Virus record (IMG/VR): IMGVR_UViG_2524023210_000007
Location: 16,429-80,428 of that record
Source of the DNA: a virus
Taxonomy: Duplodnaviria > Heunggongvirae > Uroviricota > Caudoviricetes
Direction: 5' to 3' (one strand)
DNA: 64,000 nucleotides
The stretch's first letter is position 1; every line of letters starts with the position of its first letter. Below the pieces are notes generated by a model. That model was not told the origin of the DNA. It worked only from the letters and a program-made list of their open reading frames with translations, and did no database searches. The translations under genes and the position numbers were made by a program. This document shows, in pieces, positions 1 to 64,000 of this stretch.

Positions 1-151
1 GCCTGGTGCCGGCGGTGAACAGGTTCACCCACTTCCGGGTCAGCATGGGCCGATAGCATTCGTTCTCGCCCCAGAACATGACGTCGCCGTGGACGCCGTC
101 CATCAGCGTGAGGCGGGCCTTGCCGCCGGGATTGTGCGCGTGCGCGTTCAT
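1..151 (-). CDS. hypothetical protein (N-terminal part; gene runs off left edge)
   Basis: ATG near 149-151 on minus strand, overlapping stop of exonuclease gene (ATGA coupling); open frame to window edge (MNAHAHNPGGKARLTLMDGVHGDV...). Confidence 0.3.
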   Translation of the reverse strand, partial: MNAHAHNPGGKARLTLMDGVHGDVMFWGENECYRPMLTRKWVNLFTAGTR

Positions 152-1098
152 GTCGCTGCCCCGGGCGGTTCGAACTGGGGCTCGCCGGTGCTGAGCAAGT
201 GTTGCTTCCGGTCGGCGCAGGCGCTGCGCAGCGTCTCGTATTCTTCGGAGCCGACGAGGATGCCGTGCGCTGCCCAATGGTCGGATTGCCCGTGCCACCA
301 GTTCTCGAGATCGCGCACCGACACAGCACCGGGGATGGCGGCGATGGATTGCTCGAGGTATTGCCGGCGGGCGCGCGCGGCTTCCTCAGCCTTGGCGTTG
401 GCGCGCCGCTCGATCTCGCGCCTGGCGTTCCAGCGCCAGTCCTCTCCCAGATTGTGGTCTTTGTTGCCGAGCCAGTCGAGATAGCCGGCGTCAGCGGCCG
501 ACAGCGGCTTGCCCTTGAACTGGCCGAAATCGAATTTGGTGAATACCGGCGGCTCGGCGCTCCACGCGATCAGCGTCTCGAGGGTCTGGTGCTTCAGGAG
601 TTCGAGGACGAGCAGGCCGCAAACATAGGCGTCCGGTTGCGCTCGATGGGGCGGCATGGCCAGCGCCGCGTCGGCCGGCGTCAGCTTCAGGGCATATCGA
701 AGCGCCTGCAGCGAGTGGCTTTCCATGTCCGGCCACTGCCGAAATGAGCATTTCCACGTGCAGATCCATCGCGCCTGGATCAATGGATCGAGGAAGGTCC
801 GCTCGAAATGAGCGGAATGGGCTGCGAAGATCAGTTCTTCGGCGTCGTCATCGCGCTCGACCAGCAGGCGCCAGACCGAATTCCAGGCGGGCGCTTCAGC
901 GACATCTTCGTCGACGATGTGGTGAATTGCCGATGAGCTCGGCGGGATCGGCGCCGCCGGCTTCACGAACGACCGGCGGCCGGTGGTGTAGAGGTGCCCG
1001 TCCCGGATGTCGTGGTAAGCGAGTTCGACCACCTCGGCGGTAGGCTCGAGGCTGGTGGTCTCGAGGTCGCAAATTCGAATGATCATGACGCGCTCCAT
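148..1098 (-). CDS. DnaQ-like DEDDh 3'-5' exonuclease with C-terminal KGKP (DUF3820-like) domain
   Basis: Exo I motif ICDLETTSL, Exo III-like HSAHFERTFL, C-terminal FGQFKGKPL motif; track ORF. Confidence 0.65.
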   Translation of the reverse strand: MERVMIIRICDLETTSLEPTAEVVELAYHDIRDGHLYTTGRRSFVKPAAPIPPSSSAIHHIVDEDVAEAPAWNSVWRLLVERDDDAEELIFAAHSAHFERTFLDPLIQARWICTWKCSFRQWPDMESHSLQALRYALKLTPADAALAMPPHRAQPDAYVCGLLVLELLKHQTLETLIAWSAEPPVFTKFDFGQFKGKPLSAADAGYLDWLGNKDHNLGEDWRWNARREIERRANAKAEEAARARRQYLEQSIAAIPGAVSVRDLENWWHGQSDHWAAHGILVGSEEYETLRSACADRKQHLLSTGEPQFEPPGAAT

Positions 1099-1835
1099 TG
1101 TCCACGTCCGACCCGCACGCCGGCGCCCATCTGGAGCACCTGTCGGATCTTTGCCTGGTAGTTCGGGTTAGCTGCGGCCTTCGGATGTGCCGCGAACGCT
1201 CGGTAGATCTCGGCGAGCGGCACAGGACCCCGCTGCGCGCGCATCCAAGCCACGATTGCCTCACGCCAGGTCGGCTCGATAGCCAGAACAACGACACTCC
1301 GCGGCAGTCGGAGAGGCACGAATGCCCCGTTCAGCCCGCAGAAGGCGAGCATCTCGGCGTCGCGCGGGCCGTAGGCGCAGAGCACCGACGGAGCGCCGGC
1401 GTTTGCGGCGCGGCCTGACTGCCGCTGCGCCGTCCCGCCGTCGACGGTGTGGAAGTCGAGCCGGCCGCGCAGGAAGAGCAGCGCGGATGCCTGTTCCCAG
1501 ACGTACCGGAAGAAGGCCTCGGTTTCGGTCCTGGCGAATATCAGCGCGATGCCACGACCGTGGCCGGACATCCGTGCCAACCACTTGCCAATGACGCTCC
1601 GATGATACGGCGGGTTGAGGAAGACTCGGCCGAACCACGGCAGAAGCAGCCCGTTGTCGCGGATGGTGTAATGGTGTGCGGCGGTCGGCCATGGCCGCAC
1701 AATCGGCGCGCACGGATCCAAATCAAACGGGCCCAGGGCTTTCAGCACCGCGGGCGGCGTCAACCACTCGTCGGTGCGAGTCCGCCGCGGCGTCTGGTGG
1801 GCGCCGATACCGGCAAAGAGCGGAGCGGTCGTCAT
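1083..1835 (-). CDS. phage DNA N6-adenine methyltransferase (Dam-like, pfam05869-type)
   Basis: LTPP...DLDPCA and FLNPPY motifs; ATGA overlap with upstream gene. Confidence 0.75.
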   Translation of the reverse strand: MTTAPLFAGIGAHQTPRRTRTDEWLTPPAVLKALGPFDLDPCAPIVRPWPTAAHHYTIRDNGLLLPWFGRVFLNPPYHRSVIGKWLARMSGHGRGIALIFARTETEAFFRYVWEQASALLFLRGRLDFHTVDGGTAQRQSGRAANAGAPSVLCAYGPRDAEMLAFCGLNGAFVPLRLPRSVVVLAIEPTWREAIVAWMRAQRGPVPLAEIYRAFAAHPKAAANPNYQAKIRQVLQMGAGVRVGRGQWSAS

Positions 1836-2023
1836 GCTGCGTTCCCAGCGTGTATTGCGCGTTGGAGAGCGCGGTTGACGATCTTGATGCGCTCAAGCTG
1901 GTACTTCGCGCTCCAACTCGCCTGAGCCTCGGCGATCTTCTTTGCTTCGGCATCACACTCCCGCATGAATGCGGCTTCGGCTGGCGTGAGGTGCTTCCGC
2001 CAATTCCACTTCTGCCTCTTCAC
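1832..2023 (-). CDS. small hypothetical protein (~63 aa)
   Basis: K/E-rich non-GC-skewed composition; GTG start overlapping kinase stop (GTGA), stop overlaps Dam start (ATGA). Confidence 0.4.
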   Translation of the reverse strand: MKRQKWNWRKHLTPAEAAFMRECDAEAKKIAEAQASWSAKYQLERIKIVNRALQRAIHAGNAA

Positions 2024-3753
2024 GGCGCCATCATCATCTGCCAAACGGCGCCGTCGATCAGGTAGACGATCCGCTCGCCCCAGGTCGCCAACTTCATCGC
2101 TGTGCTGACGCCGGTGTCGCGCACCTTGTTCACGACACCGGTGGTCGGCACAAAGATCGTGATCTCGAAATCATCGGTGATCGTGGCGACGACGCCGCGG
2201 GGCAGGATCGCCATATTGAGCTCGGGGCCGTCAGCCGGGCCGACCCATGCCTGGTAGCGGGTGAACGTCTTGTCGAAGGTGAGTTCGACCCTGCCGTAGA
2301 CACCCTGCTTATCGAGGACGGTGAAGGCCGCGAACTGGCTGCAGGCCTTGCCAGTGACAACGGTGCGGCCATCGAGTTCCGGCACCCGAATTTGTGAGAT
2401 GCCGCCGGCATGCGGCAGCACCACGAAGGCGTTGCCGAACACGTCGGTGACGGCGACGTCATCCAACCAGGTTGTGGCTCCGACCAGAATGTTCCAGCGC
2501 CGGTCCATGATCATCCGCGGTCGGCTGCCGGTATCGTTGAGCTCGAGCTCGATCAGTTCTCGGTCGGTTACTCCGAATAGGGTCTCGCCGGCCCGGAAGA
2601 CGCGCCGGAGCGGCACTGGCTGCGCGATAAACCTGCGACCGCCGGTGCCTCCAAATGGGATATGTGCGAAGTCGGTCGTGGTCGGGAGCGATATCACCCA
2701 GCCTTCCGGGACCTTGATGACCTCGGCATCGGCCGGCACCTGGTGCGCGATCGTGCCTCCGGTCGCCAGGTCGACGACTTCGCCGGACGTCAGCCGGGCG
2801 GCGCCATTCGCCCAGACTCGGGTGACGGGATCGCCGGCGCGTGCGAACAGATTCTCAAACACCAGAGCGCCGCCGGCTGCCGTCGTCACGGCGCGCATGA
2901 TCTGCGCGGCCTTCGCCGGCTTACCCATCGTGGTTGGCGCCGGCGGCGAGCCGCGCTTTCCATGTTGGAACGTCGCCTGGAACCAATCCAGCAGCGGGCC
3001 CGGAATGCAGGAGAAGCCACGGACCGACAGCGGCAGTTTCGCGCGCCGGTCGAAAACTGAGGCATTGTCCTTCATCCGCCGGACGAGATCGCCGGGTTTG
3101 TAGCCTTCAATCCTGCCCTTGTAGGGGTGGATGCCGGTGAAGACCTGGAAAGCGACGACCGCCCAGGCAAACCAATCAGTTTCGGTCGAGAAGGTTTTGG
3201 CGCTCCAGTCCCTGATGGACGGCATGATGACCGTCGCCGGCCAGCGGCCGATCGCCCAGGAGTCGACATCGATCACAGAGGCGGCCGCGGCATCCCCCTT
3301 CGTGAAGTGGACCAGCCAATTCAGTTCGTTGGCGTCGACCAGCAGGGCCTGCTTCGTGTGCGCATAGGCTACGATATCGAACATGCACTGGGTAAGCGCG
3401 ACGGCATCCCATTCACCGAACCCGGTCCGCGTCCGGTAATCCGAGACGAACACCCGCGACATCGGCTCGCCGTCGACGAACGGCATGTAGAAGCCGATCG
3501 GCTTCCCGGAGTCATCCAGCACCAGGCCGTGCGGAGCCACGATGCCGGGATGCTGCAGCCTGGCCAGCATCTTCACCTTCTCCGGCATGCCGTCGCGCGC
3601 CATCTTGTCGGCGTCGGTGTACAGTTTCACCACGGTCTGGCCGGTCCTGTAGATCGAACCTTCTCCGCCCGAGGTGACGTAGTCGCCGTCGCGTAGCGTT
3701 ACCGCACCGCGGCCCTCCAGAACGATCTTCACCGACCCTTTCCTCGAGGTCAT
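2020..3753 (-). CDS. Hanks-type Ser/Thr protein kinase with C-terminal beta-rich domain (TerY-P-type STK)
   Basis: Gly-loop GGEGSIY, VVKLY lysine, LVDANELNW catalytic-loop-like, DVDSW (DFG-like), TDWFAWAVV (APE-like); ATGA coupling upstream. Confidence 0.65.
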   Translation of the reverse strand: MTSRKGSVKIVLEGRGAVTLRDGDYVTSGGEGSIYRTGQTVVKLYTDADKMARDGMPEKVKMLARLQHPGIVAPHGLVLDDSGKPIGFYMPFVDGEPMSRVFVSDYRTRTGFGEWDAVALTQCMFDIVAYAHTKQALLVDANELNWLVHFTKGDAAAASVIDVDSWAIGRWPATVIMPSIRDWSAKTFSTETDWFAWAVVAFQVFTGIHPYKGRIEGYKPGDLVRRMKDNASVFDRRAKLPLSVRGFSCIPGPLLDWFQATFQHGKRGSPPAPTTMGKPAKAAQIMRAVTTAAGGALVFENLFARAGDPVTRVWANGAARLTSGEVVDLATGGTIAHQVPADAEVIKVPEGWVISLPTTTDFAHIPFGGTGGRRFIAQPVPLRRVFRAGETLFGVTDRELIELELNDTGSRPRMIMDRRWNILVGATTWLDDVAVTDVFGNAFVVLPHAGGISQIRVPELDGRTVVTGKACSQFAAFTVLDKQGVYGRVELTFDKTFTRYQAWVGPADGPELNMAILPRGVVATITDDFEITIFVPTTGVVNKVRDTGVSTAMKLATWGERIVYLIDGAVWQMMMAP

Positions 3754-3977
3754 GGCTCGACGACCTCGCGAAGATCCGCGGCGGGGATCGTGAAGCTTGG
3801 CCGACCACCGTTGGGATCAAGGGTGACCGAAACGTGCTCAACTCCGGTCAAACGACTGTCGTCAGAAGCCAAGTCGTAGTCATGCTGTAGGAAATCAAAG
3901 ACGATCGTACCGGCGGCGGCGAAGAGCTTGGCGCCAATAACGCGATCCTTCAGCACATGGAATCTCTTCGGTGCCAT
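3750..3977 (-). CDS. hypothetical protein (75 aa)
   Basis: internal ATG with GGAGGA RBS 9 nt upstream; TGATG overlap with upstream gene and ATGA with kinase. Confidence 0.5.
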   Translation of the reverse strand: MAPKRFHVLKDRVIGAKLFAAAGTIVFDFLQHDYDLASDDSRLTGVEHVSVTLDPNGGRPSFTIPAADLREVVEP

Positions 3978-4360
3978 CAGTAGTATTCCTCCGGCTCGTA
4001 GGGTTCGTAGACGTGGTGCTCGATGAGCCATTCCTCCATGCGCTCGCGCTCGGCTTCCGATAGGGCGGCCGGGAGTTCTCTAAGCCAGATCTCCAATCGC
4101 AGGATCTGAAGCGCCAGCCAGACAAATGGCTTCTTCCAGCCCGGGTGCCGGCTCCAGTGCAGATCGTTCCGGATCCCGCAAATGCGATCGAACTCCGACG
4201 AGTTCGGCCATGACGCTATGATGTAGACGTCGCACGGATCGCCGCCGTCGGCGCCAAACTTCGGCGAATAGGTGGTCTCACTTCCGGGCCGATAGCTGTA
4301 TTCGACCGTCACCTGGAAGCCGTTGTCCTTGCAGAAATTCTGGAAATAGGTCTGCGCCAT
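3977..4360 (-). CDS. hypothetical protein (127 aa)
   Basis: internal ATG (MAQTYFQNF...) with GAGG RBS; stop-start overlap with PP2C gene; natural amino-acid composition. Confidence 0.5.
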   Translation of the reverse strand: MAQTYFQNFCKDNGFQVTVEYSYRPGSETTYSPKFGADGGDPCDVYIIASWPNSSEFDRICGIRNDLHWSRHPGWKKPFVWLALQILRLEIWLRELPAALSEAERERMEEWLIEHHVYEPYEPEEYY

Positions 4361-5184
4361 CACACCGCCTCGTGGTCGATGTGGATGCAGGCCATCGCGA
4401 TGTCGTCGATCGGACCTCTGCCGTGCTGCTGGCAATCCTTGAGGAAGCGGAGCATCCGCCGTTTCACGAAAGTGCCCTCGGTTGACTTGAAAGACATGAG
4501 CTCGGCGACGACGTCGCGCCAGTCCATGCCGTCGACCTGGGTGACGCCGTCGGAGAACACGGCGAGGAATCTGAACATCCGCAAATCGTGGTCGATGCTG
4601 GTTCCGACGAGTCCGTCCTCGACCGTGTGGCGGGCAATAAGTTCGCGGGGATCTTCGTCAGGAGCAAAGATGTGCTGCGAGAAGGCCCTCGTCTCCATCC
4701 CGCCATGTGCCGTGACAAACCCGCGATACTCGTCGGTCCGCCAATAGGCACGGTAGACCGGCATATTGTTGGCCCACTCGATCCGGTTCATCACGAGTTG
4801 GCCATCTCGATCGATGCCGGCTGCGACGCCATCGCCTACAATCCGAGACGTCGCTCTGTTGCCCCAAATGGCAACGTAGGCGCATGTCGCCAGCAGATCA
4901 TCGGGTCGAAGACACAGTGCCGCTCGCGCGCGTTCATCGCGACGATGGCTATAATGATCGACAATGCGCTCATTCAACTCTGGCGCCTCTATCAGAGATG
5001 TCAGTGTGGAATGCGCGACGATTCTGGCTCCGACGTCAGTACGGCCGCCGCTCGAACAGCCGTCTGACACGACCGCGGCTCCGAAGATGCCGTTGGCTTG
5101 CGACAATGCGTAGTCCTGGCACGGCAGGCCGCCGCGGAGATGCTGCGATCCGATGTGAAAGGCGTGGTCGGCTGTGAAGCGCAT
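4360..5184 (-). CDS. PP2C-family Ser/Thr protein phosphatase
   Basis: PP2C motifs CQDY, VVSDGCSSGG, GDGVAAGIDRDG, FSDGVTQVDG, IDDIAM. Confidence 0.7.
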   Translation of the reverse strand: MRFTADHAFHIGSQHLRGGLPCQDYALSQANGIFGAAVVSDGCSSGGRTDVGARIVAHSTLTSLIEAPELNERIVDHYSHRRDERARAALCLRPDDLLATCAYVAIWGNRATSRIVGDGVAAGIDRDGQLVMNRIEWANNMPVYRAYWRTDEYRGFVTAHGGMETRAFSQHIFAPDEDPRELIARHTVEDGLVGTSIDHDLRMFRFLAVFSDGVTQVDGMDWRDVVAELMSFKSTEGTFVKRRMLRFLKDCQQHGRGPIDDIAMACIHIDHEAV

Positions 5185-5208
5185 GGGGTTCTCCGCGGCG
5201 GCCGCTGG

Positions 5209-5958
5209 TCAGATCGTGGCCGCGATGGCTTGGCTCGGGCCACCTGTTCCCAAAGCTTGTGACGTGCTCGAGATCGACTGCGAGACGAACTGCGCCAGCT
5301 TCGCCAGCTTGCCCTTGGTCGCGTCGCCGGCGTCGATGTATTGGGTGATGCCGGCCTCCCGCTGGAAGTCACGGAGCGCGCCGCTGCAGCTTCTGGCGTT
5401 GATCCCGATTAGGATGCTGACGTGGCTCTCCAGCAGTTCCTCACGTTGTGCCAACTCGATCTCGGCCCTGATCTGAGCCGGCCGAATTGTTGAGTCCGTG
5501 TCTTCCCCATCGGTGATGAAGAAGCTGATGGCGTTGGCATTGAACTCCTGGTCGTAGAGCATCTTGGCGTAGGCATTCGACGCGCCGACACCGCTGTAAC
5601 AGGCATCGAACAGCGGCGTGCCGCCGCCGGCACGTAGCGTGTCGTAGGCGGCAGGATCTATGCTGGAGAGCGGGATGAACCCGTGCACCTCATTGAGGCC
5701 TTTATGGTAGGCCGTGCTGAAGGCGGCGACGCGAACCAGCAGGTTCTCGGATCGCGGCGACTTCCGGCAGGCCTCAACGGCCGCCTTCACGGCCTCGATA
5801 AGGTCGGCCCGGAACGGAATGACCGATCCGCTCATGTCGACCTCGATGTCGACGAGAGTGTATTCGGTGGCGCCGAGATCCGTGATGCGTGCGCCGGTAA
5901 ACGAGAAGTTGCCGCCCAAGGTGTGGGTTTCGACATCGGTTCCATCGAGACGGGGCAT
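5209..5958 (-). CDS. von Willebrand factor A (vWA) domain protein, TerY-like
   Basis: MIDAS DxSxS (DIEVDMSGSV) and FFITDGEDTDS; AAGGAG RBS 5 nt before internal ATG; upstream SR-rich extension of the track ORF judged non-coding. Confidence 0.7.
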   Translation of the reverse strand: MPRLDGTDVETHTLGGNFSFTGARITDLGATEYTLVDIEVDMSGSVIPFRADLIEAVKAAVEACRKSPRSENLLVRVAAFSTAYHKGLNEVHGFIPLSSIDPAAYDTLRAGGGTPLFDACYSGVGASNAYAKMLYDQEFNANAISFFITDGEDTDSTIRPAQIRAEIELAQREELLESHVSILIGINARSCSGALRDFQREAGITQYIDAGDATKGKLAKLAQFVSQSISSTSQALGTGGPSQAIAATI

Positions 5959-5995
5959 GAAGTCTCCTTTATGAATTCGGGGTGAGGGGAAGCGA

Positions 5996-6874
5996 TCAGG
6001 ACAGGAAGGCGTCAGAGGTGGTGAGCACCAGGCCGCGGGCTTCCATGTCCTTGAGGAACTGCTGCGCGATCGCCGGGAAGTCGGGGCCGCCGGGCGCCTG
6101 CGGGACCGGTGACATGCAGTCTGCCAGGATGTGGATCTTCCGGAGATGCTCATCGCCGATGTTGTCGACGATCTGCCGGATGGTGGTCGCGACGCAGTGG
6201 GACGAGGCCTCGCCGGCGATGCCGATGACATCGGCCTCCTGGAGCACGCTGAGGAAACTGCCGTTCAATTGCGTGGACGGGTCGGCCGGATCCGGCACCT
6301 CCGCCATCAAGGCCCCGTAGTGCTCCGTGAAGGTGTTGGTCCCCTTGGTGACGAAATCGACGGTTGCGAAGTTCTCGCGCTCCCAGTCGGCGAGGGTGGT
6401 CCGGAGCTCATCGACAACGTTGTGTCCCCAGCTTCCGATCAGGCAGTGCTCCGGCCAGATCATCAGCATGAACTTGCCGGCGGCCTCGAGCGAGGCGGTG
6501 TAGTCGAGCATCCGCTGGCGGTATGCCTGGTTTCTCGGAGACCACATGCCCGACTTGATGTCGGCATTGCTGATAATGGTGAAGGGCGTCGGATGCTTCC
6601 CGTTCTCGCCGCGCCAGAAGCCTGGATGAGCGACGTCGACGACGCGATGCGAATCCAGGGTAACGTGGATATCGTTGAGGCGCCTGCCGACCCGTTTGAT
6701 CAGGGCTGCGACGCGCGCCATGTCGCCGAGCGCGCCCGGGACGGGGAGCGTCGAGCGAAACTTGGCGCCGCCAGGCAGCGCGAAGCCGACGGGATCGCCG
6801 GGGTTGGCGAGGATATCCATGAAATCATTCTGTGGATCGATGATGACGAGATCGGCTTTGATGGTCTTGCGCAT
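5996..6874 (-). CDS. isochorismatase-family cysteine hydrolase (nicotinamidase-like)
   Basis: ADLVIIDPQNDF motif and catalytic-Cys region GEASSHCVATT. Confidence 0.7.
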   Translation of the reverse strand: MRKTIKADLVIIDPQNDFMDILANPGDPVGFALPGGAKFRSTLPVPGALGDMARVAALIKRVGRRLNDIHVTLDSHRVVDVAHPGFWRGENGKHPTPFTIISNADIKSGMWSPRNQAYRQRMLDYTASLEAAGKFMLMIWPEHCLIGSWGHNVVDELRTTLADWERENFATVDFVTKGTNTFTEHYGALMAEVPDPADPSTQLNGSFLSVLQEADVIGIAGEASSHCVATTIRQIVDNIGDEHLRKIHILADCMSPVPQAPGGPDFPAIAQQFLKDMEARGLVLTTSDAFLS

Positions 6875-6898
6875 GCGGTGAACCTCCTTTGATGTTGA

Positions 6899-7459
6899 CT
6901 AGCCGTAGAAAAACCGGACTCGCTTGCCGCAATGGCACGTCGCTCTGATGCCGCGGATCAGCGGCCCAAACGAGTCCTGTTCGATCATGTAGAATGAGAT
7001 GCGGGTGTAGCCGCGCTTTTCCAGCGCTGGCCCGAGAATGTCGCGCTCGCCCTCGTAGTATTCGTCGAAGCTGAACTTGTCGGCGTCTGCGCCGAGGAAC
7101 GACATCAACTCGAGCGCTTCCGCTTCTTCCTGATCTCGCTCGGCCAGACGTTTCTTCCGTTCGGCATGCCTCTCCGCTTCGCCAGGCGGGACCTTGACCG
7201 CGGACTTGCTGAGTTCAATTTCGGCGCTGATGTCATGGCCGTGGCTTGCAAGATATTCGGAGTCGGGCTTGGCGCCGTACGCCGGGTTCGTGTTTGCCGG
7301 ATCGGCGCCGTCGTATTGGAGCACGACCTTGCCGGTGAGGCGATCGGTCCAGACGATGTCGTATGTCCGTTCGTCGGGCTCGAAAGTCGACCGGACATAG
7401 CGCGGGATCATCTGCGAAGGTGCGGCTTCAGACATGAATGCCATCCCGCTGCAATGCAT
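6899..7459 (-). CDS. hypothetical protein
   Basis: track ORF; ATG (M3) with GGAG 7 nt upstream; C-terminal CHCGKRVRFFYG. Confidence 0.45.
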   Translation of the reverse strand: MHCSGMAFMSEAAPSQMIPRYVRSTFEPDERTYDIVWTDRLTGKVVLQYDGADPANTNPAYGAKPDSEYLASHGHDISAEIELSKSAVKVPPGEAERHAERKKRLAERDQEEAEALELMSFLGADADKFSFDEYYEGERDILGPALEKRGYTRISFYMIEQDSFGPLIRGIRATCHCGKRVRFFYG

Positions 7460-7853
7460 CTGCAATCTCCGGTGCGATCGCCCCGCCGGTCATGACGAGG
7501 TAGGCCGACAGAAGAGCTGCGGCCAGTGTCTCGCCCTCGAACCTGCGGTCGACCCAACCGGTGTAGTCACCGCAGGCCTCGATCGCGTTGTTGGGGCCGA
7601 GATTGAAATCTGGGTTATCGCAAACGAGGGTAACGCTGTGACCTTCCTCGGCGCGCAGGGCCTCGATCAGGATCCATGCCGCCGGCGCCGGCTGCAACCG
7701 CGGAACGGACCATGCCTGAATGCTTGCCTCGCAGTGGCAATCCCTGCACTGGACCTTCTTGATCTCCTTCAGTCCGTCGTCGAGCGAAACCCAGTGGCTG
7801 AACCTATTCAGGTTGGTCGAGCGGCAGAGCGGGCAAGGCAACAGATCAGCCAT
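7428..7853 (-). CDS. zinc-ribbon protein (Lar/restriction-alleviation-like N-terminus)
   Basis: N-terminal CPLC...C..C zinc ribbon; track ORF. Confidence 0.4.
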   Translation of the reverse strand: MADLLPCPLCRSTNLNRFSHWVSLDDGLKEIKKVQCRDCHCEASIQAWSVPRLQPAPAAWILIEALRAEEGHSVTLVCDNPDFNLGPNNAIEACGDYTGWVDRRFEGETLAAALLSAYLVMTGGAIAPEIADALQRDGIHV

Positions 7854-8457
7854 TGGCCGGCCTCTTGATGTCGGCGATCACCTGGGCCGCGGCCTTCTCA
7901 ACGGCGAAAGCAAGCCGGTCCGCGTCGCTACCGTTCATGAAGGCACGGAGCTTGCGCTCCGCAGCACGAGCGCGCTCCTCCAGCTTGTTGTTGAATTGGA
8001 GGAGTTCGGTGACACGCGCTTCATGCACCACCTTCGGCACGGTCTCAGGATTGTACTTTCGGGCCCGTTCGGCGGTTTCTTCAGTCGTCATGACGAGTGC
8101 GTCGATCAAGTGTCGCTTCGGCTTCAGCCGCCCGCCGAGCGCTCGTATCCACGAATTTTGAATGGATGCGATCTCGATCAAAAGCTGGTCAGGCGCCTCC
8201 GGCTTTGGCTCAGCCGGCTTCGGACACATGCCGAGTTCAGCAAGCCGGCAATCAATCTCGTAGATCGTCAGACCGACCGCATGTCTCACCGCGGAACGGA
8301 TGAACTCGGTATTGATCGTGCCCAGAACATGGGTCTGGTGGCCTTCGTCCCAGACGGTGAAGTCGATCGTCCCAGTCGTGATGACGTCGGCCAGGCGCTG
8401 CGCGGCTTGGCGCCTATTGCGCAGATGGAGAGCTTCGTCGAGGAAATCGAGTTTCAT
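7846..8457 (-). CDS. hypothetical phage protein
   Basis: internal ATG (MKLDFLDEALHL) with GGAGG RBS; competing plus-strand ORF 7720..8637 is R-rich. Confidence 0.5.
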   Translation of the reverse strand: MKLDFLDEALHLRNRRQAAQRLADVITTGTIDFTVWDEGHQTHVLGTINTEFIRSAVRHAVGLTIYEIDCRLAELGMCPKPAEPKPEAPDQLLIEIASIQNSWIRALGGRLKPKRHLIDALVMTTEETAERARKYNPETVPKVVHEARVTELLQFNNKLEERARAAERKLRAFMNGSDADRLAFAVEKAAAQVIADIKRPANG

Positions 8458-9161
8458 GCCGCGCGCGCCTCCAGTGCGTCGATGTTCGCCTTGATGACTC
8501 GGAAGCTGATCGCGACGACGTCTGGATTGTCGTCCCAGGACTGCTTGCCGTGCAGGGTGCACCAAAGATTGGCGAACGCTGCTCTGGCGCTTGGAAAGCA
8601 GAAGTTGGATCCGAGTGCCGCCTGGTCTGGATTGTGATGCCAACCCTCGGCAAGTTGACCGTCAGCGCGGAAGCCGTGATCGACGTAGACCATACCCTCT
8701 GCGATCGCGTCCGTTTCGCTGATCTCTTGGACTGGTTCGATCTTTGTCGATGTCACAAGCAGCGTGATGCGCGACGCCCAGCGCGGCAGATGCATGCTAG
8801 CGCGTCGTCGGCCTAGCCATGAAGGACGTTCGCCCGCCGGTGGATAAGATCGATCTGGCGCCCAGGTGCCGGTTTTCTGATTTGCGATCGATCCGCCGGC
8901 ATCGAAAACCACCGACATCTTGCGAGGCACGAGTTTGGAAGGCGGCACCGCATCCCATCTATTACTGACGCGCCAGTCCTCACGGACCCAGAGCCGATCG
9001 CCAGGCTTCACCTTGGTCCAGAAGGACGGCCGGTCGACGACGAAACCACCTTCGACAGCCCGCGCGCCGGCAGGAATCTTGGCATCCGGCCGGTAGAACC
9101 GTTCGGTCACGGCCGAGCGCCTCGTCATGGTCTTAAGATCGTCCAGCTCCGCATTGACCAT
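8454..9161 (-). CDS. conserved phage protein (PGDRLWVREDW / MHLPRWASR motifs; ASCH/PUA-like?)
   Basis: track ORF; start set at internal ATG (MVNAELDD). Confidence 0.4.
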   Translation of the reverse strand: MVNAELDDLKTMTRRSAVTERFYRPDAKIPAGARAVEGGFVVDRPSFWTKVKPGDRLWVREDWRVSNRWDAVPPSKLVPRKMSVVFDAGGSIANQKTGTWAPDRSYPPAGERPSWLGRRRASMHLPRWASRITLLVTSTKIEPVQEISETDAIAEGMVYVDHGFRADGQLAEGWHHNPDQAALGSNFCFPSARAAFANLWCTLHGKQSWDDNPDVVAISFRVIKANIDALEARAA

Positions 9162-9190
9162 TGGCGCTGAGAATAGAGCAGGAATGTCGG

Positions 9191-9838
9191 TCACCGCGCG
9201 GCTCCATAAATCGCCTCGCGGACAGCGCGGCATTTCTCGATGTCGAACCGGTCGTCGGTCCGTACGCCGCTCTCCATGTCGATCCAGTACCGGCCGGGCA
9301 TCTGCTCGAGCACGGACATGACGCCACGAATATTCTCAGGGGATATGCCGCCGGCGTATCCGACTAGGCGGTTGCCGCCGGGATGCATGGGCCAGGCGGT
9401 CGGGGTCTCGCCGGTCCCACCAGAGCGGTCAAACAGCCAGTCGACTGAGGTGTCGCTCGGGAATTCGTCACCACGGCATTGCGCGATACCGCGCTTGATG
9501 CCCCAGCCGCTCCGGAAATAATTGATCCGTGCCGGAACCGGAGCGGCATGGTTGATTTGGCAGCGCTTGAAGTACCAGAAGTCGACGGGCGGCCGCTCGA
9601 TGTCGCGCCCTTCCATGATCGCGTCGCTGTAATCGCCGCAGATGTGCGCGGACAGGCGAAGATTGCTCCACATGATGCGGGACAAACCATCGCCACCCGG
9701 ATACCGCGGATCGACACCTTGACGCTTTGGGCTGAAGAGAACGCCCCACTCAATCGGATATAGCGAGGACAGATGTGCCATCGCTCGGACGCAGGTCCAG
9801 TTGTCGACACCGGCGAACGTGATGAATTCTGGCGTCAT
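9191..9838 (-). CDS. phosphoribosylanthranilate isomerase (TrpF)-like TIM-barrel protein
   Basis: TrpF-like motifs DRSGGTGETPTAW, GYAGGISPENI, WIDMESGVRT; ATGA overlap with radical SAM gene. Confidence 0.6.
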   Translation of the reverse strand: MTPEFITFAGVDNWTCVRAMAHLSSLYPIEWGVLFSPKRQGVDPRYPGGDGLSRIMWSNLRLSAHICGDYSDAIMEGRDIERPPVDFWYFKRCQINHAAPVPARINYFRSGWGIKRGIAQCRGDEFPSDTSVDWLFDRSGGTGETPTAWPMHPGGNRLVGYAGGISPENIRGVMSVLEQMPGRYWIDMESGVRTDDRFDIEKCRAVREAIYGAAR

Positions 9839-10674
9839 GCTGGCGCTCCATGATGCTGCTGGACGCGCAACGGGTTGTGGTAGCCCGTTGGCAAGTGTTC
9901 CTGCAGGTCCCGCTTGACGTAGTGCTTCACGCCGAGCGCCTGGCAGACCTCGATGATGCGGAGGGTGTAGTCATGCCAATCAATCGACCTCGCGACCTTC
10001 GGCACGTAATTCACCTTTCCAATTTTGTAGAGGTCGACGAATTCATGGGTCTCCTTGATGATCGCGATCGACGACTCCGCGGACAGCGTCGGCTCGAGCG
10101 ACACCCAGGTGAAGATGCCGGCTTCGTAGAACCGGCGCAGCGTCTCGATACGGTCCCATGGCAGCGCCGCTTTGCGCTCCCATTCCTTCGAGATCGCGCC
10201 GTCCAGAGTCGTCAGCGTGCAAGCGTAGGCGTCGCGGTCGCGGCGGTAGAGGTCGATGAAGGGGAGGGCGCGGCCACCACCTTTCGACAACGTGCAGAAC
10301 GCCATCCCGCCATCAATCAGAGCCCTGATAGTCAGTTCGGTATGCGCCAGGTCCCCGAGATGAAAGGGATCGCTGGAGAAGGTGATGAAGATCTGCTCAT
10401 TCGGTCCGCCAGCAACGCCGGCGGTTCGGTAGCGGACAATGTCGCGGCGAAGACGTTCAAGATAGCCTGGCCGCGGCTCTGCCTTTTCATTGAACGTGTC
10501 ACGAGGGATGTGCGTTGCGAGCGGGACATAGCAGTAGAGACACTCATGACCGCAACCGCGATAAGGATTAGTGGCCAGCGGCGCATATTCGCCGGCGTTA
10601 CCCTTCGGTCGATAGATCACGTCCGCGCCGGGCACGACGGGCTGATCAGCAAAGTATCCATCCGCCGTGATCAT
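9835..10674 (-). CDS. radical SAM protein, SplB/spore-photoproduct-lyase-like (COG1533-type)
   Basis: NPYRGCGHECLYCY (CX3CX2C) near N-terminus; start at internal ATG (MITADGYF) overlapping upstream stop (ATGA). Confidence 0.7.
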   Translation of the reverse strand: MITADGYFADQPVVPGADVIYRPKGNAGEYAPLATNPYRGCGHECLYCYVPLATHIPRDTFNEKAEPRPGYLERLRRDIVRYRTAGVAGGPNEQIFITFSSDPFHLGDLAHTELTIRALIDGGMAFCTLSKGGGRALPFIDLYRRDRDAYACTLTTLDGAISKEWERKAALPWDRIETLRRFYEAGIFTWVSLEPTLSAESSIAIIKETHEFVDLYKIGKVNYVPKVARSIDWHDYTLRIIEVCQALGVKHYVKRDLQEHLPTGYHNPLRVQQHHGAPA

Positions 10675-10676
10675 CA

Positions 10677-10883
10677 GACGTCGTGCCTCGGGCAGCCATG
10701 GACCCAGTCGGCGCCAACCTGCGTCGCCTTCCAGCCTTCGCGTTTCGCCCGCGACCAAAAGACGTTCCAGTCCTCGCCGTGCTCCGCCTGGACGATCTCG
10801 TCGCAGGAGTCGCACTCGACGACATGATGGCCGTGCTGGAAGTCCTTCACTTCGTGGCTCCTTCTGGCGCCGCGTCGGTCCAT
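10677..10883 (-). CDS. small Cys/His-rich (zinc-binding?) protein, 69 aa
   Basis: track ORF; HGHHVVECDSCDE...HGCPRH; stop coupled to radical SAM start. Confidence 0.35.
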
Positions 10884-11146
10884 TCCTTGTCGCGGCGGGT
10901 TTGCTCGAGCTTGGCGAGATAGGCCTCACGGAACTGCGCGAATGTCTCGAATTCACGGGGATCGTCGCGAAGCTTGAAGACGTCCCGCGATTGTCCGGCG
11001 TTTCGTCCGGTGCCGAGCCACGACGACAGCGAACCGATTACCTCGCCGCCTTCGTCGAGAAGGTCGTGACCGTAAGTGGAGCCACCGGTGGCGCGGATAT
11101 GAAGCACCAAGCGCCGTTGGATGATGGGTTTGGCAGAATCCGTCAT
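10847..11146 (-). CDS. hypothetical protein
   Basis: internal ATG (MTDSAKPII); ATGA overlap with upstream gene. Confidence 0.4.
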   Translation of the reverse strand: MTDSAKPIIQRRLVLHIRATGGSTYGHDLLDEGGEVIGSLSSWLGTGRNAGQSRDVFKLRDDPREFETFAQFREAYLAKLEQTRRDKEWTDAAPEGATK

Positions 11147-11727
11147 TCTCGCCCTCCCAGAGAGCAGGACGCGCCGTCGTACATCTCGACCAGGATGTCC
11201 TCGATCAGGGCGCCGACCCGCCGGCGCGCATTCCAGACGCAACTGTGATCGACGCCGAACGCGAGGCCGACAGCGTTTGGGCTATCGGACACGAGGCGGT
11301 GGGCGAGGCAGATCGAGATCAGGCGAATCCGGCAAGACCCGCTCCAGCGGGACTTCTCAAGAACGATGTGTCGGCCAACCTTGAATGCGCTGGCGATCGC
11401 GACCTGCAGCAGCTTCAGCCGAACCTTCATGCCGTAACCAGGCGGCGTATCGGCGGCAATCTCGAAATAGGCAGTGATGGCGCGGCGGATCGCCGTCTGC
11501 TCGGCATCCGCGCTCAGCCGAACAACACGCTCGCGTGGCTCACGCCGCTGATCTGGAACGATGTCGGCCGGCGGCGGCAGCATAATGACGACCGGCTTCG
11601 GCAGGAACGGATTCGGTCGCGGCGCCGGCGGGATGACGCGTGGCAATCGGGACCGGACCGCCGCATAGTGGCGGGCCAGTGCCGAGGCGCTCGAGAACTC
11701 GGGTGCCGTAGCCAGCAATATGCTCAT
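11143..11727 (-). CDS. DnaA C-terminal-domain-like HTH protein
   Basis: RIRLISICLAHRL...VGLAFGVDHSCVWNARRRV resembles DnaA domain IV; ATGA overlap with HNH gene. Confidence 0.45.
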   Translation of the reverse strand: MSILLATAPEFSSASALARHYAAVRSRLPRVIPPAPRPNPFLPKPVVIMLPPPADIVPDQRREPRERVVRLSADAEQTAIRRAITAYFEIAADTPPGYGMKVRLKLLQVAIASAFKVGRHIVLEKSRWSGSCRIRLISICLAHRLVSDSPNAVGLAFGVDHSCVWNARRRVGALIEDILVEMYDGASCSLGGRE

Positions 11728-12140
11728 GCCATTTTCCTGGACTGGAAGCCGCGACCTTTTGGAAATGACGACCGACCCTTGAGCTTGCGCTTTGGCTTGT
11801 CGGGCTTCGGGCTGGTCATGCGCTTGACCTTGGCGCGCCGATGGGAATCGGATCCCGCCGTCGTAGCCCCGTTGCCGTGCGTCCGGACATCGTGGCCCGC
11901 AACGGTGCACGCATCGATGTATCCAGGATCGTTCGCCGCTGGGATCGTGTCCTGCGCAACCGTGTCGAACTTCCGCTCCCAGAGCGCCGGGCGATGGTCA
12001 AACCGGGTATTGGCGAGTGTGCCAAGCTTCTCGCCGGTCTGCTTGCATCTACCCTCCTGGCGAATGACGACGTCGAGTTTCACTCGCGTCGGCATCGCTG
12101 GACGCTTCCATTCCGGTGGCGGACGATCGAGGATCGTCAT
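11724..12140 (-). CDS. HNH endonuclease
   Basis: EGRCKQTGEKLG...RFDHRPALWER HNH-like core; ATGA overlaps on both sides. Confidence 0.55.
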   Translation of the reverse strand: MTILDRPPPEWKRPAMPTRVKLDVVIRQEGRCKQTGEKLGTLANTRFDHRPALWERKFDTVAQDTIPAANDPGYIDACTVAGHDVRTHGNGATTAGSDSHRRAKVKRMTSPKPDKPKRKLKGRSSFPKGRGFQSRKMA

Positions 12141-13600
12141 TTCGCGATGATCCCTTCGACGCGCTTGTTGCAGGCAGCCATGTCGATGGCACCGGTCAGC
12201 CGCTCGACATGCACCGCATAGACCTCGGCGCGCTTCTTCTCCTGGCCGCCGGTGAACTTGCCGTTCTTGTTGATCCAGGAGTCCGACATCCTGCCGAGCT
12301 TCGGCGGTCCGCCGTTCTCAATCGTGGCCAACGTCTTGTGATAGGAAGAGAGGTCGGGAGCGGACCCGGTTGTCCCGCCACGGGAATCCTTGTCCGCTCC
12401 CTCAGCCGATGGTTGGGACTCACTCGGCTGCGCTTTGCTCCCGGCGGGGGGCACCGTACCGGACAGCAAATCAGGTTGGGACGAGCCATTGTCGCTCTGG
12501 CTCGTCCCGGCATCGGCCGGGGCTGGGGAAGCCGATGCCTGGTCTCGGGACTGCGTCGCTCCGCTGGTGCCCTGACCTGAATCCGTGGCCGGCTTCTCAC
12601 CGGCCTGGCCGTTTTGCTGGTCGGCTCCAGATCGATTTTCAGTCTCGGACGCATCGGCCTGATGCGTCTGACCCTGTTGGGATTCGTCGGCTACTTCATT
12701 CGCGCCTCCCGTGGTCCGTTGATCGTTCGCGCCGGTCGTACCCTTGACCAGCGGGTTGTAATTTGGATCGCTGTCGGCCGGTTTCTCCTTTGCAAACATC
12801 TCCTCGACCGTCGCTTCCCCGTTCTTGATCGACATGAACATGCCGCGCAGGGTCGCGATGTGGTCCAGTTTGATGTCGCCTTCGCCCTCGATGCCGAGAG
12901 CCTCGAAGATCTGATCGGGCGTGACGCCGAACGATGCAAAGGCCTTAATCGCCTTTTCCCGGTTCTCGGACAGGGTGGCCGTGGTGCCGGCCACGATGGC
13001 ACGCGCGGCATAGTAAGCTTGTCGGGTCACGCCGCGCGGAATGCCGGCGAGGATCGCGTTACGCTTCGCGATCGCAGCGGCCGCATTGCCGGTCACCGTG
13101 ATCATGTCATTGGAGAAGACATGCCCTCCCGACGTCAGGATATTGCGCCGGATCGTGGCTTCCGATGCCATGTTCGTTTCGAGATCGTGGAACACGCCGA
13201 GCGCCTCGACCCAACCGTCCTTCTTATTGACGGTGATGACTCGAGCCTTGATGCGATTGTTGCCCCAACACTGCGCGGCAATCTCGGCCAGGCGGATGCT
13301 CGGTCCTTCGATCGGCTTGTTCTCGGTATCGTCGGTCGGGCCGTTCCGACCGCGTTGCTTCTTCTTACGAACAAGCGCGTAGAGACACTCCGCAGCGGTC
13401 TCCTCGTCGAGGGTCGCCAGCGTGCAGATATTCTCGATCGCCTTATGGATGCTCCGCGGGAATGCCTTCGCCGTTGCGATCTGGCTGTCGATCTCTGCCT
13501 TGAGGATTGCAGGCAGTGCAGAATCCATCATGTGGTCCGGCACAAGTCCGGTCGCCTCCATCCGGATTGCATCTGCGGGTGAAATGATCTGTTGTTGCAT
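12137..13600 (-). CDS. single-strand annealing protein (RecT/Redbeta-like) with ~140-aa low-complexity linker
   Basis: N-terminal domain sits next to an exonuclease gene; long S/G/Q/D-rich disordered segment; track ORF. Confidence 0.4.
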   Translation of the reverse strand: MQQQIISPADAIRMEATGLVPDHMMDSALPAILKAEIDSQIATAKAFPRSIHKAIENICTLATLDEETAAECLYALVRKKKQRGRNGPTDDTENKPIEGPSIRLAEIAAQCWGNNRIKARVITVNKKDGWVEALGVFHDLETNMASEATIRRNILTSGGHVFSNDMITVTGNAAAAIAKRNAILAGIPRGVTRQAYYAARAIVAGTTATLSENREKAIKAFASFGVTPDQIFEALGIEGEGDIKLDHIATLRGMFMSIKNGEATVEEMFAKEKPADSDPNYNPLVKGTTGANDQRTTGGANEVADESQQGQTHQADASETENRSGADQQNGQAGEKPATDSGQGTSGATQSRDQASASPAPADAGTSQSDNGSSQPDLLSGTVPPAGSKAQPSESQPSAEGADKDSRGGTTGSAPDLSSYHKTLATIENGGPPKLGRMSDSWINKNGKFTGGQEKKRAEVYAVHVERLTGAIDMAACNKRVEGIIAK

Positions 13601-13618
13601 GTCGGTTCCTCAAGGTGA

Positions 13619-14728
13619 TCAGATGAAAGAGTAGGGCGACCAGTCCGTATCGCCCCATTTCTGGGCCGGCAGGTCCGGCACCCATTCCTGGTCCGGGCCG
13701 AATTTCTCCACGAGCTCGCGATAGGTCACGATCGCGCTCTCGACGTCCGCGACGGCCGTCTTGAAGATCATGCTGCTGAGATCGAATTCACCGACGACGG
13801 GTTGCGGCGCGCCGCTCGCCTTGATCATGACCCAGACCCACTTCATGGCATCGTCGGAGTCCGGATCGGTCTCCGTGATGGCAAGCGCCTGAAATACTGC
13901 GTCCAGGAATTCTTTCGGGTATGGGTTGTTGAAGACCCGGCCCTCGGCATAGAGCTTCGCCGCGGCGCGTAGCGCCTTGATGTAGGAACCGGTCTGGAGA
14001 TCGTAGCGCATGAGCGAGACGGCCTTCTTCGCCGCATCGATCGCGCGCACTTTGAAGATGGGGCGGAACGATTTGAGGTCGATGACGGCGTGAGATAACA
14101 GATGATCAATCCGCGCCTTCAGCCTGACGCCGTTCTCCGTGTAGAAGATGCTGACTTCGCTGGCGCCGGCAACGAACGTGCCGTCCTGCATGACGGGAGC
14201 CAGTTTTCGCTCCCGCTGCATCCAGCGTACCGCCATTTCGATGTGATCGAGAGCGCCGCGTGGAATGATAGTCCTGCCGACATTCTCGGCTTCAAACTTC
14301 GCGATGATCTCGTCCCAGATCAGGACGTCCTTATCGAACTCGCGAATTGCCGCGATCGCCTCTTCTTTCTTCTTGCCTGGCTTCACTCCGATCAGTTTGC
14401 AGTGGCGCCGGAGGTCATCCATCGTCACCAAGGCACCGACGTAATCGGTCACCGCCGGCGCGATGGCGAACCGTTCCGCGAGGGAGAGCCGCCCTTCCAA
14501 GGCACGGCAATGAATCGCATGGCCCCATTTGAGCGCCATGGTTTCTTTCTCATTCCCCGGGTAGAGCCGGTCATACTGGTATTCGATTGGATCGAGCACG
14601 AGTTCCTTGATTGAAGTCGACCCGAGCGCTTCGTCGGCGTGATAGGCGGTCTCGCCGAGGCCAAAGTATATGCCGTCCTCATGGCGGACAGTGTTGTTGC
14701 TGCGTGGAGCGGAGACGAGCGCGTTCAT
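13619..14728 (-). CDS. PD-(D/E)XK recombination exonuclease (YqaJ/RecE-like)
   Basis: YHADEALGSTSIKEL motif typical of RecE-like PDDEXK domain; start at internal ATG. Confidence 0.55.
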   Translation of the reverse strand: MNALVSAPRSNNTVRHEDGIYFGLGETAYHADEALGSTSIKELVLDPIEYQYDRLYPGNEKETMALKWGHAIHCRALEGRLSLAERFAIAPAVTDYVGALVTMDDLRRHCKLIGVKPGKKKEEAIAAIREFDKDVLIWDEIIAKFEAENVGRTIIPRGALDHIEMAVRWMQRERKLAPVMQDGTFVAGASEVSIFYTENGVRLKARIDHLLSHAVIDLKSFRPIFKVRAIDAAKKAVSLMRYDLQTGSYIKALRAAAKLYAEGRVFNNPYPKEFLDAVFQALAITETDPDSDDAMKWVWVMIKASGAPQPVVGEFDLSSMIFKTAVADVESAIVTYRELVEKFGPDQEWVPDLPAQKWGDTDWSPYSFI

Positions 14729-14780
14729 GGGCGAACCTTGGGCAGGACGTGGATTTCGACTTTGACGTTCGACACGGTCG

Positions 14781-16130
14781 TTACTCCGCCGCCTGGCGCA
14801 CAGCGCCCTTGACGTGACCATCTTCGATGTGAACGGCGGTCGGTCGATTACTGTTGACCGTCTCAGCTATAATGAGCAGATCCTGCTGCTCGGCGAGATT
14901 GACGAGGGCTTTCCAGCTATCGTCATCAAGCAGCGCCGCATTCTTCGTCGTGATGAATCGGAGCTTCGGTTGCAACGCCACGGCAATCGCGATCGCGGTG
15001 CTCAGCTTCTGGGCCTGGCTCGCTTGGCCGAGAGGGTGACCGTCGAGGAGAACGACGCCGTCGCCGAAGGTGATGCCGGCGATCGGCATCTTGGCTTCTG
15101 CGATCGCATCCTGCTTGGCCTTCTCCCGGTCCTCCATCGCCTTGGTCAGGGCGGCGGACTGGCGCTCGAGAACCGTTGCCTCCTGGATGAGGCGTTCCTT
15201 TTCGGTCCGCATGCGCTCGGCGGCATCGAACTTGGCGTTCGCGTCCCGTGCCGCCGTGATCTTGGCTTGGAGATCGCCGGTATCGACAAGCGTCGGCTCG
15301 TCGCCGGCGTCGGCGATCTCCATGCGGACATCGGCTGCGGCAGCTTCGTCCTCCTGTTCGCCGAGTTCCAACCGGTCGATCTCGGCACGCAGTTCCTGTA
15401 TGCGCTTCCGTTTCTGCTCGGCGGAGGCGTCGAGGCCGTCGGCGCGCTGCCGGCGCGCTGCCTGGGCTGCGCGGAAGCGCTCCACCTCGGCGTTTTTCTT
15501 GCCGGCTGCGGCGAGCTCGGCGACCAGAGCCGCCTCATCGAGGCGGGCCGCCGGTGCATTTTCGTCAATTGTGATGGCGTCCGCACGGGTCCTTTTCGAT
15601 TTCGCATCCCGATTCACGTCGGTGCGATCGTCGAAGTCCTTCTGGTAGGCCGCAGCGATCGCATCGAAATCGACCCCGGGGACAAAGCGCTTCAGGAGGT
15701 CGAATTGATCCTTCGGCTTCATCGCGATGAATTCGAGAGGATCGCAACTCAGGGCGCCGATCAGGCCATTCAGCAGTTTCTGTGGATTCGAAAATTTCTC
15801 ACCGTCTGCACCTTCGATGATCAGGCTGGTGTTATAGCCTTTCTCGTTATCGGCCTTCTTGATCCGGCGCGTGACCTTGTATTTCAAGCCGGAGTCATTG
15901 CCGATGTCGACAACGATACGTCCCGCATCCTCCCCATCATGAATTGGGTCCGATGGAATGAATTTCTCGCCACCCAACGCGGCCCAGAGCGCTTCGATGA
16001 TGCTGGACTTGCCCTGACGATTCTTCCCGGTCAGTTCGAGCACGCGGCCGTCTGGCTTGATATGCACCGCGACGACGCGGAGAATTCCTTCAACGGCGAA
16101 TGACAAAATTCGGTACGAGGTATCGGTCAT
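14781..16130 (-). CDS. SMC/SbcC/RecF-like AAA ATPase
   Basis: Walker A LTGKNRQGKSSIIEAL, long coiled coil, Walker B DLLIIAETV. Confidence 0.6.
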   Translation of the reverse strand: MTDTSYRILSFAVEGILRVVAVHIKPDGRVLELTGKNRQGKSSIIEALWAALGGEKFIPSDPIHDGEDAGRIVVDIGNDSGLKYKVTRRIKKADNEKGYNTSLIIEGADGEKFSNPQKLLNGLIGALSCDPLEFIAMKPKDQFDLLKRFVPGVDFDAIAAAYQKDFDDRTDVNRDAKSKRTRADAITIDENAPAARLDEAALVAELAAAGKKNAEVERFRAAQAARRQRADGLDASAEQKRKRIQELRAEIDRLELGEQEDEAAAADVRMEIADAGDEPTLVDTGDLQAKITAARDANAKFDAAERMRTEKERLIQEATVLERQSAALTKAMEDREKAKQDAIAEAKMPIAGITFGDGVVLLDGHPLGQASQAQKLSTAIAIAVALQPKLRFITTKNAALLDDDSWKALVNLAEQQDLLIIAETVNSNRPTAVHIEDGHVKGAVRQAAE

Positions 16131-16139
16131 CTGAGGTCT

Positions 16140-16766
16140 CTACTTGCTGGCCTGGCCCGGGTAGCCGAGCGCGGCCGCCAGATTCGGGCGAAGAAATGCT
16201 GGTGGACCTGGGGGAAGCCCGGTGCCGTCGTCCTGCTCCTGTTCGCGTCGAACATCTTCCAAGGTGCGCGGTGCCGGCCGCGCCGACGCGCGAGGAGGTG
16301 CGGACTGCTGGGGACGGGAGGCAAACGCTTCGTCCAATTGCTCTCGTGCCAATTGAGCAGACACAAATTGACGTTGCTCCGGCCGTGGCGCGGTGGTGCC
16401 GTCAGCACGGACCGGTGGTGCCTTCGCCGCCGGCGCGACCCGCGCACCTTCAGAGGCTAGGTTGACGAGAGAGGCGAGGGTGTCACGCGCGCTGAGCGAC
16501 GATTGCACCAGCGCGCGCATCTGCGCCTCGAGGTCGGCATTGCGGCGGACCAGATCCTCGTTTCGCTCGCGCTCGGAGTGCAGGTCGCCCTGCAGCCCGC
16601 TGGCGCGGTCGACCGCTGCATTGAGCTCGCGCATCAAGGCCTCGACTTGGCCGTTCGCTGCAGCAAGGGCATCGACGTCGCGCTGCCAGGCTTCGCTGAC
16701 TTTGTGCATGCTCTCGCCGAGCCGGAGCATGACGGCCGGATCCAATGTGACGCGGTGCTCAGCCAT
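16140..16766 (-). CDS. coiled-coil hypothetical protein
   Basis: track ORF; heptad-rich sequence. Confidence 0.4.
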   Translation of the reverse strand: MAEHRVTLDPAVMLRLGESMHKVSEAWQRDVDALAAANGQVEALMRELNAAVDRASGLQGDLHSERERNEDLVRRNADLEAQMRALVQSSLSARDTLASLVNLASEGARVAPAAKAPPVRADGTTAPRPEQRQFVSAQLAREQLDEAFASRPQQSAPPRASARPAPRTLEDVRREQEQDDGTGLPPGPPAFLRPNLAAALGYPGQASK

Positions 16767-16871
16767 GGCCGACCCCCAATGCTGGCGCGGCGGAAACCAC
16801 TAGGCCGAAGATCAACCCAGCGGTGGCAACGAACGCCAAAAGTTCACGACAAAATGTGCGCGCAAAATCAG

Positions 16872-17039
16872 TCACGCCTCTGAAGCCCTCTCACCGAAGC
16901 AAAATGCGACGCCGACCAGGACGCCGAGAATGAGACCCAATACGAGTCCGATGCCGAAACCCTCGAGCGAGTCACCGCCGATCAACAGGCCGGCGATGGC
17001 CAACAGAAGCAGCACTATGACGATGCGCTCTATCTTCAT
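16872..17039 (-). CDS. small hydrophobic membrane peptide (55 aa)
   Basis: MKIERIVIVLLLLAIAGLLIGG...; ATG overlaps stop of upstream gene (ATGA); coordinates approximate. Confidence 0.3.
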   Translation of the reverse strand: MKIERIVIVLLLLAIAGLLIGGDSLEGFGIGLVLGLILGVLVGVAFCFGERASEA

Positions 17040-17287
17040 GCCGCCGTTCCCGCATTCAGATCGATGGGACCGAGCACGCGCGCGCGATCAATCGCGGCCA
17101 AAAGGCGCGGCTTGATCTGGGCATAGGTGTAGCCCCCAGTCGCCGGCCCCCACAGGATGGTGAAGGCGCGGTTTACGATGCGCTCGACCGGCCCGTCGAA
17201 CGACAGGTTGTTCACGCGCAGCACCGTCGCCATCGCTTCGGTGAGGTCGAGATCCTGTGTCGGCGGCACGAAGCGGGGATCGCTCAT
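17036..17287 (-). CDS. hypothetical protein (83 aa)
   Basis: track ORF; ATGA overlap with upstream gene. Confidence 0.45.
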   Translation of the reverse strand: MSDPRFVPPTQDLDLTEAMATVLRVNNLSFDGPVERIVNRAFTILWGPATGGYTYAQIKPRLLAAIDRARVLGPIDLNAGTAA

Positions 17288-17514
17288 GGCGCACCCCAGT
17301 CATCATTGAGGCCGGCGAGGGCGCGGTCCACCGCATAGTCTTCGGCCAGATCGGCCCCACTCTCGCGGCGAAAGCCGTATTCCTCGGGATGAGCGAGCAG
17401 GTCGCTGACGATGCGGTAATAGGCTTCGCGCTCATCGGATGGCGCCGCCTCGATCTCGGCACGAGACGCAAAGAGAAGGCTGATGCCTGGCGGCGGCTGA
17501 TAGCCGTCGCTCAC
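17284..17514 (-). CDS. hypothetical protein (76 aa, GTG start)
   Basis: GTG overlaps stop of 17511..17747 (GTGA); remainder of track ORF 17284..18186 overlaps the tRNA and is not coding. Confidence 0.4.
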   Translation of the reverse strand: MSDGYQPPPGISLLFASRAEIEAAPSDEREAYYRIVSDLLAHPEEYGFRRESGADLAEDYAVDRALAGLNDDWGAP

Positions 17515-17747
17515 CGAATAGGGGCCGGCTTGTCGAAGCCAGGCGTCCACCCGTTGTCCAACGTAATGACCTCGTTCCCAACCCGCTCGAGGCGCTGCAC
17601 GTCGAACCAGTGCGATTCCTTGTATGCGCCGTTCTCGCCGACCTTCGGCACCAGCAGGGCCTGGTTGCAACCGCTGATGTATTGGCAGTGACCGACGACC
17701 ACTCCCTGGAAGCCGGTGATCTTGTCCCTCTGTGTCGTACCGAGCAT
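17511..17747 (-). CDS. hypothetical protein (78 aa)
   Basis: track ORF; AAGGGA RBS 8 nt upstream; non-skewed composition. Confidence 0.5.
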   Translation of the reverse strand: MLGTTQRDKITGFQGVVVGHCQYISGCNQALLVPKVGENGAYKESHWFDVQRLERVGNEVITLDNGWTPGFDKPAPIR

Positions 17748-17947
17748 GTATCGAATCCCTTATGACTGTGATGGAAACTGCTTCTCGCGGGCCGAGCGCT
17801 ACTTCGGCGACCACGCCGCCGCGAGAATGGTCTCGGGTGACGGCGGGGCACTTAGCGGTTTCAACCGCCCTTCCCGATGGAGCCGTCATCGCTTCGCGAC
17901 CGCCCCATGTCATTGACCCGGGCTCATGGATGCCAAGGCCGTCACCC

Positions 17948-18024
17948 GAACTGAAATTGGTTGCGGAGACAGGATTCGAACCTGTGACCTTCTGGTTATG
18001 AGCCAGACGAGCTACCGTGCTGCT
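17948..18024 (-). tRNA. tRNA-Met (anticodon CAT; could instead be the lysidine-type Ile2)
   Basis: Cloverleaf read directly from sequence: acceptor TGCGGGG/CTCCGCA, D-stem GAGC/GCTC, anticodon stem TCTGG/CCAGA with loop CTCATAA, T-stem ACAGG/CCTGT, T-loop TTCGAAT. Discriminator A followed by an encoded CCA. Confidence 0.75.
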
Positions 18025-18056
18025 CCACCCCGCAAAACTGGTTGCCGCTGCCGACA

Positions 18057-18353
18057 TCACGAAACCGCCTTCGGTTGCGAGTGCCCGACGCAGGGCGGCG
18101 AAAATTGCAAAATCTTGGCCGGTGCCCGCTGCTGGACGAGCAGGCGCTCGACGGCTTTGGTCTGCAGTTCCAAATACTGGTTGCACGTATCGTCGTGCAG
18201 ATCCTGAACGGCCTGGCGCAACTGCTCCGCCGTCGCACCGCTCCTCGCAAGAGCATGCAGCCGATGAATGTTCAGTTGGACGATCTTTTCGAGCTCGGCG
18301 GCACGGAAGCCGAGATCGTCGACAATCAGGTTAGGGTCCCGAGGAGCGGTCAT
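18057..18353 (-). CDS. hypothetical protein (98 aa)
   Basis: track ORF; ATGA overlap with upstream gene. Confidence 0.45.
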   Translation of the reverse strand: MTAPRDPNLIVDDLGFRAAELEKIVQLNIHRLHALARSGATAEQLRQAVQDLHDDTCNQYLELQTKAVERLLVQQRAPAKILQFSPPCVGHSQPKAVS

Positions 18354-18640
18354 GCCGGCGCTCCCTCGACGATCACCGGCGCAACCTCGAAGATCTCGAA
18401 CGTCGCTTCATCCTTCCGCAGATGTGACGTGCTGGTGCACATCGCCTTGAGCGCGTGCCTCTCGCTCTTGGTCGAGAAGCCGTACATCTGCCAGGCCTTA
18501 CCGCTCTTGAGACGGCCGCGGGCAAGCCAACCATGAGTCACGGGAATGTTCCGCACGGACTCGGTCTGGATCCTGCCGTCGGCGAATTTGGCGACATAGC
18601 GGGATCGCGCAGGGCGCCCGGACGGAGCGTCCAGGTTCAC
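18350..18640 (-). CDS. hypothetical protein (start uncertain: GTG near 18640 or ATG at 18487)
   Basis: track ORF 18350..18814, but its first ~58 codons translate the AT-rich operator region and are unlikely to be coding. Confidence 0.3.
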   Translation of the reverse strand: MNLDAPSGRPARSRYVAKFADGRIQTESVRNIPVTHGWLARGRLKSGKAWQMYGFSTKSERHALKAMCTSTSHLRKDEATFEIFEVAPVIVEGAPA

Positions 18641-18695
18641 TAGGCTGGTTGTGGAGGGGGTGTCGAGCAAGTCCAGATCTCCCGTGGCAGGGAGA

Positions 18696-18714
18696 TTGAA
18701 AGCATAGCTTACAA
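18696..18714. promoter_or_regulatory. putative repressor operator OL-a (TTGAAAGCATAGCTTaCAA)
   Basis: near-perfect copy of the 19-bp palindrome found between repressor and cro; lies in AT-rich divergent intergenic region. Confidence 0.45.
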
Positions 18715-18731
18715 AACGATGCAAGCAGAAA

Positions 18732-18750
18732 ATGAAAGTATTGCTTTCAA
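18732..18750. promoter_or_regulatory. putative repressor operator OL-b (aTGAAAGtATTGCTTTCAA)
   Basis: degenerate copy of same palindrome, 36 bp centre-to-centre from OL-a. Confidence 0.35.
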
Positions 18751-18828
18751 AATGTTTGGCGAGGTAGGCTGAGGCCTCATCGGCGCCTTTAAGGCCCGAA
18801 TCGTCGCCCTCCAACTTTTCGGCTCGGG

Positions 18829-19734
18829 ATGCCTGATCGCGGCTACATCAAGCTCTACCGCTCAATCTGGGATCACCCAGCATTTCCGAACGAACCGTAC
18901 ACGCGTCGTGAGGCATGGACCTGGCTAATCAGCAAGGCTGCGTGGAGGGCGACACGTGTCAGAGCAGGCGAACACATCGTCGACCTAGATCGCGGTGAAG
19001 TGCCCGGCGCCGTGCGCTATCTCGCGGCGAAATGGCAATGGAGCAAAGGCAAAGTGGAGCGCTTTCTTGAGTCGCTCAAAAACGAGCACATGATCGAGAC
19101 GCGATCCGGGACAGGGATCACGGTCATAACAATATGCAATTACAACAGTTATCAGGGTGGGGATGATGATGACGGGACGCCGGCGTTCCCGGAAGCGGGA
19201 CGCGATCGGGACGCGACCGGGACAGGATCGGGACAGAGGCGGGACGCAGGCGAGGACAATAGAAAAGAAATAAAACATTCAAGAAAGGAAGAAGGGGAAG
19301 AAGGGAATAGTGCGCTCGGCCGAACGGCCGAGCTTCAGTCCGAGCAGCCATCCTTGCTACAGGACGATGGCATCCCCCCCAATGCCGTACCGGCCAAGCG
19401 AAAGCGCCGGCGGCGGATGACCGAGCCGCTTACGCCGCTAGATCCGACCTGGCGATTGTCTGAGAAAGACCGGCAGTACGCGCGCGACCGCGGCTGGTCG
19501 GATCGCGAAATCGATTTTCAGTTCGAGAAATTCCAGAACCATCACATTGGGAAGGGCAATCTTTGGGCGAAATGGTCTCGAGCCTGGATGACCTGGGTCG
19601 GCAACGGCTACGATTTCCGTGGCAGCCGACCGCATGGCGGTCCCGGCACCCCAATACCGAACCGGGCGGATACAGCGATCGAGGGGATGATGCGAGGCCT
19701 AACGGAAGAGGATTATTTTGCGCGAGATCGATAA
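18829..19734 (+). CDS. phage replication/replisome-organizer-like protein (N-terminal winged helix)
   Basis: N-terminus (YTRREAWTWL...RYLAAKWQWSKGKVERFLESL) resembles phage O/replisome-organizer winged helix; acidic/basic low-complexity middle; W-rich C-terminus. Confidence 0.4.
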   Translation: MPDRGYIKLYRSIWDHPAFPNEPYTRREAWTWLISKAAWRATRVRAGEHIVDLDRGEVPGAVRYLAAKWQWSKGKVERFLESLKNEHMIETRSGTGITVITICNYNSYQGGDDDDGTPAFPEAGRDRDATGTGSGQRRDAGEDNRKEIKHSRKEEGEEGNSALGRTAELQSEQPSLLQDDGIPPNAVPAKRKRRRRMTEPLTPLDPTWRLSEKDRQYARDRGWSDREIDFQFEKFQNHHIGKGNLWAKWSRAWMTWVGNGYDFRGSRPHGGPGTPIPNRADTAIEGMMRGLTEEDYFARDR

Positions 19735-20233
19735 GAGGCCGGCGCGGGCAGGGGAGGTATCCGTGCCAACATTCGGAGAACTGGATCCGCTGTTGCGCGA
19801 GCTGGCCGCCGCCCGCGAAGCGGCAGCCGTGGCGCAGTCCCCCACACCGGAACTGCTCGTCATGCTCGACGCCGCCATCGCCATCTCGGCTCAGCATGCG
19901 GATCGGTTGGCGGAGGCCACAAGAGCAATCCCGCGGGCCGGTGTCGTGGCCTATCTCGGATTGCTGCTCAAGGCCTATCCCAACCCGGGAAGCCAGGATG
20001 CGGCGATCTTCGGCGGGTTCATGAGGGATGACGTGATGTCGCTTGAACCGTCATTCGGCGCGGTCGAGATGGCGTGCCGGCGCTGGCGACGGAAGTCGAA
20101 GTTTCTGCCCGCGATCGCTGAAATGATGCTCGAGGTGAAGGTGGCCAATGACGAACTCAACGGCGCGGCCGATTTCGTCCGGAGGCTGCCAAGACTACGC
20201 GCGGCCTGCGCGGCCACCCTCAGTTCGTCTTGA
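19718..20233 (+). CDS. hypothetical protein
   Basis: track ORF, overlaps the end of the preceding gene. Confidence 0.4.
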   Translation: MREIDKRPARAGEVSVPTFGELDPLLRELAAAREAAAVAQSPTPELLVMLDAAIAISAQHADRLAEATRAIPRAGVVAYLGLLLKAYPNPGSQDAAIFGGFMRDDVMSLEPSFGAVEMACRRWRRKSKFLPAIAEMMLEVKVANDELNGAADFVRRLPRLRAACAATLSSS

Positions 20234-20621
20234 TCGGTAGCGGCAACGCGCCGAAGGTCCCGTAATTCGGGAGTAGGGTGCACATCCAGCCACCGGCGTC
20301 GAGGCGCAGGCAGGACGCCAGGATCTGGAGCGAAGGGTTTGGATCCGGCACGCGGATGTAGAATAGCTTACGATCGCCCGTCGTTTTCGACCCAATGAGC
20401 GTCGTCTTGTGGTGTGCGAAGTACGACGCGTACTTGGCGTTCATCGCCCGTTTGACAGTTTCGAAGCTGAGACCCTGATCGGTCTCCTTCGGCTTCTCGG
20501 CGTTGGCCTTGTCGAAGCAGGCCAGGCGGGCCGACGCGTCGGAGATTTCCTTGCAACTCTCGCCGCGCGCGCCGGCGCCAAGACTGATCAGGATGACGCC
20601 AACGAGGAATGATCTCGACAT
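20220..20621 (-). CDS. small secreted Cys-containing protein (signal peptide)
   Basis: internal ATG gives MSRSFLVGVILISLGAGARG signal peptide; upstream part of track ORF is AT-rich intergenic. Confidence 0.5.
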   Translation of the reverse strand: MSRSFLVGVILISLGAGARGESCKEISDASARLACFDKANAEKPKETDQGLSFETVKRAMNAKYASYFAHHKTTLIGSKTTGDRKLFYIRVPDPNPSLQILASCLRLDAGGWMCTLLPNYGTFGALPLPIKTN

Positions 20622-20907
20622 TGAAGCCGTGGCCGCCCTGGCTCCTGCAGTGCGAGCAGAAGAGGTGAGACCCGAGCATGTCGATCGTCGTGTCTGGAGA
20701 GATCCCGTAATATTCAACATCGTCTTCGGTCCAGACCGTACCGTGACCACAATCGCTGCATGAAATTTCGAGAAAAGGCTGCGAGACAACGGTTTTCGCA
20801 GTATTGCCGCCCATGAACGCCCCGGTATCGACTGGTTGTTTTGGGGCATGATTAAATCGTTTTGGGCGAGAGTCGAATCGATTCTTGGGCGACTATCTTT
20901 GGTAGAG

Positions 20908-21630
20908 TCAGCCCTCACCGGTGCCCACGATCTTGTGGACTGAAACCACGCTCGAGCGACGGAAACGCATCTCGCGATCTTCGCCTTCCGGTGGGTTCAA
21001 TTGCTCCACGACTAATTCCGTAGCGCTATACCGCTTGAACCGCTTAACGTATCCTGAGAACTCGCCGTCGTCTTCGCGGATCTTGATAACGACATCATCG
21101 CCAGGAGCGACGGGCCGGTGCGGATTGACGTGGAGTATCTCTCCAGGCCTGAACCGCTCAAGCATGGAGTCGCCATGCGCGTAAACGGCGTAGGCATCGT
21201 TGACAGCTTCCAAGCTCGGCGGAGCGAAAATCTCACCGACCTGGTGCTCGTTGAGGATGAATCGCCCGTTCCCGATGTCGCCCATCACAGCCTGTCCCCG
21301 GATAGGTATTCTTTGCCGCGTTTGCCTCGGAAGCGGCGGAGCAGATGAAGCATTGGGGGCGGCCCGTCCCGGTCGTTGCGTCGGAGCGGAGAGTGGCGGA
21401 GCGGCCTGCGCGCTGCCTTCGCCGTCGGCAATGAACTCGACCGTCGAGTTAAGCACTTTGGCCAATGCGACCAGGTTCTTGCTGTCGATCCCCTTGTTGA
21501 GCTCCCAGTTACCGACTGCTCCGCGCGTGATCTTGGTCCTGGTCTCGCGCGAAATCTCGTCGGCGAGCTCTTCCTGCGTGAGCTTCGCCACCTTCCTTAA
21601 GTGTTTGATCCGAGAGCCAATAGTGTTCAT
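20908..21630 (-). CDS. CI/LexA-like phage repressor (HTH_XRE + S24 peptidase)
   Basis: HTH IKHLRKVAKLTQEELADEI, S24 motifs GDSM and VKRF; divergent from cro-like gene. Confidence 0.8.
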   Translation of the reverse strand: MNTIGSRIKHLRKVAKLTQEELADEISRETRTKITRGAVGNWELNKGIDSKNLVALAKVLNSTVEFIADGEGSAQAAPPLSAPTQRPGRAAPNASSAPPLPRQTRQRIPIRGQAVMGDIGNGRFILNEHQVGEIFAPPSLEAVNDAYAVYAHGDSMLERFRPGEILHVNPHRPVAPGDDVVIKIREDDGEFSGYVKRFKRYSATELVVEQLNPPEGEDREMRFRRSSVVSVHKIVGTGEG

Positions 21631-21688
21631 TCCCGGACCTTTGCATGGAAAGGGAGATGCAATCACTGACAGAGATGCTTGCATTGTA

Positions 21689-21707
21689 TTGAAAGCTATG
21701 CTTTCAA
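21689..21707. promoter_or_regulatory. putative repressor operator OR (TTGAAAGCTATGCTTTCAA, perfect 8-N3-8 palindrome)
   Basis: located in the 84-bp gap between repressor and cro-like gene. Confidence 0.5.
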
Positions 21708-21713
21708 TTCGAG

Positions 21714-22010
21714 ATGGCCGACACGCACCGAAAATCCGCCGACGAGATCAAAACCGCCGCTCTCCGAAAGGTGAAATCCGCCTTCCGGGGCGCCACGGGC
21801 CTGTCTCGCGCGCTTGCGGAGCGCGGTACCAAGCGGCCACCCAGCCCCCAGGCTATCTCGCAGTGGGAGCAAGTGCCGGTCGAGCGCGTCGCCGACGTTG
21901 AATCGGCCACGGGAATCTCTCGTCACCTGCTTCGGCCTGACATCTACGGCCTGCCGAATGACCCCAGCCTCGTGGACTCGCTCTTCGAAGAAGCCGGGGC
22001 GGAGGGCTGA
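21714..22010 (+). CDS. Cro/YdaS-like HTH regulator
   Basis: GATGLSRALAERG...ISQWEQVPVERV...TGISRHLLRPDIY matches YdaS/Cro-type HTH. Confidence 0.65.
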   Translation: MADTHRKSADEIKTAALRKVKSAFRGATGLSRALAERGTKRPPSPQAISQWEQVPVERVADVESATGISRHLLRPDIYGLPNDPSLVDSLFEEAGAEG

Positions 22011-22013
22011 TGC

Positions 22014-22553
22014 ATGTCCCGCCCGCTTGTTTACTTCGCGCAGGCCGGTGACGGCGGCCCTATCAAGATAGGATTCACCTCTGCTGATCCGAGCGATCGG
22101 ATCGCTGCGCTGCAGACGGGATGTCCAACAAGGATATCGCTGCTCGGCTATTTGGCTGGAAGTAAGCGTGACGAAGCTGGCCTCCACCGCCGCTACTCGT
22201 ATCTTCATCTGAGCGGCGAATGGTTTCGCGCAGACGAGAGCCTTATCGAGGCGATTGGCGCAATGCTCCAGCCTGAATTTCAGTGGCCGCCGGAGGAGAG
22301 AGTCGTTTGCGCACGGGCCCTGCCGCTGGAACCGACGATATCCGACATCATCTGGGCAGCAGGCGGCCCATCGAGAATAGCCGAAGCATCGAAAGGTGAG
22401 ATCAGCGTTGATGCCATTCACAAATGGCGCCGCAACGGCATTCGCGATTGGCACTGGGCTCTGTTGATGAGCCTGTGCGACGTTTCCGTCGATCAACTCT
22501 ATCGCGCCAATCTCACTGCGGCGGACTTCAACCGCATGTTGGAGGTCGCATAG
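22014..22553 (+). CDS. T5orf172 (GIY-YIG-like) domain protein
   Basis: N-terminus VYF...GPIKIGFT...RI..LQTGCP..I.LLGY; GGAGGG RBS. Confidence 0.45.
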   Translation: MSRPLVYFAQAGDGGPIKIGFTSADPSDRIAALQTGCPTRISLLGYLAGSKRDEAGLHRRYSYLHLSGEWFRADESLIEAIGAMLQPEFQWPPEERVVCARALPLEPTISDIIWAAGGPSRIAEASKGEISVDAIHKWRRNGIRDWHWALLMSLCDVSVDQLYRANLTAADFNRMLEVA

Positions 22554-22555
22554 CG

Positions 22556-22900
22556 TCATGATGGTTGCTGTCCGTACAACACGCGCAGGGACGCCGCCTT
22601 CGTCGCCAGCCTCGTCGCCTGGTCGATCAGTTCCGGTGCCCGGATTGCCCAATGCGTGTCGGTTCGGCCGCTGGCGTGCATCAACAGGCGTGCCGAAAGG
22701 CGGTCGAGCATGACCGCGGCGCAACTCTTCGGCACCAGCCCGCCATCGATCAGCATCTGCAGCATCGCGTCGAAGGATTCCTCCGCGATCAGCATCCGTG
22801 TTCCGGCCAGGGCGGCGCGCGCCCAGTCATCGTCTTTGATGTCGATCGCCACCGGCGCGGCAATCTCGTTTTTCCTCGGGAAATAGGGGGTGTTCATCAT
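22556..22900 (-). CDS. hypothetical protein (antisense to operon; start uncertain)
   Basis: track ORF 22556..23014 has natural composition, whereas the overlapping plus ORF is R-rich; no clear SD. Confidence 0.3.
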   Translation of the reverse strand: MMNTPYFPRKNEIAAPVAIDIKDDDWARAALAGTRMLIAEESFDAMLQMLIDGGLVPKSCAAVMLDRLSARLLMHASGRTDTHWAIRAPELIDQATRLATKAASLRVLYGQQPS

Positions 22901-23330
22901 GGGAACAACATCGCTCAGCATCGGTCCCGGAGCAAGGAACCACGCTGCAGCTTCCCGCAGTGCCGATTGCAGGAAGCTGCAGTCAGGCAAATTAACCGCT
23001 GAAATCATTCGCATTTCTCAGAACGCGATAAAGGGCGGCAGCTTTCGAAAGATCCTTGCCGACCGCGCGAAGTGCTCGCTGCGTACGATCGATGCGTGGA
23101 TATCGCGCGAGAGCCCCATGGGCTTAGAGCATGTGTTCAATGTGCTCGATGGGCCGGATGGTGTCGCTTGCCTCGAAGCCTTCTGGGAGCAAGTGCCGGA
23201 GCACGTTCGCGATCGATTCCTGGAGCGCCAGATCCTCGAACGAGAACTTCGCGAGGCCGAAGAGAAGATCCGTCGGGTGCGGCGCCAGAGCGAAGACCTC
23301 CAGATCACCATGGACTTGAAGCGGCGTTGA
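22899..23330 (+). CDS. hypothetical regulatory protein
   Basis: AGGGGG RBS 8 nt before ATG; possible HTH KILADRAKCSLRTIDAWI; coiled-coil C-terminus. Confidence 0.45.
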   Translation: MGTTSLSIGPGARNHAAASRSADCRKLQSGKLTAEIIRISQNAIKGGSFRKILADRAKCSLRTIDAWISRESPMGLEHVFNVLDGPDGVACLEAFWEQVPEHVRDRFLERQILERELREAEEKIRRVRRQSEDLQITMDLKRR

Positions 23331-23575
23331 CTGTGTACGCGCCGCGCGGCTCGCGGCAATCGAGTTTCTACAGGTTCACCGTGTTCGACACTCTTGCCGC
23401 GATCGCTGCCATCATCGCGGGTTTCTGCAAGCAGCGGACAGACCGCCATGCCGAGCGCGGCGAATTGTGGTCGGCGCGCGCCTGGCTTTGGCTAGATATC
23501 GAACGCTGGCTTCGCCTTCGCTGCGTGAAGACGCTCGCGGAAATTCGCGCCAACCGCGAGGCCATGAAGCGATGA
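23327..23575 (+). CDS. small membrane protein (TTG/GTG start)
   Basis: TTG overlaps preceding stop; TM segment FTVFDTLAAIAAIIAGF; N-terminal part of track ORF 23072..23575 is R-rich and rejected. Confidence 0.3.
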   Translation: MTVYAPRGSRQSSFYRFTVFDTLAAIAAIIAGFCKQRTDRHAERGELWSARAWLWLDIERWLRLRCVKTLAEIRANREAMKR

Positions 23576-24168
23576 CGGAATTGACCTGGACCGACGAACG
23601 CGTCGAACAACTGAAGAATCTTTTCGCGGCCGGACTTTCCTCGAGCCAGATCGCTGCCGAACTCGGCGGAGGCATCAGCCGCAATGCCGTAATCGGCAAG
23701 GTTCATCGGCTTGGGCTCAATGGCCTCCCGCGGAAAGAGCCGTCGCCGGCGCCACGCGCTGGAAGGCGGCCATCCACCAAACGGTTTATTCGCATCGAGC
23801 GACCAGAGCCCAAGAAAGAAATCATTGTCGATGAGCATGCCGCGAACATGCCCGATGTGATCAATCCGGATGCGGTCAGCGCATTCGATGCCACGATTCC
23901 GGTCGCGCGTCGCAAGGGTCTCATGGATCTGCGGAAGTGTGATTGTCGGTGGCCGGTCGGAGATCCTGCGTCCCCGGATTTCTTCTTCTGCGGTGGCCCT
24001 ACCAAGAGCGGTTTGCCGTACTGCGAGCCTCATTGCCGCGTCGCATATAAGGATGCGGCCCAGCGGCGCCAGGAGCGGGGGCTACTTTCATCCGAGGAGA
24101 AGGCTCGTCGCGTCATGCAAGGAAAGGCACGCGCCGAGCGGATGCGCAGACAGGCGGCCGCAGAATGA
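23572..24168 (+). CDS. gcrA: GcrA-family cell-cycle regulator
   Basis: WTDERVEQLKNLFAAGLSSSQIAAELGGGISRNAVIGKVHRLGL and C-terminal C.W..GDP...FFFCG...GLPYC GcrA signature. Confidence 0.8.
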   Translation: MTELTWTDERVEQLKNLFAAGLSSSQIAAELGGGISRNAVIGKVHRLGLNGLPRKEPSPAPRAGRRPSTKRFIRIERPEPKKEIIVDEHAANMPDVINPDAVSAFDATIPVARRKGLMDLRKCDCRWPVGDPASPDFFFCGGPTKSGLPYCEPHCRVAYKDAAQRRQERGLLSSEEKARRVMQGKARAERMRRQAAAE

Positions 24169-24401
24169 CCGCCCCGACCATCATGCAGGACTATGCCCGC
24201 AAGGAGTGCATTGTATCGCTTATGGTGGTCGAGCATGCCGGTGGCAAGGCCGCGGCCAACTTGGTCGTCGAAGCTCACCTTCAAGCAATCGCAACCTACC
24301 TCAAGGGTTCGATCGGCCCGCGCGCGGCCTACGACGTTTTCAGCAGGCATGCCGACGAGATCATTCGGCCGACCCTTGATAACTCGAGGGCGGCACCATG
24401 A
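24165..24401 (+). CDS. hypothetical protein (78 aa)
   Basis: track ORF; ATGA overlap with gcrA stop. Confidence 0.4.
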   Translation: MTAPTIMQDYARKECIVSLMVVEHAGGKAAANLVVEAHLQAIATYLKGSIGPRAAYDVFSRHADEIIRPTLDNSRAAP

Positions 24402-24754
24402 TGGGTCTTACCGCGGTCCAATCACGCTGCTTGGTGTTCGTGCGCGACCGGATTGCGGAGCGCGGCGTGTCACCTTCGTACCGGGAAATCGCCGATCACC
24501 TCGGTATCAAGAGCAAGGGACAGGTCTCGAAGATCGTCGACGAGCTCGCCACGCGAGGCGCCCTGGTCCGGATCCGCAACAAGGCCAGGACGCTGGCGCT
24601 GCCTGAGCCCGTCGCCGGATCTGGTCTCCTCGTCAAGCCGCATCCGGAAGTTCGCCGGGCAATCGAGGCCTACGCGCGCCAGCACCACATCAGCGTCCGG
24701 ACGGCAGCCGAAGAGGCCCTCCATGTCTATTTTGTGGATGCGGCCGCCCAATGA
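24398..24754 (+). CDS. LexA N-terminal DNA-binding-domain-like protein (no peptidase domain)
   Basis: LTAVQSRCLVFVRDRIAERGVSPSYREIADHLGIKSKGQVSKIVDELATRGALVR resembles LexA_DNA_bind winged helix. Confidence 0.55.
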   Translation: MMGLTAVQSRCLVFVRDRIAERGVSPSYREIADHLGIKSKGQVSKIVDELATRGALVRIRNKARTLALPEPVAGSGLLVKPHPEVRRAIEAYARQHHISVRTAAEEALHVYFVDAAAQ

Positions 24755-25125
24755 GCGCGATCATCCAAAAGCTGCGCGATCGCATCGCCGACCTCGAGGA
24801 GGAAGTCCGCCAACTCCGCGAAGAGTTGTCGGGCGATAGGTTTAGCTTCCCCGCGGAGTGGAAGCTGGCGCGCCAGGAACGGCTGGCATTGAGCTCGCTC
24901 TATGCATCACGCGCAGGATATCGCTCGACGAACGCCCTCCATAGCGTGATCTCGCGATCGAGCGCGGATACCCAGCCGCAAATGGTGATCACGATCGTCT
25001 ACCGGCTTCGCCATAAGGTTGAGCCGTTCGGCGTATCGATCGAGGCCCGCCGGGGCGCCGGCTACGCCTTGACGGCGGCCGGCCGGAAGAACCTCAGCAA
25101 GTTCGTGATCGAGGCGAGGCGCTGA
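24751..25125 (+). CDS. winged-helix protein (OmpR-C-like)
   Basis: VYRLRHKVEPFGVSIEARRGAGYAL resembles OmpR/PhoB C-terminal wing. Confidence 0.35.
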   Translation: MSAIIQKLRDRIADLEEEVRQLREELSGDRFSFPAEWKLARQERLALSSLYASRAGYRSTNALHSVISRSSADTQPQMVITIVYRLRHKVEPFGVSIEARRGAGYALTAAGRKNLSKFVIEARR

Positions 25126-25127
25126 GC

Positions 25128-25796
25128 ATGATCATCAACATCGATCACTTGAAGCGTTTGGCTGCAGACCCTAGCCACGCACTCGAACTCGGTAAGGCCG
25201 CCGAGCACATCGTATGTGCCGATTTGATCCTGAAGGGGTATCGCTGCTACCTGAGTGATCAGGGCCTCCCATATGATCTCGTCGTCGACCTCAAAATCCG
25301 GCTTATTCGGGTCCAGGTAAAGGCCTGCTGCTTTGCGCGCGGACGCAATGCCGGCCGTAAAGAACTGAGGTTCGCCTACTCGTGGAGTATCCGCCAGCGC
25401 GGGCGAGGTCGAAAGGGAGCGCGCCTGAGCGCCGAGCACTGTGATGTTGTGGCGCTCGTCGCGCTCGACATCGGCGTCACCGCATATCTTCCACTCGAAC
25501 TCTGTGGGCAAGGACTACGGCTCGAGCCGCCTGGTTCGCCGCTAAGCGCTTCGTTCACCTCTGGATCGCGATGGGCTCGAAATGTAGACCAATTTCCTTT
25601 CGAGGAAGCGATCGGAGGTGATCTGTCAAGCTACAAGGCAAGCCGCGGCGCGCACACGCATTGCATCCATGGGCACGAACTGACAGCCGATAACATCTAT
25701 GTTGACGCTCGCGGCAACCGCCTGTGCCGCAAATGCATCAGCGCGCGTAGCAAGTCCTATCTGGAGCGAAAGCGAGCCAAGGGAGCTCAAGAATGA
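25128..25796 (+). CDS. nuclease fusion: PD-(D/E)XK-like N-domain + HNH C-domain
   Basis: GKAAEHIVCADLILKGY...YDLVVDL...IRVQVKA (Hjc-like) and CIHGHELTADNIYVDARGNRLCRKC (HNH). Confidence 0.5.
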   Translation: MIINIDHLKRLAADPSHALELGKAAEHIVCADLILKGYRCYLSDQGLPYDLVVDLKIRLIRVQVKACCFARGRNAGRKELRFAYSWSIRQRGRGRKGARLSAEHCDVVALVALDIGVTAYLPLELCGQGLRLEPPGSPLSASFTSGSRWARNVDQFPFEEAIGGDLSSYKASRGAHTHCIHGHELTADNIYVDARGNRLCRKCISARSKSYLERKRAKGAQE

Positions 25797-26473
25797 GCAC
25801 CTGGTATTTCGACCCGCTCCCGATGTTCGGATTTGACGTAGTGGACGTTGACCCTCCGACGCACTTCCAACTTTATTCCGAGAAGGGCAACAGAAAGTCG
25901 GCATCGGCACAGTACGACATCATGTCGTGGGATGATCTGGCAAAGATGCCGGTTGGCCATCTCGTGCGCGGCAACGGCATCATCACGCTTTGGGCTTGCC
26001 CACCGACGCTCGAGCAATCGCTTTGGCTGTTGAGACAGTGGGGCGCCCGCTTCAAGACTGAGCTCGTGTGGCCAAAGGGGCGCATGACGACGGGCTATCG
26101 GTCGCGCGGCATGCACGAGTCCGTTTTGCTCGGCGTGTTCGGCGACGAGCACCAGATCCACGACGCGCTTTACGGCGTGATCAAGGGTAAAGCGCGCGGT
26201 CATTCCCAAAAGCCGCGCGAGTGGTACGCGCACCTCCGCAAGAAGACGCCGGGCCTCAGCCGGTTGTGCCTTTTTTCGCGTGAAAGCCATGAGGGATACA
26301 CGCACTGGGGCAACGAGGTCGGCCTACTCGACAACGATGTGAAGCTCGCTCGTCAGCAGAAAGAGAAAGTAATCGCGCCGACGCCTCTCTTCGATCGATT
26401 GGGAGAGGCGGCCCCGACCAGCGGATGCATCGAGCCTATCGAATTCGCGCGAGCGAATGAACTGCTGTTGTAA
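25793..26473 (+). CDS. MT-A70-family adenine methyltransferase
   Basis: VVDVDPPT (DPPW-like), ELVWPKGRMTTGYRSRGMHESVLLGVFG, SQKPREWY. Confidence 0.65.
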   Translation: MSTWYFDPLPMFGFDVVDVDPPTHFQLYSEKGNRKSASAQYDIMSWDDLAKMPVGHLVRGNGIITLWACPPTLEQSLWLLRQWGARFKTELVWPKGRMTTGYRSRGMHESVLLGVFGDEHQIHDALYGVIKGKARGHSQKPREWYAHLRKKTPGLSRLCLFSRESHEGYTHWGNEVGLLDNDVKLARQQKEKVIAPTPLFDRLGEAAPTSGCIEPIEFARANELLL

Positions 26474-26492
26474 CCCCAACCGGAGGACTGCT

Positions 26493-27032
26493 ATGACCAC
26501 TGAGCCGCCCAAAAATGAATATCCGCAACTCTCAATCGATGCCGTGAGCATCGCGCTGATCCGTGAGGCAAAACGGGTCAAGGACAAGAAGCAGGGCGAG
26601 TTGCGCGCCGCCTACACCACCGCTGATCTCCGCGGGCTTGACACCGAGGCGGCGAAGGTCGCGATAAAGCTCGTCGAGGACGGCAGCGAAGCTATCGATG
26701 CCTACTTCAATCAATTCAAGAAGGTCGGCGAGTACATCGGCGTGATGGGCAAGGTGTTGGCGCCTGCCCAGTACGAGATGTTCGGGCCCAAGATTGGACC
26801 GGTCCCAGAGGACGAGCGCGCGAAGCGTGAAGGACGTGCCGCCGGCTTCTCCCTTGACCCGGAAACTTCCGACAAGAGCAACCCTTACGACATCGGCTCC
26901 ATCAAAGGCCAGCAGTGGCTCAGGGCCTTCGACGACGCCCGACAGGAGCGCGATAGCATCATGTCAATGCAACCGCCGGCGCCGGAAGGGGCTGCGGCAA
27001 AGAGCGACGGCGAAGAGGACGGCGGGGCCTGA
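26493..27032 (+). CDS. hypothetical protein
   Basis: GGAGG RBS before internal ATG (MTTEPPKN). Confidence 0.45.
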   Translation: MTTEPPKNEYPQLSIDAVSIALIREAKRVKDKKQGELRAAYTTADLRGLDTEAAKVAIKLVEDGSEAIDAYFNQFKKVGEYIGVMGKVLAPAQYEMFGPKIGPVPEDERAKREGRAAGFSLDPETSDKSNPYDIGSIKGQQWLRAFDDARQERDSIMSMQPPAPEGAAAKSDGEEDGGA

Positions 27033-27038
27033 CCCTAA

Positions 27039-27611
27039 ATGCGCATCCTGGGCATGGACATCGCGACGACCACCGGCCTCTGCATGCTGGACGGTGATCG
27101 CTATGTCTTTGCCCGGGCGTTCCACTGGGAAGGGAAATACTCCGGCCAGGTTTTCAGGCACTTCAGAAAGACGCTCTACAAGATCGTCGAGGACAACCGC
27201 ATCGAGTATGGCGCCGCCGAAGAGCCACTGCGCACGGATATCGAGATCAAGGGTAAACCAACCGAGGACAAGCCAGAGCCGGAGTCGACGCGCCCTCCTA
27301 TGAAGACGTTCCAGCGCATTTACGGTCTGTGCGCAATCGCGGAGGAGGTCTTTGAGGCGCACAAGGTCCCGTTCAAATATGTCAACCAGGGAACATGGCG
27401 AAAGGCCTTCACCGGAAACGGCCGCGCAACGAAGAATGACTCGCTCGCCTACGCCCAACTGATCGACAAGACGATCACCTCACTCGACGCCGCCGAGAGC
27501 CTCGGCGTGGCGTGGTGGCTTCGTGGCCATCTCGATCCGCGCTTCGCATCACCGCGCGGCGATCTCTTCGAACCGACGCTCATACCGACACGAAAGGAGA
27601 CGCCATTTTGA
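27039..27611 (+). CDS. RuvC-like Holliday junction resolvase
   Basis: MRILGMDIATTTGL N-terminal RuvC motif. Confidence 0.7.
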   Translation: MRILGMDIATTTGLCMLDGDRYVFARAFHWEGKYSGQVFRHFRKTLYKIVEDNRIEYGAAEEPLRTDIEIKGKPTEDKPEPESTRPPMKTFQRIYGLCAIAEEVFEAHKVPFKYVNQGTWRKAFTGNGRATKNDSLAYAQLIDKTITSLDAAESLGVAWWLRGHLDPRFASPRGDLFEPTLIPTRKETPF

Positions 27612-28726
27612 AAGCCACGTTAGAACACGCCGCACTGTTGAAGGTGCTCGGCAGGGTGCACCGAATTCTGGAACGCCGCAACACCATTCCGATTCTATCG
27701 AACGTCCTTATCGAGGTCGACCAGGACGTCATCAACGTTCGCGCTACGGACCTGGATATTCTCATAGCCGACCGGATGAAGGCCGAAGTTGCGCGGAAGG
27801 GGGCCACCACTGTCCCCGGGCATATGCTGCATGAGATTGTTCGAAAGATGCCGACCGGCAGCCAGGTCTCAATCGAGGTCGATGAATCGAAGTCGCCGTC
27901 GATGATCGTAAAGTCGGGCCGGTCGCGGTTCACTTTGCAGACCTTACCTGTTTCGGATTTCCCCGATCTGTCGGCGGATGATCTGTCGACATCGTTCTCG
28001 ATGCCGGGCAAAGATCTGTTGCACCTTGTCGAGAAGGCGCAGTTCGCGATCTCGACCGAGGAAACTCGCTTCTATCTGAATGGCATCTTCTTCCATTGTG
28101 CTGGCGGCCATAACGCGCCGACGCTCCGTGCGGTCGCCACAGATGGCCACCGGTTGGCGCAGGTTGAAATTCAACTGCCCGACGGCGCTAAGGACATGCC
28201 TGGGGTCATCATTCCGCGGAAGACGGTGGGCGAGTTGTCGCGCCTGTTCGGTGCCGACGACACCATTCAGATCGAGGTATCGAGAGGGAAGATTCGGTTC
28301 TCGGCAGGCGACATCGTCCTGACTTCCAAGCTGATCGATGGAACCTTTCCGGATTATCAGCGTGTCATCCCCGTCAACAACGACAAGGTGTTGAAGGTCA
28401 TTTGCAAGGACATTCGGTCGGCGGTGGATCGCGTCGCCACCGTCTCCTCCGACAAGGGAAGATCGGTCAAGGTTTCGTTAGAGTACGGCAAGGTCACCCT
28501 GTCGTGCCAGAATCCCGATGCTGGCACCGCTACGGACGAGTTGGAAGCGGAGTTCGAAGGCGCCTCGCTCGAGATCGGCTTCAACAGCCGGTACATCGGC
28601 GACATTCTGGGGGAGATCGACGGCGATGTTCTGACCGTCAAGCTGGCTGATCCCGGATCTCCGACCATCTTCACCGGCAGCGACGCCGGTTCGCTCTACG
28701 TCCTCATGCCGATGAGGGTGTCGTAG
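27608..28726 (+). CDS. dnaN: DNA polymerase III beta subunit (sliding clamp)
   Basis: TTG start after AAGGAG RBS; LKATLEHAALLKVLGRV...TIPILSNVLIE, three-domain beta-clamp-length protein. Confidence 0.8.
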   Translation: MKATLEHAALLKVLGRVHRILERRNTIPILSNVLIEVDQDVINVRATDLDILIADRMKAEVARKGATTVPGHMLHEIVRKMPTGSQVSIEVDESKSPSMIVKSGRSRFTLQTLPVSDFPDLSADDLSTSFSMPGKDLLHLVEKAQFAISTEETRFYLNGIFFHCAGGHNAPTLRAVATDGHRLAQVEIQLPDGAKDMPGVIIPRKTVGELSRLFGADDTIQIEVSRGKIRFSAGDIVLTSKLIDGTFPDYQRVIPVNNDKVLKVICKDIRSAVDRVATVSSDKGRSVKVSLEYGKVTLSCQNPDAGTATDELEAEFEGASLEIGFNSRYIGDILGEIDGDVLTVKLADPGSPTIFTGSDAGSLYVLMPMRVS

Positions 28727-28730
28727 CGTC

Positions 28731-28961
28731 ATGGCAGATTGGCGGAAGATCGAGACGGCGATCGAGGATTACTTTCGTCGCCAAGGCACGCCAGCCGCAC
28801 GAGCGGGCGGTGACCTCTTCGTTGGCGCGATCACCCCAGAGGTCACTCATCGAAGTGCCGACGATGGCCACGCGACGACCGTCCTCACTATCGACGAGGA
28901 AGAAGAGATCGCGTTCGTTTCGTTGAGCGATCTCGCGCGCGAATTGGAGGCGCTGAAGTGA
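28731..28961 (+). CDS. hypothetical protein (76 aa)
   Basis: track ORF; stop overlaps GTG start of C5-MTase. Confidence 0.4.
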   Translation: MADWRKIETAIEDYFRRQGTPAARAGGDLFVGAITPEVTHRSADDGHATTVLTIDEEEEIAFVSLSDLARELEALK

Positions 28962-31327
28962 CAGCGCTTTTTCAGGTCGACATTAACCATGCTCATCTTT
29001 TCTGCGGAGTCGGTGGCGGTGCAAAAGGATTTAACAAGGGCCGTGCAAAGGTCGGAAATCTCGTCGCTCGATTCAGATGCCTTGGCGGGATCGACAGTGA
29101 TCCGGCGGCATGCCGCGACTTCGAGTCGCTGGTCGGTGCCAAAGCTTCCTGCCGCGATCTTTTCTCCCGGGAGCAATATCGGGACTTTCACGGCCACGAG
29201 CCACCCGCTGGCTGGGTCGAGTCGCAGCCGGATGATGTTCGCCGTGATTTCGGCAACGAGCATCCGCATATCTGCTTCCTGTCTGCACCCTGTAAGGGCT
29301 TCTCGGGACTGCTGTCTGAGAAGATGTCCGGGACACGCAAGTACCAGGCGCTGAACGGTCTCACGCTGCGCGGCATCTGGCTTGTGCTCGAGGCGTATAA
29401 GGACGATCCGGTCGAGCTCATCGTGTTTGAGAACGTGCCGCGGATCGCGACGCGGGGTCGCTATCTCCTTGATCAGATCGTCGCGCTGCTGCGTGCGTAC
29501 GGACGCCTCGGACAGAGCCGCAAGCGGTTCCTCCTTGTGGCGCGATACGCCGCAAAGGTTCCGCCATTCGTCTACACGCCGGTCAAACACCCGCTGCGCG
29601 GCGTCGGCGAGATCCTCGAGAAGCTTCCGATCCCCGGCATCATCCCGGGCCTCGGCGGTCCGATGCATAGGATGCCGGCGCTGCAATGGAAGACGTGGGT
29701 CCGGTTGGCGTTCGTTCGCGCCGGCGCCGACTGGCGCTCGCTGAACGATCTTGCGGTGCGGGACGGCCATCTCCGTGACTTCGGGATAGTCCCGGACGAG
29801 GATTGGCACAGAGGCGTGCTCGGCGTTCGTCGATGGGATGACACATCCGGCACAGTGACGGCGCGAGCCAATCCGACGACGGGGGCATTCAGCGTGGCGG
29901 ACCCCCGCGAGATCCGCGCCCAGGACTTCCACGGTCTTAGGGTGAATAACTGGAAGGGCACGGCCGCCGCGGTGCCGACACAGCGTAGCCCTGGCTCAAG
30001 CGCTCAATCCGTCGCCGATCCCCGGATCGACGGTCACGAGAAAAGCGTGCAACTCGGCGTTGGTCACTGGGACCAGCCGTCGGCGGTGGTGAAGGGGGAT
30101 GTCTCGGTCGGTACCGGCCGATATGCCGTGGCGGATCCTCGACTCGAGCGCGAGGTCTTCAACTCGACGTTCCGCATCGTCTCCTGGCCGGAGACATCGC
30201 CAGCGATCGCCGGGCCTGGTGGTGCTGGTGGCGGGCTCGCCGTCGCGGACCCGCGTCCGGCGCAGCGGGATGACTACAAGCAAACCAAATATCGGGTGAC
30301 TGGCTTCGATGAGGCCTCCGGCGCGGTCATCGGCGCCTCGACCACCGGCACCGGAGCTTTCGCTGTCGCGGATCCCCGCCACCACAACTGGCATCCCGGC
30401 GCGTCGAGTTCGAAAGAGCGCGTCACGGCATGGGATGAAACGGCGCGTCCGATCACCGGATCTCAGCAGGTGGCGTCGGGTGCCGGAGCCGTTGCTGATC
30501 CCCGGCCAGGCTTTGGGAAGGGAACGCATCACCACGTCTTGAAGGTGACCGGTTGGGATCAGCATGGCGGCACCGTAACGGCGTCAACGCATCCATCTGG
30601 CGGCGCGCTCTCCGTGGCCGATCCGCGTCTCGCCGACGGCACCCGCAATTCCGCGCTGGGAGTCCAGGGCTGGCATGATCACTCCGGTGTTGTAGCCGGC
30701 GAGAGTCATCCGACCAACGGCGCCTTTGCCGTTGCCGACCCACGGCCGGAAGCGCTCTCGGACGAGAAGCGCGATGCCTATCTCACCGGTGGTCACTACG
30801 GTGTCGTGCCTTGGGATGAGCACAGTGGCGCGGTGCCGGCGCACGCTAAAAACAACAACGGGCCATGGTCGGTCGCCGACCCACGCGAGACCGGAGACGG
30901 TCCGACGGACGAGACGGCACCATGGGACAAACTCCCGGCCGCCAATGACAAATTGGTGTGCGTCATCCGTGCCCTGGACGGGACATGGCACAGGCCATTC
31001 ACGACGCTCGAGCTCGCCGCGCTGCAAGGCCTCGTCGACCTCGACGACGAAGAGGAGAGGGCGGCGCTTTCGCTGGATGCGCGCGACCCGGAATGGGTCG
31101 CCCACATCGAGCGGATGAACAACGTGCTGGTGCTGGACGGTGCGTCAGATAGCGCCTGGCGCGAGCGCATCGGAAACATGGTCCCGCCGCCTGCGGCGCA
31201 GGCGATCGCCGGCGTCTTCGGCACCACGCTGCTCGGCGCCTGGTCGGGCCAGACCTTCATGATGGGATCAACACCGATTTGGGTGCGGCCGGTCGCGGTC
31301 GCGCTCATGGCTGCTCAATCCACCTAA
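28958..31327 (+). CDS. DNA cytosine-5 methyltransferase with large tandem-repeat insertion
   Basis: motif I DLFCGVGG, motif IV SAPCKGFS, motif VI FENVP, C-terminal GNMVPPPAAQAIA (motif X); GTG start overlapping previous stop. Confidence 0.75.
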   Translation: MTALFQVDINHAHLFCGVGGGAKGFNKGRAKVGNLVARFRCLGGIDSDPAACRDFESLVGAKASCRDLFSREQYRDFHGHEPPAGWVESQPDDVRRDFGNEHPHICFLSAPCKGFSGLLSEKMSGTRKYQALNGLTLRGIWLVLEAYKDDPVELIVFENVPRIATRGRYLLDQIVALLRAYGRLGQSRKRFLLVARYAAKVPPFVYTPVKHPLRGVGEILEKLPIPGIIPGLGGPMHRMPALQWKTWVRLAFVRAGADWRSLNDLAVRDGHLRDFGIVPDEDWHRGVLGVRRWDDTSGTVTARANPTTGAFSVADPREIRAQDFHGLRVNNWKGTAAAVPTQRSPGSSAQSVADPRIDGHEKSVQLGVGHWDQPSAVVKGDVSVGTGRYAVADPRLEREVFNSTFRIVSWPETSPAIAGPGGAGGGLAVADPRPAQRDDYKQTKYRVTGFDEASGAVIGASTTGTGAFAVADPRHHNWHPGASSSKERVTAWDETARPITGSQQVASGAGAVADPRPGFGKGTHHHVLKVTGWDQHGGTVTASTHPSGGALSVADPRLADGTRNSALGVQGWHDHSGVVAGESHPTNGAFAVADPRPEALSDEKRDAYLTGGHYGVVPWDEHSGAVPAHAKNNNGPWSVADPRETGDGPTDETAPWDKLPAANDKLVCVIRALDGTWHRPFTTLELAALQGLVDLDDEEERAALSLDARDPEWVAHIERMNNVLVLDGASDSAWRERIGNMVPPPAAQAIAGVFGTTLLGAWSGQTFMMGSTPIWVRPVAVALMAAQST
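29820..30910 (+). repeat. intragenic tandem array, 9 units of ~38-40 aa (W-D/H-x-(H)SG-x-V ... G-A-F/L-A/S-VADPR), in the TRD position of the C5-MTase
   Basis: nine occurrences of the VADPR peptide at ~115-120 nt spacing, each encoded GTSGCSGAYCCSCG. Confidence 0.7.
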
Positions 31328-31338
31328 AGGAGAAATCG

Positions 31339-31440
31339 ATGAGCGAGTTTGCCCAATTCGTTGCCACGGTCGCGCTGCTGGCGCCTGTCGCCGCATATGC
31401 GGTCTACCGCCGGTGGTCGAAGTTGAAAGGCAGCACCTGA
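31339..31440 (+). CDS. micro-ORF, 33-aa hydrophobic peptide
   Basis: AAAGGAG RBS 5 nt before ATG; MSEFAQFVATVALLAPVAAYAVYRRWSKLKGST. Confidence 0.35.
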   Translation: MSEFAQFVATVALLAPVAAYAVYRRWSKLKGST

Positions 31441-31450
31441 AGGAAAACAC

Positions 31451-31555
31451 ATGCAGGTCATCGCGGAAATCGTCGGTGGATTGGTCCTGATCGGACTCGT
31501 CCTCGTCGGCGCGGACATCGTCGTCAAACGCCTAACCACCAAGCAGAGGAGATAA
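31451..31555 (+). CDS. micro-ORF, 34-aa hydrophobic peptide
   Basis: AAGGAAA RBS; MQVIAEIVGGLVLIGLVLVGADIVVKRLTTKQRR. Confidence 0.35.
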   Translation: MQVIAEIVGGLVLIGLVLVGADIVVKRLTTKQRR

Positions 31556-31562
31556 TAGGAAA

Positions 31563-32468
31563 ATGCCACAGATAAGATACCGGGACGAAGAGATTTCAGT
31601 TCAGAGCCGAATTGGAGGCTACGTCATCCTTGTCGGGATTGCCGCGTGCGTATTGCTTGGCATGACCGTTCTATTTGGTAGCTGGTACACCGTAGATCAG
31701 ACCGAGCGCGGGGTGCTTTTGCGCAACGGAGCCGTCGTCGGAGTTGCACAGCCTGGACTCGGCTTCAAACTCCCGATGATCGATGGTGTGACGAAGATCA
31801 GCGTCAAGACGTCGACGTACACCTGGGACAAGATGAACTCCTACTCCTTCGATCAGCAGCCTGCTGATCTCAAGGTGAGCGTTACCTTCCGCATATCCCC
31901 CGAGAAGGTATCCGATCTCTACGGGAGGTTTGGAAGTATCGAGACGGCGCTCAACCAAGTCGTCAGCCCGGTCGTGAACCAACAGGTCAAGGTGGTCTTC
32001 GGGCGGTACACCGCGGTGCGGGCGATCCAGGAGCGCGGGGCGCTGAATACGTCGATCAAGGACGCAATCACCGCGACCTTGAAGGACGATCCGATGATCA
32101 TCATCGAGAGTGTGCAGCTCGAGAACATCGACTTCAGCCAGAACTACCTGCACTCGATCGAGCAGCGGATGCTTGCGGAAGTCGAAGTGCAGAAGCTGCA
32201 GCAGAACGCCGAGCGCGAGAAGGTGCAGGCCCAGATCACGGTGACGCAGGCGACGGCGAAGGCCAACGCGATTCGCGCCGAGGCTGAAGCGCAGGCCGAC
32301 GCCATCAAGCTGAGGGGCGAGGCTGAAGCCTCCGCCATCCGGGCACGGGGCGGAGCGCTCGGCGATAACCCTCGTCTCGTCGAACTCGTCCAGGCGGAAA
32401 AGTGGGATGGGAAACTGCCGGTCACGATGGTCCCCGGCGGGGCGACCCCGTTCGTATCCGTGAAGTAG
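31563..32468 (+). CDS. SPFH/band-7 (prohibitin/HflC-like) membrane protein
   Basis: N-terminal TM helix then TVDQTERGVLLRNGAV... band-7 core and coiled-coil tail; AGGAGA RBS. Confidence 0.75.
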   Translation: MPQIRYRDEEISVQSRIGGYVILVGIAACVLLGMTVLFGSWYTVDQTERGVLLRNGAVVGVAQPGLGFKLPMIDGVTKISVKTSTYTWDKMNSYSFDQQPADLKVSVTFRISPEKVSDLYGRFGSIETALNQVVSPVVNQQVKVVFGRYTAVRAIQERGALNTSIKDAITATLKDDPMIIIESVQLENIDFSQNYLHSIEQRMLAEVEVQKLQQNAEREKVQAQITVTQATAKANAIRAEAEAQADAIKLRGEAEASAIRARGGALGDNPRLVELVQAEKWDGKLPVTMVPGGATPFVSVK

Positions 32469-32470
32469 CG

Positions 32471-32551
32471 ATGTCGACGGAAGTCATTCTCGGGCTCTTG
32501 ATGCTGGCGGTCGCTGCCGGCGGCATCATCGCCTGGATCAAACTGTCATAG
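32471..32551 (+). CDS. micro-ORF, 26-aa hydrophobic peptide
   Basis: ATG 3 nt after SPFH stop; MSTEVILGLLMLAVAAGGIIAWIKLS; weak RBS. Confidence 0.25.
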   Translation: MSTEVILGLLMLAVAAGGIIAWIKLS

Positions 32552-32557
32552 GTCGAC

Positions 32558-33364
32558 ATGGCGAAGACACCGAAACCGTTCGAGACAGAAGCCGCTCTTT
32601 GTGCGCGGTTTCTCTCGGCATTGCCAGATGGGTGGACGGCCTATCCGGAGACGGCGGGATGGGACATATTGCTTGCGCGCAATGCTGATGGCTTCCAGAT
32701 CGGCATCGAAGCCAAACTTCGGCTCAACACCGAGGTCATCTCGCAGGCGATTGAGGAATACGGAGCGTTCTCCGCCACCCGACCGGGCCCCGATTGCAGA
32801 GCTGTCTTGGTGCCGGCGTGCGAGCCTGGCGGCTTCGGTCGCATCTGCGAGTACATCGGCCTGACCATTATCTATGTGAGGTCGGAAGCCGAGATCGAGC
32901 AGACGAGAAAGCGGCACTACTATAAGCCGAAAGTCTTTGAGCCCGGCCTGCCGGAGTTGCTTCACGGGCGCAACGAGCAAGAATGGTACGAGTGGGCGCC
33001 AGCGTCTCGCCATAAATTGCCAGACTACGTCCCCGACGTCGTCGCCGGTTCGCCGTCACCGATCCAGCTAACGTCGTGGAAGATCGGCGCGATCAAGATC
33101 GCGATCATTCTGGAGAAGCGTGGCTTTCTGCTTCGCTCCGACTTCAAGCACATCAACATCGACCATCGCCGCTGGCTTCCGTCGGGTAACGGCTGGCTGG
33201 TGCTGGATAGAGGGGCGTATCGAGCCTCGATGGGCTTCCCAGACTTCAAGGCGCAACATCCTCGCGTTTACGGTGAGATCGCCGCGGACTACGACAAATG
33301 GAAGCCCGCTGATCCCGTCGGTCCGTTGCTGCTTCCCGAGCCGAAGCAGGAGCCGTTGATATGA
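32558..33364 (+). CDS. hypothetical protein, possible PD-(D/E)XK fold
   Basis: GWDILLARNADGFQIGIEAKL (D...E.K arrangement). Confidence 0.4.
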   Translation: MAKTPKPFETEAALCARFLSALPDGWTAYPETAGWDILLARNADGFQIGIEAKLRLNTEVISQAIEEYGAFSATRPGPDCRAVLVPACEPGGFGRICEYIGLTIIYVRSEAEIEQTRKRHYYKPKVFEPGLPELLHGRNEQEWYEWAPASRHKLPDYVPDVVAGSPSPIQLTSWKIGAIKIAIILEKRGFLLRSDFKHINIDHRRWLPSGNGWLVLDRGAYRASMGFPDFKAQHPRVYGEIAADYDKWKPADPVGPLLLPEPKQEPLI

Positions 33365-33717
33365 CCGATCGGATCGGCTGCTGCATCTCCGGTTGTGGTC
33401 GCACCTTCAAGCGAGAGCCGGGCGAATCCGAGACGACCGTCGTGATGTGCGGCAGGCATTGGCGCATGGGCGATGACGGCATGCGAAAGCGACACAAACA
33501 ACTGCGGAAGCGGGTGCGTTGGTTCGAGCGAAAGTGGAAGACACGCCGGAACGCGATCGAGCGGGCGCCGAAGGTTTGGGCGAAGTTTCATCGTGCCTGG
33601 GAGAGGGCGTGCGCGGCCGATCATGCGCTGTGGCACCGCATCAAGGAAGACGTCACGATTAAGGTCGCCTTCGGCGCCGAGGATGCGCCGCGTCGGCGCA
33701 GGAAGGAATTGGCGTGA
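33361..33717 (+). CDS. Cys/His zinc-finger protein
   Basis: CCISGC...MCGRHW; basic C-terminus. Confidence 0.45.
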   Translation: MTDRIGCCISGCGRTFKREPGESETTVVMCGRHWRMGDDGMRKRHKQLRKRVRWFERKWKTRRNAIERAPKVWAKFHRAWERACAADHALWHRIKEDVTIKVAFGAEDAPRRRRKELA

Positions 33718-34397
33718 CGATTCACTACCACGGCACGCCGCTGTCTCCGCGCTCCGAGCTCATGAAGATGGCTGGGAAATGCTTCTGCGTCCCGTTCTCG
33801 GATGCGCGGGATGCGGAGACATGCGTTTCGCTCGGTCAGTCCGTGATGTTCGACAACGGCAAGTTCGCGGCCCACACCCGAGGAGCTGTCATCGACACCG
33901 CGAAGCTTTACGCCTGGCTTGAACGCTTTCTGGCTCACCCCCATTGGGCAGTTGTAGAGGATGAGATTGACGGAACAGTCGAACAGCAGCGAGCGATGAC
34001 CGCGCGCTGGCCTTTTCCTCGGGCGTTGTCGGCGCCGGTTTGGCATATGGCGCTCCCGATTGATTATCTGCTTGAACTCGCAGACGAATGGCCGCGCGTC
34101 TGCTTCGGCTCGACAATGCAGTATTGGCAGGTCGGCTCCGGCGCGTGGTGCCGGCGCGCCGACGAGGCATTCAACGCTTTGGCGAAGCGCCACCGTTACC
34201 TGCCTTGGATTCACATGCTGCGAGGGATGTCGCTCGCCGGCGATCGCTGGCCATTTGCGTCGGTGGACTCGGTCAACGTCGCTCGCAACTTCAAGGATTT
34301 CAACCTGGACCCTGAGCGCATGGCGCGGCGCCTCGACGCCGTCCAGTGCAATGGCGTTTGGATCGTTCAACCCGAGCAACAGGATATGTTCACATGA
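33714..34397 (+). CDS. hypothetical protein; candidate TGT/DpdA-like transglycosylase (tentative)
   Basis: translationally coupled to queD; C-terminal ...KRHRYLPWIHMLRG loosely recalls TGT ...RAYLHHL...IHNLRY segment; no firm motif match. Confidence 0.3.
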   Translation: MTIHYHGTPLSPRSELMKMAGKCFCVPFSDARDAETCVSLGQSVMFDNGKFAAHTRGAVIDTAKLYAWLERFLAHPHWAVVEDEIDGTVEQQRAMTARWPFPRALSAPVWHMALPIDYLLELADEWPRVCFGSTMQYWQVGSGAWCRRADEAFNALAKRHRYLPWIHMLRGMSLAGDRWPFASVDSVNVARNFKDFNLDPERMARRLDAVQCNGVWIVQPEQQDMFT

Positions 34398-34771
34398 TGC
34401 CACAAACCATGAAGATCGCCGCCACGTACGGTTTCGAAGCGGCCCACCGGCTGCCTTTGCTGCCGAAGGAACATAAGTGCCACAACCTCCACGGCCACAA
34501 CTATCGCATCGAGGTCGTGGTTGAAGGGCCGGTAGACGAGCGTGGCTTCGTAATGGACTACGCCGAGCTCGATGGGATCGTAAAGCCGGTCGTCGATTTG
34601 CTGGACCACAAGTACCTGAATGACATTCCGGGTCTTGAAAATCCAACCAGCGAGGTGCTGGCCATCTGGTTAAAGACGCGAATCTGTCGGGAGTTTGAGA
34701 CAAATGGCGTAGTCAACAAGAATCTGACCATCCGGATTTTCGAAACGCCGAGGTATTGGGTCGAGGCCTGA
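34394..34771 (+). CDS. queD: 6-carboxy-5,6,7,8-tetrahydropterin synthase QueD (PTPS family)
   Basis: AAHRL...KCHNLHGHNYRIEVVVEG... Cys-x3-His-Gly-His zinc motif and PTPS-length. Confidence 0.8.
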   Translation: MMPQTMKIAATYGFEAAHRLPLLPKEHKCHNLHGHNYRIEVVVEGPVDERGFVMDYAELDGIVKPVVDLLDHKYLNDIPGLENPTSEVLAIWLKTRICREFETNGVVNKNLTIRIFETPRYWVEA

Positions 34772-35883
34772 TGACGCGCAACGACACCGCCGAGATCAAG
34801 AAGCGGCTCAACGAGAAACTGGAAGAAGTCTTGAAGCACTTCTGGCCTGGCTTCGTCACGCGCGGGAAGATGGCGTATTGCGCGCCGGCATCAAAGGCCG
34901 ATCTCGGCTCTTTCATGGTTTACCTCGCTCGAGTCGGTAAGCACGACCGGGGAAGCTGGATCCGCTATTCGGCTGGTATCGGTGGAGACGAGATCAACCT
35001 CTTTGCATATGGTCTGACGGGCAATCATCGCGCGACATCGGAGGACGTCTTTGACCGCGCGCGCGAATTTGTTGGTCTTGAGCGCGGGCGAGAGGAGACA
35101 CCGGAGGAGCGCAAGAAGCGGGAGGACCGTGCTGCTGAGGCCGCCGCGAAGCGGGCCGACGATGATCGCCGCGCGCAGGAGCAGGACCGCGCCAGGACCA
35201 CTACTGCAGGCGGCATCTGGGTGGAGTGCGTCGCGATCACCGGTACGTTGGCAGAGGCCTATCTCGTCGACGCCCGTGGAATCCCCGTTCCGCCGCGCGG
35301 CTGGTACGACTGCCTTCGCTTCCACCCGCGACTTCTGCTTCAGCCTGACGAACCGCCATCGCAATTCAACCAGGCATTTCCTTGCTTGGTTTGCCGAGTC
35401 GACGACGTCTTCGGTGATCTGACGGCGATCTGGCGCATCTATCTCGACCCGAAGAAGCCGGCCAAGGCCTCAATACGCGAGGCGAAGATGGGGTTCGGGC
35501 CAGCTGCCGGCGGAGCGATCAGGCTCGGCGGCCTTGCCGAACATATCGGCGCTGCCGAAGGTACGGAGTCCGCTCTCGGGGCAAACGCGCTGATCAAATA
35601 TCGGTACCCGGTGTGGGCGATGATGTCGACGAGCGGTCTAATCGGCTTCGAGGTGCCGATGGAGGTCGACTGGATCACTGGATTCCCGGACGGGGACAAG
35701 CCCTGGAAGAAGGAAGGGAACGACATCGTCCTCGCCGAGCCGGCGGGACGCGCGGCTATGCGACGGCTAGGCGAGCGGGTGCGCGCACTCGACAAGCGGT
35801 TTGATTGCCAACCGGAGCCGCCAATCCGGACAGACTATCTCGACCTTTATGCTGGACGCCGAAGGCTGATCGAATGCAGTTGA
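34771..35883 (+). CDS. primase-like protein (N-terminal zinc-binding-like region + Toprim)
   Basis: AYCAPASKADLGSFMV (CHC2-like, degenerate) and Toprim-like IWVECVAITGT ... DWITGFPDGD. Confidence 0.5.
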   Translation: MTRNDTAEIKKRLNEKLEEVLKHFWPGFVTRGKMAYCAPASKADLGSFMVYLARVGKHDRGSWIRYSAGIGGDEINLFAYGLTGNHRATSEDVFDRAREFVGLERGREETPEERKKREDRAAEAAAKRADDDRRAQEQDRARTTTAGGIWVECVAITGTLAEAYLVDARGIPVPPRGWYDCLRFHPRLLLQPDEPPSQFNQAFPCLVCRVDDVFGDLTAIWRIYLDPKKPAKASIREAKMGFGPAAGGAIRLGGLAEHIGAAEGTESALGANALIKYRYPVWAMMSTSGLIGFEVPMEVDWITGFPDGDKPWKKEGNDIVLAEPAGRAAMRRLGERVRALDKRFDCQPEPPIRTDYLDLYAGRRRLIECS

Positions 35884-36524
35884 TCACGCGAAAGGAGGCG
35901 GCGCAGGCGAACCTCAAACGCTTCTTTACCGGGAAACCTTGTCGCAATGGGCACGTTGCCGAGCGATTTGTCTCATGCAGCAAATGCGTCGCCTGCGGCA
36001 CTGATCAGAATCGCCGCAACGTGCAGTATCGAAAGGACCGATACGCGCGGCTGCGCGATACGCTGATCGTCAACAGCCGAGCTTATTACGCGGCCAACGC
36101 TGAGCGCCTTCGGGCGTATCGCCGGGACTATTTCACAAGGAACAAGGAAGCCTGCTATCGCTCAGCGATCGATTGGCGCGCCCGTAACCGGCGTCGTCTC
36201 CGTCAATACTACCGCGAATACAAGCGGAACCATCCGCTCCACACCAGGACGGTTTGGCACAACCGACGCGCCAGAAAGGTCGGCAATGGTGGCACGCACA
36301 CCAATGCCGACATCCTGCTGATAGTACGAGAGCAGAAAAACAAGTGCGCCTACTGCCGGCGTGCGCTGACAGGACTGCGCTGGCATCGCGATCATATCAT
36401 CCCGCTCGCGTTGGGCGGGACAAACGATCGGATAAATATTCAGGTGCTTTGCCCGCCGTGCAATTGGCGGAAGGGGGCAAAAGACCCGATCGAATTTGCT
36501 CAATCCATGGGGCTCTTGCTTTGA
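35874..36524 (+). CDS. HNH endonuclease with N-terminal zinc finger
   Basis: CAYCRR...HRDHIIPLALGGTNDRINIQVLCPPCNWRKG. Confidence 0.7.
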   Translation: MQLITRKEAAQANLKRFFTGKPCRNGHVAERFVSCSKCVACGTDQNRRNVQYRKDRYARLRDTLIVNSRAYYAANAERLRAYRRDYFTRNKEACYRSAIDWRARNRRRLRQYYREYKRNHPLHTRTVWHNRRARKVGNGGTHTNADILLIVREQKNKCAYCRRALTGLRWHRDHIIPLALGGTNDRINIQVLCPPCNWRKGAKDPIEFAQSMGLLL

Positions 36525-37837
36525 CAGTTCGGATTATCAATGGGGACAGCAGGTCGGTGGTGCGCGGTCTTGAGCCAGGCTCGATCCATGCCTGCGTTTG
36601 CTCGCCGCCGTATTTTCGGCTTCGCGACTACCAAATGCCCGGACAGATCGGGCTCGAGTCATCGCCCGAGGCCTACGTCTCCGAGCTCGTCTCGCTCTTC
36701 CGCGACGTCCGCCGCGCGCTGCGCGACGACGGCTCGCTCTGGATAAACATCGGCGATTGCTATGCTGGCTCCGGACGCGGCGGCAATCCCGCAGCCGGCT
36801 CGTCGACGCTGCTCGGCACGCTCCAATCACAAGAGGCCTCCATGATCGTGCGCGAGCGCTGGGAGATCGGTGCCAGCTCGAGGAAGGCGGCCAACACGGA
36901 GCGGGGCAGCCGCTTGCCGGCCGGCCTTCAGGAGAGGGCGCGCCAGAATAGTGCGATCGGTCGGGCCTGGGAGCCGCCGCCCGCTGGGCTCAAGCAGAAG
37001 GATCTCATCGGCATTCCATGGATGTTGGCATTTGCGCTGCGCGCCGACGGCTGGTGGCTGCGCAAGGACAATATCTGGGCCAAGCCGAACGGGATGCCGG
37101 AGTCTACCCGCGATCGGTCGACCAGCGCCCACGAATACGTTTTTCACCTAACGAAGTCGGAACAATACTACTACGGCTATGAGGACGTGAGGCTGCCGCC
37201 CGCGCCGGAGTCAGTCTCCCGGCTAGCGCGCGCGATGCGCGGCCGCCTTGAAGAAGGCGGTCTCGTGGTCAGCGGCGGCGGGTACGCGCCGGCTGGACAG
37301 CCACCGCACACCGGCGCCCGGCGGCGCGATCGCCAGCGGGGACACAGCCGACGTCATGCGGGATTCAATGACCGCTGGGATGGAATGTCGGTGGCGGAAC
37401 AGCGGGCGAAGGGCGCCGCGCTGCGCTCGGTCTGGTGGGTGGCGCCGGGCGGCTTCAATGACGAATTCTGCACGAAGTGCCGAGCGTTCTACCCGAGCGC
37501 GGAGGTAGGCGACCTAAGAACCGAGAAGGTTGAGCGCGACGGCCGGAAACTGACGCTGCGGTACTGCCGATGCGGGGCGTGCGATAGCTGGCTGAACCAT
37601 TTCGCCGTGATGCCGCCGGAGGTCGCGGCGACGTGCATCCTGGCTGGCGTCCCGGAAGGAGGCTCGGTCTTGGATCCGTTCGCCGGCGCCGGCACCACCG
37701 GCCTGGTGGCCGACCAGCTTCAGCGTAACGCTGTTCTTATCGAACTGAACGGAGACTACGCAGAGATGGCAGCGCGCCGATTCGGCGCGCTGCATCCGAT
37801 GCTGACGAAGGTTGAGCTCGAGCGAGCACCAGCATGA
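36521..37837 (+). CDS. beta-class N6-adenine (or N4-cytosine) DNA methyltransferase, CcrM/HinfI-like, with Zn-finger insertion
   Basis: motif IV CSPPYF near N-terminus and motif I VLDPFAGAGTTG near C-terminus; TTG start overlapping HNH stop. Confidence 0.7.
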   Translation: MTVRIINGDSRSVVRGLEPGSIHACVCSPPYFRLRDYQMPGQIGLESSPEAYVSELVSLFRDVRRALRDDGSLWINIGDCYAGSGRGGNPAAGSSTLLGTLQSQEASMIVRERWEIGASSRKAANTERGSRLPAGLQERARQNSAIGRAWEPPPAGLKQKDLIGIPWMLAFALRADGWWLRKDNIWAKPNGMPESTRDRSTSAHEYVFHLTKSEQYYYGYEDVRLPPAPESVSRLARAMRGRLEEGGLVVSGGGYAPAGQPPHTGARRRDRQRGHSRRHAGFNDRWDGMSVAEQRAKGAALRSVWWVAPGGFNDEFCTKCRAFYPSAEVGDLRTEKVERDGRKLTLRYCRCGACDSWLNHFAVMPPEVAATCILAGVPEGGSVLDPFAGAGTTGLVADQLQRNAVLIELNGDYAEMAARRFGALHPMLTKVELERAPA

Positions 37838-39261
37838 GCAAGAAGCCTGCAGCACACGCTAATAGGCCGACCCAAAACATCCGGGCCGAGGAAGCCGTCA
37901 TCGGAAAAATTTTGGGGTCGGCCGAGACTTTTTGGGCGGTCTCAGACCGGCTGACCGGGGATCAGTTCTCGGTGCCGCACCACCGCGCCATCTTCAAGGC
38001 AGTCCAGGAGTGCTGCGAGCAGGGACCGGGCCCGAGCCTATCGCTGCTCGAGGCAAAACTGCCGACGGAATTCGAGGGTGAGGGCGCCGTCGAGGCGGTT
38101 CTCCAGATCCTGATCGAGAAGGCCTCGGACGTCACCAACGCACTCGATTTCGTCGACGACATCATCCTGGCATGGCGGGAGCGGGCACGTATCGAACTGG
38201 GGAAGGTGGCCACCGCCGCCGGCAAGACCTTCGATGACACCCGCGAAGATATCGACGCGTTGCTGCGTGTAGTCGACGACCACGACCGAGTTCGGCATGC
38301 CGTCCGGGTTGGCGATGCCGCGCGGGCCGCCACCGAGAAGGCCGCAGAAGCCTTCCAACACAAGGGGCGGCGCGCCGTCGGCGTCCTGACCAGGATCGAA
38401 GAGATTGACCTTGCGATCGGACCCCAGATCGGCGGTACCGCCATCACGCTCGCCGGCGCGTCCGGTCATGGCAAGTCGGGCTTGCTGGCGCAGATATTCC
38501 GGAACGGTGCTGCGGCATCGCTTGACCCGTCGAGCGTATTCCCGTCGCTGCTGATCAGCATGGAGATGTCGCAGATCCAGAATGCTTACCGAAACCTGGC
38601 ATCAATGACTGGGATCTCGGTGAGGAAGCAGATCAGCGGCGACTTCAACCAGAAGGAATTCATGGACCTGCAGTCCGCAAAGACATCTCTGGATGCTATG
38701 CCGATCTACGTCCAGGACCGCGGGCGCCTGACGATCGACGAGATCGAGAAGGAAATTCGCATCGCTGTCCGCCGTTACGGGATCAAGCAAGCCGGGATCG
38801 ACAACCTCAAACTGATCAGGCCATCTCGCGACAATTGGAGCCTGGTGCAGACGATCGAGGAGGCGACGGCACGCACCAAAGCGTTGGCGAAGGAACTCGA
38901 TATCGTGATCTGGCAATTGGCGCAACTCACGCGCGATGGCCAGAAGACCGGAAACTGGCGATTCCGCGCCGCCGACATCTACGGCGGCGGTCTCGTCGTC
39001 GAGAACAGCGATCTCGTCCTTGGCGTCGCGGTCCCCATCGTGTGGCTGCGCGAAAACAAGCCGGAGCCGCCATCTGAAGCGAACCCGCGTGGGCGCGAAG
39101 TCTTTGACAAATGGCTCAAGGACATGGAGGTGTTGAAGCACAAGGCTGAATTCGCCGCCTTCAAGGTGCGCGACGGCCGCGGCGAGACCTGGAAGGAAAT
39201 GGACTTCGACGGACCGCGGATGCTGTTCGGTGGTATAGATCGAGAGCCAATTCCGTTTTGA
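37834..39261 (+). CDS. dnaB: replicative DNA helicase DnaB-like
   Basis: N-terminal AEEAVIGKIL DnaB domain, Walker A GASGHGKSGL, RecA-like core. Confidence 0.8.
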   Translation: MSKKPAAHANRPTQNIRAEEAVIGKILGSAETFWAVSDRLTGDQFSVPHHRAIFKAVQECCEQGPGPSLSLLEAKLPTEFEGEGAVEAVLQILIEKASDVTNALDFVDDIILAWRERARIELGKVATAAGKTFDDTREDIDALLRVVDDHDRVRHAVRVGDAARAATEKAAEAFQHKGRRAVGVLTRIEEIDLAIGPQIGGTAITLAGASGHGKSGLLAQIFRNGAAASLDPSSVFPSLLISMEMSQIQNAYRNLASMTGISVRKQISGDFNQKEFMDLQSAKTSLDAMPIYVQDRGRLTIDEIEKEIRIAVRRYGIKQAGIDNLKLIRPSRDNWSLVQTIEEATARTKALAKELDIVIWQLAQLTRDGQKTGNWRFRAADIYGGGLVVENSDLVLGVAVPIVWLRENKPEPPSEANPRGREVFDKWLKDMEVLKHKAEFAAFKVRDGRGETWKEMDFDGPRMLFGGIDREPIPF

Positions 39262-39474
39262 CCAAAGAACTGGTCCGACGCAGTCGTGACAGTGCCCAGC
39301 CGGGCGGCTGTAAGATCCGGTGCTTGGAGTATAATTTCTCCTTAAAGATCACTCGACGCGGATTGAAAAAGGTTGACTCGCTCAAGGTTCGCAGCATGTG
39401 AAGTGGACCACACTTATTTGTAGGCCACGGCAGTAAATTGATGCCCGATCCATTCCCCGGGGAGGGCTACGAAC

Positions 39475-41046
39475 ATGCAAAGCGCGGCGTGTTTGAAAAG
39501 GATACATCCTTGGCAGAAGTGCGCTGCGCTTCTTGCGTTCGCCGGCTGGTGCGGTGGCTGCTTGATCGCAGCACCTAGCGTCTGTGTCGCCCAGAGCGGC
39601 AGCGAACCTGAGTCTCCCCTCAACGACACGCGATCGATGACTCCCGTCGTAATCGTCGCCGCAAGAGAATGTAGGTCCTTTGCCCGCGAGCGCCCAAATT
39701 GGTCCGCTCCCGAGCAATGGGCGTGGGCAAAAATCTGCGATCATCTCAACATCGATTTTGACGAATTGGAAGCGAATCGCACCGTCGATAGGCTGACGAA
39801 TGCCGCCGCCGATAAGCTGACAGCGCAGAGGCAGGATCTCTACGAACGGACTGTTGACGAGATTAGAACGAGGAACCAACATGATCCCGAACGGCTAGCC
39901 GGCGATTTCTCGCGGCGGCTTAGGTACGAGTTTTTTGCGGAGATTTTCGGCGCCGCGGAACTAAGGAATTTTACCTGGAACGCGCCACTCGTATTTTCAG
40001 GGTTCAACACCGACCGTCTTATCATCGACACCGCAGCCCTGAAATCGTTAGACATACGAAATGCACACATCGGACATTTTTCAATCCAGAACTCGACGAT
40101 TGACGGTGGTCTCAGATTGGAGAACGTGCGCTTGGCCAGCGCCAAAGTACACTTGGTTACGGCCAAGCACCTCCTGCTGAACAATGTATCAGTTGCTGCG
40201 AGCAATTTCGGACCCGTCCGTCGCGACGACGGTCGGCCGCCCTTCAGGCCAGCGGAGCGAAATGGAGAACTGAAGATCAATACAGCATCGATCGCGGATA
40301 GGCTTTCGATCATACAGGGGGACTTCGACTCCATCGACCTGAACTTCGTTAAAGTTGACGATCTTTTCATCGATAGTCCGGCTTGGAACCTCTGCGGGCA
40401 ATCCGATAAACCAGAGCTGAGCATTCGCGAGTCGCTGCACAAAGGGCGCTTCACGCTCATGCTCGACCCCGGCGGAAGGTGCTTGCCTCGGCGCATCAAA
40501 GTCGACCAGTCTATTTTTGCCAATACTTATCTCGGCCCAGACCCGCTACCGGTCATCCGCGCCATGGAGATGGGTGAGATGATGTCCCGCAGCGGTCCAG
40601 AATTAGCCTATGCGCTGATCGCTAAGTCCTATGCAGACCGAGGTCAAACCGCCATTTCCGACCGCGTCCTGATTGCGAAGAATAACCAAGACTGGCACTT
40701 GGCGAAGCCCCTGACACTGGATTTTATCGGCCTCACCTTCACATGGCTTGTAGCCGACTACGGCTTCCATCCTGAATGGGGGCTGGTGTGGATCGCCGGG
40801 TTCGTAGTGCTTGGCTGGATTATTTTCAGGCGCGCCTCCGGTCGTTTGGCAGCAGGCTCGTATAGGCCGAGAAGCACCTTGCTCTTGGCATTGGATTCAG
40901 TGATCCCGGGAATCCAATTGGACAAGAATCACCAGGAGGTGCGTTACGATGGATGGCCACAGATCATGCTCTATCTGCTCCGAGTCCTCGGCGCCGTGCT
41001 GGTCTTCGTTGCCTTGAGCTATCTGCAGAAGAGGCTGTTCGGCTGA
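39475..41046 (+). CDS. membrane-anchored protein: lipoprotein-like signal peptide, pentapeptide-repeat-like region, 2 C-terminal TM helices
   Basis: LLAFAGWCGGCLIAAPSVCVAQ signal; repeats ...LKSLDIRNAHIGHFSIQNSTIDGGLRLENVRLASAKV...; lower local GC. Confidence 0.5.
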   Translation: MQSAACLKRIHPWQKCAALLAFAGWCGGCLIAAPSVCVAQSGSEPESPLNDTRSMTPVVIVAARECRSFARERPNWSAPEQWAWAKICDHLNIDFDELEANRTVDRLTNAAADKLTAQRQDLYERTVDEIRTRNQHDPERLAGDFSRRLRYEFFAEIFGAAELRNFTWNAPLVFSGFNTDRLIIDTAALKSLDIRNAHIGHFSIQNSTIDGGLRLENVRLASAKVHLVTAKHLLLNNVSVAASNFGPVRRDDGRPPFRPAERNGELKINTASIADRLSIIQGDFDSIDLNFVKVDDLFIDSPAWNLCGQSDKPELSIRESLHKGRFTLMLDPGGRCLPRRIKVDQSIFANTYLGPDPLPVIRAMEMGEMMSRSGPELAYALIAKSYADRGQTAISDRVLIAKNNQDWHLAKPLTLDFIGLTFTWLVADYGFHPEWGLVWIAGFVVLGWIIFRRASGRLAAGSYRPRSTLLLALDSVIPGIQLDKNHQEVRYDGWPQIMLYLLRVLGAVLVFVALSYLQKRLFG

Positions 41047-41229
41047 GCATCCCGCGGTTGCGGTTGGTGCAAGATGAGCCCAACGAAGCTATTGTTGCCG
41101 TCAAAGGTCCGAGTTTGGACGGCGAATTGTTGCACCGTTGATAGGACTGCCATTTTCAGCTTGCATTCGTAGACAAATCACCTAGCGATTTTCTATTCGT
41201 GATTCGAGACAAGGATCTCGAGGCACGGA

Positions 41230-42213
41230 ATGGCAGAAGGCCAGCGCCGCAAGCGCCGATCGAAACGGACGATTCAGCGAGAGCGCCCGCAGAAGGCGGA
41301 GGCTCGAGCCGCGCGCGAGCAGCAGCGTGTCGAGAGGCGAGCCGCAGCCGCCGCGGCATGGGAAGCCGGCTATCCGGAGCGCGCGAAACGATACCAGGCT
41401 GAGCACGACCGTCGGCTAGCGCACGACCGCGCCCGCGAAGGGCAGCGGAAGCTGATGTACGCCTATCTCGAATATGCGCATGGCTACGACACGCCCGAGG
41501 CCCGCATGGTCGCCGCATATGTTCGGCACAACGAGACCGTTGCGAAGGACAAGCGCCGGAATCTTCTGAAGGGCGGAGATCCGCTGGGACTGCTTGAGCC
41601 CAAGGTCAAGAAGACCAGGAAGCAGGTCAAAGAAGAGAAGCGGCAGCAGGAGGCTGCGCGGCTGGCGCGGGGCGAGCGCTTCGAGCGGATCGCGGATCTC
41701 GATAACCCGGACCAAAATGTCATCGTCACGACCAAGGCGCATTCTTTGCGCCGGAAGTCGCTCGTCCGAACGCACCACCTGCCGGGGGTGGAAGCCTTCC
41801 TGCGCGACATCGAGGCGGTCCAGGGCGGCATCCGTGCTGCCAGCCTGGGAGACAAGATCGACCGCTCCGGCGTGCCGAACATCATTCCGGGCGCGATCCC
41901 GGCGGCACAGCGCATCGAGATCTGCGAGACCAGGCTCGGTCAGATCCATTGGTACTGGGCCTGCGGCTACCTGCTGTTCGACATGACGCCGACCGAGGTG
42001 CACCGCCGCGGCGGCAGCCAGCACACCACGGCAAGCGCGAAGGTCGGCGATGCGCTCGACGCGCTGTGCGATTTCTACGACCCCAATTTCCTACGTCAGA
42101 ACCGGGATCTCAACATCCTGATGGATGTCGTGAGCCGCGGCATGGAGGTGATCTTGCAAGGTGAGCGTCTTCTCAACTGGCCGCATCAGCAGAAGAAACA
42201 CACGGCACGCTGA
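41230..42213 (+). CDS. hypothetical protein (basic N-terminus)
   Basis: track ORF. Confidence 0.45.
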   Translation: MAEGQRRKRRSKRTIQRERPQKAEARAAREQQRVERRAAAAAAWEAGYPERAKRYQAEHDRRLAHDRAREGQRKLMYAYLEYAHGYDTPEARMVAAYVRHNETVAKDKRRNLLKGGDPLGLLEPKVKKTRKQVKEEKRQQEAARLARGERFERIADLDNPDQNVIVTTKAHSLRRKSLVRTHHLPGVEAFLRDIEAVQGGIRAASLGDKIDRSGVPNIIPGAIPAAQRIEICETRLGQIHWYWACGYLLFDMTPTEVHRRGGSQHTTASAKVGDALDALCDFYDPNFLRQNRDLNILMDVVSRGMEVILQGERLLNWPHQQKKHTAR

Positions 42214-42398
42214 TGTCACTCGGCAGGTTCGCTCCAAATAGTCGGGAGACGCCGCTCGAGACCAAGGCGCGGGTCTGGCGGGAATACGGTCTGCTCTTGG
42301 TTGACGTCGACAAGGATCAGTTGACCTGGGACCAGCGCGAGATGCTCAGGGCGATTGGGCGCCGCATGTTTGGTCCAAGGCGAGGGGAACGACAATGA
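42213..42398 (+). CDS. hypothetical protein (61 aa)
   Basis: ATGA-type overlap with preceding stop. Confidence 0.35.
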   Translation: MSLGRFAPNSRETPLETKARVWREYGLLLVDVDKDQLTWDQREMLRAIGRRMFGPRRGERQ

Positions 42399-42676
42399 AG
42401 CGGAGTGCGAAGGTCTTGTTGTTGGCGCCGTTGTTGTCTGGCTGCGGTGATCGACCAGCGGCCGGCCCCCCATACGCCTCGGCTACGGAATGTCGCGCGC
42501 AGACGAAACAGGAATGCCAGGCTGCGCCAAATCCGGCCGGTCATGGCGGAGTCGTATTCGTTCCGAACACCTATGCTCCTGTGGTCGCCTCTCGCAATCC
42601 GATGCTCGTGGCGCGGGCGACGCGCGGCGGCTTTGGTTTTTCGGCCAGAGCTATGTCCGTCGGGGCTGCATCGTGA
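42395..42676 (+). CDS. small lipoprotein
   Basis: lipobox LLLAPLLSGC. Confidence 0.45.
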   Translation: MKRSAKVLLLAPLLSGCGDRPAAGPPYASATECRAQTKQECQAAPNPAGHGGVVFVPNTYAPVVASRNPMLVARATRGGFGFSARAMSVGAAS

Positions 42677-43023
42677 AGCGGGCCCGTATTCCCACCCTCG
42701 GCTCCAGGATCGCTACCCTCGACACCCGGAAGGCCAAGCCGCTGCCGAAGAAGGCAGATCCTCACTATCAGAGCGCCGAGCACGAGAATTGGGCACGGCA
42801 GGTCAAGCAGCGCGCCGGTTGGCGGTGCGAACATGTCGACGAGCGCACTGGCCGGCGGTGTGAGCGTAGCAAGGCGAATGGTGACCAGATCTACGCCGAC
42901 CACATCGAAACCATCCGTGATCGCCCAGATCTCGCGCTTGATCTGAACAATGGGCGCGCAGCATGCAATTCGCACAACACCCGAGCAGGCATTCAGGCTC
43001 GAGCCCGGCGCATGAAATCGTAG
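42673..43023 (+). CDS. HNH endonuclease (terminase-associated type)
   Basis: GTG start overlapping stop (GTGA); CEHVDERTGRRC...ADHIETI...NGRAACNSHN. Confidence 0.65.
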   Translation: MKRARIPTLGSRIATLDTRKAKPLPKKADPHYQSAEHENWARQVKQRAGWRCEHVDERTGRRCERSKANGDQIYADHIETIRDRPDLALDLNNGRAACNSHNTRAGIQARARRMKS

Positions 43024-43032
43024 GAGGGGAGA

Positions 43033-43224
43033 ATGTCGAGTTGGCCGCCAGCGCCACCGGACCGAGACGCCTTTGGCGTGGCCGAACTCGGGCGGGTGCG
43101 ATTCAAACAAGGACTGCTCGGGATACGGGCCGAGCGGCTGTGCGAGCGCGCGGATGGATCGCGATTTTGGCGGCGGCTCCGGATCGGGGAAATCATCGAA
43201 ACCGCATTGGAGGATACATCATGA
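43033..43224 (+). CDS. hypothetical protein (63 aa)
   Basis: strong GGAGGGGAG RBS. Confidence 0.45.
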   Translation: MSSWPPAPPDRDAFGVAELGRVRFKQGLLGIRAERLCERADGSRFWRRLRIGEIIETALEDTS

Positions 43225-43433
43225 AGGAACCATCACCTCGCGCCGACCAGCTTAGGGCCTTGCGAGAAGCCAGATACGCGCGCAATCAGGCCCTGAAAAG
43301 CGAGCTCGACGCGCGGGATGCTGCGGCCGCGGCGAAGGAAGCGCCGCCGGCGCCGACAGCAAAGCGACCGCCGGCGAAGAAACGGCGCGCCAAGAAAGGA
43401 AGGCGCAGCCGGGGGAAGGACAATCGGTCGTAG
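43221..43433 (+). CDS. small basic protein (70 aa)
   Basis: GGAGGA RBS; ATGA overlap with previous gene. Confidence 0.4.
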   Translation: MKEPSPRADQLRALREARYARNQALKSELDARDAAAAAKEAPPAPTAKRPPAKKRRAKKGRRSRGKDNRS

Positions 43434-43435
43434 CG

Positions 43436-43771
43436 TCAGTCCTCGACGTCGGCATCAGCCGGCATCTGCCTCAGCTTCTGGTAGGGGAATTCGCCGAGTT
43501 CGGGATGGAGTCGGTCCGCCTGGATCATTGCCGCGGCGGCCATGCGCGCGGTCCCGAGCGCATTCGGGACCGTCAGGAGCGTCAGTGCGATCGGCACCCA
43601 GGTCGGAATATCCTGGACCTGGCCATCCTTCTCGCGGCCCCATCGGTTCACAGTTACCAGGTTCTGGCAGAACACGCGCGCGAAGGACTTCCGGGTCAGG
43701 CCCTGCCGTGCCAACTCGGTATCGAAATCTGCGCCCGAGATCTTGCGGTGAATAAATCGAGGTGGGGCCAT
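43436..43771 (-). CDS. HTH (XRE-like) regulator
   Basis: LTRKSFARVFCQNLVTVNRWGREKDGQ; GGAAAGGA RBS; first gene of leftward island. Confidence 0.5.
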   Translation of the reverse strand: MAPPRFIHRKISGADFDTELARQGLTRKSFARVFCQNLVTVNRWGREKDGQVQDIPTWVPIALTLLTVPNALGTARMAAAAMIQADRLHPELGEFPYQKLRQMPADADVED

Positions 43772-43804
43772 CTGAGGATCCTTTCCAATTGGGCACGGTT
43801 GCCC

Positions 43805-43857
43805 GGAATCGGCCGTAGCCGAGGGGTTAGCACAAAATCGATCGTAGCCGGGAGTCC
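43805..43857 (-). repeat. boundary repeat family 1, two direct copies (sense CYCCCGGCTACGRYCGATTTY)
   Basis: immediately 3' of the stop at 43865 and 5' of the RBS of gene 43436..43771. Confidence 0.6.
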
Positions 43858-43864
43858 CCGTCGG

Positions 43865-44239
43865 CTAGCTGAAGTCCAGCGGGGATACCAGGTGCCTGCC
43901 GACCGTCATCACCGGCGGGATGACGCCGCCGCGCTCGATCGCCGCCAGCCATTCCTTTTCGGTTCCGGTAAAGCCAGGTCCCGCCTCGACGTGATGGTCG
44001 GCCAGCCATTTGGCGAGCTCGCAAGTCGAAGCGCAGGGCGGCGATACCGGTGTCCCGGCGCTGGTGGTCTCGTACATCTGCCAGTGCGTCCGCTCCATCG
44101 CCGGCCACGCCGGCATATAGCTGGCGGCAGGATAAGGCGCGGGCGCATCCGGGAGGGCCTCGGCCAGCGGGATATAGCGGCCGGCGGAGTTGCGCGGGTG
44201 CTTCCAGTCGGCGGGCACGCGCCTAACGGTTCTGCTCAT
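43865..44239 (-). CDS. hypothetical protein
   Basis: internal ATG (MSRTVRRVPADWKHPR). Confidence 0.4.
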   Translation of the reverse strand: MSRTVRRVPADWKHPRNSAGRYIPLAEALPDAPAPYPAASYMPAWPAMERTHWQMYETTSAGTPVSPPCASTCELAKWLADHHVEAGPGFTGTEKEWLAAIERGGVIPPVMTVGRHLVSPLDFS

Positions 44240-44805
44240 GACGCCATTCCCTGACGCGCGAAGGGCCAAAGCCATTGGTCGATCCACGCGATAGTGGTTC
44301 GGTTGGCTTTGGTGGTGCGGCGCTGGTGGAGGCTGACCAGCCAGTGATATCCGTCCGCGAGGTCATCGGCGTGCTGCCCTTCGCCAAGTCCGATTAGGAC
44401 GTCACCCCACGACGCAACCATTCGGCGGCCGTCGCGGTCAGGCATGCCGTAGAGATAGAGCGAGCCGCCACCGCCGATCATCGGAGCGACGATCCAGGTA
44501 TAGAACTTGCCAGAACGGATTGCCGTCTTGAGATCGACAGCGAAGTCCTCTCCCATCGCTGATAAGAGCCGATGGAAAGGCACCTTCATCTCTTCGTCAT
44601 TCGGATCGACGCCGGCGCCATGCCACTCAGCCCAGCCATGGCTTTGGAAAATGTGCCGGCACTTTGATTCGTAATGCTGCCGCTGGCGGCAAACGAGGCA
44701 GTAGACCGTGTTGCTGTCGCAGTCGTCGCAAAGCATATTGTCGCGAAACACTTCGCCCACAGTCTCGCACCACTTACAGGTCCCAAGTTTGTAGTCGGTT
44801 GGCAT
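44236..44805 (-). CDS. Cys-rich hypothetical protein
   Basis: GAAGGAGG RBS; CKWC...CDDC...CLVC N-terminus. Confidence 0.5.
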   Translation of the reverse strand: MPTDYKLGTCKWCETVGEVFRDNMLCDDCDSNTVYCLVCRQRQHYESKCRHIFQSHGWAEWHGAGVDPNDEEMKVPFHRLLSAMGEDFAVDLKTAIRSGKFYTWIVAPMIGGGGSLYLYGMPDRDGRRMVASWGDVLIGLGEGQHADDLADGYHWLVSLHQRRTTKANRTTIAWIDQWLWPFARQGMAS

Positions 44806-44817
44806 CTATATCCTCCT

Positions 44818-45264
44818 TCACCTGGTCGGATGGAAGTTCAATTCGACCGATTGCTCGTGAGCGTCGTAAAGCGCCCTGATGTTGAGCCAATCGGTGGAGC
44901 GACCGTCGTTAGGACGCAGCCCAACCATGAGTCCGCCTTCCGGCGCCGGTTCAGAGAACAGCGCGCCAGAACCGAGAACAATGATCTGGCCGATCTCCGG
45001 TGTGCGCGGCGAAACACCGCGGAAGAGATCGCCAATATGCGTGCTCTCGCGAGTCTCTTTGACGACCGCGACCAGATCGCCTCTGTGGCCATCGAAGATG
45101 CGAGCCGTCTCGCGATCGATCAGCGAAGGCGACGGGATCGTGGTGAGCGAGGTCTGGCCGTCCTGGATCAAATAGACCGTGCCGTAACGATCGCTGCGGC
45201 GCTCCGACCCGCACCAGGTCAGGGTACCGACACCCAACAGGCGATTGATGACTTGATGTTGCAT
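44818..45264 (-). CDS. hypothetical protein
   Basis: AAAGGAGG RBS. Confidence 0.5.
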   Translation of the reverse strand: MQHQVINRLLGVGTLTWCGSERRSDRYGTVYLIQDGQTSLTTIPSPSLIDRETARIFDGHRGDLVAVVKETRESTHIGDLFRGVSPRTPEIGQIIVLGSGALFSEPAPEGGLMVGLRPNDGRSTDWLNIRALYDAHEQSVELNFHPTR

Positions 45265-45284
45265 GCATTCCTCCTTTCGGTTTG

Positions 45285-45304
45285 AAAATCGATCGTATCC
45301 GGGG
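45285..45304 (-). repeat. boundary repeat family 1, single copy
   Basis: plus-strand AAAATCGATCGTATCCGGGG; starts right after the stop of gene 45306..45617 and ~17 nt before next ATG. Confidence 0.6.
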
Positions 45305-45305
45305 A

Positions 45306-45617
45306 TCAGGATTGACCGGCTGTCTCAAGAACTCGTTTCAGGTCGAAGAATTCGACCATGGCAGGCACGCCCGTGCCGTCCCATTCCCAGATGACCCCAG
45401 TGAAGATCATCCGGTTTGCATCGCTGTGCTTGGTCGAGATATACGCCTGGGCCTCCTCCAGTGTCGGATAGCCATCGGAGTGGTGACCGATCGACTTGTA
45501 GCGCTAAGCGGTCATCTCGGCATCGGCGTTGCCAGGCATCGGGTAGGCACGGAACGGAATCGGGTGAAAGCGCCCAGTGGCGGTGTTCTTCAAAATGCCG
45601 GTGGGAAAGACGTTCAT
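45306..45617 (-). pseudogene. gene interrupted by in-frame amber codon (TAG at 45504..45506); possible RNase-H1-N/caulimovirus-VI-like fold
   Basis: GAAAGGAGA RBS + ATG at 45617; 37 codons, TAG, then 66 further in-frame codons to TGA abutting the family-1 repeat. Confidence 0.4.
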
Positions 45618-45636
45618 TGCGGGTCTCCTTTCTTCT

Positions 45637-45659
45637 GAAAATTGATCGTATCCGGGAGG
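45637..45659 (-). repeat. boundary repeat family 1, single copy
   Basis: plus-strand GAAAATTGATCGTATCCGGGAGG between stop of 45661..45939 and RBS of 45306..45617. Confidence 0.6.
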
Positions 45660-45660
45660 A

Positions 45661-45939
45661 TCAGAACAGTGAGCCTTGCGCCACATCTTCTAGCGGCGCC
45701 GCCGGCGTCCGACCGAGATGCTCGACCGTTTCGCCTATGATCTGGTCGCGGTCGTCGTCGATGAGAAGCCAACCGCGATCGCCGCCGGCAGGATCGTAAA
45801 CGACGAAGTCGCCGCCCCAGCGCTTGAAGATTCGTTCAGCAACGAGGCGCATGCCGGCGGGCACGTCGGTTGTGGCCTCGAACTCGGCGCGCGTAACGAT
45901 CTTGAAGCCCGCATTGATCAGGGTCTGTTCTCCGTTCAT
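45661..45939 (-). CDS. hypothetical protein (92 aa)
   Basis: internal ATG; coupled to upstream stop. Confidence 0.4.
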   Translation of the reverse strand: MNGEQTLINAGFKIVTRAEFEATTDVPAGMRLVAERIFKRWGGDFVVYDPAGGDRGWLLIDDDRDQIIGETVEHLGRTPAAPLEDVAQGSLF

Positions 45940-45940
45940 G

Positions 45941-46498
45941 TCAATAAACCTCGGCACCGATGCAAGCCGCGACGGCCGCGCGATACTCGCCGCCCGCGCG
46001 GTCCATGCGCTGCCAGACCTCCTTGCCGCCGAGCTTGTCGGCCAGCCATGCGAAGTCGGTCACGTAGAGGATGGCGTGCAGCAAGACCCGCTCGCCCGAA
46101 CTGCAGACGCCGTCGCATTGCTTGGCGAGTTTCACGAAACGCCCTTTGTCAGGATCGTTGAACTGCACGATAGAACTTCGGAGATGCCGCCAACTCTGCG
46201 CCGACTCGAGGTATTCGAGAAGACCCATCTTCCGAAAGATGCTGCGCGCCGGCTCACTAGCCTTGAAGCGCTCGAATCTGTGAACGTTCGCGCGTGCGTG
46301 GCCGAGTTCTTCGGCGACGTCGGGCATCCTTGCCCAGGTCCGTCCCGCATTCGTGATCTCGATCATACCGGGGTCGACACGTCGAGCCATCCCGGTATTG
46401 ACGAGAACACGCTCGGGGATGCGGTCGTGATCGGTGCGCGGTCCTTTCATGAGTTCATTGAGCAGCATCTGTTCCTCAGACGTCAGTTGGGTCGACAT
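45941..46498 (-). CDS. hypothetical protein (185 aa)
   Basis: GAGGAGA RBS. Confidence 0.5.
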   Translation of the reverse strand: MSTQLTSEEQMLLNELMKGPRTDHDRIPERVLVNTGMARRVDPGMIEITNAGRTWARMPDVAEELGHARANVHRFERFKASEPARSIFRKMGLLEYLESAQSWRHLRSSIVQFNDPDKGRFVKLAKQCDGVCSSGERVLLHAILYVTDFAWLADKLGGKEVWQRMDRAGGEYRAAVAACIGAEVY

Positions 46499-46515
46499 GG
46501 GTAAATCTCCTCTTC

Positions 46516-46566
46516 AAAATCGGCCGTAGCCGAGGGGAACGGGAAATCGGTCGTAAGCGGGAGGGC
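46516..46566 (-). repeat. boundary repeat family 1, two direct copies
   Basis: between stop of 46577..48877 and RBS of 45941..46498. Confidence 0.6.
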
Positions 46567-46576
46567 GCAGCCGGGG

Positions 46577-48877
46577 CTATCCCGGCGGCCCGTCGATCAC
46601 CACCAGCGCGGTATTCACCATCGTGCCGGCAGACTTGAACGAGCCGGCGGGCAGCGGCCTATATTCGAGAGCGATCGGCTCAAGGCGCGCGCGCTGCCGC
46701 GGGCCGTCGGCGCAGATCGCGACGAGCCGGCCGCCAGGCCGCAAGAACGTGCGGGCGTGCTCAATATGCCGGATATCGTCGCCATCCTTGAATGGCGGGT
46801 TCATCAAGACGCGATCGAACTTGCCGAGCTCGTCCGTGCTGCACTTGAGGAAGTTAGCGCAGTGAATGCGCAGGCCGCTAACTGGCGCACTGGCCAGGGC
46901 CTGCACCAATTGCGGGTTGATCTCGACCGCCACCTTATCGGGCGCTGGACCAATCGCCCGGAGGAGGGCGCCGGTTCCAGCGCTCGGCTCCAGGACACGA
47001 TGATCGGGCTCGATCTCGGCGAACTCGACGACGTCAGCGGCCAGCCTCGGCGGCGTTTCGAACAATTGCGGTGCGACGACAACTTGCACGCCGCCGCCGC
47101 GCAGCACCGCCCGCATGGCCTCAAAATCAGCCGTAGGCGAGGGAGGCGGCAAATCGGCCGTATCCGGGAGAGGGTCGAGCGCGGGCGCATCCGGCAGGCT
47201 GCAATCCAACGCGCTGCGCAACTCGTCGATCTTAACCCATCTCCACCCTTTGCTGCCATTAAGGCAGGCGGTTTTCAGCTCAACAAAACCATCCTCGGTT
47301 CGAAGCACTTCGCAAGACTCGCCTTGAAAAGTGAAGCGGTCGCCTTTGGTGAAAGCGAGCGCGGCCGCATCCAGGGTCATCGCCCGCGGGACAGGGTGCG
47401 GCTCGGCCATGATCTCGCCGACCGTCGCCAGCATGTCGTCAAGATCGACCGCGGGCGGCGCGACATACACCGCCACGAATTCGGCCGGCTCCTTCGGCTC
47501 CGCGGGCCGCGCGATCTTGGGCGGGTCGACGCGCTTTGCATCCGTGATGAAAACTTGCTGTTTCTTCCAGAACTCGCCAGGCACCGGCATTTGGCGGACA
47601 CGGTGCGCGCCGTGGGTCTCGGTCTCCTTCACCTTGCCGATATACGGGAAATCAGAGAACTGCCGGCGCGCCTTCCATTCGGCTTCCGTCATCTCGCGGA
47701 ATCCCTCGCCAGGATAGTTGCAGATCGGCGGGAGCTTGGCGGCGGCCTTCGCCGCGGCGACGTTCTCCGCGCTCGGTGCCCGATAATCGCGGATGCTTTC
47801 CACGCTCCAGCGCGCTTGCTTGGAGCGCGATCCGGCCGGCGCGGTCGTCGTCATGCTGGAAACCGAACCGTTGGCGCCCCTGTTGACCTTCAGCACCGTA
47901 AGCCATTCGTCGCCGCGGCGGGTCTGCACCTGACCGCCGACCGCGAAGGCGAAGCGGTCCGCAAGCGGGTTGGCAGTCGCCTCCGTGCCGATCTGCTCGG
48001 CCAACATCGCCCGTTCATAGGCCAGCCGGTTGTCATAGTGCGCCATCCAACGGTCCCGCCGAGGCCCTGAGCGTTCCAGGCTCGGAATCGCAATGGCGGC
48101 AGCCTGCGCGGCGGTGATGACGTTCCCGTCAATCGCCGACCAAAGGCCCATCGGTCCCTCATACTGCGAGGCCGGCGGGTCGCGCGGATAGTCGGCCAGC
48201 GGAAACGACATCGACCAATAACCGCCGATGTTGGCCACGGCCAAACCGGCGGCGCGCTGCCTCCCGGGGTCCGTGATGCCGGCGACGATCTGCCAGCCCT
48301 TCAGCTGCCTTTCGGTCTCCGCCTGCTGCTTCTCCAGCTTCCGCTTGTCGGACTCAATGCCCTTGATGCGGCGATGACGCACCGCCGGCAACTCCTTATA
48401 CTTCGCATGAGCGAGGGCGCCGGCGGCTCGCGCCGTCCAATAATTCGAGGTGTCCCAGAGTTTCAGCGCCTTCCGCATGCCGTTGTCCATGCGTTCTTTG
48501 TCTTTTCGCGCGCTCTTCTCCGAGTGATGGCCGACGAGGATGGGCTGCCCAAACGCGAAGCGTTCGGCGATTTGGTCGACCGCGTCGCGGGCGCGGTTGG
48601 CTTCGGCCAAGCGCTTGTCGCTGTACTCCTCGAAGCGGTCGGCGCGCTGCTCGGCGCGATCTACAAGGCTTGTGTCCTCGTCGCCGATCTCACCGCAGAG
48701 CTCAATCAGCAAATCTTCCCGGCTTGGCGTCCAGGTCGGCGCGACGAAAAGCCCCTGTTTCGGCGCCCACTTGAAGCCGGCGGCTTTCACGCGCGCGTAT
48801 GTCTCGGGATCGAGGCGCGAGACGGAATAGAGGCGAAGGCGGTTGTCGTCAGGGCAATAAGTAGCAGTCATGGTCAT
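46577..48877 (-). CDS. large fusion protein: ~600-aa conserved N-terminal region (ICE/plasmid-type, DUF3560-like?) + C-terminal gamma-class N6-adenine MTase
   Basis: C-terminus: motif I VLEPSAGTGALL, motif IV NPPF; AAAGGAG RBS 8 nt before ATG (MTMTATY); family-1 repeat pair encoded in-frame as linker. Confidence 0.6.
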   Translation of the reverse strand: MTMTATYCPDDNRLRLYSVSRLDPETYARVKAAGFKWAPKQGLFVAPTWTPSREDLLIELCGEIGDEDTSLVDRAEQRADRFEEYSDKRLAEANRARDAVDQIAERFAFGQPILVGHHSEKSARKDKERMDNGMRKALKLWDTSNYWTARAAGALAHAKYKELPAVRHRRIKGIESDKRKLEKQQAETERQLKGWQIVAGITDPGRQRAAGLAVANIGGYWSMSFPLADYPRDPPASQYEGPMGLWSAIDGNVITAAQAAAIAIPSLERSGPRRDRWMAHYDNRLAYERAMLAEQIGTEATANPLADRFAFAVGGQVQTRRGDEWLTVLKVNRGANGSVSSMTTTAPAGSRSKQARWSVESIRDYRAPSAENVAAAKAAAKLPPICNYPGEGFREMTEAEWKARRQFSDFPYIGKVKETETHGAHRVRQMPVPGEFWKKQQVFITDAKRVDPPKIARPAEPKEPAEFVAVYVAPPAVDLDDMLATVGEIMAEPHPVPRAMTLDAAALAFTKGDRFTFQGESCEVLRTEDGFVELKTACLNGSKGWRWVKIDELRSALDCSLPDAPALDPLPDTADLPPPSPTADFEAMRAVLRGGGVQVVVAPQLFETPPRLAADVVEFAEIEPDHRVLEPSAGTGALLRAIGPAPDKVAVEINPQLVQALASAPVSGLRIHCANFLKCSTDELGKFDRVLMNPPFKDGDDIRHIEHARTFLRPGGRLVAICADGPRQRARLEPIALEYRPLPAGSFKSAGTMVNTALVVIDGPPG
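47123..47174 (-). repeat. boundary repeat family 1 pair embedded in-frame inside the fusion ORF
   Basis: encodes ...LDPLPDTADLPPPSPTADFEAMRAV... just upstream of the MTase domain; coordinates approximate. Confidence 0.5.
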
Positions 48878-48896
48878 AGTGGTTGCTCCTTTCATC

Positions 48897-48912
48897 TTGC
48901 GCACAATCGCGC
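48897..48912 (-). repeat. palindromic repeat family 2 (TTGCGCACAATCGCGC) upstream of RBS
   Basis: 12-28 nt upstream of the 46577..48877 start, directly 5' of its SD. Confidence 0.55.
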
Positions 48913-48919
48913 TTTTCGG

Positions 48920-48977
48920 GAATCAGCCGTGACCGGGAGTCGCGGCTATCAACGGGAAATCAGCCGTAGCGGAGGCC
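48920..48977 (-). repeat. boundary repeat family 1, two direct copies
   Basis: begin immediately after the TAG of micro-ORF 48978..49085. Confidence 0.6.
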
Positions 48978-49085
48978 CTAGCGCAGGGCCTCGCACTGTT
49001 CGATATGGCGGACGATCAAATAGAACGGCCGCAACTGGTGACAGTGGGGACAACGCAATTTGCGTGGTTGCGGTTTGCGCGTCAT
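48978..49085 (-). CDS. micro-ORF, 35-aa zinc-ribbon-like peptide
   Basis: MTRKPQPRKLRCPHCHQLRPFYLIVRHIEQCEALR; stop abuts a family-1 repeat as at other gene boundaries; no clear SD. Confidence 0.3.
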   Translation of the reverse strand: MTRKPQPRKLRCPHCHQLRPFYLIVRHIEQCEALR

Positions 49086-49103
49086 GGCAGCGGCACCGGA
49101 CCG

Positions 49104-49442
49104 TCAAGACGTGAGGCGCGTGCGAAGTCCCTCGCGAATTGAACGCGGCCATTCCGGAGGCCCCGCAGATACATGAATCGGTGGTGCGCGATCATGTTGA
49201 CGAGGCCGAACGGGGTGAGGGCCGTTGTAGCAATTCATCCCGCCCCATGTCGCTTCAAGGTAGATACGGCGCCGGAAGGTTCCGCATTCGATATAGATCG
49301 TTCGGCCGACGCGCGAGGGGTGGCGCCGGGCCAGGCGCATTGCTGTTGAGGCCGCGCGCCATTCCGATTGTGAGCGCGGCGCCGGCCTCGACTTCAAAGC
49401 GTCGCACATTTCCGAGAACGTCGATTCAGGTTTACGTTTCAT
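49104..49442 (-). CDS. hypothetical protein (112 aa)
   Basis: internal ATG 12 nt after stop of upstream gene; R-rich, so uncertain. Confidence 0.3.
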   Translation of the reverse strand: MKRKPESTFSEMCDALKSRPAPRSQSEWRAASTAMRLARRHPSRVGRTIYIECGTFRRRIYLEATWGGMNCYNGPHPVRPRQHDRAPPIHVSAGPPEWPRSIREGLRTRLTS

Positions 49443-49453
49443 CGGCGCCACCG

Positions 49454-50017
49454 TCAGGCCGCAAGCCGAATTGCGCAGGAAGGCGCAACCGGGACACGCG
49501 CCATAACGGGCACAAGGCAAGACGTGCGCAGGATCCTGCCCGGGATCTTGAGAGAAGGCGCAACCGGGACCGGTACCGCTTCCGGAATTATCTCCTCAAC
49601 CGGTTCGGCGGGCTGCCAATCCCAATTGGGAATCTCGATCCGCGACACGACGTCCCAATGGTGCGTTGTGCAGGCGGTGCGGCCGTAGCCGCTGGACGTG
49701 GTCCGACGCTTGCCGAATTCGACCGCACGGACACGCTTTTGCAACTTGCCATTTGGGCCGGTCACGCTGGACCAATCCACCACATACTCAAGCCCCGCCG
49801 GAATCTCGATTGCATCGCGGCGCGCCAGCCAATGCGCGTACGCGACCGCATGCCGCGCGTTCAAGTCATCGGCGGAAACGCCGCCGGTGCTGCGCGTGAC
49901 TTTCGAGCTATGCCGGACCTTGTGCCGCTTGTCGTTAGCGGAAGGCACCCAACGCTTTTCCGGAAGCGGGCCGTGAATCGTCGGATGGTCGAAAAAATCA
50001 TAGAACAGCCATGCCAT
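49454..50017 (-). CDS. hypothetical protein (187 aa) with internal VPVAPS direct repeat
   Basis: AAAGAGGAG RBS preceded by family-2 palindrome. Confidence 0.45.
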   Translation of the reverse strand: MAWLFYDFFDHPTIHGPLPEKRWVPSANDKRHKVRHSSKVTRSTGGVSADDLNARHAVAYAHWLARRDAIEIPAGLEYVVDWSSVTGPNGKLQKRVRAVEFGKRRTTSSGYGRTACTTHHWDVVSRIEIPNWDWQPAEPVEEIIPEAVPVPVAPSLKIPGRILRTSCLVPVMARVPVAPSCAIRLAA

Positions 50018-50038
50018 GCTAGATTGCTCCTCTTTCAG

Positions 50039-50055
50039 TTGCGCACAATCGCGCG
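50039..50055 (-). repeat. palindromic repeat family 2
   Basis: TTGCGCACAATCGCGCG immediately 5' of the SD of gene 49454..50017. Confidence 0.55.
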
Positions 50056-50079
50056 GTTTGAATCGTCGAAACGGTGCGG

Positions 50080-50283
50080 CTAGGCTGCCAACTCAACCGG
50101 CCGATAAGCCGTGCACCAATGCGGCCCGACGATGTAACCGCAGTGCACGGCGCTACCGTCCGGCTTGTCGCGGTACATTTTCGCGACCCGTCCGCCGCCG
50201 ATCTTGCTACGCAGCTCCGCAATGGTGCTGGCGCCCCAGCGGTTGCCGAATTGGTCTACGTAGAGAGTCCAAATTCCGCGCAT
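50080..50283 (-). CDS. small hypothetical protein (67 aa)
   Basis: AAAGGA RBS after family-2 palindrome; MRGIWTLYVDQFGNRWG... Confidence 0.45.
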   Translation of the reverse strand: MRGIWTLYVDQFGNRWGASTIAELRSKIGGGRVAKMYRDKPDGSAVHCGYIVGPHWCTAYRPVELAA

Positions 50284-50300
50284 GTCAGTATCCTTTCGAG

Positions 50301-50317
50301 TTGCGCACAATCGCGCG
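50301..50317 (-). repeat. palindromic repeat family 2
   Basis: TTGCGCACAATCGCGCG 5' of the SD of gene 50080..50283. Confidence 0.55.
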
Positions 50318-50374
50318 TTGGCCCGCTTTGGCGTTCCGTGCTGCGCTGGGCCAGGCCAGCGCAGTATCGCAACG

Positions 50375-50827
50375 TCAAGACATGGGAAGGCGGGAAATGT
50401 CGCGGAGTTGCGAGGCCGCGCATTCCGCTGCATCGCGAGTTGTGCAGTCTGTGATTGCTTGCGCCTCGCCGGAATGATGGCGAGCGTAAATCGTCCAGAA
50501 TTCGGCTTCACTGTTGGACTTCCCGCCGATGGTGAACGTGTCGCCATTTTCTTCCGTCTCGGTGACGCATCCGCCGATTTCCAGCGACTTGAATTGCGAC
50601 CAATCGGGCGCAATCTGGCCAGAGCAGCAATTGTAAAGAAACGAATTCGGCCGCGCCAAATAGATGCCGGCGGCGCCCTGCCATGTTGTCTCGCCGTTAT
50701 CCCATTTGACTTGAAGCGGTCCGTTCGCATTGTCGCGGACATCGACAACGATTCCCAAATCGCGGTCATCGGTGCCATTCGTGACGCGTGCGCCTATCGG
50801 CGGAAGGTGGGAGTTCTGCAGGTCCAT
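50375..50827 (-). CDS. hypothetical protein (150 aa), N/D/T-rich
   Basis: track ORF; GGGGA SD-like; natural composition. Confidence 0.5.
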   Translation of the reverse strand: MDLQNSHLPPIGARVTNGTDDRDLGIVVDVRDNANGPLQVKWDNGETTWQGAAGIYLARPNSFLYNCCSGQIAPDWSQFKSLEIGGCVTETEENGDTFTIGGKSNSEAEFWTIYARHHSGEAQAITDCTTRDAAECAASQLRDISRLPMS

Positions 50828-50932
50828 TTAGCGTCCCCTATGGGATGAATAGAATCCGGATCATGAGCAGCGCAAGGCCAGCGTCACTAACGATGTAGAG
50901 AAGGCGTGCCAGCCTTGCGAGGTGATAGGCCT

Positions 50933-51037
50933 TCACAGGCACGAATTCAGAAACGCGCGCTTACCGTGGCTCAATGCGGCGCGGCGAGTCCGCTTATCAA
51001 TCGGCTTGCGGTCGGAATCGTGGCGACGATACTTCAT
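50933..51037 (-). CDS. micro-ORF, 34-aa basic peptide
   Basis: AAAGGGAAA RBS after family-2 palindrome; MKYRRHDSDRKPIDKRTRRAALSHGKRAFLNSCL. Confidence 0.35.
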   Translation of the reverse strand: MKYRRHDSDRKPIDKRTRRAALSHGKRAFLNSCL

Positions 51038-51056
51038 AGCGGTTTCCCTTTCATGG

Positions 51057-51071
51057 TTGCGCAATTGCGCG
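51057..51071 (-). repeat. palindromic repeat family 2 (perfect GCGCAATTGCGC core)
   Basis: 5' of the SD of micro-ORF 50933..51037. Confidence 0.55.
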
Positions 51072-51125
51072 GTTCGGCGGTTGCCGATCATGCCCGGGAC
51101 AAGCCCGGGCATGGGCTGCAATCGC

Positions 51126-52004
51126 TTAGGCCGCGAGCGGAGCGGCGCCCTTGAGCTCCGCCATTTTCGCCGCGAGAGTGAAAAGAGCGCGGTTCAGTTT
51201 CACGTCTTGATCGATACCATTGACGGCGCGCGTGGTGACGCGGCGAGGGCGATTGTTAGCGTCACGGCCGCGCGCTGTGAGTCCGCCGCGAATGACGTTT
51301 TCCTGAACGACGTTAAACGTGGTCCAAAGGTCCGACGCGGTGTCATCACGGCGCCGCGGGCGGAGCAGTTGCGCGGGCTGAATCGGCGTATTGGTTTCGC
51401 CTTCCGCGTCGCCAAACCGCAGAACGTGCGCGGACTCCGCCAGCACTTGCTTTTCGTCGCTGTTGAGGGCCAGGCGCGCCCAGTCCTGCGGCGCCGCAAG
51501 CGCCTTCTGTGCTTCGCCCAAAACCCGATACGTGCCCTCGATCACCTTGTGCGAAACGTCCTGCGCGGTGCCGGTATGGCGGACCTTCACGGAATCGATG
51601 GTGCCGACTTGTGCCACAAGGCTGTTGAGGCAACGGACGCGGAAAAGTCCCGCGATCAGGTCATAGGCTGACGTTCCGTCATTCGCGTTCTTGAGGAGGA
51701 TTTCGCAGACGGTGTCACCGACGCTATACGCCGCGGCGTTGTCGAGACGGCGGAGACGGATAAGATGCTTCGTGAAGTCGCGGCGATCATCGATCCGCGC
51801 GACGCTCTGCTTTGCGCCGACAGGCTGGAAGCCCTCCGCCATCAGCGCGCGCAGCACGTCGAAAGTCGGGATTGGCTGAAAACGGTCAGAACGCGAGTGG
51901 TGCGCGTCAACCGCGAAAACGGACGGCGCCAGCTTGCGCAATTCGGTTTCGGTCAGGGCGCGGGCGGAGTCATCGAAGCGGGCGGTTGAGGTGTAGACGG
52001 TCAT
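51126..52004 (-). CDS. conserved phage/plasmid-associated protein (DUF932-like?)
   Basis: track ORF (292 aa); AAAAGGAAG RBS after family-2 palindrome; family assignment from memory only. Confidence 0.5.
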   Translation of the reverse strand: MTVYTSTARFDDSARALTETELRKLAPSVFAVDAHHSRSDRFQPIPTFDVLRALMAEGFQPVGAKQSVARIDDRRDFTKHLIRLRRLDNAAAYSVGDTVCEILLKNANDGTSAYDLIAGLFRVRCLNSLVAQVGTIDSVKVRHTGTAQDVSHKVIEGTYRVLGEAQKALAAPQDWARLALNSDEKQVLAESAHVLRFGDAEGETNTPIQPAQLLRPRRRDDTASDLWTTFNVVQENVIRGGLTARGRDANNRPRRVTTRAVNGIDQDVKLNRALFTLAAKMAELKGAAPLAA

Positions 52005-52023
52005 TGCAGATACTTCCTTTTCA

Positions 52024-52041
52024 GGTGCGCACTATTGCGCG
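52024..52041 (-). repeat. palindromic repeat family 2
   Basis: GGTGCGCACTATTGCGCG 5' of the SD of gene 51126..52004. Confidence 0.55.
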
Positions 52042-52095
52042 GTTTCGGCGATTTGCCGGTTATGCCGTGGCGTGCACGGCATAGGCTGCAAATCG

Positions 52096-52167
52096 TCAGA
52101 TACAGCACGCCACGATGACGAATGTGCCGACGCTGGCGAAGAGGAGAAAAAGCAAAAAGTCTTTCAT
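52096..52167 (-). CDS. micro-ORF, 23-aa hydrophobic peptide
   Basis: MKDFLLFLLFASVGTFVIVACCI; AAAGGTAAG SD after family-2 palindrome; coordinates approximate. Confidence 0.3.
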   Translation of the reverse strand: MKDFLLFLLFASVGTFVIVACCI

Positions 52168-52182
52168 GATCTTACCTTTCGA

Positions 52183-52200
52183 ATTGCGCACTATTGCGCG
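52183..52200 (-). repeat. palindromic repeat family 2
   Basis: ATTGCGCACTATTGCGCG 5' of micro-ORF 52096..52167. Confidence 0.5.
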
Positions 52201-52209
52201 GGTCGAAGC

Positions 52210-52377
52210 TTAGCGGCGGGAACGGCGCGCGCGGTGGCGGATCGCCCGGCGGCGCCGCGGTAGCGGTTCACTGTACTCGAAAACAAAAAGGACGATTAGG
52301 CCCAACGCGGCCAGGATGAGCAGGACGAAAACCGGAAACATCGGGTTGGCGATGCAGAAGGAAATGAGAGCGTTCAT
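52210..52377 (-). CDS. small membrane protein (55 aa) with poly-Arg tail
   Basis: MNALISFCIANPMFPVFVLLILAALGLIVLFVF...RRRRAIRHRARRSRR; family-2 palindrome upstream. Confidence 0.4.
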   Translation of the reverse strand: MNALISFCIANPMFPVFVLLILAALGLIVLFVFEYSEPLPRRRRAIRHRARRSRR

Positions 52378-52395
52378 TTCGCCGGGCCTTTGGAG

Positions 52396-52411
52396 TTGCG
52401 CACAATCGCGC
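52396..52411 (-). repeat. palindromic repeat family 2
   Basis: TTGCGCACAATCGCGC 5' of gene 52210..52377. Confidence 0.55.
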
Positions 52412-52451
52412 TTGAGAGAGTGGCGCGGCCGATTGACCGCGCCGGTAGTCC

Positions 52452-52631
52452 TTACTTGATTCCGAAAATCCAGAACGGGTTGGTTTCCGTCTGGGCGGGT
52501 TGCAGAGCGGCCGGCTTGCTCTTCTGTTCCTCCTCGATGTTGCGGCAGAGCATTTCGAGATAGCCGATGGTGCCAAGGCCTTGAGTGAAGTCGGGGCAGG
52601 GCGGAAGGTCTTTGGTCTTGATGACGGCCAT
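52452..52631 (-). CDS. small hypothetical protein (59 aa)
   Basis: AAAAAGGGAAAA RBS after family-2 palindrome; MAVIKTKDLPPCPDFTQGLGTIGYLEMLCRNIEEEQ... Confidence 0.45.
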   Translation of the reverse strand: MAVIKTKDLPPCPDFTQGLGTIGYLEMLCRNIEEEQKSKPAALQPAQTETNPFWIFGIK

Positions 52632-52651
52632 AGTCGTTTTCCCTTTTTCGG

Positions 52652-52668
52652 TTGCGCACAATTGCGCG
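52652..52668 (-). repeat. palindromic repeat family 2
   Basis: TTGCGCACAATTGCGCG 5' of gene 52452..52631. Confidence 0.55.
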
Positions 52669-52765
52669 TTCAGTGAAAGCACCATACAGGACCGGCCGGC
52701 CGTGTCAACAGGCAAAACGCAAAAAAGTGACGTTCGGCCGAAAAAAGTTAGTTCGGCGTCACAGA

Positions 52766-53086
52766 TCAGGGATGCAGCGCGCGGTACTGCGCCAGCAATT
52801 TGCCTGCCCGCTCAATGAATTGCCAGCTGTCGCCGGCCGAGATGCCGAGCTCCACCGCCCTGCAGCGCAGCGCGACGTCAGGGCCGGCGCCCATGGCGCG
52901 GTAGATCGCTATCGAGTTCGGCGAGGCGAAAATGGCGCGCGCCGCGGCGTTATTGGACAGGCCTAGCCGGTCCTGCCAGGCCACGAAGTCGGCCGCGCTG
53001 ATTCGCAGTGACGCGTCACCAGATGCAAAATCGCGCTTTTGCGGCGCTCGGACGTCGGCCGACTTTGTCGCGCTTTTCCTCGCCAT
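52766..53086 (-). CDS. putative HTH DNA-binding protein (first gene of leftward island)
   Basis: LGLSNNAAARAIFASPNSIAIYRAM HTH-like; track ORF. Confidence 0.4.
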   Translation of the reverse strand: MARKSATKSADVRAPQKRDFASGDASLRISAADFVAWQDRLGLSNNAAARAIFASPNSIAIYRAMGAGPDVALRCRAVELGISAGDSWQFIERAGKLLAQYRALHP

Positions 53087-54083
53087 GCCATCTCACTCCG
53101 TAGTGACGTTTCCGGGTTAACCCACACTAGGCGGACCTATCACAGATTTGAGTCGCAGCAACCCGGCGGAGCGCGCCTATCAACGGGCAAGCGCCGCCGC
53201 GTCGGTTTGACAGCCGACTCATTTTCCGATTCAGAGCGGGAACAGTGAAGGATTGTCACCACGGGCAACCCGCCAGGCCGAAAGGTCTCGGCGGGTTTCG
53301 CATGTCAACGGTGCACCATGGCCAACCCGACCAATGCAGCTGCGCCGATTGCTGGAACGTGGCGCCCAACCGGCAACGCGCGGTTGCGGTGCGGTTGGTT
53401 CGGCCGGCCGATAATCGAGATTGAGGAGTCCGCCACGGTGCTGACTGGCGATCCTGCGCCAGGCCAAGCCATCGGGACATGGCGAGTAGCGAAGCGTTGG
53501 CGCCGCGCTCGGCGCGGCCAAGTCGTGGCGCTCGGTACCGTTGCAGCCATGGTCGCCTTTGCCCGTGGCAAGGCGGAGCGGTAGCGCCCATGGGTGACGT
53601 CGTCGCGTTCGCTGTCCCTGCCGGCGGCGCCGCCGCGCGTGCAGTCCCTGCCAGCGATGAATCCGCAACCGTTGTTATCTTGCCCGTCATCCGCCTAGAG
53701 CGCTGCAGCCCCGACCCATGGGACGGGTTGCCGAGCGATAGCGCTCCGCCGCATGCGGCCACGTTCCCGGATGACGGCGCGTAGTCCGCCACGTCAACTG
53801 GTCACCACCTAACGCACACGCCAGCCAGGTAACGCCAGCACGTTGCGGCGGGGCGGCGCCGGGTGCCATGGGCGCCGCCGGACATGGTCGGGCAACCCGA
53901 CCCGCGACGCTCGCAACAGCCAAGCCGGGCCAGCCAACCGCCAACCCGCCCCCCGTCGGCGGACCTCGAGCAAGGGGGGCAGGGGGGGGCAAATTCCCGA
54001 AAGACGGCAGGACCCGGGACCGCTTGGGGTCGCATCCGCACAATTTTTTTGAGGCGGCCGAAATTTTTGGCCGAGATCGCAAA

Positions 54084-54593
54084 ATGACCGAAAAACCGGC
54101 AGAGCCGAAAAAGCGGAAGACGCGGAAGCGAGCAACGCGGAAACGGAATGCCGGCGGGCGGCCATCCTGGAAGCCGACCCTCGACGATCGGACCACGATC
54201 GAGCGGATGAAGTTCTGCGGCGAGTCCGACGCCACGATTGCGCGGTCGCTTGGTGTCGACGTCGACACGATGCGGAAACATTGCCCGGAAGAACTCGCGA
54301 ACGGGTACGCGAACCGCCGGCGCGAGGTGGTCAACCTGCTCTTCGAGGCGGCGAAAGCCAAGAACACCTCGGCGATCAAGCGGCTCGACGACATGGGGCG
54401 GGTTGCCGGTGCGGCCGCAGCGGTAAACGGTCGCGGCGGGAAAATGCCGAAGCCGGAGAAAGCGCCGGTCGCCGAAAAGCCTGGCAAAAAGGAACTGCGG
54501 AAACAGGCGGCTGCCCAGGTAAGCGGGGTCTACGCGCCGCCGCCGCCGCCGAGGCTGGCTGTCGATAACACCAAGGCCGCGGGCGGCGAGTGA
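54084..54593 (+). CDS. terminase small subunit (HTH-containing)
   Basis: position immediately 5' of terL; DDRTTIERMKFCGESDATIARSLGVDVDTMRKH HTH; basic N-terminus. Confidence 0.5.
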   Translation: MTEKPAEPKKRKTRKRATRKRNAGGRPSWKPTLDDRTTIERMKFCGESDATIARSLGVDVDTMRKHCPEELANGYANRRREVVNLLFEAAKAKNTSAIKRLDDMGRVAGAAAAVNGRGGKMPKPEKAPVAEKPGKKELRKQAAAQVSGVYAPPPPPRLAVDNTKAAGGE

Positions 54594-56335
54594 CCCTTCA
54601 CTGGTCGACGGCGTGTATCGACTGGGAGAGGAGAATCGTCGCCGGCGAGACGCTCGTCCCGTTTGAGCCCCTCTTCCCGGAAGAGGCTTACGCGGCGCTA
54701 GATGTTTTCAAATCGCTGAAGATCGTCGATGCCACTTTCATCGAGGATCCCGAGACAGGCGAGATGCGTCCGCCGACGTTCGGCGAGGCCAGCGAGCCGT
54801 GGGTCTTCGATTTCGTTCTGGCAATCTTCGGGGCATACGATCACGCCAGCGCCAAACGACTGATCCGGGAATTCTTTCTGCTGATCAGCAAGAAGAACGG
54901 AAAGTCGACGATCGCTGCGGCGATCATGATCACCGCGCTGATCCGGAATTGGAGGCATTCCGCCGAGCTCCTTATCTTGGCGCCTACGCTCGAGGTCGCA
55001 AAAAACGCCTTTGAGCCGGCGCGCGACATGGTGCTCTACGATGAGCAACTGAAGGATCTCCTGCACATTCAGGAGAACTTCCGCCAGATCAAACACCTCG
55101 TAACGAACGCGGTCTTGAAGGTCGTCGCAGCCGACACCGATACCGTTTCCGGCAAGAAGGCCGCTTTCGTTCTCGTCGACGAATTGTGGGTTTTCGGCAA
55201 GCGCGCCGGCGCCAGCGCCATGTTGCGCGAGGCAACCGGTGGCCTTGTCTCGAAGAAGGAAGGCTTCGTCATCTTCCTGTCCACGCATTCGGACGAAGAG
55301 CCGGCGGGCGTGTTCAAGGAGAAACTCGAATACTACCGCGACATCCGGGACGGACGGATCACGGATCCAAAGAGCTTCGGCATTCTTTTCGAATGGCCCG
55401 AACCCATGCTCGAGTCTGAGGCCTACCTGGACCCGGCGAATTGGCGCATTACGAACCCAAACCTCGAAAAGTCAGTCTTCACCGATTGGCTTTTGGAGGA
55501 ACTCGCCAAGGCGCAGCGCGGCGACAAGGCCGATCTGAACGTCTTCCTCGCGAAGCACCTGAATGTACCGATTGGACAGCGGTTGCGCGCGAACCGCTGG
55601 GCTGGCGCTGATTTCTGGGCCGAATCCACCGAACGTGTAACCTCCCTGCAGGATCTGCTGCGGCGTTGCGAGGTTGTGGTTGTCGGCATCGACGGCGGAG
55701 GCCTCGACGATCTCCTAGGGCTGGTGGTTCTCGGCCGGCTAAAGCGGCCGTCAGGCGCCGCAGAAGACCTGACGAAGCGGAAATGGTTGTGCTGGGCCAG
55801 AGCGTGGGCGCACAAGATCGTGCTGAAGCGTCGGCAGCAAATCGCGACCGAACTCCAGGAACTCGTGAAGGAAAACACGCTCACGATTGTGGAAAATCCG
55901 GGCGATGACGTCACCGCCGTCGCTGACATCGTGATGACGATCGAGGAATCCGGAAAGCTTGCCGAAGACGCAGCGATCGCAGTCGACGCCGCCGGCATTG
56001 GCTCCATTGTCGACGAACTCACCAGCGAGGCGCGTGGTCTCGAGAAGGAGCGCATCGTCGGTATCTCCCAAGGCTGGAAGCTCAACGGCGCCATCAAGGA
56101 TGCCGAGCGCAGGGTCGCCGCTGGCACCCTAATCCACGAGGGATCTCGGCTTATGTCCTGGTCGGTCGGGAACGCTAAGGCGGAGCAGCGCGGCAATGCG
56201 ACGCTCGTCACGAAGCAGATCAGCGGCATGGCAAAAATCGACCCTCTGATGGCGATGTTCAATGCGGTGTCGCTGATGTCGATGAATCCAGAACCGGCAG
56301 GATCAGCTTACGAGGACGAAGACGTCCTGGTGTGA
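54590..56335 (+). CDS. terminase large subunit
   Basis: Walker A KKNGKSTIAAA, ATPase + nuclease domain length; GTG start overlapping terS stop. Confidence 0.8.
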   Translation: MTLHWSTACIDWERRIVAGETLVPFEPLFPEEAYAALDVFKSLKIVDATFIEDPETGEMRPPTFGEASEPWVFDFVLAIFGAYDHASAKRLIREFFLLISKKNGKSTIAAAIMITALIRNWRHSAELLILAPTLEVAKNAFEPARDMVLYDEQLKDLLHIQENFRQIKHLVTNAVLKVVAADTDTVSGKKAAFVLVDELWVFGKRAGASAMLREATGGLVSKKEGFVIFLSTHSDEEPAGVFKEKLEYYRDIRDGRITDPKSFGILFEWPEPMLESEAYLDPANWRITNPNLEKSVFTDWLLEELAKAQRGDKADLNVFLAKHLNVPIGQRLRANRWAGADFWAESTERVTSLQDLLRRCEVVVVGIDGGGLDDLLGLVVLGRLKRPSGAAEDLTKRKWLCWARAWAHKIVLKRRQQIATELQELVKENTLTIVENPGDDVTAVADIVMTIEESGKLAEDAAIAVDAAGIGSIVDELTSEARGLEKERIVGISQGWKLNGAIKDAERRVAAGTLIHEGSRLMSWSVGNAKAEQRGNATLVTKQISGMAKIDPLMAMFNAVSLMSMNPEPAGSAYEDEDVLV

Positions 56336-56398
56336 TGCCGGCGGCCGCGGTCGCTGCCCGTTGGTCTCCCCCGCAACTCATCAGGACAAAAATCGCCC

Positions 56399-58039
56399 AT
56401 GGGTTGGATAAACAACGCCGCTGCAGCAGTCTGGTCGCTTGGCCGTCGGGCCGACGATTCCGACCAGGACCGCTACTATGGCGACGACGCTGATTTTTAC
56501 TACGAGTCGGTAGGAAAGCGCTCGACCGCTGGCGTTCGCATCACACCAATGGCGGCGATGCGCCTCTCGGCGTTCGCGGCATGCGCGAAGGTGTTGGCCG
56601 AGACCATCGCCAGCCTTCCGGTCTCGATCAACAAGATCATGCCGGATGATGGCCGTCAGCCATGGCCGAGCCATCCGATTGCGGAACTGATCCGGTATCA
56701 GCCCAACCGGACGCAGACCGCTGTCGAGTTCTGGGAATCGATCATCTTTCATACCGTGCTGTTCGGCACCGGCTACGCCGAGATCGTGCCTGGTCCGCGC
56801 GGCGCCGTCGATCAGTTGAAGTTCCTGCGCAGCGATCGCGTCGTTCAAGATCAGCTTCGCGATGAAACACTGCGTTTCACGGTATCGAACCCGAATTCAG
56901 GAGGATCTCGGGTTCTGTTGCAGGATGAGGTCTTGCGCATTCCGAGCCTGTCGCTGGACGGCGTCAACGGCCTCAGCATGATCGACCTCGCCGCGGAAGC
57001 GATAGGTCTCGGCGTTGCTGCCGATCAGTATGCCTCGCGCATTTTTTCGAACAACCTCAACATGGGTGGTTTCATCACCACCCAGAAGAGGATGAGCCGC
57101 GAGGCAATCCGCAATCTGATTGCCAGGTTGATGGAGAAGTACGCCAGTCCGGAGAATTTCCACCGGCCGGCGATCCTCCAGGACGGAGCAAAGTTCGAGC
57201 CCGCCGCCATGAAGGCGAGCGAGGCCCAACTGTTGGAAGCCCGGAAGTGGCAGATCGCGGAACTCGCGCGCTACTTCCGGATTCCGCTGCACATGCTTGG
57301 CGTCGACGACCAGACGAATCGGTCGACCGTCGAAGAGCAGTCCATCAACTTCGTGAAGTACACGATCCGGCCATGGGCGCGCCGGATCGAACAGGCCGTT
57401 CGTCGCGATCTCATCATCGCGACGGGGCTGTATGAGATCAAATTTAACCTCGATGCGCTCGAGCGCGGCAATCTCGAGGCCCGTCGGAACTATTGGTCGT
57501 CGGCGCTTGGAAGCGGTGGTGCACCTGGCTGGATGACCGTCAACGAGGTGCGGGTCGCCGAAGGGATGAACCGCATCAATGAACCCTGGGCCGACCAAGT
57601 GTCCCGCGGCGGGTACGAAAAGGCGTCGCCGACGCCCGCCGGGCAACAGCGCCAAGGTTCGGACGATGAGACGGATGCGATCGCGGCGCCGGCGCCGAAG
57701 ATCGAGGACAACACGCCGGAAGCAGTCGCCGCTCGAGTCGCCAACAAGGAGAACGCAACCCTCCGCAAGGCGTCGCAGCGGTTCGCCGCGGATCCCGATG
57801 GGCTGCGCGAGTTCATCAAGGCTTTCTACGGCGGTCACGTCAGCTTCGTGATGTCGCAACTCGGCATATCGAGGCCGGACGCGAAACGATACTGCGCGCA
57901 TCAGCGCGATGAGGCGCTGAAGGCGAACGATTTCTTGGCGTTGCTCGATCACCGGGAAGAGAAGCTTGCCGGCCTGATTGCCGCCGTTCTCAAGCAACAC
58001 GGAGCCCGAAATGGGGAAGATGCAGCAGTTCAAGCGTGA
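56399..58039 (+). CDS. portal protein (HK97 family)
   Basis: portal-family core (YWESIIFHTVLFGTGYAEIV...); size and gene order. Confidence 0.75.
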   Translation: MGWINNAAAAVWSLGRRADDSDQDRYYGDDADFYYESVGKRSTAGVRITPMAAMRLSAFAACAKVLAETIASLPVSINKIMPDDGRQPWPSHPIAELIRYQPNRTQTAVEFWESIIFHTVLFGTGYAEIVPGPRGAVDQLKFLRSDRVVQDQLRDETLRFTVSNPNSGGSRVLLQDEVLRIPSLSLDGVNGLSMIDLAAEAIGLGVAADQYASRIFSNNLNMGGFITTQKRMSREAIRNLIARLMEKYASPENFHRPAILQDGAKFEPAAMKASEAQLLEARKWQIAELARYFRIPLHMLGVDDQTNRSTVEEQSINFVKYTIRPWARRIEQAVRRDLIIATGLYEIKFNLDALERGNLEARRNYWSSALGSGGAPGWMTVNEVRVAEGMNRINEPWADQVSRGGYEKASPTPAGQQRQGSDDETDAIAAPAPKIEDNTPEAVAARVANKENATLRKASQRFAADPDGLREFIKAFYGGHVSFVMSQLGISRPDAKRYCAHQRDEALKANDFLALLDHREEKLAGLIAAVLKQHGARNGEDAAVQA

Positions 58040-59387
58040 GATCCGGAGCTCAAACGGCCGGGTCTTCGCCTTTGACCTGCGGAACGGCTTCGGCGCCGTC
58101 CTGGGCGGCCTGTTCGAGAAGATTGCGCGCGGCAAGGTCCATGACCAGGAAATCCGCGAGATTTATGGACTCGAGGACGAGGGCGATCGCGAACCGATGC
58201 ATGTGCGGATCGCCGCCGGCCCGCAGATGACGCCGAGCTCGAAGCCCGGCAAGTACACCGCGCTTGTCTCGATGCACGGCGTTGCGCTCTACGATCTGGA
58301 ATTCCAGCCGTACTGCTTCTCGACGTTGCTGTTGTCCCAGATCATGGATCAACTCGCGAATGATCCCACTGTCGACACCATCGTTCTCGACATCAACACG
58401 CCTGGTGGCCACGTCACTGGCACCCAGGAAGCCGCCGATGCCGTGTTCAAGGCCGCAAAGAAGAAGACCGTGGTTGGTATCATCAACCCGCTCTGCGCCA
58501 GCGCCGGCTATTGGATCGGCTCGCAGTGCACCCGGCTCGTCGCGGTGCCGTCGGCCGATATCGGCTCGATCGGTGTCTTCATGTGCCACTATGACTGCTC
58601 CGCGATGCTGGCGGATTTCGGCTTGAAGCCGACCTTCATCTACGCCGGCGAGTACAAGACCGAAGGCAATTCGATGGAGCCGCTCAGCGACGAGGCGCGG
58701 GCGTTCTATCAGTCCGAGGTCGACCAGACCTATGACGACTTCCTCACCGCAGTAGCGCGCGGCCGCGGCGTCTCAAAGGATGTCGTGCTGCAGAAGTTCG
58801 GCAAGGGTCGGTGCTACGGCGCGCCGATGGCGAAGCGGCTCGGCATGGTCGACGAGGTCGCCACGATCAAGCTGGCGCTTCAGAGCGTCGGTCTGACCAT
58901 GGAGATGCCGGAGGACGGCCGCCGGCGTCGCGGCGAGGACCAGGCGCCTGCCGAGGACGCCCAGGCACCTGAAGGCCAGATCGCGCCTGCTGCCGCCGAA
59001 ACTGAAGAAGCCGCCGTGACGGACCAGGTCGTCGAACTCGAGGGCTGCGAGCCGTTCGCGGTGCGGCGGGATCGGGATGGCGACGCCATCAAGGCGTACG
59101 TACTGGAGCCGTGGCCGGCGAAAGTAGTCATGGCACCGGAGTTGTTCCACAGCCAGTCCAGCTACGTGACCGTAACCGGTACCACGGTGACCATCGCGGT
59201 CGACAATGGCGCTGCTGTCTACAGCAAGATCGGCATCTCGAGGCAAGGCGACTGGGTCTGCGTGCTCGCCGAAGGCAGCAGTTTCTCGCCGCCGCCTCCG
59301 TCACAAGCCCAGATCGACGCCGAGGCGGCGGAGCGGCAGCACCGCGCCCATGTGCTTCGCCGGCGGCTCGCGCTCCTCAGCGTCTAA
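58011..59387 (+). CDS. prohead protease, S49 (SppA/ClpP-like) family, with C-terminal extension
   Basis: IVLDINTPGGHVTG S49 motif; GGAG RBS. Confidence 0.7.
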   Translation: MGKMQQFKREIRSSNGRVFAFDLRNGFGAVLGGLFEKIARGKVHDQEIREIYGLEDEGDREPMHVRIAAGPQMTPSSKPGKYTALVSMHGVALYDLEFQPYCFSTLLLSQIMDQLANDPTVDTIVLDINTPGGHVTGTQEAADAVFKAAKKKTVVGIINPLCASAGYWIGSQCTRLVAVPSADIGSIGVFMCHYDCSAMLADFGLKPTFIYAGEYKTEGNSMEPLSDEARAFYQSEVDQTYDDFLTAVARGRGVSKDVVLQKFGKGRCYGAPMAKRLGMVDEVATIKLALQSVGLTMEMPEDGRRRRGEDQAPAEDAQAPEGQIAPAAAETEEAAVTDQVVELEGCEPFAVRRDRDGDAIKAYVLEPWPAKVVMAPELFHSQSSYVTVTGTTVTIAVDNGAAVYSKIGISRQGDWVCVLAEGSSFSPPPPSQAQIDAEAAERQHRAHVLRRRLALLSV

Positions 59388-59405
59388 TCGAAATAGCGGG
59401 GAACC

Positions 59406-60455
59406 ATGAACAAGGTCCAGGCGCAGCAGTTCGAGAGCTTCGTCCACTTCATCGCGGCAGTGATGTCGGCCGAGGCGAATGATCGAGCGGATCCACGTCT
59501 CGTCTATCAGGCTGCGGCGACCGGCCTGAACGAGGCGGGCGGCGCCGCCGGCGGCTTCCTCGTCCCTTCGCAGTTCGCGGAACAGCTTTGGTCGCGGGTT
59601 TACGCGACCGGACGCATCTTGGCCCGCTGCGACGGTCAACCGGTTTCGCGGGGTGATCGGGTCGTGATCCCGATGGTTGCCGAGAAGGACCGTATCGACG
59701 GCGAACAGCCAACCGGATCGCGGTTCGGTGGTGCCCAGTTGTATTGGACCGATGAGGCCGGCGCGGACAACGACTCGCCCATTCGATTTGAACTCCTAAC
59801 CCTGCACCTCAAGAAGTTGCTCGGCATGTTCTTCGCGACTGACGAACTCATTGAGGACGTGCCGGCACTTGTTGCTGCTCTTCGGCGGATTTTCGGGCTC
59901 GAGGCCTCCTTCTCCATCGAGAACGCGATTGTGTCGGGGAGCGGCGTCGGGAAGCCGCTGGGCGTCCTGCAGTCCGGGGCCCTGATTACGGTGCCAAAGG
60001 AATCGGGCCAAGCCGCTGGCACGGTTCTGTATCCGAACCTCGTGCGCATGATCGAGCGGCTCTGGGGGCCATCGCACAATTCCGCCATCTGGCTGATGAG
60101 CAACGAGGTGCTCGGGATTGTCCTCCAATTGGCGGCGGACTCGGATGAGAAGTTGCTCACCACGGACGCGGACGGAACGCGTCGGCTCCTGACCTATCCC
60201 ATTGAGGTCTGCGAATACACTCCTGCGCTGAGCTCGGCCGGCGATATTCTGCTGGGCGACTTCAGCCAGTACATTCTCGCCCAAAAGGACGAGAACCCGG
60301 ATTTCCTGAGCTCGATACACGTCAAGTTTTCGACCGACGAAAGCGCGTTCAAGCTGCGCTATCGCGTCGATGGTGCGCCGGGCTGGAAGACGCCGATCAC
60401 GCCCAAGAACTCGACGCTGACGGTATCGCCGTTCGTGGCGCTCGGCGCCCGCTGA
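59406..60455 (+). CDS. major capsid protein, HK97 fold (paralog 1, no delta domain)
   Basis: HK97-family MCP-like sequence; position after protease. Confidence 0.7.
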   Translation: MNKVQAQQFESFVHFIAAVMSAEANDRADPRLVYQAAATGLNEAGGAAGGFLVPSQFAEQLWSRVYATGRILARCDGQPVSRGDRVVIPMVAEKDRIDGEQPTGSRFGGAQLYWTDEAGADNDSPIRFELLTLHLKKLLGMFFATDELIEDVPALVAALRRIFGLEASFSIENAIVSGSGVGKPLGVLQSGALITVPKESGQAAGTVLYPNLVRMIERLWGPSHNSAIWLMSNEVLGIVLQLAADSDEKLLTTDADGTRRLLTYPIEVCEYTPALSSAGDILLGDFSQYILAQKDENPDFLSSIHVKFSTDESAFKLRYRVDGAPGWKTPITPKNSTLTVSPFVALGAR

Positions 60456-60568
60456 TCTTCGTCTCAATTCGAATTCGCGGAGTAGGGGCGCTGAAGCGAC
60501 CCTGATCTCTGCGTTTCTATGCGGGCTCGGTCGAGACCGCACGTCTCCACCTGAGTCCACCAGCAACC

Positions 60569-60598
60569 AAGGCGCTCCTTCGCGGGCGCCTTTTTTAT
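60569..60598 (+). terminator. rho-independent terminator
   Basis: AAGGCGC-(10-nt loop)-GCGCCTT stem followed by TTTTTTATT, 115 nt after the MCP1 stop. Confidence 0.6.
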
Positions 60599-60613
60599 TG
60601 AAGGAGAGATCGA

Positions 60614-61951
60614 ATGTCGATCAAGGCACTGCGCGACAAGAAGGTCGCGTTGATCGCTGAGGCCGGCGCGCTGACGGCCAAGGTGGCCGACGGCTCCATC
60701 ACCGATGCCGAGCAGGCCCGCCTGTCCGCGATTGTGGACGACCGTGCCGCGGAAGGTGACAAGCCGGCGTATGTCAGCGAACTGACCCGCGTCAACCAGG
60801 CGATCGCGGCCGCGGAGCGTCTCATGGATGAGAAGCGCGCCATGACGCCGGCCACGGGCGAGAACGCCGAGACCACCGCCGAACGCACGGAGCGGACCAC
60901 GCCCACTGTTGCCGCGGAACCGAAGAAGAAGTTCGGAACGCTCGGCGAGCAGATGGTGGCGATCGTCAACGCCGGCCGTCGGATCGCAGTCGACGACCGT
61001 CTGGAGTGGCAGGCGGCCGCCGGCATGAACGAGGGCGGCGGCCAGGATGGTGGCTACCTCATCCAGCAGGACTTCGTCGCGGAGCTCATGATGCGGGCCT
61101 ACGACCGGTCCGACCTGCTGTCGCGGACTCGGCAACTGCCCGTCGGCGCGAACTCCAACGGCGTGAAGATCAACGCCCTGAAGGACTCAAGCCGCGCCAA
61201 TGGCACCCGCTTCGGCGGCGTCCAGGCGTTCTGGACCGGCGAGGGTCAGCAGAAGGTTGGCACGACGTTGCAGTTCCGCCAGATGGATCTGCGCCTGCAC
61301 AAGCTGACCGGCTTGCTGTACGCCACCGACGAACTGCTCGAGGACGCCGTCTTCTTGAACAGCTTCATCCCGGATGTTTTCGGCGATGAGTTCTCGTTCA
61401 AGATCGACGACGCGATCTTCGAGGGCAACGGCGCCGGCATGCCACTCGGCTTCATCAAGTCGCCGTCGCTGGTCACGATCAACCCCGAAGGTAGCCAAGG
61501 CGCCGATACCGTGATCGTCGAGAACATCGTCAAGATGTGGGCCCGGCTGTGGCTGCGTAGCCGGAAGACGGCGATTTGGACGATCAACCAGCAGATCGAG
61601 CCGCAACTCATGACGATGAAGATTGGCGACAAGCCGATCTATCTGCCGCAGGGCACGATCGAGGGCGAGCCCTTCGCGCGTCTGCTCGGTCGTCCGATCG
61701 TCCCGACCGAGTTCAACTCGGCTCTGGGCGACAAGGGCGACATCGCGCTGGTCGACCTCGCCCAGTACCTCACCATCCAGAAGGGAGGTTTCAAGCAGGA
61801 CGTCTCGATCCATGCTCGGTTCATCAATGACGAAACCACGTTCCGGTTCGTCACTCGGATGGACGGTCAGCCGATCTGGGATGCGCCGCTGACCCCCTTC
61901 AAGGGTTCGGACACCCTGAGCCCGTTCGTCACGCTCGCCGACCGCGCGTAA
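60614..61951 (+). CDS. major capsid protein, HK97 fold (paralog 2, with ~130-aa N-terminal coiled-coil delta/scaffold domain)
   Basis: clear homology to 59406..60455 over ~300 aa (e.g. GGAQLYWTDEAG / GGVQAFWTGEGQ; LLGMFFATDELIEDV / LTGLLYATDELLEDA); GAAGGAGAG RBS. Confidence 0.7.
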   Translation: MSIKALRDKKVALIAEAGALTAKVADGSITDAEQARLSAIVDDRAAEGDKPAYVSELTRVNQAIAAAERLMDEKRAMTPATGENAETTAERTERTTPTVAAEPKKKFGTLGEQMVAIVNAGRRIAVDDRLEWQAAAGMNEGGGQDGGYLIQQDFVAELMMRAYDRSDLLSRTRQLPVGANSNGVKINALKDSSRANGTRFGGVQAFWTGEGQQKVGTTLQFRQMDLRLHKLTGLLYATDELLEDAVFLNSFIPDVFGDEFSFKIDDAIFEGNGAGMPLGFIKSPSLVTINPEGSQGADTVIVENIVKMWARLWLRSRKTAIWTINQQIEPQLMTMKIGDKPIYLPQGTIEGEPFARLLGRPIVPTEFNSALGDKGDIALVDLAQYLTIQKGGFKQDVSIHARFINDETTFRFVTRMDGQPIWDAPLTPFKGSDTLSPFVTLADRA

Positions 61952-62043
61952 TCCGCGATCGCTGGCCTGGTCGGCGGGGACACCATCTCCGCCGCTCAGA
62001 TCCCTGGCGGTCATCCTTCAACTTCGAAACGGAGAATCCTCCA

Positions 62044-62487
62044 ATGACTTCTCTCATGAGCGAGAAGGTGCAGTTGGTCGGCATCATCGATCCCGATGCA
62101 AATACGGCTGGCACCTTGACCACTGGTTGGGTTTCGATGGCGGCTTTCGAGGAATTGCTCGCTATCGTTCTGGCCGGCGACCTCGGCGTCAACGCCACGA
62201 TCGACGCCAAGCTGCAGCAGGCGCAGGACTCGAGCGGCACCGGCGCCAAGGACGTCACCGGCAAGGCCATCACCCAGATGACCCAGGCCGGCACCGACAA
62301 GTCGAACAAGCAGGCGCAGATCAACGTCCGCGCCGAGGAGCTCGATCGCACGAACAGCTTCACGCACGTTCGTTTGTCCATGACAACGGCGGTCGCGACC
62401 AGCGATTCCGGTGCCGTTCTGCTAGGCATGTGCCCCCGCTACGCGCCTGGCACGCCGGCGACGTCTGTCATCGAAACCATCAAGTGA
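62044..62487 (+). CDS. hypothetical head protein (decoration/accessory?)
   Basis: GGAGAA RBS; position after capsid genes. Confidence 0.4.
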   Translation: MTSLMSEKVQLVGIIDPDANTAGTLTTGWVSMAAFEELLAIVLAGDLGVNATIDAKLQQAQDSSGTGAKDVTGKAITQMTQAGTDKSNKQAQINVRAEELDRTNSFTHVRLSMTTAVATSDSGAVLLGMCPRYAPGTPATSVIETIK

Positions 62488-62582
62488 TCCTCGCGTTGGG
62501 CTGAACTCAGTTCAGCGTGAGCGACGGATCGGGGCAGCCCTTTCGAGGGCTGCCAAACCCATTCTTGGCGGAGTCAGCGAAG

Positions 62583-63161
62583 ATGAGCGACACGGCAAAC
62601 ATTACGTTCGATGAGATGCGAGTCGTCGACGACAACCGGAAGGGCACCCCGGATGAAGTGCGCTTCGAGGATGGCAAGTCCTACGACCTTCCATTGCGAT
62701 CGGCCGATCGGTGGGTGAAGCGGGGCGCGGCGCATTTCACGTCGCCGGAAGATGCTGCGAAAGCGAGGGGCGCCTCCTCGGATGTTGCCCTCAATCTCCA
62801 GGATAGGGATCGGCGCGATCCCAGCGGTACCCGTCGGCAGCCCGAGGCGACCGGCGGCAAGGAAGCCAATGGCAACGGCGGCAGCGATCTCGGCAAGAAG
62901 ACCGTGGCGGAGCTGAAGGCTCTCGCCGCCAATCTTGGCGTCGACCTCACTGGCCTGACCACAAAGGCCGAGATCGTGGCCGCCATCGAGCGTGACGTCC
63001 AGATCAAGACGGCAGTCGCCGAAGGCAATTTCGATGACCTCACGGTGGCTGAGCTCCAGAAGGTGGCCGCCGACCAGAACATCGACCTGACCGGTAAGGC
63101 GGAAAAGGCCGATATCATCGAAGCGGTGAAGGCCGGTTACAGCCCGGTTGTCGCTGGCTGA
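62583..63161 (+). CDS. protein with two tandem HeH/Rho-N-like motifs
   Basis: KTVAELKALAANLGVDLTGLTTKAEIVAAIER and LTVAELQKVAADQNIDLTGKAEKADIIEAVKA. Confidence 0.45.
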   Translation: MSDTANITFDEMRVVDDNRKGTPDEVRFEDGKSYDLPLRSADRWVKRGAAHFTSPEDAAKARGASSDVALNLQDRDRRDPSGTRRQPEATGGKEANGNGGSDLGKKTVAELKALAANLGVDLTGLTTKAEIVAAIERDVQIKTAVAEGNFDDLTVAELQKVAADQNIDLTGKAEKADIIEAVKAGYSPVVAG

Positions 63162-63227
63162 GCCGACCAAGCGAGCATGCCTGGGGCTTTCTGCCCCGGG
63201 CCTTTCTATCCATAGGAGGTCTCGCGT

Positions 63228-63893
63228 ATGTTTTCGGTCGTGACGGCCGCCACGGACCGGAAATTGACGACGCGAGACAACGTCAAGACCGAACTCGGCA
63301 TCACCGGAAGCGCCGAAGACGCCAAAATCGATCGCTTGATCAATCGGCTTTCGGCGATGGTCTGCGACTATATCGACGTGCCGATGGCCTCAGACGGATC
63401 GAAGACGTTGGGCCTCGAGACGCTCGATGAGTATTTCGACCACAGCCCGTGGTATCGGCGCCGTCGCCGGCAAATCGTCATGGCCCGGCGCCCGGTGACC
63501 GAGATTGTGTCGGTGACGATCGGATCTGTCACGGTCGATCCTTCGGATTACGATTTTGACGGTGCGCGCGGCGAGATGAGGCGGACGGGCGTCCTGCCGC
63601 CGCCCAGCCTCGGCTACGCACCTGGTGTCCGAACCGTGGTCCGCTACAAGGCGGGTTGGACGCTGCCGGCGACGGCCAATTTCACGTTGCCGCTACCGAT
63701 CGAGGGCGCGGTCATTGGGCTGCTCAGGGCCGCGCGGTTCGCCGCGGATCGAGATCCGATGGTCAAGTCGGAATGGACGACTGACATCGAGAAAATCGAC
63801 TACTGGGTCGGCCAAATCGGGGAGAACGGCGCTTTCCCGCCCGATATCGCCTCGATGCTGGAGATCTATTGCTACGAGCCGGAGTTCGGATAG
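63228..63893 (+). CDS. head-tail connector protein (gp6-like)
   Basis: N-terminal LTTRDNVKTELGITGSAEDAKIDRLINRLSAMVCDYI typical of gp6-like connector; gene order. Confidence 0.5.
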   Translation: MFSVVTAATDRKLTTRDNVKTELGITGSAEDAKIDRLINRLSAMVCDYIDVPMASDGSKTLGLETLDEYFDHSPWYRRRRRQIVMARRPVTEIVSVTIGSVTVDPSDYDFDGARGEMRRTGVLPPPSLGYAPGVRTVVRYKAGWTLPATANFTLPLPIEGAVIGLLRAARFAADRDPMVKSEWTTDIEKIDYWVGQIGENGAFPPDIASMLEIYCYEPEFG

Positions 63894-64000
63894 TGGACAC
63901 GGCAGGTGCAGCTCGTGCGCGGCGAGGCATCCAGCGCCGAGGGCACGTCGTCAGTTTTCGGCGCATGACAAAGACGACGCCGCAAACCGTTGCAAATCGT

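Follow-up and report, generated by a model that had tools for sequence, protein, structure and literature searches.

The early operon of T7 has one promoter region and a polycistronic transcript with an anti-restriction gene, in which a conserved hairpin lies before each cistron, the first included (R0.3, R0.5, R1, R1.1, and R1.3), and the processed mRNAs are bracketed by these hairpins. Host RNase III cuts these T7 sites, whose irregular duplexes span about 20 bp or more. The coat-protein operators of MS2 and PP7 and the boxB elements of lambda and P22 combine a stem of 4–7 bp with a loop of 4–6 nt, in which the loop and closing pairs are specific and the lower stem covaries; each genome has one or two of them, which either overlap the start codon (MS2) or lie in nut sites together with boxA (lambda).

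Repeats tied to gene starts were described in 2011 in Cluster K mycobacteriophages, where the short SAS and ESAS repeats occur in about 10–20 copies, in one orientation and at non-structural genes only (PMC3203893). The SAS is a 13-bp sequence, GGGATAGGAGCCC, which contains the SD, lies 3–7 bp from the start codon, is found immediately 5′ of the start codons of unrelated gene families, and does not occur in the host background; the ESAS consists of 17-bp inverted repeats in which departures do not compensate, and its authors favored DNA binding (PMC3203893). The stoperators of mycobacteriophage L5 and Cluster A are many short intergenic operon sites oriented with transcription, and Cluster O carries 17-bp palindromes with dyad symmetry in many intergenic copies; both are sequence-invariant DNA sites spread genome-wide and not linked to gene starts (PMC4351075).

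Here, we analyzed a window of 64 kb (the whole stretch of viral DNA under study), in which an accessory operon of a large prophage, encoding a DUF932 protein, a DUF3560-methyltransferase, and many small ORFs, carries a repeated stem-loop before its cistrons. Like SAS and ESAS, this hairpin occurs in a single orientation, before non-structural genes only and before genes of unrelated families. Unlike SAS, to which it is unrelated in sequence, it is placed 5′ of the SD with its end 16–23 nt before the ATG, and unlike ESAS, it has a 4–6 bp stem, a 4-nt loop, and clear compensatory changes. It resembles a stoperator of the L5 gp71 type in being asymmetric, in one orientation, and intergenic within an operon, but differs from stoperators in showing covariation instead of sequence identity, in its linkage to SD and ATG, and in its confinement to one operon. 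With the T7 early operon it shares the single, here predicted, promoter region and the hairpin before cistrons including the first; a processing site of the T7 RNase III type was ruled out by the stem, which measures 4–6 bp and rarely 8–9 bp where a duplex of ~20 bp is required. In its size, specific loop and closing pairs, and free lower stem the hairpin is similar to the MS2/PP7 operators and boxB, from which it differs by nine or more copies placed 5′ of the SD and by an ANNG loop with an R–U closing pair that matches none of them.

Copies of the stem-loop and their position at gene starts

The initial annotation had reported eight copies of a near-palindrome, and all eight were recovered on the minus strand in the form GCGC[A/G]AT[T/A]GTGCGCA, with stem-loops between 48899 and 52667 (table 1). 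Seven of them matched CGCGCRATTGTGCGCAA with at most two mismatches, and none of 100 dinucleotide shuffles reached eight matches to this sequence (mean 1.36). The eighth, already noted by that annotation, reads GCGCAATTGCGC and is 2 nt shorter than the other seven; it represents a 2-nt deletion relative to its orthologues, the orthologous copy in the related loci L142, L220, and L221 being the full GCGCAATTGTGCGC. A structure-based descriptor retrieved a ninth, divergent copy beyond the range covered by the initial annotation, GGGCAACCGTGCCC followed by aattgGAAAGGAtcctcagATG, and when this descriptor was combined with the SD/start context, eight occurrences were seen in the window against 0.88 ± 0.88 expected, with a maximum of five in 300 first-order Markov simulations.

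The placement of the copies is narrowly defined. Each is followed on its 3′ side by A(A/C), 2–6 nt, and an SD of the (G)AAAGGA type, so the proposed position directly 5′ of the ribosome-binding site was upheld, whereas the distance to the start codon, earlier given as 10–28 nt, proved tighter at 17–22 nt from the end of the core for the eight copies; for all nine, the end of the stem is 18–23 nt from the ATG (16–23 nt in the widest range). All nine copies in the window are intergenic and on the gene strand, as is every copy in each related contig, and they are limited to 43.8–52.7 kb of the window. Small downstream genes, as had been claimed, are frequent, with an ORF of at most 67 aa behind five of the eight copies. 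Symmetry in the window copies is restricted to GCGC..GCGC, the center R-ATTG-T being asymmetric.

Table 1. Coordinates of the stem-loops and neighboring features in the window
Feature	Coordinates	Strand	Sequence or structure	Context
Hairpin 1	52654..52667	-	GCGCA-AUUG-UGCGC	22 nt before ATG 52631; 59-aa ORF 52452-52631
Hairpin 2	52398..52411	-	GCGCG-AUUG-UGCGC	before ATG 52377; 55-aa membrane-type ORF 52210-52377
Hairpin 3	52186..52199	-	GCGCA-AUAG-UGCGC	before ATG 52167; 23-aa hydrophobic micro-ORF 52096-52167, kept in relatives
Hairpin 4	52027..52040	-	GCGCA-AUAG-UGCGC	before ATG 52004; DUF932 protein, 292 aa, 51126-52004
Hairpin 5	51059..51070	-	GCGC-AAUU-GCGC, shortened	before ATG 51037; 34-aa basic micro-ORF 50933-51037
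Hairpin 6	50303..50316	-	GCGCG-AUUG-UGCGC	before ATG 50283; 67-aa ORF 50080-50283
Hairpin 7	50041..50054	-	GCGCG-AUUG-UGCGC	before ATG 50017; 187-aa ORF 49454-50017
Hairpin 8	48899..48912	-	GCGCG-AUUG-UGCGC	before ATG 48877; 766-aa DUF3560 + methyltransferase ORF 46577-48877
Hairpin 9	43791..43804	-	GGGCA-ACCG-UGCCC, divergent, compensated stem	before ATG 43771; 111-aa HTH-like ORF 43436-43771
Sigma-70-like promoter	52681..52708	-	TTGACA, 16 nt spacer, TATGGT	preceded by T-rich stretch ttttgcgttttgcc
Helix-turn-helix-like gene	52766..53086	-		106 aa; directly 5′ of promoter, same strand; syntenic in most relatives
Second repeated intergenic motif	43422..48971	-	GSYTACGRYCGATT	11 copies

Distribution and compensatory changes of the stem

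In close relatives, which are Bradyrhizobium-type prophages, the hairpin sequence is invariant, and distant relatives and apparently unrelated viral contigs share only C-R-ANNG-U-G. The hairpin recurs in many viral contigs without detectable shared DNA similarity, its bearers range from about 41% to 65% GC, and the host is known only for Bradyrhizobium sp. C9. The outer stems vary freely and stay complementary within one genome (GGCA/UGCC, GUCA/UGAC, CUCA/UGAG, GCCCG/UGGGC), with stem differences inside single genomes in seven loci (L222, L224, L229, L233, L316, L318, and L341), where the A..G of the loop and the closing pairs are constant. The same loop and closing pairs persist across elements whose DUF932 proteins are 60–75% identical. 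Genes behind the hairpins are highly variable between relatives, even where the 16-mer is identical. Abundance of the motif without a link to gene starts, which would have spoken against a regulatory role, was not observed: multi-copy clusters were found only in related mobile elements, and the isolated matches elsewhere lacked the SD context.

The alignment of 55 distinct hairpins (A1), which is partly pairing-selected in that three inner pairs were required, was 96% paired with 60 double-sided changes. The covariation score was 0.643 compared with 0.215 in shuffles, none of 500 of which reached 0.643, and the covariation in A1 collapsed in every slid register. Within A1, pair 4–15 was almost evenly divided between CG (28) and GC (27), and pair 5–14 occurred as GC (34), CG (13), UA (7), and AU (1). 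The unbiased controls were a test with the stem unselected and the orthologous position before DUF932. Among 251 sites defined by R-ANNG-U, SD, ATG, and ORF, 64 had at least four further pairs, compared with a background of 3.4%, and before DUF932, at loci picked by protein homology only, GCGC was replaced by GGCC, GCCA, and GCCC, all compensated. The closing pair was A–U in 29 and G–U in 26 hairpins, so that pairing is always possible on the sense strand. The conserved flank C...A would add a U–G pair on the antisense strand, which weakens the argument from strand.

This covariation points to pairing within one strand, which is most likely mRNA. It argues against a palindromic operator of a dimeric regulator, one of the two alternatives initially put forward. 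Such an operator was not supported on further grounds, as two symmetric conserved half-sites are absent, the letters of the arms change yet stay complementary, and overlap with a promoter or transcription start was found at copy 1 only. The other alternative, a short 5′ stem-loop (GCGCG/UGCGC) controlling translation or mRNA stability, agrees with the compensatory changes, the coding strand, and the position 5′ of the SD. Compensatory changes in homologous and paralogous copies and a constant position and strand at gene starts, two of the features by which a structured cis-regulatory mRNA element is recognized, were both found. The folding energies of the modules did not differ from those of shuffles (z from −0.55 to +0.31), and the support is therefore comparative rather than thermodynamic. 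Variants with 4 bp are weak (−1.4 to −3.5 kcal/mol) and still keep the loop, which makes a purely passive hairpin less likely than one that a factor recognizes. The SD was predicted to be unpaired in most modules. With Rfam release 15, the window region gave no family at E ≤ 5 except chance miRNA-type matches, and ten related loci gave none at gathering thresholds. The copies are not intrinsic terminators either: a U tract is missing, AAC...GAAAGGA follows the stem, and the terminator scan does not list them.

A single conserved sigma-70-like promoter precedes the first copy

The promoter in table 1 is the sole strong minus-strand match within 46–55 kb, and its −10 hexamer ends 13 nt from hairpin 1, which would fall near +7 of the primary transcript from this predicted promoter. 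The same architecture was found 7–13 nt 5′ of the first hairpin in nine related loci (L280, L220, L221, L222, L224, L229, L305, L337, and L343), so that the transcript would begin at the hairpin or close to it. No recognizable promoter preceded the other copies in the minus-strand scan of 46–55 kb; promoter prediction is difficult in GC-rich alphaproteobacteria, and weak internal promoters may exist. The internal copies come after stop codons and GC-rich hairpins, with no space or signal for a promoter, most clearly in L318, where the upstream hairpin and the motif lie only 12 nt apart. Because the only promoter found, conserved in relatives, adjoins copy 1, the remaining copies appear to be intercistronic, and the suggestion of eight individually controlled units was not supported. 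The 62 nt 5′ of the hairpins were more structured than controls (−20.7 vs. −17.1 kcal/mol, p = 5e-5), consistent with cistrons bracketed by 3′ and 5′ hairpins.

The HTH-like gene directly 5′ of the promoter had no Pfam or NCBIfam match; its product may regulate transcription of the operon. Copies of the second repeated motif are often paired, 27–37 nt apart, just 5′ of a hairpin or directly 5′ of an SD.

Discussion

We consider it probable that the hairpin is a start-associated mRNA element for the translation or stability of each cistron, probably acting by way of a trans-acting factor. What the sequences show is the repeat itself with its constant strand and position, one conserved promoter, covariation of the stem, and a broad distribution; its action as RNA, its binding by a factor, and the direction of its effect we infer. 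In such a scheme, a single promoter would drive one long accessory operon along the minus strand, from ~52.7 kb to ~43.4 kb, and a stem-loop in the mRNA would mark the 5′ edge of the RBS of all cistrons with an intergenic translation start of their own, with the GC-rich hairpins upstream bracketing the 3′ side of the previous cistron. The conserved part, C-R-[A-N-N-G]-U-G, would provide a 4-nt loop, an R–U closing pair, and a C–G pair, and the outer 2–6 bp could be any pairing sequence, presumably homogenized to GCGC in the Bradyrhizobium-type lineage. The hairpin would then serve as a common post-transcriptional handle, whose loop and closing pairs would be read by a phage or host trans-acting factor that jointly sets translation initiation and/or 5′-end stability of these cistrons. 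The most widely shared proteins (DUF932, DUF3560, and the HTH family) have no known RNA-binding activity.

That the hairpin needs no dedicated factor seems unlikely to us, although several observations suit such a passive RBS cassette, which would shield the SD from variable upstream sequence and, after endonucleolytic cleavage in the linker, cap the 5′ end to keep out RNase E or RNase J, so that newly acquired genes would gain predictable expression. The downstream genes do differ strongly between relatives, the SD is mostly predicted to be free, the first copy sits near +1 to +7 of the transcript, and the strong hairpins 5′ of internal copies could protect upstream 3′ ends. A cassette of this kind has no need, however, for the invariant A..G of the loop and the fixed R–U and C–G closing pairs, which persist across diverged elements, and several variants, at −1.4 to −3.5 kcal/mol, are too weak to protect a 5′ end alone. 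Exchange of accessory cassettes between related prophages, with the identical 16-mer as short homology at gene boundaries, is the least probable of the explanations weighed: small accessory ORFs form a mosaic in this region, and genes behind an identical 16-mer differ between close relatives, yet neither the conserved pairing of divergent stems in one genome nor the fixed SD spacing would be explained, and recombination would be at most a side effect of the repeats.

Each gene could also be its own unit, with the hairpin as a compact promoter for a phage-specific polymerase or sigma factor, of the T7 type (23 bp) or of the N4 virion-RNAP hairpin type, and the upstream hairpins as terminators. 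N4 early promoters are small DNA hairpins, and here, too, a short conserved element stands before each gene with constant spacing, terminator-like hairpins precede it, and both copies in L344 directly adjoin −10-like sequences. Against this hardly probable reading, the annotated ORFs of the window yielded no RNA polymerase gene, the first copy is downstream of a canonical, conserved sigma-70 promoter, and variation opposite U is restricted to purines, which is consistent with the sense strand, whereas hairpins of the N4 type act on the template strand. A DNA operator or stoperator for a prophage repressor, such as one of the flanking HTH proteins, would prevent initiation at copy 1, halt elongation at internal copies, and keep the operon silent in the lysogen. 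Operators classically occupy the position of copy 1, which overlaps the only promoter from about +1 to +20, HTH genes are found directly 5′ of the operon and at its end, a monomer could read the invariant 8-bp core CRATTGTG, and the stoperators of mycobacteriophage L5 are likewise oriented, intergenic, and multi-copy (PMC3203893, PMC4351075). We regard this as very unlikely all the same, given that protein–DNA recognition leaves the compensatory changes in the flanking 2–6 bp, within and between genomes, unexplained, that tight coupling to SD and ATG is foreign to stoperators, and that the copies occupy one prophage operon rather than early and late operons alike.

The hairpin is most likely an mRNA signal rather than a DNA operator, and one of a type not yet catalogued. 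Going further, we tentatively entertain that it serves as the operator in a widespread and so far undescribed phage "RNA regulon", in which a dedicated hairpin-specific protein reads C-R-ANNG-U-G and switches on or off, or cuts apart, an accessory-gene array at once, in many temperate phages whose hosts are most likely Alphaproteobacteria. Such a protein would either repress or activate translation or be a small Cas6-like endoribonuclease, and the genes concerned would probably be anti-restriction or establishment genes.

The gene-start repeats of mycobacteriophages, known since 2011, remain unexplained and without RNA-structure evidence, and the present element adds such evidence: compensatory changes are numerous, the loop is defined, the SD follows at a fixed distance, and a single promoter is conserved. 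For annotation, the hairpin–SD module flags real micro-ORFs of 23–34 aa that gene callers skip, and as a compact modular 5′ element it could serve operon engineering in GC-rich alphaproteobacteria. Its recurrence in viral contigs with dissimilar DNA makes the coordination of small accessory-gene arrays by phages at the mRNA level directly testable.

A minus-strand accessory operon with start-linked hairpins

The window carries packaging, replication and recombination-type gene sets and was therefore taken to be a large prophage: from 53.9 kb onward the plus strand has genes for a terminase, a portal, an S49 protease and the capsid, the 25-42 kb stretch has a beta clamp, methylases, a primase-like gene and DnaB, and exonuclease and recombination-type genes occupy 0-16 kb. 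The motif region, placed between the replication and packaging modules, forms an accessory operon on the minus strand. On this strand, within 48.7-52.9 kb, CGCGC[A/G]AT[T/A]GTGCGCAA stands 2-6 nt ahead of a Shine-Dalgarno (SD) sequence of (G)AAAGGA type, and an ATG comes next. A mismatch search of the window recovered seven copies, a count equalled in none of 100 shuffles, and a regular expression added an eighth, shorter one. The initial annotation had reported eight copies, and its coordinates and description proved correct, as all eight were recovered on the minus strand (8/8) before an SD and ATG. The distances from core end to ATG were, in order, 21, 19, 17, 21, 20, 18, 22 and 20 nt, and the ORFs behind the copies encode 59, 55, 23, 292, 34, 67, 187 and 766 aa. 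The set was further extended by a ninth copy (stem GGGC/GCCC, loop ACCG), found with a structure descriptor ahead of the cluster's last gene, and by a wide family in relatives.

Only two of the operon's ORFs received a family assignment (table). The stored gene calls of an identical contig omit both the 23-aa and the 34-aa micro-ORFs. Operon genes devoid of the motif (a 150-aa ORF at 50827 and ORFs at about 49442 and 49085) overlap or directly abut the preceding gene, an arrangement which suggests translational coupling. A 35-aa basic ORF overlaps the stop of the preceding ORF (ATGA); its CxxC...H...C pattern makes it a possible zinc knuckle and, more speculatively, a nucleic-acid binder. The intergenic stretches leading into hairpins 4 and 5 duplicate one larger module, gattgcagccYatgcc-stem-loop-ggcatRaYcggcaaNYcgccgaaMc followed by the hairpin, which recurs in relatives ahead of DUF932 and MKYR(K/R)H genes.

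Coordinates of the features in the window and in related loci
Feature	Position	Strand	Remark
Hairpins 1-8, numbered from the promoter end	48899-52667	minus	hairpin 1, 52654-52667; hairpin 8, 48899-48912
Shorter copy GCGCAATTGCGCA	51058-51070	minus
Hairpin 9	43791-43804		divergent copy
Sigma-70-type promoter TTGACA-16-TATGGT	52708-52681	minus	sole strong match on that strand within 46-55 kb
DUF932 protein	292-aa ORF of the operon	minus	family match
DUF3560 + methyltransferase domain	766-aa ORF of the operon	minus	family match
23-aa hydrophobic micro-ORF MKDFLLFLLFASVGTFVIVACCI	52096-52167	minus	hairpin-SD module, conserved in relatives
34-aa basic micro-ORF MKYRRHDSDRKPIDKRTRRAALSHGKRAFLNSCL	50933-51037	minus	hairpin-SD module, conserved in relatives
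35-aa basic ORF MTRKPQPRKLRCPHCHQLRPFYLIVRHIEQCEALR	48978-49085	minus	conserved in loci L142 and L013
Larger module before hairpin 4	52041-52095	minus
Larger module before hairpin 5	51071-51125	minus
Second motif GSYTACGRYCGATT(T), 11 copies in 43422-48971	43422, 43807, 43836, 45287, 45640, 46518, 46545, 47125, 47152, 48921, 48958	minus
Second-motif pair inside the 766-aa ORF	47100-47170	minus	in frame, translated ...PDTADLPPPSPTADFEAM...
Leader of about 90 nt, L299	about 10990-11078, about 7940-8030		Shinella and Ensifer plasmids
Leader of about 90 nt, L300	7913-8002		Shinella and Ensifer plasmids
CUCCUU-bearing modules, marine viral contig L318	224-3100	plus	6/6 modules

Promoter context

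The -10 hexamer of the single strong promoter ends 13 nt before copy 1. The promoter is conserved in relatives as a T-rich upstream stretch, TTGAC(A/G), 16-17 nt and TATGGT or TATACA, and in nine loci (L280, L220, L221, L222, L224, L229, L305, L337 and L343) the first hairpin follows the -10 by 7-13 nt, thus lying at about +1 to +7 of the predicted transcript. In most relatives, the promoter is directly preceded by a 106-aa HTH-like gene, and a weakly similar 111-aa HTH-like gene closes the window's cluster. Internal hairpins come after stop codons and usually also after a long GC-rich hairpin that lacks a U tract; more structure was found in the 62 nt ahead of hairpins than in control segments (-20.7 versus -17.1 kcal/mol, p = 5e-5). 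Only 12 nt separate the GC-rich from the start hairpin in L318, a marine viral contig, and a conventional promoter is therefore excluded there. In all six modules of this contig, the tail of the strong GC hairpin reads CUCCUU, which in the centroid folds of the two modules folded pairs with the SD's AAGGA and encloses the start hairpin, possibly as an SD-sequestering switch specific to that lineage.

Distribution among relatives

Scanning IMG/VR for exact GCGCRATWGTGCGCAA returned many single matches devoid of SD context, which look like chance, and also, in about eight prophages from sequenced isolates, clusters of 3-10 copies. All clustered copies are oriented with their genes, and the sequence continues with AA, 2-6 nt, AAAGGA, 5-10 nt and ATG. 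The exact 16-mer in the genome collection likewise gave mostly single chance matches among the matches listed, the only cluster among them being that of Bradyrhizobium sp. C9, a locus syntenic with the window. A DUF932 homology search collected 79 loci. The motif is identical in the nearest ones (L220, L221 and L280), and farther loci with DUF932 identity of 61-77% (L222, L224, L229, L233, L255 and L287) keep the hairpin position and the inner part C-R-[A-N-N-G]-U-G, consisting of a 4-nt loop, an R-U closing pair and a C-G pair, with different stems (GGCCG-ATTG-TGGCC, GCCA-ACTG-TGGC, GUCA-AUUG-UGAC, CUCA-AUUG-UGAG, GCCCG-AUUG-UGGGC, GGCUCG-AUUG-UGAGCC). Each farther locus has 5-9 hairpins directly 5' of an SD.

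A wider IMG/VR scan used GGCAATTGTGCC plus SD, for which a few hundred chance matches are expected, making the raw total uninformative. In 20 of the 120 loci listed from it, we observed 2-9 SD-linked hairpins each, with arbitrary compensated stems of up to 8 bp, and the loci examined further (L316, L318, L305/L337, L341, L323, L344 and others) span 41 to 65% GC. The family thus extends well beyond the Bradyrhizobium lineage. When the operon was compared by BLAST with GenBank phages and PLSDB plasmids, conservation was limited to the DUF932 gene, and a search for a cultured phage relative found none.

Base-pairing of the stems

We scored 55 distinct hairpins, collected with three inner pairs required, against the structure ..(((((....))))).. 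and found 96% paired, with 60 double-sided changes. The covariation score was 0.643 versus 0.215 +/- 0.021 in shuffles (0/500 as high), and pairing collapsed in every slid register. The fifth pair, outside this selection, was paired in 45/55. Two controls were free of the pairing selection. Among sites chosen by R-ANNG-U and downstream SD, ATG and ORF only, 64 of 251 had at least four further pairs, against a background of 3.4% of 20,666 sites; the position upstream of DUF932, picked by protein homology alone, showed compensated stems in eight loci. The closing pair was A-U in 29 hairpins and G-U in 26, so that the sense strand is always pairable, an argument that is supportive rather than decisive because the conserved flank C...A could give the antisense strand an extra U-G. 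Hairpins of the GCGC type had predicted energies of -5 to -7 kcal/mol, and 4-bp variants only -1.4 to -3.5 kcal/mol; whole modules showed no excess stability over shuffles, and single modules were not significant.

A second repeated motif and other leaders

A second motif, with 11 minus-strand copies among its 16 matches in the whole window (0/100 shuffles with as many), has C-R-A-U-U in common with the hairpin loop yet keeps no stem. Its copies are often paired, 27-37 nt apart. Such pairs lie directly upstream of SD and ATG of a 185-aa gene at 46498 and of ORFs at 45616 and 45264, as well as immediately ahead of hairpins 8 and 9; in relatives the motif likewise precedes hairpins. The pair within the 766-aa ORF is followed by GAGGccATG just ahead of the methyltransferase domain, and suggests either the in-frame fusion of what was once an intergenic region or an internal start that would give a separate methyltransferase. 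The ORF from ATG 45616 (minus strand), with its own SD and upstream second-motif copy, contains an in-frame TAG at about 45506 and possibly represents either a pseudogene or a pair of short genes.

Other leaders are also start-linked. Metagenome DUF932 loci L243, L253 and L235 carry, before at least three genes each, CGCGTT-(3-6 nt loop)-GACGCG, then AATAGGAGAGCAA and ATG; opposite to the window's family, the stem stays constant and the loop varies. Yet other DUF932 loci place a hairpin immediately before the SD, with AATCC, AATCAC or ATCG as its loop. The DUF932 genes of Rhizobiaceae plasmids were rejected as hairpin carriers, since their conserved leader is another one: a near-identical stretch of about 90 nt, gaatgtcagaggccattcccccggaaagaccgg.gaggcttcgccc...cttcgggaaac..caggagacagac-ATG, ahead of both DUF932 and DUF736 genes, for which Rfam holds no matching family.

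Comparison with known elements and interpretation

No relevant Rfam family matched the window region or ten related loci. A full-text literature search by motif sequence retrieved unrelated primers only, and no papers were found for "DUF932" with "leading region". The nearest described phenomenon is that of the SAS/ESAS repeats of Cluster K mycobacteriophages, which are equally start-linked, oriented and confined to non-structural genes, but include the SD itself and have inverted repeats without compensation. L5 stoperators and Cluster O palindromes are DNA sites untied to starts, unlike the window's element. For a processing model, the nearest match in architecture is given by the early RNase III sites of T7; for a factor-binding model, it is given by operator hairpins such as MS2, PP7 and boxB. 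Since the element does not pass the defining tests of any of these families, we class it among phage start-associated repeats, as a probable cis-acting mRNA hairpin. Inspection also rejected LexA, CtrA and FixK boxes, a sigma-54 promoter (wrong -24/-12 spacing) and the lambda cII TTGC-N6-TTGC repeat (resemblance not retained in relatives); an antisense terminator was rejected on inspection for want of a U tract.

The initial annotation had offered two readings, an operator for a dimeric regulator at eight separate promoter starts or a 5' stem-loop. Stems compensate within single genomes, which argues against a simple sequence-specific double-stranded DNA site, be it a dimeric operator or a stoperator-like element, and the one strong sigma-70-type promoter leaves the eight-promoter version unsupported. 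The stem-loop alternative is supported by the same compensation, and the fixed SD spacing, coding-strand orientation and single promoter point to mRNA as the level at which the element acts. A compact promoter and a recombination linker are further rivals. The hairpin might also be a passive RBS insulator or 5' cap; against this, the loop ends (A..G) and the closing pairs (R-U and C-G) do not vary over otherwise free, sometimes weak stems, a pattern that points to recognition by a putative factor. Co-occurrence analysis and Pfam, PHROGs, NCBIfam and PADLOC scans gave no RNA-binding candidate for a trans-acting factor. A possible lead is that R-A-U-U-G (loop and closing purine) and CGAUUUU of the second motif resemble RN|WUU, the enterobacterial RNase E preference.

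Everything in the mechanism past an RNA hairpin at the RBS edge is what we infer. In our preferred model, the start-associated mRNA hairpin would serve as a common handle for the operon's cistrons, through which translation and/or 5'-end stability would be coordinated across them.
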